This document shows positions 1 through 39,998 of a stretch of DNA of 39,998 bases, piece by piece. This DNA comes from a virus, in IMG/VR virus record IMGVR_UViG_3300035039_000082, positions 1 to 39,998 of that record; one strand, given 5' to 3'. Every line of letters starts with the position of its first letter. Position 1 is the stretch's first letter. The position numbers and the translations under genes were made by a program. Below the pieces are notes generated by a model, which did not search any database, was not told the origin of the DNA, and saw nothing but the letters and a program-made list of their open reading frames with translations.

Positions 1-1
1 T

Positions 2-166
2 TTTCGACCAGGCTTATTAATTGGAAGAAAAGGAGAAGATATTAATAATTTATCAGAAATATTAAAAAAGAAATTAAATAATCAAGATTTAAAACTTCAT
101 CTTGAAGAATCTTTAATAGATAATTATTTAATTGATTATAGTAATTTAGATCTTGATTTTTTATAA
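2..166 (+). CDS. Partial (5'-truncated) KH-domain protein resembling the ribosomal protein S3 type-II KH motif
   Basis: Frame from nt 2 reads FRPGLLIGRKGEDINNLSEILKKKL...LDFL* (TAA 164-166). RPG-x-x-IG-x-KG-E-D-I matches the GxxG KH loop of S3. Not in the ORF track. Confidence 0.6.
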   Translation, partial: FRPGLLIGRKGEDINNLSEILKKKLNNQDLKLHLEESLIDNYLIDYSNLDLDFL

Positions 167-199
167 ATAATCTTGCCGCTTCCAAAAAAAGGATAAAAA

Positions 200-394
200 A
201 TGGCTAAAAAAGAAATTACAGTTACAATAACTGTACCAGTATTTTATTATGAAGATAAATCTAATTTAAATTCAACAGAATTTTTTAATAAAATTTATAA
301 TTCTTTTAATGTTTTAGAAGCAAGAAATGAATTAGCTCAAGAAGTAAAAATAGCAGCTATTAAATTATTAGCTGGTGAAGATATAAATGAATGA
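200..394 (+). CDS. Hypothetical protein (64 aa)
   Basis: AAGGA RBS upstream; overlaps the next gene. Confidence 0.7.
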   Translation: MAKKEITVTITVPVFYYEDKSNLNSTEFFNKIYNSFNVLEARNELAQEVKIAAIKLLAGEDINE

Positions 395-605
395 ATTAGA
401 ACCAAAAGGATTTCCTAAAACAATAATCTCTGAACATCATTGTAGAAAAAGACATAAAATATCTACAGTATTATCAGATTTAGCTTCTCAAGAAAATTGT
501 GATGATTTTGAATATGATGTTATGAATATTGCTGCTGAATATATAGATGAACTTGAACAATTTATTTTAAATATTAAAGAAAAAATAGATAAATTAGGAG
601 AATAA
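387..605 (+). CDS. Hypothetical protein (72 aa)
   Basis: Translationally coupled ORF. Confidence 0.65.
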   Translation: MNELEPKGFPKTIISEHHCRKRHKISTVLSDLASQENCDDFEYDVMNIAAEYIDELEQFILNIKEKIDKLGE

Positions 606-607
606 AA

Positions 608-799
608 ATGGATATTAATAATTTAACCGAAGCAGAATATTTTGAACTCACAGGACATTATATACAAGATGATGATCTTGAAAGAGTTAATTGTTCAAAA
701 GCTGGATAAATTGGACATCGATCATGTGGATGGTGTTCAGATCATAATTTACCACGATTTATGTGTGGTTGTTTATTATATAAAGATGATGAAAAATAA
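608..799 (+). pseudogene. Small Cys/His-rich phage protein interrupted by an in-frame TAA (707-709)
   Basis: GGAG RBS at 597-600; reads MDINNL...DDDLERVNCSKAG*IGHRSCGWCSDHNLPRFMCGCLLYKDDEK*, a coherent metal-binding pattern across the stop. Confidence 0.65.
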
Positions 800-871
800 T
801 TATTTATTGTCTCATAATATGTAGATTTTTCTATATATTATGAGATTTATTTTTTGAGAATTTAAAGATTT

Positions 872-883
872 TATATATAAATA
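872..883 (+). promoter_or_regulatory. Phage promoter-like motif TATATATAAATA (first of about 16 copies)
   Basis: Recurs in intergenic gaps at about 872, 1951, 3445, 4179, 4410, 4846, 5203, 6635, 10507, 11026, 12243, 19117, 21716, 27338, 29495 and 37506. Always upstream of a gene or RNA, usually after a hairpin. Contains the T4-late-type TATAAATA. Confidence 0.75.
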
Positions 884-922
884 ATATTAATAACAAAAAC
901 CAATTATTGAAAGGAAAAAATT

Positions 923-1867
923 ATGAAAAAGCGTATCTTTACCCATTCCGGGCTGTTCCATGCAGACGACGTCATGTGCGTCGCTGCATCTCTGTTAATT
1001 TGGCCGGAAGCGGAAGTTTTCCGCGTCCGCCAATTGCCCGAAGATTTCGGGCAAGATCATAAAAATTCCTTCGACGTCGCTGTTGACGTCGGAGGAGTGT
1101 ATGATGGTCCGAACATGATGTTTGACCATCATCAATCTGAAGGTAATGCCGATGGCAAAGCCGCCATCGGTAAATTCTGGACAGAAACGGGTGTTTTCGT
1201 CATCGACGAACTGTACCCCGAACTTTCAACAGACATAATCGGCCAAGTGGCCGACTATGTCGAACATTCCATTATCGCACCGATTGACAGGGGCGATATT
1301 GGAATCAAGGATTGGGAGCCGACAGATGAGGCCACTGAAAATGGGTGGTCTCATTTGTCTGCGGCTCGACTGATCTCGTCGTGTAATGCCCCGTTTGGAG
1401 CATCTGAAGAGGTCCAAATGGATCACTTTATGACAGCAGTCCGGATGGCTCTATTGTCCCTTCGTGGGACAATCCAACAAGGGATCGAATTTTGCCGGAT
1501 GAAGAATGAAGTCGAGGCGGCTGCCTCACTTCGTGCAGATGATTGGTCTTTCATCATTCTGCAAAACCCTGGCCCGTGGCAGGCACACGTTATCGGTCGT
1601 GAGGATTTGAATGACATTCTTTACGTCATCTTCCCAAGCGATCGAGGCGGTTGGATGGTTCAGTGCGTTCCTGACGCATTGGATTCATTCGGCAAACGGA
1701 AAGAACTGCCCGCAGAGTGGGCCGGCTTGAGAGGCGAAGAATTTGCCTCGAAAGTCGGTCTGACCCAGTTTGGGTCGGCAACCTTTTGTCACCCTGGCAG
1801 ATTTATTGCCGGGGCAGAAAATCTTGAGGATGCTATGAAATTAGCATCTCTTGCAGCAAAAAATTAA
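923..1867 (+). CDS. MYG1 family (UPF0160) DHH-type nuclease/hydrolase
   Basis: THSGLFHADDV, DVGGVYD, FDHHQ, LPAEWAGLRGEE and FCHPGRFI motifs; much higher GC than its flanks. Confidence 0.9.
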   Translation: MKKRIFTHSGLFHADDVMCVAASLLIWPEAEVFRVRQLPEDFGQDHKNSFDVAVDVGGVYDGPNMMFDHHQSEGNADGKAAIGKFWTETGVFVIDELYPELSTDIIGQVADYVEHSIIAPIDRGDIGIKDWEPTDEATENGWSHLSAARLISSCNAPFGASEEVQMDHFMTAVRMALLSLRGTIQQGIEFCRMKNEVEAAASLRADDWSFIILQNPGPWQAHVIGREDLNDILYVIFPSDRGGWMVQCVPDALDSFGKRKELPAEWAGLRGEEFASKVGLTQFGSATFCHPGRFIAGAENLEDAMKLASLAAKN

Positions 1868-1875
1868 CCCTTAAC

Positions 1876-1913
1876 TCCTCATCATTCTAATCTTCGGATT
1901 AGGGTGGTGAGGA
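1876..1913 (+). terminator. Long hairpin with cUUCGg loop followed by T-rich tract; divergent member of the cassette-end hairpin family
   Basis: TCCTCATCATTCTAATC-TTCG-GATTAGGGTGGTGAGGA directly after the MYG1 stop. Confidence 0.75.
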
Positions 1914-1970
1914 TTGTAGTTTTTTTATTTATTTTAATATTTAAAATTTTCATATATAAATAATATTAAT

Positions 1971-2064
1971 GTAATGGGGTTACGGTTTACTCCATTATTT
2001 TTAGGCATTGTTTATCTGGTGCCTGCGAGTCAATAATAGTATTAATTTCGTGGGCACCAACCAC
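1971..2064 (+). ncRNA. Putative small structured RNA (no ORF)
   Basis: Follows the promoter motif at 1951. Hairpin 1971-1998, competing stems 2003-2024 versus 2017-2059, then a T run. Confidence 0.4.
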
Positions 2065-2065
2065 T

Positions 2066-3440
2066 TTTTTTATTTATTTTTTTATTTATTTTCATCAAAC
2101 TTCACCAATCTTCAACAAGATTATTTCCCAAAAATTCCACTTTTAAAACTTTTTCCAAAACTTTGAAATTTTATGTTTAAAAAGTTTACGGAAAAAAATT
2201 TTGGTACGATTAAAATGGTCCCTACCGTTTTGATTTTAATTTTTTTAAAACGTATCGTGTATTAATTAGATTTCTTTTATTTGATTATTTTAAAATTTTC
2301 TTTTTTAAGAATTTTCTTTTGAATTTTTTAGTTTATTTTTATTTACTCTTTAGATTTAGTGTATTCAGTTGAATTTGAATTTTTGTGGCCCAAAAAAGTC
2401 CTTAAACACTGTACTTTCGGACAAAAAATGCGTTTAGTTTTTGGGCGGTATAATAAAACACAAATTTCTTCATAAATTTTTCAAAAAAAAAAGGATTATT
2501 TTTAAAGAATATTTTAAATGAATCTTAAATAAAAAATCTTATAAAAAAATAAATTAAAATTCTTAACATAATCTAGGAGATAATTTAAATTCATTAACAT
2601 TAAATCATTTATAAATATAGTTCTACTAGATAATATTAAAAAATGAGTCGCGACGAAATCCGACTATATAATAATCTTTAAATATATAATTTTCTATAAA
2701 TAATCTTTAATTTTGATTTTCTAAAAACTTAATCTTTATAAATATTTTTTAATAATTTTAAAATCTATATTTAAATATTCAATCTTATATAAATCTTAAA
2801 AAATCTTAGATAATCTTTTATTTTTTAAAAATTCAATTAGATTTTTATATTGGCAAATTAGATTCTAACTTATTAAAATTATTTATAAAAAACAACATAA
2901 TTAATTTTGTAAAAACCAAAAATTTTATTTTTACAAAAATTTTAAAAACTTAATTTTTATATTTTCTAACTTAGAAATTTTTATTAATTTTTACCCAACT
3001 TGTAAAATATGTAGAAGCCCTATCTTCAATATAATAACTAAGGTTCAAAAATTAAAATTATTATAGAGTTTTCCCTTATATTTTAACTTCTAAATTAGAA
3101 GTTTTTACAATGAAATAAAAAATTTGTATTTTTCCAAATTTTTCTTAAGAAATCCAAATTTTGGAAACTAAAGTACAATAAATTCAAGAACTTGCTAGAT
3201 TTGAAAAATATAAAAAATTTTAACTTTAATTTTTTATATAATCTTATTTCTAAATCTATATAATATTTTAAAATTTAATTTATAATTCTTTTTATTTAAT
3301 TTTTTAAAATATTTCTTTAAATTATATTTTTAAAAATAATCTTATGAATATATTTAATTATTATATTTTTATAATTTTATTAATGTTTTTACAAATTTAA
3401 ATTTTTTTAGATTCAGGAAGATTATATTTAATATTTGAAA
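2066..3440. other. Long, extremely AT-rich non-coding tract; candidate replication origin or genome-end region
   Basis: No ORF of 60 aa or more in either strand; many AATCTT copies, some helically phased. Confidence 0.4.
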
Positions 3441-3545
3441 AATTTATATATAAATTATTATAATATAGTTTTTAATTTTGAAAAATTTAAAGAATCTGCC
3501 GCTTCCAAAAATATTTAAACCTAATCTTTTAAAAAAAGGAAATAT

Positions 3546-4139
3546 ATGCCAAAAAATAAAACAAAAAATAACTATCAAAATCTCGAAAGGCCCATAATTG
3601 AAGATATATTAACTCAACTATGGAAAGGAGTTACTTGCAAAGAATTAAGTAAAATACATTCAATACCGGCAAATATTATATATACAATCTCACAAGGAAA
3701 ATCTCATAAAGAGATTTATAATGAATTAACTGAAGATCAAAAGTTAAGAATTAAAAATAATATTGCTAAAAATTCTTCAATTTTAACAGATGATAAAGTT
3801 AAAGAAATCTATAACCATTTGTTAGAAGGTAAATTATCTCGTAAACAATTAGCAGAAATGTATAATATTTCAGAAAGTATGATTCATCATTTAATAGGTG
3901 GAATTAGCAGAAAGAAAATCTATAATCAATTATCAGATGATCAAAAGATAAAAATTAAAAATAATTATAGTTTAGACTCGGCAATTTTATCTCCTAAAGA
4001 TGTTATTCAAATTAGAGAATTATTTAAAGTATCTAATCTTTCAGATAAAGAAACATATCAAGAATTAGCTAAAAAATTCGGAGTTTGTAGATTAACAATC
4101 AATCGTATTATTAATCGAAAAGCTTGGACGCATATTTAA
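3546..4139 (+). CDS. Tandem HTH-repeat DNA-binding protein related to the C-terminal domains of this phage's HNH endonucleases, without the nuclease domain
   Basis: Repeats LT(D/E)xxVxxI...Y(N/S)Ix...IYN(E/Q)L(T/S)xDQK and terminal NRKAWTHI, shared with the 11099 and 38960 ORFs; no HNH Cys/His motif. Confidence 0.7.
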   Translation: MPKNKTKNNYQNLERPIIEDILTQLWKGVTCKELSKIHSIPANIIYTISQGKSHKEIYNELTEDQKLRIKNNIAKNSSILTDDKVKEIYNHLLEGKLSRKQLAEMYNISESMIHHLIGGISRKKIYNQLSDDQKIKIKNNYSLDSAILSPKDVIQIRELFKVSNLSDKETYQELAKKFGVCRLTINRIINRKAWTHI

Positions 4140-4199
4140 TAATAAATTTGAATAATTTTTTTGAGGATTTAAAAGATTTATATATAAATAATTATAATG

Positions 4200-4327
4200 A
4201 AGGTATTAGTCGAAATACCTTAAAAATTCGACTCGGAAAGATTTGATTGTGATCTTTCTGTAAACCTACCGGACGGCGGTCGGATGGGGGACCGACAATA
4301 AAAAAGAACCCCCGTAGGAAGCCGGTA
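4200..4327 (+). ncRNA. Putative structured ncRNA with two H-type pseudoknots
   Basis: GC-rich, ORF-less, between the promoter motif at 4179 and the hairpin at 4334; pairings listed in findings. Confidence 0.6.
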
Positions 4328-4333
4328 ACAATC

Positions 4334-4430
4334 TCTACCATCATTCCCATCTCGGGAGTGGTGGTAGAATAAAACTTTTTATTTATTTTTTGTTAATATT
4401 CATTCATTTTATATATAAATAATATAAGTA
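4334..4430 (+). repeat. Cassette-junction repeat copy 1 (35-nt hairpin + T tract + AATATTC + TATATATAAATA promoter)
   Basis: TCTACCATCATTCCC-ATCTC-GGGAGTGGTGGTAGA at 4334-4368. Confidence 0.9.
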
Positions 4431-4460
4431 ATTATAATTTGATATTAAAAAGGAGAAAAT

Positions 4461-4766
4461 ATGGAACTTCATGAAATTAAAGAAAAAGCTAATTGTCCAG
4501 TAGTGTTCCTGAAAAATCAGGAAGCTGCCAATCATATCCAACAATCAGCCATGACATATCATGTTGTGCCTACCACTAAAAAGTGGTATATTCAGCATGA
4601 CAATATGGGAAAATTTTCCATATTGAAACAGCAACCAGGGTTTGGTGTCATCTGCCCTGGTTATATGACTGGGTGGTCAATGAAAAAAATTCAGCAACAA
4701 ATATATACTGACTTTCAATTGAAAGTTAGCGCCGGTGCTGACCACTGGATATATTCTGATGTATAG
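4461..4766 (+). CDS. Hypothetical protein (101 aa), single-gene cassette
   Basis: AAGGAG RBS; flanked by repeat copies 1 and 2. Confidence 0.85.
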   Translation: MELHEIKEKANCPVVFLKNQEAANHIQQSAMTYHVVPTTKKWYIQHDNMGKFSILKQQPGFGVICPGYMTGWSMKKIQQQIYTDFQLKVSAGADHWIYSDV

Positions 4767-4771
4767 CAATC

Positions 4772-4866
4772 TCTACCACCATTCCCATCTCGGGAGTGGT
4801 GGTAGATTAAAACTTTTTATTTATTTTTTTAATATTCATTCTTTTTATATATAAATAATATAAGTA
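4772..4866 (+). repeat. Cassette-junction repeat copy 2
   Basis: TCTACCACCATTCCC-ATCTC-GGGAGTGGTGGTAGA at 4772-4806, then the same promoter block. Confidence 0.9.
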
Positions 4867-4896
4867 ATTATAACTTAATTAAAAAAGGAGAAAAAA

Positions 4897-5115
4897 ATGA
4901 AAAAATATATTAAAAAAAATATTCTTGCGGAAGAAATTCCGCAGTCATATCTTAAAGTGGAAGGAATGCATGCCTATGTAGTTTCTCCGCATGAATTAAT
5001 ATTCGATCTATTTGCTCTTGTAGAAGCAGGTCGAATTGAAATTGCAAAAACCCTATATCGTAGGATTTTAAAAGGTGATTGGGTAATTCAAATTCCAGAA
5101 CCTATAGATTTATAG
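4897..5115 (+). CDS. Hypothetical protein (72 aa), single-gene cassette
   Basis: AAGGAG RBS; flanked by repeat copies 2 and 3. Confidence 0.85.
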   Translation: MKKYIKKNILAEEIPQSYLKVEGMHAYVVSPHELIFDLFALVEAGRIEIAKTLYRRILKGDWVIQIPEPIDL

Positions 5116-5124
5116 AATCTTCTT

Positions 5125-5220
5125 TCTACCACTATTCCCATCTTGGGAGTGGTGGTAGAATAAAACTTTTTTATTTATTTTTTATTTAATATTCACTCTT
5201 TTTATATATAAATAATATTA
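5125..5220 (+). repeat. Cassette-junction repeat copy 3
   Basis: TCTACCACTATTCCC-ATCTT-GGGAGTGGTGGTAGA at 5125-5159, then the promoter block. Confidence 0.9.
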
Positions 5221-5284
5221 TTATAAAACTCTAATCCAGGTTTTATGTATTATTTTTTAAACTATTTTAAAAAGGAGAACAAAA

Positions 5285-5854
5285 ATGAAAGTTTTTAAAA
5301 TTTCAAAAAATGGGCTTGAAAAAGCCCAAGCGACAAAAACTATTGCTAATAATGGAGCAGAGTATTATTCTCTGCTTCACGGTGAAGATGGCCGTGGAAG
5401 ATGGCAAGTTCGTATTCCATTGGCCGCCCGACAATTCCCTGATCCGTGTGATCATGGGGAAAGACTGGAATTAATAGACGAATATTCCCTTGTGGATTTG
5501 AAAAAGAAAGACCCGCGAGGAAATAATATTTATCTGTTGACACTTGGAGAAGACGACGGGAAACAATTGATTCTCTGGAATCTTTCTCCAGGTTTCCGTG
5601 GTAGTGCTTCTTGGAAAGTCTCTGGCCAAGCTGAAGTAATTTCAGTGGGCCAAGAGGCCCAAGGAGCCGCCGGCCGTATGGGTGGGGCAGATTGCCCCAT
5701 CGTTCATGTGACCGGACCATGTAAATTAACATGGTCCCGCTTTGGCCGCCTTTATGGTGGTGAAAGTGAATGGGTAGCAGAATTTGATGGCAAGGAATGG
5801 ACTGTCCTCCCTTGTCATCAGTGTGCAGCTGAAGAAGCTGCACTTAATTATTAA
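5285..5854 (+). CDS. Hypothetical protein (189 aa), GC-rich
   Basis: AAGGAG RBS; Gly/Trp-rich; composition differs from the backbone. Confidence 0.85.
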   Translation: MKVFKISKNGLEKAQATKTIANNGAEYYSLLHGEDGRGRWQVRIPLAARQFPDPCDHGERLELIDEYSLVDLKKKDPRGNNIYLLTLGEDDGKQLILWNLSPGFRGSASWKVSGQAEVISVGQEAQGAAGRMGGADCPIVHVTGPCKLTWSRFGRLYGGESEWVAEFDGKEWTVLPCHQCAAEEAALNY

Positions 5855-5858
5855 TATC

Positions 5859-5894
5859 TAAGACGCATATAATAAATTTATTATATGCGTCTTA
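5859..5894. repeat. Perfect 36-bp palindrome
   Basis: TAAGACGCATATAATAAA|TTTATTATATGCGTCTTA. Confidence 0.9.
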
Positions 5895-5944
5895 ATCTAC
5901 TTTTCGCCGCTTAAAAAACAAAAAATAAAAAGGAAAACAAAAAA

Positions 5945-6544
5945 ATGGGATCTAAGTATAATACAGTTATTTGTAATGAATGTAACAATGAATTAGATGT
6001 TCAAGAATATCGTCTTAGTAATTCAGATGTTCTTTATGTTACACCTTGTAAAGACTGTACATCTAATAATATCGAAGAAAATTATTCCGGTGAATTAGAA
6101 GATCTTCGTCGGCAAAATTCAGCATTAGTTAATTTCTTTCAATCAATTGATATGTGTGTTTTAGATATAAAAGATCTTGAAGATGATTTTAAAAAAATTA
6201 AGAAACGTTTTGATACTCTTGATATTCTTGAACCTATTATTAACAAAATTATTCCTGAATATCAGGATGTTCCGTTAGAGTATAAAGTATTACTCTTGAA
6301 AGAAAGAACAGCAAATCAGTTTATTACAACATCTGAATTTGGGTTTAATGAAGATCAAATTAATCAGTTAGCTGAAGCTTTGATAATTAGTAAAATTCAT
6401 CTTATTAAAAAACTTCGTGAACTTACAGGACCTAATGGTCTTGGATTAAAAGAAGCAAAAGACTATATTGAATCTAAGATCTCATCATTTAATATTAAAA
6501 TATCTTTTCCAGAAGCTCGAAAGATTATTCTGGAAAATTTTTAA
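5945..6544 (+). CDS. Zn-ribbon/coiled-coil protein with a C-terminal ribosomal L7/L12-like domain
   Basis: CNEC...CKDC at the N-terminus; KIHLIKKLRELTGPNGLGLKEAKDYIE matches the L7/L12 C-terminal domain signature (KIxxIKxxRxxTGLGLKEAKxxVE). Confidence 0.7.
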   Translation: MGSKYNTVICNECNNELDVQEYRLSNSDVLYVTPCKDCTSNNIEENYSGELEDLRRQNSALVNFFQSIDMCVLDIKDLEDDFKKIKKRFDTLDILEPIINKIIPEYQDVPLEYKVLLLKERTANQFITTSEFGFNEDQINQLAEALIISKIHLIKKLRELTGPNGLGLKEAKDYIESKISSFNIKISFPEARKIILENF

Positions 6545-6553
6545 AATATATCA

Positions 6554-6607
6554 TATCTATCATTACTAATATAACTAAACAATCAGTTATATTAGTAATG
6601 ATAGATA
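6554..6607 (+). terminator. 23-bp perfect-stem hairpin
   Basis: TATCTATCATTACTAATATAACT / AGTTATATTAGTAATGATAGATA, then a T run and the promoter motif at 6635. Confidence 0.7.
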
Positions 6608-6684
6608 ATATTTTTTTATTATATTTATGAATTTTATATATAAATAATTATAATAAATATAATTATTTAAAAGGAGAATGATAA

Positions 6685-6954
6685 ATGTTTTATCCGAATC
6701 ATCATTGTAGAAGTTATTGTTTATATTTAGGTAGTCTTGAATATAATAATCAAAAATTAGATATGGGAGTGTATGAACATCCTGATGATTTATATGTATC
6801 TCATGCTATTGTATATGGTGAAGAAGATTCACAATATATGTCAGGGATTATTGATTTTGAAAAAATTAAATATAATTTTACGGGTGTACAATATCAGATT
6901 AACAAATTGTTATATGAAGATTATTTAAAAAGGAAAATGATAAATGGAAGTTAA
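6685..6954 (+). CDS. Hypothetical protein (89 aa)
   Basis: AAGGAG RBS. Confidence 0.8.
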   Translation: MFYPNHHCRSYCLYLGSLEYNNQKLDMGVYEHPDDLYVSHAIVYGEEDSQYMSGIIDFEKIKYNFTGVQYQINKLLYEDYLKRKMINGS

Positions 6955-7120
6955 AGAATGTCCAGTATGTAAAACTAATTATATTAGAATCGTACAAAAA
7001 TTATCTGAAAGATCTATTAAATTCGATTGTCCAGTTTGTGGACGAATTTATGAATTAAATATTCTTTGGGATCTTGAAAAAGATACAGATGATGGAAATG
7101 ATTTTAACACTTTAAAATAA
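6944..7120 (+). CDS. Small zinc-ribbon protein (58 aa)
   Basis: MEVKECPVCKT...FDCPVCGRIY; below the ORF-track cutoff. Confidence 0.75.
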   Translation: MEVKECPVCKTNYIRIVQKLSERSIKFDCPVCGRIYELNILWDLEKDTDDGNDFNTLK

Positions 7121-7198
7121 TTTTAATTGAAGCGGTAAAATTTAGAATTTTTAAAAAGATTTAAATTTTGCCACTTTCAATAAAAAGGAAAAATAGAC

Positions 7199-7489
7199 AT
7201 GTCAAAAATTCAAAAAGACAGTTTTGGTTTATTTGTAAAAGCTGGTGGATATGTATGTCGACCAGTGGAACAAACTCAATTTCAAATTGGTGATACAGTA
7301 AAGACTGCTCACAAAGGTGGATCTATTATTGCAGGTGTAGGTAAAGATTCTAATTGTAAACATGGAGAATATTTAGAATATTGGACTACTACAGGTGTAT
7401 CAAATGTTATGGAAAGTACACAAGAAAATATTAATTGGTATATTCAAGAGTTTAAGAAAAAATATCGACACTTACTTAAAGGAAAATAA
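7199..7489 (+). CDS. Hypothetical protein (96 aa)
   Basis: AAGGA RBS. Confidence 0.8.
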   Translation: MSKIQKDSFGLFVKAGGYVCRPVEQTQFQIGDTVKTAHKGGSIIAGVGKDSNCKHGEYLEYWTTTGVSNVMESTQENINWYIQEFKKKYRHLLKGK

Positions 7490-7490
7490 C

Positions 7491-7775
7491 ATGGAAAATA
7501 AATTTATTTTAATGCAAGACCCAGTTAAATGGTCAAAAGATGGGAAGGGACGTATAGGATATTTTTCTATTGGATTGAAAACATTATATCCAGATAAAGG
7601 ATTTTCAAGTTGTGATCAATTTGGAAATACTGATTATTTTGGTCCATCATCTAAACCATCAGGTCAATTTGCTTTTTTAGATGAAGAATCTAAAAAACAA
7701 TTCAAAGGCAAAATAAATTATGACAAAGAAAAAGATATTTATTTTGCTGTAGTTAATTTGGCAGAAGAATTATGA
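7491..7775 (+). CDS. Hypothetical protein (start moved to ATG 7491)
   Basis: AAGGA RBS precedes MENKF. Confidence 0.75.
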   Translation: MENKFILMQDPVKWSKDGKGRIGYFSIGLKTLYPDKGFSSCDQFGNTDYFGPSSKPSGQFAFLDEESKKQFKGKINYDKEKDIYFAVVNLAEEL

Positions 7776-8020
7776 AATATTTTGTACAATTTTTACATAT
7801 TAGAGAAAATGAACTTCATGAAAATTTAGGATCTGATGGAGTATTTATCCTTGATGGTAGAAATAATTTAAATACTATGAAGTGTGATGCACAAGAAAGA
7901 ATGTTTAAATTAAGAAATGTAAGTAAGATAGACGGATATAGAATTATGGAAGGTGAAAGATTTACAAACGCACAAATGAAATATCAATGGGTTCGTTCTG
8001 GTGCTAGACCTAATTTTTAA
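7772..8020 (+). CDS. Hypothetical protein (82 aa)
   Basis: ATGA overlap with the upstream stop. Confidence 0.8.
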   Translation: MKYFVQFLHIRENELHENLGSDGVFILDGRNNLNTMKCDAQERMFKLRNVSKIDGYRIMEGERFTNAQMKYQWVRSGARPNF

Positions 8021-8026
8021 TTTAAA

Positions 8027-8066
8027 AAGCGGCAAAATTTAGATTATTTATTGAATTTTGCCGCTT
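8027..8066. repeat. Inverted pair of the GCCGCTT motif forming a hairpin
   Basis: AAGCGGCAAAATT...AATTTTGCCGCTT; the same arrangement occurs at 18770-18806 and, degenerate, at 7130-7176. Confidence 0.85.
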
Positions 8067-8087
8067 CTAAAAAAAAAGGATAATAAA

Positions 8088-8507
8088 ATGGGAAAAGAAA
8101 ATAGTAGATTAGAGTTAGATGATAATTTAACTAGTATGATTATAAAATTATCTGATGGAAATCCGGGTGCAATTACAACATTAACAAATATTGTTAATGA
8201 CCCGATTATTATTGATAAAGATTCAAATTTTGACAATATTGGACCTTTACTTCAGTTAGATTCATTAAGAATTTATGGAACTAATATTTATATATTATAT
8301 AATTATAAATGTAATCGAGATAATCGTAAATTTCATTTATTAATGAGAGCTTGTCAATTAGGAATATTACCCGTTGATAAATTAAAAAAGTATTCAAATG
8401 ATAAATTAAATATTACTGAAGAAGAATGGGAAGATATTGATAAAAAAGTTTGTAGTTCATTAGATAATTTTATTACAAAAGAAGAGTATTATGAAAAAGA
8501 AAATTAA
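8088..8507 (+). CDS. Hypothetical protein with a GNPGA motif (start moved to ATG 8088)
   Basis: AAGGA RBS; KLSDGNPGAITTL. Confidence 0.8.
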   Translation: MGKENSRLELDDNLTSMIIKLSDGNPGAITTLTNIVNDPIIIDKDSNFDNIGPLLQLDSLRIYGTNIYILYNYKCNRDNRKFHLLMRACQLGILPVDKLKKYSNDKLNITEEEWEDIDKKVCSSLDNFITKEEYYEKEN

Positions 8508-8688
8508 AGACAGAGTTAAAAGAGATAATTTTGGTAAATGTATTATTTGTGGAGATACTTCAATAACATCTTCTGGTGATTGTTTTTATTGTAATTGGAA
8601 AGGAACAACTGGTCCAGGTGCTCTTTTAAGAGAAATTGTTAAACAAGAAAATGAAAGGATTGATATAAAAAATGATTCTAACAAATAA
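8491..8688 (+). CDS. Small CxxC...CxxC protein
   Basis: CIICG...CFYC. Confidence 0.65.
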   Translation: MKKKIKDRVKRDNFGKCIICGDTSITSSGDCFYCNWKGTTGPGALLREIVKQENERIDIKNDSNK

Positions 8689-9181
8689 ACAAGCCCATAT
8701 ATTAATAGCTATTTTACAGGATACATTAACTAAAAATAAAATGGATAATTTAAGATTTTCACATAAATTTAGAAATGATTTATTAAATGAGATAATTAAT
8801 CAACAAGGTGATAATTTAGAACAATCTGAAAATACTTCAAAAATTACAGAAGTATTTGAAATTTGTAATGCTTACGAATCTGGATTTGGTCATGGTTATC
8901 AAATGGATAATTTAATTAATCCATTTAAACCAGATTCTAAATTATATGAAGCATATGACATTGGATATCAAGAAGGTGAAGAAAGAAAAAAAGAAGATCT
9001 AAAAGATAAACAAGAAGATAATATATCAATATTTGCAGAATTAAAATCTAATATTCATCAAAATCATAATTCAAATTTTCATTTTGAAAGTTTAAATTGG
9101 AATACAAGAATTTGGATTAAAAAATTATGTGATATTATTGATGAAAGATTAGATAATAAAAAGAGAATAATATCAAATTAA
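8672..9181 (+). CDS. Hypothetical protein (169 aa)
   Basis: AAGGA RBS; AYESGF...NPF...AYDIGY. Confidence 0.75.
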   Translation: MILTNKQAHILIAILQDTLTKNKMDNLRFSHKFRNDLLNEIINQQGDNLEQSENTSKITEVFEICNAYESGFGHGYQMDNLINPFKPDSKLYEAYDIGYQEGEERKKEDLKDKQEDNISIFAELKSNIHQNHNSNFHFESLNWNTRIWIKKLCDIIDERLDNKKRIISN

Positions 9182-9343
9182 ATCGTAAAGATTATCGAAA
9201 ATTTATTAGACATCTTCGAGCATCTAATATGTATCAATATTTAAAATCTGGGTGTGATATAGGATGGTATGGTCATTTTATAAGTGTTTTAATTAACAAA
9301 GATAAAATTAATAGAGTTAAACAAAAAATGAAAGAAGAGATTT

Positions 9344-9799
9344 ATGAAAAAAAGATATAGTTATTATTTAGCTCGATCTTTAATAACAATAACAGGTGTG
9401 ATATTTATTACACAATTTATCTTTGAGTTTTTTGGTCTTGTAGATAGAAAGTCAGGATTTGAATGGGTTATTTATATTTGTGGAGCGGCATTTTTATTAT
9501 CTTTAATATATAGGTTAATATTAAATATTTTAAATTCAAGAATATCAACAGAAAGTTTAAAAGATGATTTAAAAGAAACTATAATGTCTGATGATTATTT
9601 AAAATATATTCCTTGTATTTATTGTTATTATTATAATCGTGGTAGAATGTGTCATCATTATAAATCAATTAAATATGTTGATATAATTACTGGTCAAAAA
9701 TTTTATTATGATTGTAAATATATGAGATCTAATTTATGTGAAGAAGATGCAAAATTATTTAAGACACGAAAATTATGGCAAAAATTATTTAAAGAATAA
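9344..9799 (+). CDS. Membrane protein (2 TM) with a C-terminal Cys-rich domain
   Basis: Two hydrophobic stretches; CIYC...C...CKYMR...CEEDAKLFK. Confidence 0.7.
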   Translation: MKKRYSYYLARSLITITGVIFITQFIFEFFGLVDRKSGFEWVIYICGAAFLLSLIYRLILNILNSRISTESLKDDLKETIMSDDYLKYIPCIYCYYYNRGRMCHHYKSIKYVDIITGQKFYYDCKYMRSNLCEEDAKLFKTRKLWQKLFKE

Positions 9800-9804
9800 T
9801 TTTA

Positions 9805-10002
9805 ATGGTTAATAAAAAATTATGTAAAGATTGTTATTATTATAAACATAAAACATTTAATAAAAATGTTTATTGTCTTTGTAAATATATGCAAAAAACT
9901 AATGTTTATTATACTTGTAATTATATGCGAGAAACTATTTGTGGAGAAGATGCAAAATTATTTAAGAAAAGAACATTATTGCAAAAATTATTAGGAACTT
10001 AA
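9805..10002 (+). CDS. Cys-rich small protein paralogous to the C-terminus of 9344..9799
   Basis: CKDC...CNYMRETICGEDAKLFKKR. Confidence 0.75.
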   Translation: MVNKKLCKDCYYYKHKTFNKNVYCLCKYMQKTNVYYTCNYMRETICGEDAKLFKKRTLLQKLLGT

Positions 10003-10006
10003 AAAA

Positions 10007-10210
10007 TTGTTAGATTTTAAAGATTCTCCACTTGGAGATTTTGCAATGAGATATAAACGAAGAACTAATTTTATTAATAAATTTAATAATTTTTGGATGT
10101 GGTCAGAACCTAATAATTTAGATCTATGGAAATCTGTTTACAAATCTAATCCATTTGATGATGGAGATGTTTCAGTTGTAGAGTTTATGAAGGTTCAATT
10201 AAAAAAGTAA
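10007..10210 (+). CDS. Hypothetical protein (67 aa)
   Basis: AGGA before a TTG start. Confidence 0.6.
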   Translation: MLDFKDSPLGDFAMRYKRRTNFINKFNNFWMWSEPNNLDLWKSVYKSNPFDDGDVSVVEFMKVQLKK

Positions 10211-10229
10211 AATTGTTTAAGGAGAAATA

Positions 10230-10472
10230 ATGGTAGATGAAAATAAAGAAATTGATTATAAAAAATTCTATAAAGAAAATAGAATTCCTTTATTACAATA
10301 TAAAAATCTAAGAGAAAATTTCAATACATTAATCGATAATGTTCTTGGTAAAGATTATTATAATTTGGGTATGGATATTTATGAATGTGATAGAATTAGT
10401 TGTGAGGATATTTCAAGAAAAGCGAATGAATCATTATTAACTAAATTATTTAGAAAATGTAAAATTATTTAA
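10230..10472 (+). CDS. Hypothetical protein (80 aa)
   Basis: AAGGAG RBS. Confidence 0.8.
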   Translation: MVDENKEIDYKKFYKENRIPLLQYKNLRENFNTLIDNVLGKDYYNLGMDIYECDRISCEDISRKANESLLTKLFRKCKII

Positions 10473-10593
10473 GATTATATTTTGGTTTTTTCATATTCTC
10501 AACTTTTATATATAAATTATTATTTTGTAAGATGTTTTAAAAAGAAAAATAATTTCATCAGAATTAATTTTTTGATGGAATTTTGAAAATTTT

Positions 10594-10932
10594 GCCTGCT
10601 TGGTGGAACTGGTATACACGTGAGACTTATTGATTTGAGCACATATATAGGAAACATATATGTGAATGTTGTCAAATTCGGGGAAACCTTAACAGATAAT
10701 GCTGATGGCAATCCCGAGCCAAGCCTAAAATATAATTATTTTAGGAAGGTGTAGAGACTAGACGGCAACTTCCTAAGTATCTTAGATTTATTATAAATCT
10801 TATATGATATATGGAAAAGGGATAGTCCAGACCACAAATTATTATATTATTTGATAAGCAGTGAAAACTGTAGTGGTAAGAAAATCTCATGGCTGCAAAG
10901 CCTTCCGAATTCAAATTTCGGAGCAGGCACCA
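10594..10932 (+). tRNA. trnL-UAA: tRNA-Leu(UAA), split: exon 1 10594-10628, exon 2 10881-10932
   Basis: Acceptor GCCTGCT/AGCAGGC-A-CCA; anticodon stem TGAGA/TCTCA with loop CTT^AAAA after splicing; long variable arm GGCT-GCAA-AGCC; T arm CCGAA-TTCAAAT-TTCGG. Confidence 0.9.
10629..10880 (+). mobile_element. Group I self-splicing intron (252 nt, no ORF) in the tRNA-Leu anticodon
   Basis: 5' exon ends in U and pairs with GAG (P1, U.G). Core AAATTCGGGGAAACC, GGCAATCCCGAGCCAA, GGTGTAGAGACTA. P7 GACTA(10756)/TAGTC(10823). Terminal G at 10880. Resembles the cyanobacterial/plastid trnL intron. Confidence 0.9.
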
Positions 10933-10940
10933 ATTTAATT

Positions 10941-10980
10941 AATCTATGCGTAATTGTATAAAAACAATTACGCATAGATT
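10941..10980 (+). terminator. 17-bp hairpin after tRNA-Leu
   Basis: AATCTATGCGTAATTGT-ATAAAA-ACAATTACGCATAGATT then a T run. Confidence 0.75.
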
Positions 10981-11098
10981 TAAATTTTTTTGTAATAATT
11001 TATTTTGTTTAATATTCTAAAATTTTATATATAAATATTAATAATATTGAAAACCGTTGTGGTTTTGTAAGAGTATAATATTTATAGGAGTATTTTTT

Positions 11099-11824
11099 AT
11101 GTTAAGTACAAAATTAGAAGATTATTCCCATTGTAATTTGATGGGATATGATTTAAAAACTTTACATCGATTATGGAGTAAAGTTATTATTCCAATTAAT
11201 TATGAAAATGATTGTTGGATTTGGACAGCTTCAACAAATAAAGATGGGTATGGAAATTTTTCAATAAAAGGTAAAAATTATATTGCTCATAGAATTACAT
11301 ATCAATGTTATAATGGTCCTATTTTGGATAATAATTTATTAATTAGACATTCATGTGATGTACCCGGTTGTGTAAGTCCTTATCATTTAAAAACAGGGAC
11401 AGATTATGATAATAAACATGATGCCATAAATCGCGGAAGACATGCTTATGGTGAAAAACATGGTGGGGCTATATTAACTGAAGATAATGTTAAAGATATT
11501 TTAAATTATCTTTGGGAAGGTAATATTTCTTGTGCAAAATTAGGTAAAATATATAATATTAGTTATACTACTATATATGATATAATTAAAGGTAAAACTT
11601 GGAAAAAAATTTACAATCAATTATCAGAAGTTCAAAAAGAAAAAATTGGGTTTAATATTAAAAATAATAATGGTAATCCAAAATTAAATGAAAATGATGT
11701 TATAAAAATAAGAGAATTGTATAACTCATCTAATATGAAAATAATAGATTTATCAAAAAAATTTAATGTTTATAGACTTACTATATCTAATATTGTTAAT
11801 CGAAAATCTTGGAAACATATTTAA
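11099..11824 (+). CDS. Free-standing HNH homing endonuclease with C-terminal HTH repeats (start moved to ATG 11099)
   Basis: CWIWT..DGYG..AHR..HSCDVPGCVSPYHLKTGT..DNKHD; AGGAG RBS. Confidence 0.9.
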   Translation: MLSTKLEDYSHCNLMGYDLKTLHRLWSKVIIPINYENDCWIWTASTNKDGYGNFSIKGKNYIAHRITYQCYNGPILDNNLLIRHSCDVPGCVSPYHLKTGTDYDNKHDAINRGRHAYGEKHGGAILTEDNVKDILNYLWEGNISCAKLGKIYNISYTTIYDIIKGKTWKKIYNQLSEVQKEKIGFNIKNNNGNPKLNENDVIKIRELYNSSNMKIIDLSKKFNVYRLTISNIVNRKSWKHI

Positions 11825-11836
11825 AAAACAAAATAT

Positions 11837-11913
11837 AGCCCCATAGCCAAATCTGGTAAGGCATCTGACTTTGACTCAGAGTATTGCTAGTTCAAATCTA
11901 GCTGGGGCTGCCA
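11837..11913 (+). tRNA. trnQ-UUG: tRNA-Gln(UUG)
   Basis: AGCCCCA/TGGGGCT-G-CCA; TCTGA-CTTTGAC-TCAGA; GCTAG-TTCAAAT-CTAGC. Confidence 0.95.
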
Positions 11914-11923
11914 TCTTTAAAAT

Positions 11924-11998
11924 GCCCGTATAGCTCAGTAGAAGAGCCACCGGCTCATAACCGGTCGGTCCTAAGTTCAATTCTTAGTGCGGGCACCA
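11924..11998 (+). tRNA. tRNA with CAU anticodon (elongator Met or Ile2)
   Basis: GCCCGTA/TGCGGGC-A-CCA; ACCGG-CTCATAA-CCGGT; CTAAG-TTCAATT-CTTAG; D loop lacks the usual GG. Confidence 0.85.
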
Positions 11999-12083
11999 TC
12001 GACTAAATGGAGAATTCATATAGATGTAACGTCCTATTTTGATGGAGGATGTTGTGATTTTCGTGATCTCCGCTAATTAATTT

Positions 12084-12160
12084 CGGGATATAGCGCAGTC
12101 TGGTAGCGCTCTTGCTTTGGGAGCAAGATGTCGTAAGTTCGAATCTTACTATCCCGACCA
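12084..12160 (+). tRNA. trnP-UGG: tRNA-Pro(UGG)
   Basis: CGGGATA/TATCCCG-A-CCA; CTTGC-TTTGGGA-GCAAG; bacterial-type C1-G72/A73. Confidence 0.95.
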
Positions 12161-12373
12161 TCAACTAAATGGTTCTTTAAATGATTAATATAAAATAATC
12201 GTTTTTAGAACCATTTTTAATTTTTTTAATATTCTTTAATTATATATATAAATAATTAAAATAATGTCTTTTATTTTAATATAAAAAGAAAAAGGATAAA
12301 ATATTATGTTTATATTTTTTGAAAAAGATATCTTCTAAATGTTTTAATTTTAACATTTAGAGGAGGTAGTAAA

Positions 12374-12670
12374 ATGTATAAGTATAAAGATATTGTTTCT
12401 TATAATATTTATTGGTCATGTTTAGGTCGTCGAAATATTCAATATAGATTTCGTTTCGATCCTGTTCCAGGTATTAGTAATTATAATAGTCTTGGAAAAT
12501 ATTTTAAAAAACCAAGAATAACACAAGAAAGAAGAAAATCTTTTGAATATCCTGAATTAATTAGACCAAAAAGAAGAGCAACATTACTTCCAGATCCATG
12601 GGATGATGTTTATATTGATCGTCCTAAAAGATCTTGGAAACGAACAAAGAAAAAGAAACAATGGATGTAA
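12374..12670 (+). CDS. Basic hypothetical protein (98 aa)
   Basis: AGGAGG RBS; LPDPWDD...RSWKR..KKKQW. Confidence 0.8.
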   Translation: MYKYKDIVSYNIYWSCLGRRNIQYRFRFDPVPGISNYNSLGKYFKKPRITQERRKSFEYPELIRPKRRATLLPDPWDDVYIDRPKRSWKRTKKKKQWM

Positions 12671-12740
12671 TTTTAAAATAATGTGCAATTTTAATTTTTT
12701 AAAGTTGCACATTATTTTAATTTTAAAAAGAAGGATACTG

Positions 12741-13697
12741 ATGTATGAGTTAAATAAAATCCAGCCAATCTTATATCATTTAGAACATATTTCTAATATA
12801 TTTACAGATAAAGGGTCACATTATATGTTGTTTTGTCCTTTCTGTAATGACGCAACTCGAAAAAATAATCCAACACATGGTCATTGTTATGTAAGTAAAA
12901 ATCTTCCTGTATATTATTGCCACAGATGTGGAAGCGCAGGAACAATTCTCAAACTTTTAATATTTACAGGATTCGAAGATCAAGATACAATTGATTATTT
13001 AAAATCGTTCATGAAGTACAATTTTGTGAAAGATTATTTATATTTGATTCCAAAAATTAAATATGATAAATTATCGTTATTAAATAATATTAATAAAAGA
13101 ATTAAATCTGTAAATCAAAAAGATCTTTCTATTTTTAATAATTATTTAAGTTTAAGATTAGGAAATATTAATTATTCTAAATTTTTATTATACCCATTAT
13201 ATATTAATCCAACTGAAGAAAGAGATTCTTCTTATAAAGTCTTTTCAGTTGGATTTAATAATTCAATGAATGAATTTTGTGGAGCTAGATTGATTAATCA
13301 ACTCGGCAAGATTCGGTATAAAAAAGAAAAAAGTTGGTATTTCTTTCAACCTTTTAAATTTCAAAATATTAAGAATATTATTTTGAGTGAAGGAATGTTT
13401 GATATTTTAAATATATTTTTATATGGAAATTACTTTACTAAAAATAATAGTTTTTATATGTCTATTTCCGGCAAAAATTATATGTCAGTTATAGAATCTT
13501 TAATTTTTCAAGAATTATTAATAGGTAAATATGATATTCATATTATTTTAGATTCAGATAATAAATATTTAAAATATTTAAAATTTATGATATTGAAATT
13601 AGTAAAACCATTAAATAACGATATTAATATTTTTGTTTGGAAACCAATTGATGGATTAAAAGACACAGGAGAGTATCCATTGATAGAAGAAATTTAG
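12741..13697 (+). CDS. DnaG-type/T4 gp61-like DNA primase (start moved to ATG 12741)
   Basis: Zn finger CPFC...H...YCHRCG; TOPRIM EGMFD, LDSD, KDTGE. Confidence 0.75.
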   Translation: MYELNKIQPILYHLEHISNIFTDKGSHYMLFCPFCNDATRKNNPTHGHCYVSKNLPVYYCHRCGSAGTILKLLIFTGFEDQDTIDYLKSFMKYNFVKDYLYLIPKIKYDKLSLLNNINKRIKSVNQKDLSIFNNYLSLRLGNINYSKFLLYPLYINPTEERDSSYKVFSVGFNNSMNEFCGARLINQLGKIRYKKEKSWYFFQPFKFQNIKNIILSEGMFDILNIFLYGNYFTKNNSFYMSISGKNYMSVIESLIFQELLIGKYDIHIILDSDNKYLKYLKFMILKLVKPLNNDINIFVWKPIDGLKDTGEYPLIEEI

Positions 13698-13717
13698 GAG
13701 GTTATAAAAGGAATATA

Positions 13718-14680
13718 ATGGATTTTGTAAACGATTTATTTATAACTATTCCAAGAGACAAATTAGATATTAAGAAGTTTACTTATATTATTTTAAAAAA
13801 ATTATCTTTAGGTCAATTAGTTAAAAATATTAATCTTGGAAGTTATTATATTGATTTTACATTTGTTGCGAAAGATAGTGAATATAAATATGATTATCTT
13901 TCTCCAAATAAAAAAAATATAATAGATTTAATAAATATTAAATTTTTTGACAGTAATCCAGAATCTGCAGAAACAATTCAATTTAAATTATGTAAAATCG
14001 GTGTAGAATTAATACAATTAGATTTTAAATTTACTAATGTTAGTAAACTATTAGAAGAAAATATAGATAAATATAAAAATTATTTATTTGATAATGAAAA
14101 TTTTAATTTGTCATATAATTTAACTAAAAGATTTCATGTAAATGTACCGAATCAAAATAGGGATATTTTTATTTTAGATGATCCTTATTTTGATCAAAAA
14201 ATAGGTCAATTGATGAATTCATTTGTATTTTATACAGAACAGCAAAATGATTTTATATCATTTATTCATAATTTAGATAGTAATGTAAGATATATTACTA
14301 AATTAAAAAAGAATAATGATATTAGTTTATCTATGTGTAATAAATTCAGATCTAAAATATCATTTTTTGATAAAGAAATTAATTTGCCGCTTCAAAAAAA
14401 CATAATTACAGTAATTAACTTTCTCAAAGAAATTACATATGTTATGAAAATGAATAATTTAAAAGATTTTAAATTACAAGGAAGTTTTTTTAATATTACT
14501 ATTCATAAATCATTTCAAGTTTATTTAAATGGATTTTTAATGTTTAAAGAAAAGAATTTAGATAAATTTAAATATCTATTTCATCCAGGATTTTACTTCT
14601 TTGTCAAATATTTAGAAGATACTAATAATATTGATACAGTTAATTTAAATATCCAAAAGGCTCTCTTTAAAAATGTCTAG
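13718..14680 (+). CDS. Hypothetical protein (320 aa)
   Basis: Long ORF with RBS. Confidence 0.8.
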   Translation: MDFVNDLFITIPRDKLDIKKFTYIILKKLSLGQLVKNINLGSYYIDFTFVAKDSEYKYDYLSPNKKNIIDLINIKFFDSNPESAETIQFKLCKIGVELIQLDFKFTNVSKLLEENIDKYKNYLFDNENFNLSYNLTKRFHVNVPNQNRDIFILDDPYFDQKIGQLMNSFVFYTEQQNDFISFIHNLDSNVRYITKLKKNNDISLSMCNKFRSKISFFDKEINLPLQKNIITVINFLKEITYVMKMNNLKDFKLQGSFFNITIHKSFQVYLNGFLMFKEKNLDKFKYLFHPGFYFFVKYLEDTNNIDTVNLNIQKALFKNV

Positions 14681-15443
14681 TTTTGAAATAGATTTAAATG
14701 ATAATTATTTACAAGAAAATATTAACGAAAGATTATATCGAAATATAATAGAATATCATGATGATATTGATAAAGTAGAATATTTTGAAGGCGAACAAAA
14801 ATATATTGTTCATACTAAAAGTAATTATAAAAGTAGAGATAAAGATATATTTATTGGTAAACATTTTAAAATTAACCATGACAAAAAACATTTTTATCGT
14901 TATAATTATTTTGAATTTGAAATTAGTGATTTTTTAAGAGATAATTTTATTAAAAACAAAATGTCAATGTTATACAATTTCATTACAGATCAAAATATTA
15001 ATAAAATTATAGTAAGATCCGTAGATGATATTAAAATAGGCTTTTATAAAAATGTTATAAGTAATTATGTATCAGATTTATTAGATAACTCTTATTTTTC
15101 TGATAATATTATTGACACTATTATTATATTAGGATTAATTAAAAAATTAAATAATGATGAAATTAAAGAAATTTATTATGATATTTCAATTAATAATAAT
15201 TTTATGACAAATTTGATAAGAATATTTGAAAAACAAGATATGTCATTATTTAAAATAGATGAAATTATATATGATAAATTATATGAAGTTAAAAATTTAC
15301 CAACATTAACTATATTTAAAAATATAATATTTACAGATCATAATTCTAAATTTTATAAAAATTTATATGAATTTAAATTCGTATATACATTTATAAATTT
15401 AATAGCAAATACAATTCAATATAATCAAAAGGAGAAATTTTGA
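14673..15443 (+). CDS. Hypothetical protein (256 aa)
   Basis: Coupled ORF. Confidence 0.8.
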   Translation: MSSFEIDLNDNYLQENINERLYRNIIEYHDDIDKVEYFEGEQKYIVHTKSNYKSRDKDIFIGKHFKINHDKKHFYRYNYFEFEISDFLRDNFIKNKMSMLYNFITDQNINKIIVRSVDDIKIGFYKNVISNYVSDLLDNSYFSDNIIDTIIILGLIKKLNNDEIKEIYYDISINNNFMTNLIRIFEKQDMSLFKIDEIIYDKLYEVKNLPTLTIFKNIIFTDHNSKFYKNLYEFKFVYTFINLIANTIQYNQKEKF

Positions 15444-16867
15444 AAGTAAGTATTCCTTGTTTATATGCTGATTATGGAAGATATATTGATGCATTTCGTG
15501 GTATTCCTTCTTGTATAGATAGTTTAAAATTATCACAAAGAAGATCTTTATTAAGTCTTTTTGATGTTACTAAAGCAACTAAGAAGGTGAAAGCTGCGAG
15601 AGTAGTTGGTCATATTATTGGTTTTTATCATCCTCATGGTGACGTTTCCGCCTATATGACAGTTAAAGTTTTAGTTTGGCAAAACTATGCTGAAGGTCAA
15701 GGTAATTGGGGAGCTAGAAATTTAAAAGAAGATGATTCTCCGGCAGCAATGCGATATACTGAATGTAAATTAAAATCTTGGGTAAAAGATTTAGTATTCA
15801 AATATCATAAATTTGTACCTTGGGATAATTTTGAATTAGAAGATGAACCTTTATATTTACCTTGTATTGTACCAATTGGATTAATTGGATATGATAATAT
15901 TTCAGGTGGAGGTTTTCATAGAACTTTAATTCCTAAATATTCTTTAGAATCACTTTTAATTAGATTAAAATGGTTAATAGAAAATTGGGAAAATAGACCA
16001 GAATTTAAAGAAGGATTAGATCAATATTCAGAAGAAAAATATGGCCCACAAATTACTCCAAATTTTAGAGATTGTGTAGCTAAAGAAAATCTTCCTGGTG
16101 AATTTTATAAATTATTATATAACGGTCAAGGAGATATAAGAGCTATTCCAAATGGAACAATTCAAAATGGAAAATTATATGTTCTTGGAAAAGCTCCTAC
16201 TTTTAAGACTACTGCTATTGAAAGAGATATTGATAATAAATCTTTAGATGTCAAAATATTTAAAGAATTATCTGCGGACAAAAATAATCCATATTATATA
16301 TGTGGTGAATTTACTCCGAAGAATAAAAAAGTAGATCTTAAAGAATTATATAAAAAACTTTGGACAAAATATTTTATAAAGAATTTTAAATACACTTGTT
16401 ATTTTGTAAAAGATGAAATTCCTGAAATTATGGGAATTGATAATGTATTAGTAAATAATTATATTGCTTATATAAATGCAATTGAAAAATATCGAATAAT
16501 GATTTGTGAAAAATTAATTGAGAAATATTTCAATACAAGTTTAATATTAATTATTAAAGATATTATAACAAATTATAATTGTAATAAAGTTGACGATATC
16601 ATTGCTGTATTTCAAAGTAATAATATTCCAACTATTAAACAAGAGTATTATGAAAATTCTGTTTGGAAAGATAAAGATATTATAGTTACAGAAGATATGG
16701 TTAGAGATATTTGTAATACTAAAAGTATTAAACAGTTAGTTGAAGTTAAAAATGATATCCCTATTATTATAAATAATATTCAAGATGCTAAAACTGCAAT
16801 AGTGAATGTCCAAAATGATTGTTATAATGAAATTTGTGATATGATTAATAATCCGATTAAAATGTAA
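15440..16867 (+). CDS. Type IIA topoisomerase subunit A (GyrA/ParC-like breakage-reunion domain, no C-terminal pinwheel)
   Basis: DSLKLSQRR, K(A)ARVVG, YHPHGD, GQGNWG, AAMRYTE (catalytic Tyr). Confidence 0.92.
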   Translation: MKVSIPCLYADYGRYIDAFRGIPSCIDSLKLSQRRSLLSLFDVTKATKKVKAARVVGHIIGFYHPHGDVSAYMTVKVLVWQNYAEGQGNWGARNLKEDDSPAAMRYTECKLKSWVKDLVFKYHKFVPWDNFELEDEPLYLPCIVPIGLIGYDNISGGGFHRTLIPKYSLESLLIRLKWLIENWENRPEFKEGLDQYSEEKYGPQITPNFRDCVAKENLPGEFYKLLYNGQGDIRAIPNGTIQNGKLYVLGKAPTFKTTAIERDIDNKSLDVKIFKELSADKNNPYYICGEFTPKNKKVDLKELYKKLWTKYFIKNFKYTCYFVKDEIPEIMGIDNVLVNNYIAYINAIEKYRIMICEKLIEKYFNTSLILIIKDIITNYNCNKVDDIIAVFQSNNIPTIKQEYYENSVWKDKDIIVTEDMVRDICNTKSIKQLVEVKNDIPIIINNIQDAKTAIVNVQNDCYNEICDMINNPIKM

Positions 16868-16883
16868 AAGGAGAAAAATAAAT

Positions 16884-17144
16884 ATGAGTCAATTTACTTC
16901 AATTAAAGCAGAAAATAAAGACAAAATCGGTGCAACATCTCATCAAGAACTTCTATTGATTGGGGAAGATTATTTAGATGAAACAATTGATGAAACTTTA
17001 GAAATTATTAAAGGACGAGGTATGATGGAAATTAAAAAACATCAATTAAAAATTATAATGGATATAATTATATCTAATATAATTGATAGATTTATTAATA
17101 CTCAAATTAAATGTAAAAATCAATTCAGTTCAAGATATAAATAA
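16884..17144 (+). CDS. Hypothetical protein (86 aa)
   Basis: AAGGAG RBS. Confidence 0.7.
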   Translation: MSQFTSIKAENKDKIGATSHQELLLIGEDYLDETIDETLEIIKGRGMMEIKKHQLKIIMDIIISNIIDRFINTQIKCKNQFSSRYK

Positions 17145-17252
17145 CATTAGTTTAATATATATTAATTTAAATATTGAGTTCCTCCTTAAATCTTTAGTTT
17201 AGGGAGTAGTTTATATAAATAAAAGACATATAAATAAAAGGAATAAATAAAT

Positions 17253-17426
17253 ATGAGTAATAAAAAAGAGATTTTATTTCAGAGAGAAAAATCAACAAAG
17301 AATATGGTTAGATTTTCTGAAGTAATAGAAGAAGGACAACCTCCTTTTGTAAGAACTATTTATGTTCCAAAATATTGGATAGGAGAAAAAGATAAAGTTA
17401 AAGTAACATATGAAATTCAAGATTAA
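17253..17426 (+). CDS. Small hypothetical protein (57 aa)
   Basis: AAGGA RBS; MSNKKEILFQREKSTKNMVRFSE...TIYVPK...; below the track cutoff. Confidence 0.7.
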   Translation: MSNKKEILFQREKSTKNMVRFSEVIEEGQPPFVRTIYVPKYWIGEKDKVKVTYEIQD

Positions 17427-17456
17427 TTTTTATAATTAATAAAGGATTATTATAAA

Positions 17457-17744
17457 ATGGCTGAAGAGATTTTAGCTAACAAAAATAATATTAAGTTATG
17501 TAGAGAAACGTTATTAAATAATATTCAAGTTTTAATTGAATCATATATAGCTTCTCCTTATACAGATACATCTGTTGGTAACAGAAATATGGTATTTAAT
17601 ATATTATTTGCAAGAAATATTATTGTATCTTTAGAAGACGATGATTTATTACAGGTAATTGAAGATACTAATAGTGATGTATATGATATTTTAAATTTAA
17701 AATCATTACATGAAATTCCTGAAAATGAAGTTCGACCTAATTAA
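17457..17744 (+). CDS. Hypothetical protein (95 aa)
   Basis: AAGGA RBS. Confidence 0.75.
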   Translation: MAEEILANKNNIKLCRETLLNNIQVLIESYIASPYTDTSVGNRNMVFNILFARNIIVSLEDDDLLQVIEDTNSDVYDILNLKSLHEIPENEVRPN

Positions 17745-17756
17745 AAGGAGAAATAT

Positions 17757-18758
17757 GTGTTAGAAAACAAATCATGGTTTATGAAATATTCTCCAACAGA
17801 TATTAAAGATTTAATTTTTGATAGTGATGATCATAAAGAATTAGTTACTAAATGGTATGTTCAAGAATTTATTGATGGGAATGTTTTATTTTATGGTCCT
17901 TATGGACTAGGTAAAACAATAACATCAGAGATATTGATTCGACAAATTATAAAAGTACCTAATGATTTATTAATAGCAACTGATCGAAATGTTAAAGAAA
18001 TTCGAGATAAAATAACTCCATTTGTTCGTAAAAGCCCTGTTAAAAGTAAAAGAAAAATAGTTTATATTGAAGAAATTGATAAAATGCATCCTGACGCATT
18101 TAATTTATTAAAAACAGGATTGATGGAAAAATATCAAGATAATTGTTCTTTTGTTGCTTGTACTAATTATATTAAAAAAATAGAAGGTGCAACATTATCT
18201 AGATTTAATTTTAAAGTTCCATTTACTGGAAATAATATTCTTAAAATCTATGAAAGAATGAAATTTATTCTTGATACTGAAAAAGCTGAATATAATGATG
18301 AAGATTTAAAGAAATTTATTAAGAATAATTATAAAATCGGTATTAGAGAATTAATCAATCAATTACAGAATAGTTTTATTGCTAATAGTGGTAAGATTAG
18401 TTTTAAAAATATTAGTCAAACTGGAAGTATTGAAGAAAATATTATTAAATTGATTGTAAATATATTAAGCACTGTAATGAAAAGTGATGCTAAAAATAAA
18501 AAATTATGTTTAGACTATCCGGAAAATTCAGTTATTAATGAAGATTATAAACAATTAGTTATATTACTTCATAATAATTTAGATATAAATTATGATTATA
18601 TTTATAATCGATTATATGAATTAAGTAATTTTATTCCGATTAAAATGTTATGTGGGAGATATGCAGATCAAGCTGAATATAAGAAATTTCCACATATTAA
18701 TTTATTGGGATTTTATTATGAATTAATAAAAACAGTTTGTGAAATTAATAGAATTTAG
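17757..18758 (+). CDS. Clamp-loader AAA+ ATPase subunit (RFC-small/T4 gp44-like)
   Basis: WFMKYSP, Walker A GPYGLGKT, Walker B IEEID, CTN, LSRF. Confidence 0.9.
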   Translation: MLENKSWFMKYSPTDIKDLIFDSDDHKELVTKWYVQEFIDGNVLFYGPYGLGKTITSEILIRQIIKVPNDLLIATDRNVKEIRDKITPFVRKSPVKSKRKIVYIEEIDKMHPDAFNLLKTGLMEKYQDNCSFVACTNYIKKIEGATLSRFNFKVPFTGNNILKIYERMKFILDTEKAEYNDEDLKKFIKNNYKIGIRELINQLQNSFIANSGKISFKNISQTGSIEENIIKLIVNILSTVMKSDAKNKKLCLDYPENSVINEDYKQLVILLHNNLDINYDYIYNRLYELSNFIPIKMLCGRYADQAEYKKFPHINLLGFYYELIKTVCEINRI

Positions 18759-18835
18759 TTTTATTAGGAAAGCGGCAAAATTTAGATTCTTAAGATTTTG
18801 CCGCTTCCAAAAAATTATTAATTTAGGAGAACTAA

Positions 18836-19045
18836 ATGTCAAAAACTAAAGCAACTAAAATAAAAAAAATGAATAATGTGGAAGCATTTATTGATATGAC
18901 TGATAAAATTAGTAATATTATTGAAAATCCTTGTTGTTATTGTTATGACAAAAATTATTCTCATCCAAGTTGTCCTTGGTATGAAACTGGAGATTGTAAT
19001 CCAGCTAAGAAAGTATGTCAAATTAGTAAAACAATTTATTTATAA
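18836..19045 (+). CDS. Cys-rich hypothetical protein
   Basis: AGGAG RBS. Confidence 0.7.
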   Translation: MSKTKATKIKKMNNVEAFIDMTDKISNIIENPCCYCYDKNYSHPSCPWYETGDCNPAKKVCQISKTIYL

Positions 19046-19049
19046 AATT

Positions 19050-19082
19050 ATCCCCGGTAGACATTAATAGTCTGTCGGGGAT
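19050..19082 (+). terminator. Intrinsic terminator
   Basis: ATCCCCGGTAGAC...GTCTGTCGGGGAT + T run. Confidence 0.75.
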
Positions 19083-19174
19083 TTTTAATTTTTATTTATT
19101 TTAGATTCTTTATTTTCATATATAAATAATTATAATATGAATAATTTTTTATATATAAAAATAAGGAGAATAAA

Positions 19175-19387
19175 ATGAATAATTATATACTAAGCGATGA
19201 TTTAGAAGAAATTAAAGATACTTTAACATATCTTCCTTATATGATTTGTTTTCATCCAAAACCACCATATGAAATATGTGAACATGTATTAATGTTAGAT
19301 CCAAATAATATTGAATATATTCAATTAAAAGAAGAAAACCCTGATTATAATAAAATTTTAGAATTATATAGATTTTTAACTCTTTGA
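19175..19387 (+). CDS. Hypothetical protein (70 aa), E-x-Y-x-FL C-terminal family
   Basis: AAGGAG RBS. Confidence 0.75.
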   Translation: MNNYILSDDLEEIKDTLTYLPYMICFHPKPPYEICEHVLMLDPNNIEYIQLKEENPDYNKILELYRFLTL

Positions 19388-19402
19388 AAAAGGAAATTTT
19401 TT

Positions 19403-19612
19403 ATGGAAATTGAAGAATTTATTAAATATAAAGAAAAATTTACAAAAATTCTTATTAATAGAGGATTTGATGAAAAATTTGCTATAAATCAATTAAAAAA
19501 TTATGTTAATCTTATAGGTATAGATAATCTTAATAATCCTATTAATGATTTAAACGAATACATGATTGGGTATTGTAAAGAAAACAAATTAGGAACTTGG
19601 GATACTGAATAA
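19403..19612 (+). CDS. Hypothetical protein (69 aa)
   Basis: AAGGA RBS. Confidence 0.7.
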   Translation: MEIEEFIKYKEKFTKILINRGFDEKFAINQLKNYVNLIGIDNLNNPINDLNEYMIGYCKENKLGTWDTE

Positions 19613-19628
19613 AAAAGGAGAATAATAA

Positions 19629-20327
19629 ATGAATAAAGATATAATTGTTGCTGGTGATCTTCATGGAAATTGGGGAGCAATTAATACATTAATTAATAAA
19701 AAACAACCTAAAATAATTCTTCAAGTTGGTGATTTTGGATGGTTTCCTAATTTTGAAGTTAAGAACCCTGTAATTTATAATCATCAAGTTCCTTGGAAAT
19801 TAAAAGGAATTAAAACAAATGATACTAAAATATATTTTTGTGATGGCAATCATGAAAATCATGAAGATTTAATTCAGGATGGACAAATTTATGAATTATA
19901 TAAAAATGTCTATCATTGTAGTCGTGGAAGTATATTAGGATTGCCTGATGGAAGAAAAGTATTATTTATTGGTGGTGCAGAATCAATTGATAAAGATCAA
20001 AGATTAATTGGTCATGATTGGTTTCCCGGCGAGAATATTCAATATGGTCAACTTGCAAATTTGTTATATAATGAAGCTAATATTAAAAAAATTGATATTA
20101 TTATTTCACATACTTGTCCTTTTAAATTCGATATTTTAACTGAAAATGAATTTAAATTAAATGATAGAAATCGAAAAATATTAGATGAAATCTTAGATAT
20201 GTTTTCACCTGATTATTGGTATTTTGGACATTGGCATCGATATATTAAAGGTCATTATAAGAATACAAAATATTTTGGGTTAGATTATCCTAGAAAGAAT
20301 GCAACTTGGTGGAAATATCTTGATTAA
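19629..20327 (+). CDS. Calcineurin-like metallophosphoesterase
   Basis: GDLHG, VGDFG, DGNHE, SHT, FGHWH. Confidence 0.92.
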   Translation: MNKDIIVAGDLHGNWGAINTLINKKQPKIILQVGDFGWFPNFEVKNPVIYNHQVPWKLKGIKTNDTKIYFCDGNHENHEDLIQDGQIYELYKNVYHCSRGSILGLPDGRKVLFIGGAESIDKDQRLIGHDWFPGENIQYGQLANLLYNEANIKKIDIIISHTCPFKFDILTENEFKLNDRNRKILDEILDMFSPDYWYFGHWHRYIKGHYKNTKYFGLDYPRKNATWWKYLD

Positions 20328-20354
20328 TATTTTAAATAAAAAGGAGAATAATAA

Positions 20355-20660
20355 ATGGATCTAGTAGCAATAATTGGAATAATTATAATACTTTTAATTA
20401 TATTTATTGAACCAGTAGATCATAAATTGAAATATTTTATAATTATTGTAATTTGTATATTATTACAAATAAGTTGGATACCATTAATTCAAAATAAATA
20501 TGAAATAGAGGAAAATATTATATATACAGATTATTATGATGATATACAGTATTCAGAAATAGTTAAAGTAATAAAAATAAGAAAATATAAATCTGGGTTT
20601 TTATTATCAGATAGATATAGTACAAAAATAGAAATATTAGATAATAAACTTAAAGAATAA
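20355..20660 (+). CDS. Small membrane protein (2 TM)
   Basis: Two hydrophobic N-terminal segments; RBS. Confidence 0.7.
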   Translation: MDLVAIIGIIIILLIIFIEPVDHKLKYFIIIVICILLQISWIPLIQNKYEIEENIIYTDYYDDIQYSEIVKVIKIRKYKSGFLLSDRYSTKIEILDNKLKE

Positions 20661-20661
20661 T

Positions 20662-21186
20662 ATGATTGAAATAGGTTTTTTAAGAATATTAAAATATAAT
20701 TGGATTAGTGAAATTAAAGAAGGAGATATTGTAAGAGTTGAATTATTTTATAGAGGCGAATTATATGATTATATTAAAAAAGAATATTTAATTTCAAAAC
20801 AAGATTTTACTCATCTCCTTAATTATGAGATATGTGTTTATAATAATGCATGTTTTATTAATAATCCTTCTGAATTTATTCAATTATTATTAATTGCTCA
20901 TCGAGTTGCGAATATTGAAAATATTAAATATTCTACATATTTTATCCAAAAAATTGTAATTGAAATGTCTAATTATAATTTAAAGCTTATTCAGAATCCT
21001 TATAAAAAAATTCAAATAGATGTAATTAATCGAAATGTATGGAATATTGGTAATATTAATAATCCAAGTTTAGAAGTATGTCAACATGCAATATATTTAA
21101 ATAAAGATGTAATTAATGTTATTCGAAGTAATATTGATTGTTATAATCAATTATTAGAATTCTATAATTTTTTATATAGAATTTAA
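20662..21186 (+). CDS. Hypothetical protein with short helical I-x-NPS repeats
   Basis: INNPSEFIQL, IQNPYKKIQI, INNPSLEVCQ. Confidence 0.75.
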   Translation: MIEIGFLRILKYNWISEIKEGDIVRVELFYRGELYDYIKKEYLISKQDFTHLLNYEICVYNNACFINNPSEFIQLLLIAHRVANIENIKYSTYFIQKIVIEMSNYNLKLIQNPYKKIQIDVINRNVWNIGNINNPSLEVCQHAIYLNKDVINVIRSNIDCYNQLLEFYNFLYRI

Positions 21187-21189
21187 AAA

Positions 21190-21639
21190 ATGAATTTAAA
21201 TGGATATATTTTTCCTATTAAATTTTTGAATATTGGAGATTCATTGAAAATTAATTTAAATAATAATGAATATTATTTCAATTATACAATTCAAGATGAT
21301 CAAGATTATATTCATTATTCAAAATTAATAGAAAATAATAATGTTAAAGAAATTAAAACTTCTACATTAATACAATTACAATTAATTAATAAATATGGTT
21401 TTTATATTATTTCTAATATTGAAAAATTATCATTTTTGATTATTGATATTATTATTACTATAAATATATCTAATATAAAACATTTTAATAATATGAATTT
21501 TAATTTCTATTGTGACATATTATATAATTATTCAGGTCAATTAAATGATAATATAATTGATGAAATAAAAAAATTAAATACTCTTAAAGACAAAGAATTA
21601 AGAGAATTAATTGAAATATATGAATTTTTAAAAATATAA
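21190..21639 (+). CDS. Hypothetical protein (149 aa), same C-terminal family
   Basis: Ends ELIEIYEFLKI. Confidence 0.7.
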   Translation: MNLNGYIFPIKFLNIGDSLKINLNNNEYYFNYTIQDDQDYIHYSKLIENNNVKEIKTSTLIQLQLINKYGFYIISNIEKLSFLIIDIIITINISNIKHFNNMNFNFYCDILYNYSGQLNDNIIDEIKKLNTLKDKELRELIEIYEFLKI

Positions 21640-21775
21640 TCCTAATAAATTAAGTAATTAATATTTTACTTAATTTATTAGGATTATTATATTTTTATTT
21701 AATATTCTTAAATTATATATATAAATATTAATAATATAGAATCATTGATTTTTAAATTTTTTGAAAGGAGAATAT

Positions 21776-22189
21776 GTGGAAACATGTAGAATAGTTGGAT
21801 TAGGAACACAAGAAAAATGTAAATTTTGTGATAATCATGCAAATGTTATAATTACATTTGATAATTTTACTATGGTTCCAACTTGCAATAAATGCGTAGG
21901 TTCAGGAAAAATTGGAGATATTGTCGAATTTTATGGGAATAAAAAAGAATTAATTCCAAAACCGACTATTGAAACACCAATTTTCAAATCAAGTATTTTG
22001 ATTGATAAAGAAGGAAATTTTAGAATTAAAATAAAGGATCAAATTAAACCTGAAAAATATTCATATTATGATGATGCATATTATTTTTTATCTATTGAAA
22101 TGAATAATTTTTTTCAAACTTTTACAGAATCTATTGTAAAAGAACAGCATAAAATTTTTAAAGAAAGAAAAATAAAAAAGGAGAATTAA
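21776..22189 (+). CDS. Zn-finger hypothetical protein (probable GTG start at 21776)
   Basis: AAGGAG 5 nt before GTG; CKFC...CNKC. Confidence 0.7.
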   Translation: METCRIVGLGTQEKCKFCDNHANVIITFDNFTMVPTCNKCVGSGKIGDIVEFYGNKKELIPKPTIETPIFKSSILIDKEGNFRIKIKDQIKPEKYSYYDDAYYFLSIEMNNFFQTFTESIVKEQHKIFKERKIKKEN

Positions 22190-22192
22190 AAT

Positions 22193-22348
22193 ATGTATAC
22201 AGTTTTCGGTTATACAGACGATTGTCGTGATTTTGAATATAAATTTGATTCTTTTGTTCAAGCTGTAAAATTATATAAAAAATTATTTATGTTTAATGTT
22301 GTATTTGTTATGCGTGATAAACCAGATACATGTATGTTTGTTAAATAA
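22193..22348 (+). CDS. Small hypothetical protein (51 aa)
   Basis: AAGGAG RBS; MYTVFGYTDDCRDF... Confidence 0.7.
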   Translation: MYTVFGYTDDCRDFEYKFDSFVQAVKLYKKLFMFNVVFVMRDKPDTCMFVK

Positions 22349-22372
22349 AAAACAATAAAAAGGAGAAAATGT

Positions 22373-23176
22373 ATGAAACTTCATTTTGTAGGTATCGATT
22401 GGCAGAACGATTTTTGTGATCCGAATGGGACATTGTTTGTCCCAGGTGCAGTTGAAGATGCAGAAAGATGTGGAGCGATGATTCATCGTTTGATTGACAA
22501 AATCGATGATATTCATCTTACGATGGATAGTCATCGACTGTTTGACGTCGCCCATCCCATTTTCTGGCGAAATTCAAATGGTGAAAATCCGGGGCCGTTT
22601 ACTATCATTTCAAAGAAAGATCTTGAAGATGGTGTATGGTTTCCGGCTGTTCCAAGTCTTCGAAAGAAGGCTTTTAATTATGTAGATCAGCTTGAATTGA
22701 ATCAACGATACCCGTTGTGTATTTGGCCGCCACATTGTCTAATTGGACAGTGGGGACACAATATTGTAAATCCGGTTATTGAAGCATGTACTGCTTGGGA
22801 AACTAAGCACCTTGGCCTTGTTGATATTATTACAAAAGGATCGAATCCGTTTACGGAACATTATTCAGCTGTTCAGGCTGATGTTCCCGATCCGGATGAT
22901 CCGGATACTGCTCTTAATATTGGAGAAGGATCATTGATTAATATTCTTGAAAATGTTGATCTTATTGCCCTTACAGGCCAGGCTCTTTCACATTGTTTGG
23001 CAAACACTGTAAGAGATATTGCCAACAATTTTGGTGAAGAGAATATTAAAAAAATGGTATTAATTCGTGATTGCACTTCTTCTGTTCAAGGTTTTGAACA
23101 GATGGGAGAAGATTTTATCAAAGAAATGACTGGCCGTGGAATGCAAATTTCAACAGCTGATGAATTTTTGAGATAA
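22373..23176 (+). CDS. Nicotinamidase/isochorismatase-family cysteine hydrolase (PncA-like)
   Basis: IDWQNDFC, GTLFVPGA, DSH, WPPHCLIG, KG, ALSHCLANT. Confidence 0.9.
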   Translation: MKLHFVGIDWQNDFCDPNGTLFVPGAVEDAERCGAMIHRLIDKIDDIHLTMDSHRLFDVAHPIFWRNSNGENPGPFTIISKKDLEDGVWFPAVPSLRKKAFNYVDQLELNQRYPLCIWPPHCLIGQWGHNIVNPVIEACTAWETKHLGLVDIITKGSNPFTEHYSAVQADVPDPDDPDTALNIGEGSLINILENVDLIALTGQALSHCLANTVRDIANNFGEENIKKMVLIRDCTSSVQGFEQMGEDFIKEMTGRGMQISTADEFLR

Positions 23177-23222
23177 TCAGAATTTTGCCGCTTACTGTAA
23201 AAATAAAAAGGAGTAACAACTT

Positions 23223-23987
23223 ATGCCAAGATTTGATGTAGTAGATGAAAATACGGAAGAATTCAAAATCCCTGGAACAGGAAATTTTAAGTTCTCTGGA
23301 ACAAGAATTGATTCTCTTGGAGAATCAGGAGCAGATGAATATACACTCATCACTATTGCTCTTGATGTCTCTGGAAGTGTATATGAGTATAAGGATAAAT
23401 TAGAAGAAATGGTACGGACTATTGTTAATACTTGTCGTAGTCATGCTACGGCTGAAAAAATCATGGTTCGTGTAATTACATTTAATTCTAATCTTGAAGA
23501 AATTCATGGATTTAAAGAATTGATGGATATTGATGAAAATATTTATCAATTTGAGCCTCATGGAATGACTGCACTATACGATGCAGTTTATTCTTCTGTA
23601 GGTGCAACAATTGCCTATGGGGAATCTTTGATTTCTCAAAATTTTGATGCGAATGCCGATGTATATATTATTACAGATGGACTAGATAATTCATCAACAA
23701 TGACACCAACAGAAATTAAAAAACTTATTGATAGTTCAATTCAAAAGGAACAGATCGAATCAATTCGTACTTTCCTTATTGGACTTGATAATTCAGGAGA
23801 ATATTTTGGTGATGTTGAGGTAGAATTGAAAAGATTCAAAAATGAAGCCAACATTACTGAATTTATTCCTGTAGGTGAAGCAAATTCAAAAAATTTGGCC
23901 AAATTGGCTAATTATATCTCACAATCAATTTCAAGTCAATCTCAGTCTCTTGGATCAGGTGGTCCAAGTCAGGTATTGACCTTCTAA
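23223..23987 (+). CDS. vWA (MIDAS) domain protein, TerY/YegL-like
   Basis: LDVSGS, GMTALYDA, ITDGLDNSS. Confidence 0.9.
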   Translation: MPRFDVVDENTEEFKIPGTGNFKFSGTRIDSLGESGADEYTLITIALDVSGSVYEYKDKLEEMVRTIVNTCRSHATAEKIMVRVITFNSNLEEIHGFKELMDIDENIYQFEPHGMTALYDAVYSSVGATIAYGESLISQNFDANADVYIITDGLDNSSTMTPTEIKKLIDSSIQKEQIESIRTFLIGLDNSGEYFGDVEVELKRFKNEANITEFIPVGEANSKNLAKLANYISQSISSQSQSLGSGGPSQVLTF

Positions 23988-23999
23988 AGATTAAAAACA

Positions 24000-24026
24000 A
24001 ATGGGGGCCAGAAATGGTTCCCCATT
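24000..24026 (+). terminator. Hairpin between the vWA and phosphatase genes
   Basis: AATGGGGGCCA-GAAA-TGGTTCCCCATT. Confidence 0.6.
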
Positions 24027-24062
24027 ATTATTTTTCTATACTAAAAAAGGAGAACAATAAAT

Positions 24063-24935
24063 ATGTATAAAATAAGAACAGATTCTGTTTTAGAAATTGG
24101 ATCTTCTCATGATATTTGTGAAGATTATATTTTACATGGGGAAACATCAAATAACGTTCCATATATTATTTTATCTGATGGATGTAGTTCATCTAAATAT
24201 ACTGATATTGGAGCAAGAATATTTGTTCATATCATTAAAAAACTTATTAACAATATGATTTGTTATTTAAATGATGATTATCATTTAAATATATTATATA
24301 AAACACATCAATTAGATATTATTTATAAGGTTAATAATATTATTGAACTTTTAGGTCTTCCTAAAGAATCTCTTGATTGTACATTGATATTTGCATTTAT
24401 TATAAATGATAAATGTTATATTTATAGATATGGAGATGGTAGTATTATTATTGAATATACAAATAATAATATTTTCATTAATTCAGTTGATTTTATAAAA
24501 AATAATCCATATTATCTTTCGTATTTATTAAATCCTAAAATAAATAACGATTATTTTGAAAATATTGGTGATTATTATTTAGATAAAACTCATATTCTTG
24601 AAGATGATAATGGATGTATTATGTCTGATGAAAAAGAAATTATAAAGTTAATTGAAGATAGAACAGTTGAAATTATTGATTTAAAAAATGTAAAGAACAT
24701 TTTAATTTCATCTGATGGTATTGATAGTTTTTTAAATAAAAGAGATGGAAAGAATATTCCAGTAGATCAATTAATTTATAATATTTTAGATTTTAAAAAT
24801 TTAAATGGTAATTTTCTTAAAAGAACTCTTAAAAGTAAAAAAGGAGTTTTTAATCAATTAAAGAAACAAAACATTATTAATTTTGATGATATTTCAATTG
24901 GTTGTTTTAATATTCAAGAAGAATTAATAAAATGA
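24063..24935 (+). CDS. PP2C-like protein phosphatase (YegK-like)
   Basis: GSSH..CEDY, SDGCSS, YGDG, SSDGI, DDIS. Confidence 0.88.
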   Translation: MYKIRTDSVLEIGSSHDICEDYILHGETSNNVPYIILSDGCSSSKYTDIGARIFVHIIKKLINNMICYLNDDYHLNILYKTHQLDIIYKVNNIIELLGLPKESLDCTLIFAFIINDKCYIYRYGDGSIIIEYTNNNIFINSVDFIKNNPYYLSYLLNPKINNDYFENIGDYYLDKTHILEDDNGCIMSDEKEIIKLIEDRTVEIIDLKNVKNILISSDGIDSFLNKRDGKNIPVDQLIYNILDFKNLNGNFLKRTLKSKKGVFNQLKKQNIINFDDISIGCFNIQEELIK

Positions 24936-26602
24936 AAATACAACTTAAAGGTAAACATTCTTTACAACTTAATCAAAATAATTTTATAGCTAAAGGTGGA
25001 GAAGGAGAAATTTATGGAAAAGGTAGTTTAATTTATAAAATCTATCTTGATCCTAAAAAAATGATTTCTTTAGCTAAAATTAAAGAATTAAATGAGATTA
25101 AAGAAAAGAATGTTTTGAAACCTAAAGATATAGTATTATCACAAAAAAATAATCCAATTGGATTTACGATGGATTGGGTAAAAGATACTTATCCATTATG
25201 TAAGTTATTTACAAATGCTTTTCGTAATAAGAATAATATTATTCCTGAAACGATTAATGAATTAATCGAAAATATGAGAGATACGATTTTTAAAATTCAT
25301 GAAAGTCAATGTTTAATTGTTGATGGAAATGAGTTTAATTATCTTGTAGATAATACATTTAAAACTCCATATTTTATTGATGTTGATTCATATCAAACAA
25401 GAAGTTTTCCAGCAACTGCAATTATGCCAAGTATTGTAGATTATCATACTAAGAAATTTAGTAAATTAAGTGATTGGTATTCTTTTGCAATAGTTTCTTG
25501 TCAATTATTTGTTGGAATTCATCCTTTTAAAGGAACCCATTCAAATTATAAAAAAAGAGATTTAGAAAAAAGAATGAGAGATAATGTTTCAATTTTTAAC
25601 AAAGAAACAGCGTTACCTCCTTCTGTAAGATCATTTGATCTTATTCCAAATAATTGGCAGGATTGGTTTATAAACCTCTTTGAAAAAGGGGTACGAGAAT
25701 TACCTCCAACTTCAATGAAAGAATTAATTAAAGTCGCTGTAAAGAAAACTATTATAAAATCTACTGATAATTTAATTATTAGATTGATTAAAGAATTTGA
25801 ATCTAAAATTCTATATTATAAGAATATTGGATTCGATACATTAATTAAAACAAAAAAAGATATTTATATTAATAAATATACTTTTCTAAGCCAAGTCGAT
25901 ACTGAATTAATTATGATTGAAAAGAATAATACACCAGTATTATTTAAAATTGAACATAACAATTTAGTTACTAAATATAGAAATTTTATTATATCACATA
26001 ATATTAAATGTCAAAAAAAATTGATTATTGATAATCAATTATTTATAATTAATGGAAATAAATTTTCTCATATTATTATAAAAGAAGTTAATAATAATCT
26101 TCTTTTAGGTATTGGTAAAACATGGAATATTATGGAGAATTCAAAAGAAGTATTTGGAAATATTATCTTTCAAAGTATATTAGGAAAATCTTTCTTATTT
26201 ATACCTTTAAATGAAAAAATATGTATTAATATTCAAATTCCTGAATTAGAAGATTGTAAAATAATCAATATGAAATATATTGATAAAGTTTGTATTGGAG
26301 TATTTTTTAAAGATAATGAATATAAAAGATTTACTATTATTTTTAATGAAGATCACATAAAATATTCATATTCTGAAATTGAAACAGATTTCTATGATGT
26401 GAATTTTACAGTTCTTCCGAATGGAATTACAATATCAATTATTGATGAACATAAGATGCAAATTTTTACTAATAATTATATAAAAAATAAAATTAAAGAA
26501 ATTACAAATAACATTATAACAACAGATATGATATTATGTAATGATCAGATGCAAGTTCAATTCTTTAAAGATAATTTGTTATATTCTATGAAAATGACAT
26601 AA
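24932..26602 (+). CDS. Ser/Thr protein kinase-like protein (YegI-like N-terminal kinase + C-terminal beta-rich region)
   Basis: GGEGEIY, KIY, VDGNEFN, IDVDS, DWYSFA, GIHPFKG. Confidence 0.88.
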   Translation: MKIQLKGKHSLQLNQNNFIAKGGEGEIYGKGSLIYKIYLDPKKMISLAKIKELNEIKEKNVLKPKDIVLSQKNNPIGFTMDWVKDTYPLCKLFTNAFRNKNNIIPETINELIENMRDTIFKIHESQCLIVDGNEFNYLVDNTFKTPYFIDVDSYQTRSFPATAIMPSIVDYHTKKFSKLSDWYSFAIVSCQLFVGIHPFKGTHSNYKKRDLEKRMRDNVSIFNKETALPPSVRSFDLIPNNWQDWFINLFEKGVRELPPTSMKELIKVAVKKTIIKSTDNLIIRLIKEFESKILYYKNIGFDTLIKTKKDIYINKYTFLSQVDTELIMIEKNNTPVLFKIEHNNLVTKYRNFIISHNIKCQKKLIIDNQLFIINGNKFSHIIIKEVNNNLLLGIGKTWNIMENSKEVFGNIIFQSILGKSFLFIPLNEKICINIQIPELEDCKIINMKYIDKVCIGVFFKDNEYKRFTIIFNEDHIKYSYSEIETDFYDVNFTVLPNGITISIIDEHKMQIFTNNYIKNKIKEITNNIITTDMILCNDQMQVQFFKDNLLYSMKMT

Positions 26603-26603
26603 A

Positions 26604-26822
26604 ATGATTATTAATATTCAAGATTATTTAAAAAGATCTCCGCAAGATATTTTTAAATCTGGATTTGAATTTTGTATGGAATCATATTATTGTCAACAAA
26701 AACCAATTAATGAAATTAAGGATTGGATAGATTATATTAAAAAAACGCAATATTTTGGTTATTTTGATGAAGGAATGTTACAAGCTATTGAAATAATTGA
26801 AAAATATAAAAGGAAAAAATAA
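26604..26822 (+). CDS. Hypothetical protein (72 aa)
   Basis: Coupled ORF. Confidence 0.7.
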   Translation: MIINIQDYLKRSPQDIFKSGFEFCMESYYCQQKPINEIKDWIDYIKKTQYFGYFDEGMLQAIEIIEKYKRKK

Positions 26823-27088
26823 TGACAACTAATTCAAAAGGAATCTTAATCCAAGTTGATACAGATCCTCGAAAAGAAGATCATATTGCTTTTCAAGTAA
26901 GAAAAGAAGGATATAATTTAGTATTAGAAGAAATTGTTGATAGATATTATGAACATCCAGATTCTGGTGGAATGGCTTTAATTCAAAAAATTGAAATTAA
27001 AAGGCATCCTGAAAATAATAATTCGGAATATCAAGCAGCTTTAGAATTACTGGATTACGCACAAAAAAATATTAGAAATATTTTATAA
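26822..27088 (+). CDS. Hypothetical protein (88 aa)
   Basis: TAATG overlap; RBS. Confidence 0.75.
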   Translation: MTTNSKGILIQVDTDPRKEDHIAFQVRKEGYNLVLEEIVDRYYEHPDSGGMALIQKIEIKRHPENNNSEYQAALELLDYAQKNIRNIL

Positions 27089-27091
27089 ATT

Positions 27092-27277
27092 ATGGAATGG
27101 GAAGTTATATTTGAAGATGGAACAGAATATATTGTAGAAGCAAATAATAAAGAAGACGCTGTATTTGAAGCTGAAGATAAATATTGTTATGATAAAGAAC
27201 CTTTGACAGGATTTCATTCAAAAGAATTAATAGATGAATTTGAAATTCCAAAAATAAAATCTTGTAATATGGTTTAA
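27092..27277 (+). CDS. Hypothetical protein (61 aa)
   Basis: VEANNKEDA motif typical of small phage proteins. Confidence 0.7.
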   Translation: MEWEVIFEDGTEYIVEANNKEDAVFEAEDKYCYDKEPLTGFHSKELIDEFEIPKIKSCNMV

Positions 27278-27288
27278 AATTAATTATA

Positions 27289-27311
27289 TAACGGGGATAA
27301 TTCCCCGTTAT
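27289..27311 (+). terminator. Intrinsic terminator
   Basis: ATAACGGGGA-TAA-TTCCCCGTTAT-like stem + T run. Confidence 0.7.
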
Positions 27312-27456
27312 TATTTTTTTTTAATATTCATTATTTTCATATATAAATAAATATAATAATCCTTTTTCTTTAAATTGTAAATAATTATAATTTAAAGAAA
27401 AAGGATTTATTAAAATTTAATTTTTATTTTTATAAAAATTTTTAAAAGGAGAAATA

Positions 27457-28056
27457 ATGAGTCCAAACTTTAATCAATGGAAACAGATATTATGTAATAA
27501 AGATGCTTTAATTGAAAAATTAAGCGGAGAAATATCTGTTTGTGAATGGGGATCTTGTCAATATTATTCAGCAAATAATATTTTTAAATTGTATTTAGAA
27601 TTAAAAGAATCTAAATTGACATTTGAAGAAATTCAAGAATTATTATATTTTGAATTTAAATATGATAAAATATTATCTTTTAATTTATTTAAAGAAAATA
27701 TGATGAATTATCATTTTTTTGAAAATTTACGTGAAGATTTATCATATAATTTTGATTTAAATGAAATGAAAGATACTTTAAAATTTAATTTAGAATTAAT
27801 TAATACGAAGTCAATTGATGAAATATTTAATATTTTAAGAAAAAATGCTTATGATCTTTGGACTGTAATTGATATTATATTTCCATATTATTTTGAAAAT
27901 ATTGATTTTGATATAGATATTGAATCTAAAGGTTATGGTCCTTTATTAAATCAAGAATTTCAAGCTAAAAATTTTGAAACTGGAATTAAAGCGGCAATTT
28001 TGATTGATCTTGGATTGGTTAAAGACCATTCTGTTTTTAAAGATTTTGATACTTAA
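27457..28056 (+). CDS. Hypothetical protein (199 aa)
   Basis: AAGGAG RBS. Confidence 0.8.
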   Translation: MSPNFNQWKQILCNKDALIEKLSGEISVCEWGSCQYYSANNIFKLYLELKESKLTFEEIQELLYFEFKYDKILSFNLFKENMMNYHFFENLREDLSYNFDLNEMKDTLKFNLELINTKSIDEIFNILRKNAYDLWTVIDIIFPYYFENIDFDIDIESKGYGPLLNQEFQAKNFETGIKAAILIDLGLVKDHSVFKDFDT

Positions 28057-28059
28057 TAA

Positions 28060-28533
28060 ATGAAACATTTATGGCTATATAAGTATTTGAATGTATTAAA
28101 ACAAAACCATCAATTTTTAAGTACTCATGGAAGAATTAAAAATTTCAGTTCAAGTGTTGTATTATCAGATATGATTGAAGTGAAAGATATAAAAAAACTA
28201 TCAAAAACAACAAAAGTGAAATTAGAATTAGTTAGTAATTTATTATTTGTTAATTGGTTATATTGTATTCCTTATTTTACATATCCATCGGATCGAAAAG
28301 GTCAATTTTTTTATGGATTATCATTTAATGGTAATTTAATTAATTATCATAGAAAAGAGACAGGATCTCCACAAGCTGGTCAAACTATTATTCATGTCAA
28401 TAATCGTACTTTACAAATTACTAAATTATTAAATAATAAACATTTAACTAAACGAGATAAAGAAGTATTAAAAGAATTAAAAGATCTTATTGATTTAAAT
28501 GGATTTGATAAAATGTTATTTGAAAATCTTTAA
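28060..28533 (+). CDS. Hypothetical protein (157 aa)
   Basis: Coupled ORF. Confidence 0.75.
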   Translation: MKHLWLYKYLNVLKQNHQFLSTHGRIKNFSSSVVLSDMIEVKDIKKLSKTTKVKLELVSNLLFVNWLYCIPYFTYPSDRKGQFFYGLSFNGNLINYHRKETGSPQAGQTIIHVNNRTLQITKLLNNKHLTKRDKEVLKELKDLIDLNGFDKMLFENL

Positions 28534-28573
28534 GAATCTATTTTTTGCCGCTCTCAAAAAAAGGAAAAATTAA

Positions 28574-29470
28574 ATGTCTTTTTACGATAATCTTATAAAA
28601 TTATATATCGAAAATATTAATCCACCACCTAACTATATTGAATTATCAAAAGTAGGTGGTCCTATATCTTGGTATATGGCTGATTCTCAAAATAATATTA
28701 TTACTTCTATAGGAAATAATAATAATTATATAATAGATTTAGATATTACAAGTGCTTTCCCAACAATCTGTAATTGCTTATATGATAATAATTCTGAATT
28801 TATTATTAAATTAAATAATATTCAAGATAAGAAGGAAAAAAATATATTTATAGCAACTACATTAAAGGGCGAGCCATTAAAGCAAATCAATAGAATTTGT
28901 AAGCTAGTCATAACAGGTATTATATTCGATTCTCAAGATCCAGAAGAAAAAGAAAAAATTGATATTTTTGAATTAAAAAAAGATGGATGTCTTTTAAGTT
29001 GTAGTCGAAAAACTATAGATCGTTTAACTTCATTATCTTATCAAGATTCAACATTTACTCAATTTATATTACAAAATAATTTTTCATTTCATATGGATTA
29101 TTTTGCTAAATATGTTAGATCTAATCGAACATCATTTATGTTAGGTAAATCTTTAGAATTAAAAGATTTTATTATTAAAGGACAATATAAGCATGTCCCG
29201 CGTAAATTATTAAATATTATTCATCAAATCATTGTAACAAATCGTTATGATATTGAATTAATTAATAAAGTTTATTCAGATTTATATTTTAAGATTTTAC
29301 AAGTTAATAATATTAAAGAATATTTACTTGATTATTATATTGTCGAATCTAATAAAATAATCAATTTCGAGGGAAAATTCGTTTCTTTTAATATTAATAC
29401 GGAAGTAGATCCGAATTTATATAAAAAAATATTTATATATCCAATGTTAATTACAAACACAATAAATTGA
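28574..29470 (+). CDS. Small divergent family-B DNA polymerase-like palm protein
   Basis: IIDLDITSAFPTI resembles motif A (DxxSLYPS); IFELKKDGCLL resembles a motif C hairpin; no exonuclease domain. Confidence 0.55.
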   Translation: MSFYDNLIKLYIENINPPPNYIELSKVGGPISWYMADSQNNIITSIGNNNNYIIDLDITSAFPTICNCLYDNNSEFIIKLNNIQDKKEKNIFIATTLKGEPLKQINRICKLVITGIIFDSQDPEEKEKIDIFELKKDGCLLSCSRKTIDRLTSLSYQDSTFTQFILQNNFSFHMDYFAKYVRSNRTSFMLGKSLELKDFIIKGQYKHVPRKLLNIIHQIIVTNRYDIELINKVYSDLYFKILQVNNIKEYLLDYYIVESNKIINFEGKFVSFNINTEVDPNLYKKIFIYPMLITNTIN

Positions 29471-29565
29471 AGATTTTTTCATATTTTCAATTTTAATATA
29501 TAAATTATATAAATAATAGACAATTTTATTTAATTTTAAAAAATAAAATAATATAGGGGTATTTT

Positions 29566-31371
29566 TTGGAAAAATCTGTTGAAACAGAAAAAGATACATA
29601 CAAAGCGTTAAATTCGATAGATGCTATTCGAATTCGACCTGGTATGTATGTAGGTGACACAGTTAATCCAAACCAATTAGTCACTGAAATTTTAGATAAT
29701 TCGTTAGATGAAATTGGAAATAATTATGCAAATTTATTACAGTTAAATATTGATATAAATAATAATCATTGTTGGATTGTAGATAATGGTAGAGGGTTAA
29801 AAGTATATAATATGAAAGATTCAAATGGAGTCTTAAAAGATTCTATTGAATTATTATGTACTGATACTCATACTGGATCTAAGTTTGATAATGATGATTA
29901 TGGTGTATTAATTGGGATGCATGGTGTTGGTTTAGTTGTTGTGAATGCTTTATCAAATTGGTTAGTAGTTAAAACTCGTGATCGAGAAAATAAACATATT
30001 GTTTATGAATATCAATTTATAAATGCAACAGAATCAGTAACTAAACAACAGTATGAAGACTATGAAGATATTAATTCATGGTCAACTATTGTAGGATTTC
30101 AACCAAATAGTCAGTATTTTGAATCTGATAAATTTGTAGTTGAAGAATTAGCAAAAAGATTATTATTAGCTCAGGCTAAATTTAATGAATGTGATTTTTA
30201 TTTTAATGATAAAAAATTAACTAAAAGAACATTTCATGAATATATTAAATTATTATTTAAATGTGAAACAGATTTTAAAAAATTATCATATGAAATAGCA
30301 CCTAACCAAAAGATAGAAATTTATCTTAATTATGTAGAATCGCAATATACTAATATATTAGGCGATGTTAACTTGAGACACTGTGAAGGAACATATTTAA
30401 CATCTTTTCAAACATTATTAAAAAATAAAGTTTCTGAAAAATTAGGAAAGATAGTTGAAAATGTAAATCCAAATTATTTATTGAATGGATTAAATTGTTA
30501 TATTTCTTTAGTTGTTCCTGAACCTAAATATGATTCTCAATCTAAAGTTCGAATGACATTAAATGTAAAAGATTTAATTAATCCTTTACATGATCAAGTG
30601 GACTGGTTTTTGGATAATGATACTCTCGCTATCATTCAAAAGAATTTGGAAAAAACATTAAAGAAAAAATTAGCTATTTCATTAAATAAATCTGTTAATA
30701 TTTCTGCGAAGAATAAATTAAGAGATTGTTTAAAGACACCTGGTGAAATATTATATATTGTTGAAGGTGAGTCCGCTCTTGGACCATTGAAACAAATTAG
30801 AGATATTAATACAGAGGCTATTTATCCTCTTAGAGGCAAAGTATTAAATGTAGAAAAAGCTACTATTGATAAAATTAGTAATAATAAAGAAATTACTGAT
30901 TTAATTGAAGCTTGTGGTCCGAAGAATAATCGAAGATATAAGAAAATTAAATTATTAATGGATGCTGATATTGATGGATATCATATATCTGTATTAATCT
31001 TATTGGTCGTTCAAAAGTTTTTAAAAGATTATATACAAAGTGGTAATCTTTCTATTATAATGCCACCATTATATGGTGTTAATATAAAAGGTAATCACTT
31101 AGCTGTATATGATCAAAAGGATTTAGCTCAATACCAAAATAAATATGAGATTACTCGATTTAAAGGTCTTGGTGAGATGAATCCAATTCAGTTGGAAGCG
31201 GCGATTCGATCTAATGTTGAATATGTTGTTCAATATCCAGATACAAAAGAATCGCTAGAAACAATAATCAATGTTATAACTAATTCAGATCTTAAAAAAC
31301 AAATGTTAAGAAGACCTGAATTTAATTTAAAAACACTATTGAGCAAAGTTCTCAATAGTAAACAACCTTAA
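29566..31371 (+). CDS. Type IIA topoisomerase subunit B (GyrB/ParE-like)
   Basis: RIRPGMYVG, EILDNSLDE, DNGRG, GMHGVG, VEGESA, PLRGKVLN, DADIDGYHI, RFKGLGEMNP. Confidence 0.95.
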   Translation: MEKSVETEKDTYKALNSIDAIRIRPGMYVGDTVNPNQLVTEILDNSLDEIGNNYANLLQLNIDINNNHCWIVDNGRGLKVYNMKDSNGVLKDSIELLCTDTHTGSKFDNDDYGVLIGMHGVGLVVVNALSNWLVVKTRDRENKHIVYEYQFINATESVTKQQYEDYEDINSWSTIVGFQPNSQYFESDKFVVEELAKRLLLAQAKFNECDFYFNDKKLTKRTFHEYIKLLFKCETDFKKLSYEIAPNQKIEIYLNYVESQYTNILGDVNLRHCEGTYLTSFQTLLKNKVSEKLGKIVENVNPNYLLNGLNCYISLVVPEPKYDSQSKVRMTLNVKDLINPLHDQVDWFLDNDTLAIIQKNLEKTLKKKLAISLNKSVNISAKNKLRDCLKTPGEILYIVEGESALGPLKQIRDINTEAIYPLRGKVLNVEKATIDKISNNKEITDLIEACGPKNNRRYKKIKLLMDADIDGYHISVLILLVVQKFLKDYIQSGNLSIIMPPLYGVNIKGNHLAVYDQKDLAQYQNKYEITRFKGLGEMNPIQLEAAIRSNVEYVVQYPDTKESLETIINVITNSDLKKQMLRRPEFNLKTLLSKVLNSKQP

Positions 31372-31385
31372 AAGGAGAAAATATT

Positions 31386-32057
31386 ATGAACGCATCTTTT
31401 AACACACCTCCCCCGTTTAAAAAAGGAAATCCCGCAGCACAGGCTCCTCCTGCACCAGAACAGGCCGCTCCCCAGGCAGCACCGGTTCCGCCTCAGGCAG
31501 CTGCTCAGGCTCCCCCTGCACCAGAACAGGCCGCTCCCCAGGCAGCACCGGTTCCGCCTCAGGCAGCTGCTCAGGCTCCCCCCGCACCTCCGCAGGGAAC
31601 TACACCGGCAACACCTGCAGAAGCTCCGGCAGAAAAGAAGAAACAGAAGAAAAATAATGTTATGATCAATGGTGATCATATTAAATTTGTTCTGCAGAAT
31701 ATTAAGAAGATGAATTATACTGAAATTGCAGAAAAACTCGAAATTACAAAGAATCAGGTTAATCGTATTCTTCAGACTCTGAAAGGTGGTATTGACCAGA
31801 AGGGTAATAATTTTGGTCTTCGTGGTAAAGCTCTTGATGAAGCTGCTGCTGCTGGAACTCAGGCGTATGGTTTGAAAGAAGATGGTAAACCCGATTATTC
31901 ACAGCCGGTTTCTGAATTGGCTCAGAAAGTTGAAGCTAAAATTGAAGCTGAACTTTCTCGTCCGGCAGATTCTCGTCCTGGTGCTGGTCGTAAGGGTGGT
32001 GGAGCTGTTAAACAGGCTCTTGATTCCCAGCTCGACGAATTGCTGGCAGGACTTTAA
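31386..32057 (+). CDS. Pro/Ala/Gln-rich repeat protein with a putative HTH domain
   Basis: AAGGAG RBS; MNYTEIAEKLEITKNQVNRILQTL HTH-like segment; GC-richer codon usage. Confidence 0.75.
   Translation: MNASFNTPPPFKKGNPAAQAPPAPEQAAPQAAPVPPQAAAQAPPAPEQAAPQAAPVPPQAAAQAPPAPPQGTTPATPAEAPAEKKKQKKNNVMINGDHIKFVLQNIKKMNYTEIAEKLEITKNQVNRILQTLKGGIDQKGNNFGLRGKALDEAAAAGTQAYGLKEDGKPDYSQPVSELAQKVEAKIEAELSRPADSRPGAGRKGGGAVKQALDSQLDELLAGL
31440..31589 (+). repeat. 66-bp coding tandem repeat (about 2.3 copies)
   Basis: Units start at 31440, 31506 and 31572 (QAPPAPEQAAPQAAPVPPQAAA). Confidence 0.9.
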
Positions 32058-32086
32058 TATTTAGAATTTAAATATTAATATTTAAA

Positions 32087-32130
32087 TATTGCTGGAGTCT
32101 ACATAATAAAAATATGTGGACTCCAGCAAT
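32087..32130 (+). terminator. Intrinsic terminator
   Basis: ATTGCTGGAGTCTACATA...TATGTGGACTCCAGCAAT + T run. Confidence 0.75.
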
Positions 32131-32164
32131 TTATTTTTAATTCTTATAATATAGGAGATTTAAA

Positions 32165-32362
32165 ATGGCTAAATATAAATCTTTTGGTGATTGGTATAAA
32201 CAAGTTGCAAAAAGATGTATTTACTTTATTGGGAAATGGGAATTAGGAGATAATGAAGAAACTGGTATTCCAGTATTAAGTTATTGTAATCATAAATATA
32301 ATTTAGATGATTTTGAAGGTAATTGTAATGAACGTCAATGTCCTGGACCAATTTATAAATAA
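32165..32362 (+). CDS. Hypothetical Cys-containing protein (65 aa)
   Basis: AGGAG RBS. Confidence 0.75.
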   Translation: MAKYKSFGDWYKQVAKRCIYFIGKWELGDNEETGIPVLSYCNHKYNLDDFEGNCNERQCPGPIYK

Positions 32363-32460
32363 TTTTAACTTTAATTCTTATAATTATTAAAGAGTTGATA
32401 TAATATTTAAAAATAATTCTTATTCAATTTTTTAATAAATATAAGAATAAGGAGATTTAA

Positions 32461-34098
32461 ATGGCTAAAAAAGAAATTAAAAAGAAAACTCTTAATTTCT
32501 TAGATTTTTTAAAAGATTTAACTAATTATTTAAATAGTAATAATTATAACATTGAAACTATATTAAGATCTATTGATAAACATAAAGTTAATAATCAATT
32601 TTTATTTAAAAGATTATTTGCATATAATTATAATAACCCATATATTATTTGGTATATTAATAAATATATGAATGATAAATATAAATTTTTTTATTATGAT
32701 ACTAAAAATTATTTAACAAGTTTTAAATATATTATGAATAGTAATAATCAAAAAAAATTATTCTTTTTTAAAGCTAAAGATTTTAAAGATGAAAATAAAT
32801 ATAAAGTTAAAAGTCTTTTAAAAGAATATTATAGTTATGTTCATAAAAAATATTTAAATGATATGGAACTAAATCAATTATACTTATTATTTTGCAAACA
32901 AATAATTACTGTTGATGAATTAAAAAAGATTGATAAATTATTAAATGGTGAAAAATCTAATCTTGATTTAGATATTGATTTTTTAAATAAAGTATCTTCT
33001 GATACGAATATTATTGATAATAAAGAAAAATTAGATGAGTATATTCAATATAGTTTAACAAGACAATTACCGACTGAAATTTTTGAATTTATAAAATCTT
33101 TAAAAGAAAAAAAAGAAAATAGATCTGAATGTTCTAATTGTAAATTAAAAAATAATGAAATGTTAGTATTAGATACTAATAAAGATTCTTTTGGTGAAGT
33201 AGATTTTATGTTTATAAATCTTAATCCAGATAAAGAATCTGCCGCTTATAATAAAGTTTGTTGTGATGAGAGCGGTAAAATACTTAGACAAAATTTATTT
33301 TATTTTGATAAGAAAATAACTTGGTGTATGATTAATATTATTCAATGTACTACAAAAACTGATTCTGAAATTGGAAAAACACCAAAACAAATTAAGACAG
33401 TAGCTCAGAATTGTCAAGATTTTTTAACACAAATATTTCAAAAATTTACAGCTAAATTTTATATTCCTATTGGCAAACATGCTATGGAGTATTTTGGCAT
33501 TAAAGGATCTATTGTTCAAAATTGTGGCCAAATTATTAAAGTTAATAATAATCAAATAACTATGATTCCTTTAATTAATCCAAGCTCTATTAGAATGAAT
33601 GAAAGTATTAATAAACCAGTTTATGATAACGCTTGGAATATATTATATCAAATTGGAAATAAATTATCTCAGAAAACAATTACAACAACATTAAATCAAA
33701 ATATTCAACAATTACCTACAACAGATATTCAACAAATTTCACAAAATCAAAATATTCAACAAGGTACAAATTCTTTAATTAAACCAGGAGAATTTAATTT
33801 ACCTTCTGAAAAAATTATTAGTATTGTTACTGATAATTTAACATATTTTGATAGTGTTAATTTGGATGGTAATCGGATATTAAATATTTATATTGATGAA
33901 AATGGTGAAAAATTTTATAATCTTGAGAAATTTGAAATTCCAATATATATTAAAAATGTTTCTTATGATCAATGTAGTATGTTAAATGATAATTTTGATT
34001 ATGTTACTTATATAAATGGGTGGAATAGATATAAATTATCTAAAGGATTAAAAGATAACTTATTAAAGCATAGATATTCTGCTGAACAAAATAATTAG
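32461..34098 (+). CDS. Multidomain replication protein: gp62-like clamp-loader subunit (tentative) + family-4 UDG-like Fe-S domain + PolB N-terminal-domain fragment
   Basis: CSNCKL...DFMFINLNP..E...SGKILR...NIIQC...CQDFL...IPIGKHA...INPS follows the UDG-4 layout; C-terminal GNRILNIYIDENGEK resembles the T4 gp43 N-terminus. Confidence 0.6.
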   Translation: MAKKEIKKKTLNFLDFLKDLTNYLNSNNYNIETILRSIDKHKVNNQFLFKRLFAYNYNNPYIIWYINKYMNDKYKFFYYDTKNYLTSFKYIMNSNNQKKLFFFKAKDFKDENKYKVKSLLKEYYSYVHKKYLNDMELNQLYLLFCKQIITVDELKKIDKLLNGEKSNLDLDIDFLNKVSSDTNIIDNKEKLDEYIQYSLTRQLPTEIFEFIKSLKEKKENRSECSNCKLKNNEMLVLDTNKDSFGEVDFMFINLNPDKESAAYNKVCCDESGKILRQNLFYFDKKITWCMINIIQCTTKTDSEIGKTPKQIKTVAQNCQDFLTQIFQKFTAKFYIPIGKHAMEYFGIKGSIVQNCGQIIKVNNNQITMIPLINPSSIRMNESINKPVYDNAWNILYQIGNKLSQKTITTTLNQNIQQLPTTDIQQISQNQNIQQGTNSLIKPGEFNLPSEKIISIVTDNLTYFDSVNLDGNRILNIYIDENGEKFYNLEKFEIPIYIKNVSYDQCSMLNDNFDYVTYINGWNRYKLSKGLKDNLLKHRYSAEQNN

Positions 34099-34106
34099 GA
34101 GAAAAT

Positions 34107-35471
34107 ATGTGGTGTTATTTAGAATCTAAAAATATAGATAATTTTATAAATCAATATCCTATTTTTAAAGATGACCTAAACAATTATATTATTTTACAAA
34201 TTAAAGATGCTTGTTTTTTGCCTAGATTATTTTATTATAATTACCCATCAGAATATTTAATTCAATATTTTGGAAAGAAACAAATTCCATTAGGTAGAAT
34301 TGAAAATGAGTTTCATGGAAATCTTAGGTCAGCTCAAAAATCTGCCGCTTCCAAAATAAAAAAAATATTTGAAACTCAAGGATTTGTAAATGGTATATTA
34401 AAATTACCACCTGGCGCAGGTAAAACAGTTTTAACAGTATATATTGCATGTATGTTAAAATTAAAAACATGTATTATTATAGATAGTAATTCATTATTGA
34501 AACAATGGATTGAAGCAATAATGGAATTTGCTAATTTAAAAGAAGATGATGTTGGATTAATAAAAGGTAAATTATTTGTAACAGATAAGCCTTTTACAAT
34601 AGCAATGACACAATCATTATCTTCTAAAATTAAAAGAGAATTTAATAAAATAATTAAAAAAGTAGATGAATCTCAATTTGGATTAGTAGTATATGATGAA
34701 GTACATACAACTTCATCAACTTCAGTATATTCAAAAGTAAATATATTATTTAGAACACCAAATGTATTAGGATTATCAGCTACACCTTTTCATCAAGGCA
34801 TGTCTAAAATATTAATGGAAAATACTATTGGTAAATTAATATTTGAATCAAATGAATATGAAATGACTCCTGAATATAAAATGATATTTTATGATAGTAA
34901 ATTAAAAAAATATAGTTATGTTATGAATACTTTATTAACTGACTATATTCAAAAGAAAGGTTATTATAATAAAATATTAGTAAATAGTGATGTATATGTT
35001 ACATTAGTAGTTAAATTGGCTGGTATATTAAGAAATAAAGGTCATAATGTTTTTATTGTTTGTATGAATAAAAAACAAGTTGAAATTATTTCTGAGAATT
35101 TAGAAATTAAAGGTTTAAAAAATCGAAGATATACTGGTGATGAAACAGAAATAGATAAAGACAATGATAATATTATTGTTTCAACATATGCATTTACTGG
35201 TAAAGGATTTGATATGAGTCGTTTAGGTGGATTAATTTTAGCTTGTCCTTTAAGCGGCAAAAAATCTGTCATTCAAGTAGTTGGTCGAGTATTAAGATCA
35301 TACCAAGGAAAAATACAACCTATTGTTTATGATTTAGTTGATCTTTGTTTTCCAATGTTTTCATTACCAGAAGTAAAAAGAAAACAAAATATCATTGCAA
35401 ATGAATTTCCTAATTGTAAAATTGAAACTATTGATTTAAAGGAAAAGATGAATGCAGGATCAAATAAATGA
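34107..35471 (+). CDS. Superfamily 2 DExH helicase (UvsW/XPB-like)
   Basis: LRSAQ, LPPGAGKT, YDEVH, GLSATP, KGFD, QVVGRVLR. Confidence 0.92.
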   Translation: MWCYLESKNIDNFINQYPIFKDDLNNYIILQIKDACFLPRLFYYNYPSEYLIQYFGKKQIPLGRIENEFHGNLRSAQKSAASKIKKIFETQGFVNGILKLPPGAGKTVLTVYIACMLKLKTCIIIDSNSLLKQWIEAIMEFANLKEDDVGLIKGKLFVTDKPFTIAMTQSLSSKIKREFNKIIKKVDESQFGLVVYDEVHTTSSTSVYSKVNILFRTPNVLGLSATPFHQGMSKILMENTIGKLIFESNEYEMTPEYKMIFYDSKLKKYSYVMNTLLTDYIQKKGYYNKILVNSDVYVTLVVKLAGILRNKGHNVFIVCMNKKQVEIISENLEIKGLKNRRYTGDETEIDKDNDNIIVSTYAFTGKGFDMSRLGGLILACPLSGKKSVIQVVGRVLRSYQGKIQPIVYDLVDLCFPMFSLPEVKRKQNIIANEFPNCKIETIDLKEKMNAGSNK

Positions 35472-37479
35472 TTTTTTAGAAAGAGATTTTTATAAGACTG
35501 TAGAGATACCAGGTCATTTGAATCATGTATTATACAGTGATAGTGTAGCTAAATATACAAAAATTGTAATTCAAAGACAAAATGAAAATTATTCAACAAC
35601 TATTACATTTGATAAATTGTGGGATGAATTAGTTAATTTAGGTCATAAAGTAATATATTTGAATGATAAAGAATATATTTATATTAATAATAAAATTAAA
35701 ACTTTAACATATTATATAAAAAAAGATGAATTGAGTTTAGAATATCCTCAATATATTATGAGACATAAAGTTAATACAGAATTATATTCTATAAATCCGA
35801 ATAATTCAAATCATTTAGATATAACACAAAATCATTCTATGTTAAAATATAATCCTTCTAATAACTTATTTGATATTATTAAACCCGTGGATTGTCAATG
35901 GTTACCAATTATCAATAATCAATTTAATTTTGATTGTTCGATAAATATTGATTATTTATTATTAGGATTATATTATGGAGATGGTTCATTTTCATTAAAT
36001 CAAGATTATCCAGCTATTAGTATTGGAAATAGAAATGAAGTTGTTAATTTTATTTCAAATTATATACCTAATTTTATAACATATGATAAAACTAACGAAT
36101 TTGATTTTTATGTTAATTATAAAAAATTTACAAATATGCTAAATTATTATAATTTAAAAGGTATTAAAAGTGAAAATAGAATAATATCTGATAAATTATT
36201 TGATGATTTGAATTATGATCATAATAAATTATTAAATTTTATATGTGGTTATTTTTTAGCTGATGGGTCTTTTAATGTTGGAATGATAGTATTTTCTTCA
36301 AGTAATTATTATTTGTTAAATTCAATATCTATATTGTTGAATAATATTGGAATATATTCTCAAGTAATTACAGATAAAAATAATAGAAAATATAGAACTA
36401 AATTAAAAGGAGACATGTATAAACTTAAATTATATATGTCTAATTCAAATATAATAAATATGTTGAATTTAATAGATATATATAAAGAATCTCCAAAAGT
36501 AGTATGTAAAGGTTCTTTTTTTGGCAAATCAACGTCAAAAACTGGAATTACTAAAAAATATAAAAATGCAAAGCTTAAAAATGTAAGAGCATTACATGTT
36601 ACAGAAAGAGATATAATTCAATATAATGATTATGTTTATGATATTTGTATTCCATCTACTCAAATTTTTATAGCTAATGGAGTATTAGTACACAATACTG
36701 ATTCAATTATAATCAAGATTCCATCGAAAAAAGATATTGATAAAGATAATCTTAAATATTTATGGGATGTTGCGGAAAAATCTGCCGAGGAAATAAATAA
36801 TTTAATAGTAGATTATACTAGAAATGTATTACTTCCAAGATGTAATATAAGTGCGGATCATAATGAAACTTTTTTCAAAACAGAATTATTAATGGAATCT
36901 ATATTATGTTTAGATGTTAAGAAAAAATACGCATATAAATTATTAGTTAAAGAAGGCAATGTATTAAAGAAACCAAAGATTAGTTATACTGGTATTGAAG
37001 TAATTAAATCTAATGGAATTAAATTAACTCAAGATTTATTAAAAGCAATTATTGAGGAAGTAGCATTAAATTTAGAAGTACCAGTAAATCAAAAAAGAGA
37101 AAAAACATTAAAATTAATTGATGATTTTTATAATACATTTAATCAATGTATTCAAGATTTTAATATAGATTATATTGGTATTCCTGGCAAATGGTCTAAA
37201 AATAAACAAATTATCGAAGGTATGAAATTATATAATCATATTATGAATGAAATTATTTTTGAACCAGGATCTGCAGCAAAATTTATTTATACTAAACCAA
37301 TTCAAATTAAAGATTTTAAGAATCAAATGGGAATATGTATTCCATATTCTTATAATATAGAATTATTAAAAGAAAAATTTCAGACATTTAATATTCAAAT
37401 CGATGTTAATACACAATGGTCAAAATTATTTAATATTACTTGTGAAAGAGTTATTAATACAATTAAAAAATTAGAATAA
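35452..37479 (+). CDS. Split family-B DNA polymerase, C-terminal piece (motif C + thumb), intein-containing
   Basis: After splicing reads VLYSD-TDSIII, then FKTE, KKKYA, YTGIEVIKS; mature product about 290 aa with no motif A, motif B or exonuclease. Confidence 0.9.
   Translation: MQDQINDFLERDFYKTVEIPGHLNHVLYSDSVAKYTKIVIQRQNENYSTTITFDKLWDELVNLGHKVIYLNDKEYIYINNKIKTLTYYIKKDELSLEYPQYIMRHKVNTELYSINPNNSNHLDITQNHSMLKYNPSNNLFDIIKPVDCQWLPIINNQFNFDCSINIDYLLLGLYYGDGSFSLNQDYPAISIGNRNEVVNFISNYIPNFITYDKTNEFDFYVNYKKFTNMLNYYNLKGIKSENRIISDKLFDDLNYDHNKLLNFICGYFLADGSFNVGMIVFSSSNYYLLNSISILLNNIGIYSQVITDKNNRKYRTKLKGDMYKLKLYMSNSNIINMLNLIDIYKESPKVVCKGSFFGKSTSKTGITKKYKNAKLKNVRALHVTERDIIQYNDYVYDICIPSTQIFIANGVLVHNTDSIIIKIPSKKDIDKDNLKYLWDVAEKSAEEINNLIVDYTRNVLLPRCNISADHNETFFKTELLMESILCLDVKKKYAYKLLVKEGNVLKKPKISYTGIEVIKSNGIKLTQDLLKAIIEEVALNLEVPVNQKREKTLKLIDDFYNTFNQCIQDFNIDYIGIPGKWSKNKQIIEGMKLYNHIMNEIIFEPGSAAKFIYTKPIQIKDFKNQMGICIPYSYNIELLKEKFQTFNIQIDVNTQWSKLFNITCERVINTIKKLE
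35542..36696 (+). mobile_element. Intein (385 aa) with LAGLIDADG endonuclease, inserted in YSD|TDS
   Basis: Starts SVAKYTKI; block B ITQNHSM; LLGLYYGDGS and ICGYFLADGS; YVYDI...FIANGVLVHN|T. Confidence 0.95.
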
Positions 37480-37560
37480 TATATTTTTTGAGTTTTATCA
37501 AATTTTATATATAAATAATATAAATAGTGTTTTAAATTTTTTAAAAAGGAGATTTTTTAA

Positions 37561-37899
37561 ATGGCGAATCAAGACATTTTTTCTAAGAGTGATTTAGTAG
37601 AAGCAGTTAGATTAAAAGCTAATTTTACTAAATTAGAAGCTGAAAAAGCAATTAACTTTGTTTTTGAAACAATTCAGGAACAGGTTAAAGAAGACAAATC
37701 TATTCAGATTAGAGATTTTGGTGTATTTTCATTGGTCCATCAAGCGGCTTATACTGCAAGGAATCCAAGAACAGGAGAACCTGTACAGGTTCCAGATCGG
37801 GTAAATATTAAATTTAAACCTTCTAAAAATCTGAAAGCTTATTTGAATAATGCTGAAATTTCAGATGATGAAATTGAAGCAGAATCAACTGAAGATTAA
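37561..37899 (+). CDS. HU/IHF-family DNA-binding protein with an acidic tail
   Basis: KSDLVEAV, IQIRDFGVF, ARNPRTGEPVQVP, FKPSKNLK. Confidence 0.95.
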   Translation: MANQDIFSKSDLVEAVRLKANFTKLEAEKAINFVFETIQEQVKEDKSIQIRDFGVFSLVHQAAYTARNPRTGEPVQVPDRVNIKFKPSKNLKAYLNNAEISDDEIEAESTED

Positions 37900-37908
37900 T
37901 TAGAATTT

Positions 37909-37951
37909 TAGTAGTCCTAATATTGTTAGAAATGGCATATTAGGACTACTA
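37909..37951 (+). terminator. Hairpin after the HU gene
   Basis: TAGTAGTCCTAATAT...ATATTAGGACTACTA. Confidence 0.7.
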
Positions 37952-37986
37952 TTTAATTTTTAACTTTTTAATTCTGAAGGAGGTTC

Positions 37987-39998
37987 ATGGAGACTATTCC
38001 ATTAGAACAAGTTTTAAATCAATTAGAACTTGGGGAATTATCATATAATCAATTTTATAATGCTGAAATTGAAGCATCACAATATTTTTCGATAAAACAT
38101 TATCATAGTTATCCAAAAGATAATATGGATAAAGATCAAATATTAAAAATATTATTTGCAGATATTGAAGTATATAAATGTGATTTAGAAATATTTAGAA
38201 AGAAAAAAGAGTCATCTGGTCCTATTAATGCTATAACATTTTTTGATAATATATCAAAATGTTATTATGTTTTTGTATTACTTATGATGACTAAAAATTA
38301 TAATCTTATTGATGTTAAAAATCCAAACAAATATGTTCAAGAATATAAAAAAGAATTATTAGAAAATAAGTATATAAAAGAAGATGAAGATATAAAAATA
38401 TTTTTTTATATTGATGAAGAACTGAAAATGCTTGAAGATATGTGGACTTTAATTCATAAAATAGATCCGGCAATTTTAACTGGATTTAATAGTCATTATT
38501 TTGACTATCCATATATTTATTATAGATTAAAAGTTTTATATAATGGAAATGAAGATCAAGTTCATAAATTAATGAGTAAATTTGGAATAGTTAAAAATCG
38601 AAGTTATGCAATGGGTACATTGTTTTCGATTCCTGAGTATCCAATATGTGATTTACGTAGACTCTATATGCCGAGAGATGAATCAGGTTAATCGTATGAT
38701 TAGACCAATTTATCAGTAATGATAATTTTAAAAATTTCGTGAATTGCTGGAATATCCTTAGAGCTTATTATACTACAACGTGACTTGAAAAGGTGAGCGT
38801 GAAAGTTTAAAAAATAATAAGATTGGACAATCAGCAGCCAAGACTCTAAGTAGATTTCGCTAATCTATATGAGTAAGGTTCAACGACTATCCCTTTTGGG
38901 AGTACACTCAAGCGAGTGGAAGTGCGAGACATCCTATATAAAAAGATAGAGGTAATAATATGGAAGATTATAATAAAATGAATTATACTACTAAAATTTT
39001 AAAACGATTTTGGTCCAAAGTAATAATACCAGACGATTATATTAATCAATGTTGGATATGGACAGGATATATAAATAATGGATATGGTTCGGTTTATGTG
39101 AATGGTAAACAAATTAGAGCTCATATATTTTCATATCAATCATATAATGGCCCTTTCCCAAAGAATTTATTAATTCGACATACATGTGATATTAAAACTT
39201 GTGTAAATCCAAATCATTTATTAATTGGTACACATCAAGATAATATGGATGATGCTGTTGAACGTAATAAAATAGCACATGGTGAAAAACAAGGAATATC
39301 GATCTTAACTGAAAATAAGGTTAAATTCATTTTAACATCTTTATTAAATGATACATATAGTTCAAGACAATTAGCAAATATGTTTGGTGTTAAACGTACA
39401 ACAATTAATAAAATATCTTCTGGTCGAAATTGGAAAAGAGTATATGATACTTTTTCTAATGATGAAAAGAAAAAAATAAGATATAATATTAGTAATAATG
39501 CTGGTAATCCAAGAGTTATTTCACCAAATAATGTTAAATTAATGAGAGAAATTTTTGAAAATAATAAAATTTCTTATGATAAAATTGCAAATCAATTTAA
39601 TATAGCGACAATGACAGCTTATAATATAATTAATAGAAAAAGTTGGAAACATATTTAATAATATATAGGATGATGATATAGTCTGATCTATATGGTAACA
39701 TATAGCTGGATGATAATTCCGGAGGGTGATTAGCGATCTCCCTTGAACATAATGTAAATTATGGAAAGAAATTAAGTCAATATTCTTTAGATTCTATTTC
39801 AGAAAAAGAATTAGATATTAAAAAAATTGAATACGCAGATACTGGAATGAATTTAGATCAATTATATGAAAGAGATCCAGTAACATTTATTAAATATAAT
39901 ATTGGTGATGTTGCACTTTGTGTAAGATTAAATGAAAAATTAAAACATATTGAATTGCATAATATGTTAAGAAGAGATATGAAAACACCATTTAGTTC
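37987..39998 (+). CDS. Split family-B DNA polymerase, 3'-5' exonuclease-containing piece: exon 1 37987-38689, exon 2 39755->39998 (runs off the window)
   Basis: ExoI FADIEVY, ExoII TGFNSHYFDYPYI; spliced junction ...RDESG-L-NYGKKLSQYSLDSISEKEL...YNIGDV (ExoIII). Confidence 0.9.
38690..39754 (+). mobile_element. Group I intron (1065 nt) in the PolB exonuclease gene, ORF in the P8 loop
   Basis: P1 GGTT/GACC with U.G. AATTGCTGGAA, AATCAGCAG, GTTCAACGACTA. P7 GACTA(38885)/TAGTC(39679). P8 CATCCTATATA(38930)/TATATAGGATG(39662). Terminal G at 39754. Splicing restores the frame. Confidence 0.92.
38960..39658 (+). CDS. Intron-encoded HNH homing endonuclease
   Basis: RFWSKV, CWIWTG..NGYG, RAH, HTCDIKTCVNPNHLLIGT..DNMDD; terminal NRKSWKHI. 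Confidence 0.93.
   Translation: MEDYNKMNYTTKILKRFWSKVIIPDDYINQCWIWTGYINNGYGSVYVNGKQIRAHIFSYQSYNGPFPKNLLIRHTCDIKTCVNPNHLLIGTHQDNMDDAVERNKIAHGEKQGISILTENKVKFILTSLLNDTYSSRQLANMFGVKRTTINKISSGRNWKRVYDTFSNDEKKKIRYNISNNAGNPRVISPNNVKLMREIFENNKISYDKIANQFNIATMTAYNIINRKSWKHI

Follow-up and report, generated by a model that had tools for sequence, protein, structure and literature searches.

The 545-amino-acid protein encoded at positions 32461-34098 of the DNA studied here is conserved and probably serves as one subunit of a T4-type family-B DNA polymerase (PolB) that is distributed over three genes, with its last about 88 residues predicted to provide the initial half of the polymerase's N-terminal domain through non-covalent docking onto the exonuclease/palm chain. 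The window, i.e., the whole stretch of DNA that was analysed, covers bases 1-39,998 of a virus record of 109,263 bases that is linear, has a G+C content of 24% and is about 52% complete according to the CheckV estimate. The open reading frame is embedded, on the plus strand, in a replication module that contains pieces of topoisomerase II, a primase-like gene, a gp44-like ATPase, an SF2 helicase, an HU-type protein and the pieces of a T4-type family-B polymerase. Its coordinates are exact; it starts with an ATG codon and an AGGAG ribosome site is located upstream. The layout of the gene, and the gene that follows it, are as follows.

32461..34098, plus strand: whole gene (545 aa; open reading frame list and homologs), consisting of a helical N domain, a UDG-type domain, a linker and a predicted PolB N-terminal-domain piece
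32491..32778, plus strand: aa 11-106, four/five-helix module, a candidate clamp-loader collar-like domain
32779..33072, plus strand: aa 107-204, long helices (113-145, 151-162 and 188-200 in the AF2 model) and a poorly conserved connector
33073..33672, plus strand: aa 205-404, family-4-type UDG fold with four Cys residues
33673..33831, plus strand: aa 405-457, Q/N/T-rich flexible linker (pLDDT 26-54)
33832..34095, plus strand: aa 458-545, five strands and a long helix, predicted first half of the PolB N-terminal domain (hhalign, docking, AF2 secondary structure)
34107..35471, plus strand: SF2 helicase (ResIII/DEAD; Pfam PF04851, E 2.4e-23; phrog_16, E 5.6e-49) preceding the polymerase thumb gene

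The gene is real and conserved, and its three modules are common to 105 full-length representative clusters. A word-indexed protein search recovered 18 full-length homologs of 498-559 aa with 32-58% identity and a query coverage of 94-100%, and in an exhaustive search, a profile of the N-terminal 205 aa matched 119 representative clusters at E<=0.001, of which 92 reach 1e-10. When the profile matches and the 18 homologs are combined, and 29 proteins of less than 430 aa are excluded as probable gene fragments, 105 clusters of 431-582 aa (median 506) are obtained that carry the N domain at their N-terminus; in proteins of at least 430 aa, the N-domain match starts within the first approximately 30 residues, while some of the shorter, fragment-like entries match only the later part of this domain. 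The C-terminal module is present with at least 50 residues in 104 of the 105 full-length members and shows the highest conservation within the 545-aa protein (0.45). The linker that the first-pass annotation had pointed out after the UDG part is indeed the least conserved (0.15) and most length-variable region, measuring between 6 and 81 aa in the 105 relatives, and the connector at aa 166-204 is conserved at 0.19 across the family; in the fold search, aa 107-204 received matches of the coiled-coil type only. In the PHROGs collection, the whole 545-aa protein matched no family at E<=0.01, and no family recurred in more than two of the 19 family members that were scanned; one of these members matched phrog_17, labelled DNA polymerase, at E 0.0022. 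In a collection of 50,697 phage records, tblastn with the protein matched a single record, the UDG domain of a family-A polymerase (PolA), and no cultured relative is contained in this collection. Longer fused UDG-PolB forms (955-2725 aa) were not found at E<=0.001 among 7574 candidates, which is weak evidence.

The T4-type polymerase is encoded by three genes, both in this virus and in three related virus records. Its parts were located by six-frame searches with the PHROG T4-type polymerase profile (856 positions). Profile positions 103-241 lie at 38101-38607, positions 272-367 at 39766-40059, positions 441-564 at 42576-42914, i.e., beyond the 39,998-nt window, and positions 574-837 at 36682-37464, upstream of the exonuclease part; profile positions 1 to about 90-100 were found nowhere else in the record by this search. 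The genes and their intervening elements are arranged as follows.

35452..37479, plus strand: PolB chain 3, with a 30-aa N-extein, a LAGLIDADG intein in motif C, and then palm motif C and the thumb (profile positions 574-837)
35542..36696, plus strand: LAGLIDADG intein inside motif C of the thumb gene (aa 31-415)
37987..38689, plus strand: PolB chain 2, exon 1, with the end of the N-terminal domain and the exonuclease domain (profile positions 103-241; splice junction taken from the relative P0020)
38690..39754, plus strand: group I intron (Rfam RF00028) with an HNH homing endonuclease open reading frame at 38960-39658 (Pfam PF13392, E 7e-10)
39755..39998, plus strand: start of PolB chain 2, exon 2, which continues past the window with motif A, a second intein, a second intron and motif B

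The RF00028 match at 38683-38930 has a score of 48 bits (E 8e-11), below the gathering score of 50, and a further match is present at 39671-39703; a U precedes the intron and a G stands at its end. The 98% identical relative P0020 lacks the intron and provides the junction ESG-L-NYGKK. The second intein is positioned in motif A of the exonuclease/palm gene, beyond the window, and the first 300 bases of the second intron, likewise beyond the window, align to the first intron with a mean column identity of 81%. The three related records, G001 (62 kb), G002 (286 kb) and G003 (315 kb, with terminal repeats), each possess the gene for the UDG-bearing protein with its C-terminal polymerase piece, an exonuclease/palm chain that reaches profile position about 565, and a palm/thumb chain that starts at profile position 561-572 and extends to 844 in G002. 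The exonuclease/palm open reading frame is uninterrupted in G002 and G003, where it encodes 701 and 704 aa and starts at profile position about 90, and the palm/thumb open reading frames of the same two genomes encode 289-296 aa and begin about 20 aa before YGDTDS. Since the same three genes are found in the three related records, the splits are old and maintained, and are not debris of the introns and inteins of this particular phage. The multi-chain PolB proposed in the first-pass annotation is hence a polymerase of three separately encoded chains, with the palm/thumb chain as the third piece. As judged by eye from the translations, G001 and G002 also have a helicase-like open reading frame immediately before the thumb gene.

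The exonuclease chain lacks the first approximately 80-100 residues of a T4-type polymerase, and when it is aligned with a T4-type polymerase profile, the alignment begins only at about T4 aa 104 (E 2.5e-22). The C-terminal part of the 545-aa protein had been noted to recall the start of T4 gp43, the very part that is absent from the exonuclease gene at 37987. This similarity is weak and correctly placed. In hhalign comparisons with a reference alignment of 18 non-redundant T4-type polymerase N-termini, taken from loci around gp62 genes, the family's C segment aligned to columns 3-44 of 424 (aa 460-501, corresponding to T4 gp43 aa 2-43) with a score of 28.2 and an E-value of 0.0016. None of 200 column shuffles of the PolB alignment reached this score (mean 13.8, sd 2.5, maximum 22.3), and the reversed alignment scored 11.0. 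The same place at the PolB N-terminus was found with T4 gp43 alone (E 0.019) and with a deeper profile of 101 sequences (E 0.009). In a cross-comparison of 12 pairs, the UDG segment and gp44, taken as unrelated, scored 21.1 (E 0.026), so that hhalign scores of 22-23 are not discriminating. With the exonuclease chain covering the polymerase from T4 aa 104 onward and the C segment covering T4 aa 2-43, the two chains are therefore complementary. In the AF2 model, the C-terminal module consists of five strands followed by one long helix, the order with which RB69 gp43 also begins.

Sequence similarity by itself is too weak to establish this module as a PolB piece; further, independent weight comes from complex prediction. 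The C segment (aa 441-545) was combined with aa 1-410 of the exonuclease chain of P0020, which was used because the phage's own chain is interrupted by an intron. The two were predicted to dock with ipSAE values of 0.92, 0.90 and 0.89 in the individual runs, against 0.00 for the best of three controls, and the models displayed 184-196 contacts, a pLDDT of at least 79 for the partners and an agreement between runs in at least 77% of the contacts. The mark set for the docking tool is reached by 116 of 157 solved complexes and by 2 of 215 mismatched pairs; passing it may owe something to intact PolB structures that the model has learnt, so that the result speaks for a likeness of fold and not for a measured binding. 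An interface with the exonuclease chain, on which the first-pass annotation had let its proposal depend, is thus predicted, and it involves two separate stretches of that chain, aa 1-54 and 308-346. The N-terminal domain of RB69 polymerase is likewise made up of two segments, aa 1-108 and 340-382, and a two-stretch interface is what is expected if the stretches of the exonuclease chain and the C-terminal module together form one N-terminal domain.

The similarity between the C-terminus of the protein and the N-terminus of PolB could be fortuitous, in which case the gene would encode a stand-alone repair glycosylase with accessory domains and no polymerase subunit at all. It speaks for this explanation that searches at the level of HMMs returned no link between the C segment and PolB: among PDB sequences, hmmsearch with this segment yielded no PolB and just two unrelated entries (4lqz, E 0.27; a poxin, E 1.3), none of 14 C segments matched a PHROGs family labelled DNA polymerase, and the hhalign E-values range just from 0.0016 to 0.019. 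A chance resemblance is nevertheless highly improbable in our view, because the match falls on the exact N-terminus of PolB, which is precisely what the exonuclease chain lacks, because conservation within the protein is highest in this module, because it is predicted to dock while the controls are not, and because the gene co-occurs with the split exonuclease and thumb genes in four of four genomes. The assignment of the C-terminal module as a docking piece of the polymerase is hence the reading that we follow. A joining of the module to the exonuclease chain by protein or RNA splicing was considered as well and dropped; the C-termini of the family are variable, the exonuclease chains begin with a Met of their own, and no intein-like sequence was seen by eye at either end in the alignments and translations.

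The central domain has a UDG-type fold by several measures. In Pfam, aa 247-395 are assigned to a UDG domain with 27.7 bits (cut-off 24.3), and the family profile matches solved structures of family-4 UDGs (4zbx, E 5.7e-13; 1vk2/1l9g, E 1.7e-10; 1ui0, E 7.6e-10) as well as the UDG domain found in phiLo PolA (9qhs, E 1.7e-4). Residues 205-404 adopt the alpha/beta fold of the UDG superfamily; the match lists of fold searches with the whole model are filled by this domain, and the TDG, MUG and SMUG folds are among its structural matches. The cysteines of family-4 enzymes are ligands of a 4Fe-4S cluster, and four cysteines (C224, C227, C296, C318) are present here in family-4 spacing, align to those of 4zbx and 1vk2, and are kept in 104-105 of the 105 relatives. 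The family-4 layout, the four Fe-S-type cysteines and the two altered motifs had all been read correctly from the sequence in the first-pass annotation: motif A is NLNPD in this phage and not the G-E-(A/G)-P-G of family 4, and motif B is NPS and not H-P-S. In the majority of the family, motif A reads G/A-L-N-P-G, with Asn at the position of the family-4 Glu, and the His of motif B is kept in 63 of 105 relatives. Of the residues equivalent to N255, G257 and H373, 47 members retain all three, 32 have none and 26 have some; the commonest motif combinations are GLNPG/HPS (22 members) and ALNPG/HPS (12), and the class to which this phage belongs (Asn kept, Gly and His lost) comprises 8 of the 105 members. 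The loss of the motif Gly and His is specific to a subgroup of the family. The correlated loss of motif residues with retention of the cysteines suggests that catalysis has been abandoned in part of the family, while the fold was retained. Genes that might bear on base modification give no indication for or against modified DNA: neither ThyA nor a trimeric dUTPase was detected in any of the four genomes, and ThyX is present in one of them only (G003).

An Asn at the position of the family-4 Glu is a feature of MUG/TDG-type enzymes, which use it in the motif G-I-N-P-G, and since this residue is known from such enzymes, the members with GLNPG/HPS may well be active. By analogy, the domain is likely to excise or sense uracil ahead of synthesis in these relatives. 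The UDG domain of this phage might itself still be an active glycosylase that would use the retained Asn of the LNP motif to remove uracil, or some modified base, in front of the polymerase. N255 is kept, TDG-, MUG- and SMUG-type folds resemble the domain, and its motif B (NPS) presumably resembles that of E. coli MUG; all of this would be in keeping with activity. Furthermore, active PolA-UDG fusions exist, as reported in PMC13697223. We nonetheless consider an active enzyme in this phage unlikely, since the motif residues tend to be lost together in the family, in a manner that looks like relaxed selection on catalysis, and since a precedent for inactivity is provided by N4-like PolA-UDG domains with lost catalytic residues, described in the same report (PMC13697223). 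Judged from its motifs, the UDG domain of this phage is likely to be confined to the binding of DNA or of a base, as a sensor or processivity aid, with the putative Fe-S site kept.

The N-terminal domain is all-helical in the AF2 model, and the first-pass annotation had recognised in the N-terminal approximately 165 aa a resemblance to T4-type gp62, the partner of the gp44-like ATPase in the clamp loader. This identity was rejected on the level of sequence: in local, alternative and global hhalign comparisons with T4 gp62 alone and with 32 gp62 homologs, the family or its N segment obtained E-values of 0.12-0.51, and 4 of 100 shuffles reached its score. The N-domain profile matched no PDB sequence at E<=10, a search of the ESM Atlas with aa 1-200 gave no usable match, and Foldseek returned nothing for the N domain at E<=0.001; the 17 Foldseek matches at E<=10 include 8unf_A, a 187-aa T4 clamp-loader chain, at an E-value of 7.5 and a TM-score of 0.3, which is not significant. 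The only gp44-like gene of the record is found in the following position.

17757..18758, plus strand: gp44-like clamp-loader ATPase (phrog_168, E 8.7e-38), with no gp62-type gene after it

One strong gp44-like gene is present in each of the four genomes. Six-frame searches of these genomes for gp62 (phrog_225, PF16790) gave no match at E<=10, and no conserved open reading frame follows the gp44-like gene across the four.

Two observations nevertheless connect the N domain to clamp loaders. Among the best 50 matches of a fold search with this domain, 10 are C-terminal (collar) domains of clamp loaders or clamp-loader-like AAA+ proteins, T4 gp62 included, albeit at weak Z-scores of 3.8-6.3; they include 3bge_B, 2gno_A, 7z6h_K, 3pvs_A, 8g28_B, 8tw7_1 and 9uiq_A, and all 10 fall on model residues 5-114. 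In hhalign comparisons with a 32-sequence gp44 alignment, the N segment aligned to columns 234-315 of 322, i.e., to the C-terminal domain, with an E-value of 0.019 (0.0064 for aa 1-100 alone), and none of 150 shuffles reached the score. The structural and the profile items are each below their own noise level; that they converge on a single domain class and a single region makes them a lead and not a result. The N-terminal helical domain may instead be unrelated to the clamp loader and represent a lineage-specific module that binds, for example, the neighbouring helicase, the primase, SSB or DNA; the loader would then either lack a gp62-type subunit or have one that is too diverged to detect. 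We give this explanation somewhat less than an even chance. It has to be set against the finding that one in five of the best 50 structural matches belongs to a single functional class and falls on the same region of the model, that an independent profile method leads from this very region to the corresponding gp44 domain, and that gp62 is undetectable in all four genomes, each of which has a gp44-like gene. The assignment of aa 11-106 as a collar-type domain of the clamp-loader class is one that we put forward tentatively, as about evenly poised and slightly on the negative side, and it is doubtful that the N domain truly replaces gp62.

How the protein might operate can be outlined from these data. 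The C-terminal module would dock onto the exonuclease/palm chain and thereby complete the N-terminal domain of the polymerase. In PolB structures, this domain is located where the single-stranded template enters the enzyme, and the flexible linker of 6-81 aa would hold the UDG fold beside it, near the incoming template. The UDG domain of the GLNPG/HPS members would there excise or sense uracil ahead of synthesis, whereas that of this phage, from which the motif Gly and His have been lost, would only bind DNA or a base. Recognition of dU ahead of the fork by a UDG domain has been shown for SP15-like family-A polymerases (PMC13697223). The most speculative step is that the collar-type domain at aa 11-106 might substitute for the missing gp62 and tie the gp44-like loader to the polymerase. 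The first-pass annotation had envisioned the protein as a hub that tethers the clamp loader and a UDG sensor to PolB. The arrangement of UDG domain, linker and PolB piece and the predicted interface with the exonuclease chain sustain one half of this proposal, while the label gp62 finds no support in sequence profiles; the tethering of the clamp loader stays a hypothesis because the leads from aa 11-106 to a collar-type fold, both structural and by profile, are weak. We regard as rather unlikely, if worth stating, a hard-wired replisome in a clade of giant AT-rich phages, in which one polypeptide would serve as the gp62-equivalent fifth subunit of the loader, as an Fe-S UDG-fold sensor of the template and as a piece of a three-chain PolB. 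If it were true, clamp loading, uracil surveillance and synthesis would be coupled by covalent fusion, a tau-like solution in a T4-type system.

Family-B polymerases are usually single chains. The family described here, with at least 105 representative clusters, shows that the chain of a T4-type polymerase can be interrupted within the N-terminal domain and a second time ahead of motif C, that its pieces can be encoded out of order, and that the smallest of them can become an anchor for a UDG-fold domain. Because motif-intact and motif-decayed versions of the UDG occur in one family, they constitute a natural series on the role of a polymerase-tethered UDG after cutting has ceased. If the clamp-loader lead is true, the missing gp62 would be explained and a new model for the coupling of loader and polymerase would be at hand.

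A split PolB and a UDG tethered to a polymerase are known themes that are combined anew in this system, possibly together with a third one, a tau-like connection between loader and polymerase. In the open-access literature, we found neither a UDG fused to a fragment of a family-B polymerase nor a clamp-loader subunit fused to a polymerase piece. The available part of a survey of jumbo-phage replication (PMC7824862) does not contain this arrangement, and a PolB split by an intein/HNH element has been described (PMC6892783). Phage family-A polymerases with an N-terminal UDG domain are the closest parallel with respect to the tethered glycosylase fold; PMC13697223 describes SPO1-like and SP15-like representatives as active and N4-like ones as inactive. 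The structure of phiLo PolA, a UDG-bearing family-A polymerase, has been deposited as PDB 9qhs. In contrast to the PolA-UDG phages, the polymerase considered here is of family B (T4 type), its UDG is fused only to an approximately 88-aa polymerase fragment on a separate chain, and an extra helical domain precedes the UDG; the UDG itself differs from family 4 by the Asn that takes the place of the Glu in motif A.

Natural PolB splits are known from the fingertip in five T4-like phages, from the palm in Methanobacterium thermoautotrophicum and from the boundary of the N-terminal domain and the palm in phage RM378, and all of these are two-gene arrangements according to PMC3061061. As in these polymerases, the enzyme here is assembled from separately encoded chains, and one of its splits lies in the palm, about 22-30 aa before motif C. 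We assume this palm split to be near the site of the archaeal PolB split. In distinction to the known cases, three genes are involved, one of the cuts falls within the N-terminal domain, the genes stand in a permuted order, with the thumb gene upstream of the exonuclease gene, and other domains are fused to the smallest piece. The poxvirus holoenzyme E9-A20-D4 (PDB 8q3r) also brings a UDG to a polymerase, but that UDG is of the family-1 type and is held in trans by A20, whereas the protein studied here contains a family-4-type Fe-S fold in cis fusion to a polymerase fragment. Contacts between PolB and UDG in herpesviruses and ASFV are a related known theme. On the loader side, the systems for comparison are the clamp-loader A subunits, among them T4 gp62, and tau of E. 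coli Pol III; the N domain belongs by sequence profile neither to PF16790 nor to phrog_225, and a possible coupling would be achieved here through fusion to a polymerase fragment rather than through a binding domain.

The genes for the T4-type PolB of this virus are arranged in a permuted order, in that the palm/thumb gene (window 35452-37479), whose start is overlapped in the window by 20 bases of a helicase ORF, lies upstream of the exo/palm gene (37987 onward). The succession UDG-NTD, thumb, exo is common to the window and to the related virus records G001 and G003; in a third relative, G002, the order differs, with the exo gene in first place. Topoisomerase II functions are split over distant, separate genes (window 15440-16867 and 29566-31371); one of these genes encodes a phrog_551-type piece, and a GyrB-like piece of 601 amino acids was assigned by eye from its sequence. 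A gp62-type partner of the gp44-like clamp-loader ATPase gene was sought (window 17757-19629), and the profiles phrog_225 and PF16790 yielded zero matches at E<=10 in all four genomes, among which no conserved ORF is found 3' of the gp44-like gene.

Several small features lie close to the UDG-NTD gene (32461-34098) or elsewhere in the window:

3546-4139: a further HNH-type gene
11057-11824: HNH endonuclease gene, directly preceding the tRNA cluster
11837-12160: cluster of three tRNA genes (Gln-TTG, Met-CAT, Pro-TGG)
31386-32057: G+C-richer island (33% vs about 22%)
32165-32362: Cys-rich ORF of 65 amino acids, just upstream of the UDG-NTD gene

The island encodes a 223-amino-acid protein in which tandem Pro/Ala-rich repeats (two copies of PPAPEQAAPQAAPVPPQAAAQA) precede a weak match to a helix-turn-helix. 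The Cys-rich ORF has an AGGAG site of its own, along with a near-identical stretch that resembles a promoter (ttcttataat); no family match was obtained for it.

The polymerase genes contain two inteins as well as intron sequences:

window 35542-36696: LAGLIDADG-domain intein at motif C of the thumb chain (junctions LYSD/S...VHN/TDS)
window 38690-39754: group I intron (RF00028) interrupting the exonuclease gene
window 38960-39658: HNH homing-endonuclease ORF inside this intron
G000 (the whole record) about 40,290-41,390: second intein, at motif A of the exo/palm chain (junctions VDLDA/S...VHN/TALYP)
G000 about 41,400-42,090 (L003 330-630), past the window end: second intron-like stretch, 3' of the motif-A exon

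The group I intron scores 48 bits against an Rfam gathering score of 50. The initial ~300 bases of the second stretch, which carries no long ORF, align with the first intron at 81% mean column identity. P0020, a relative with 98% identity, possesses neither the exonuclease-gene intron nor the motif-A intein, a comparison which shows that the elements are recently mobile.
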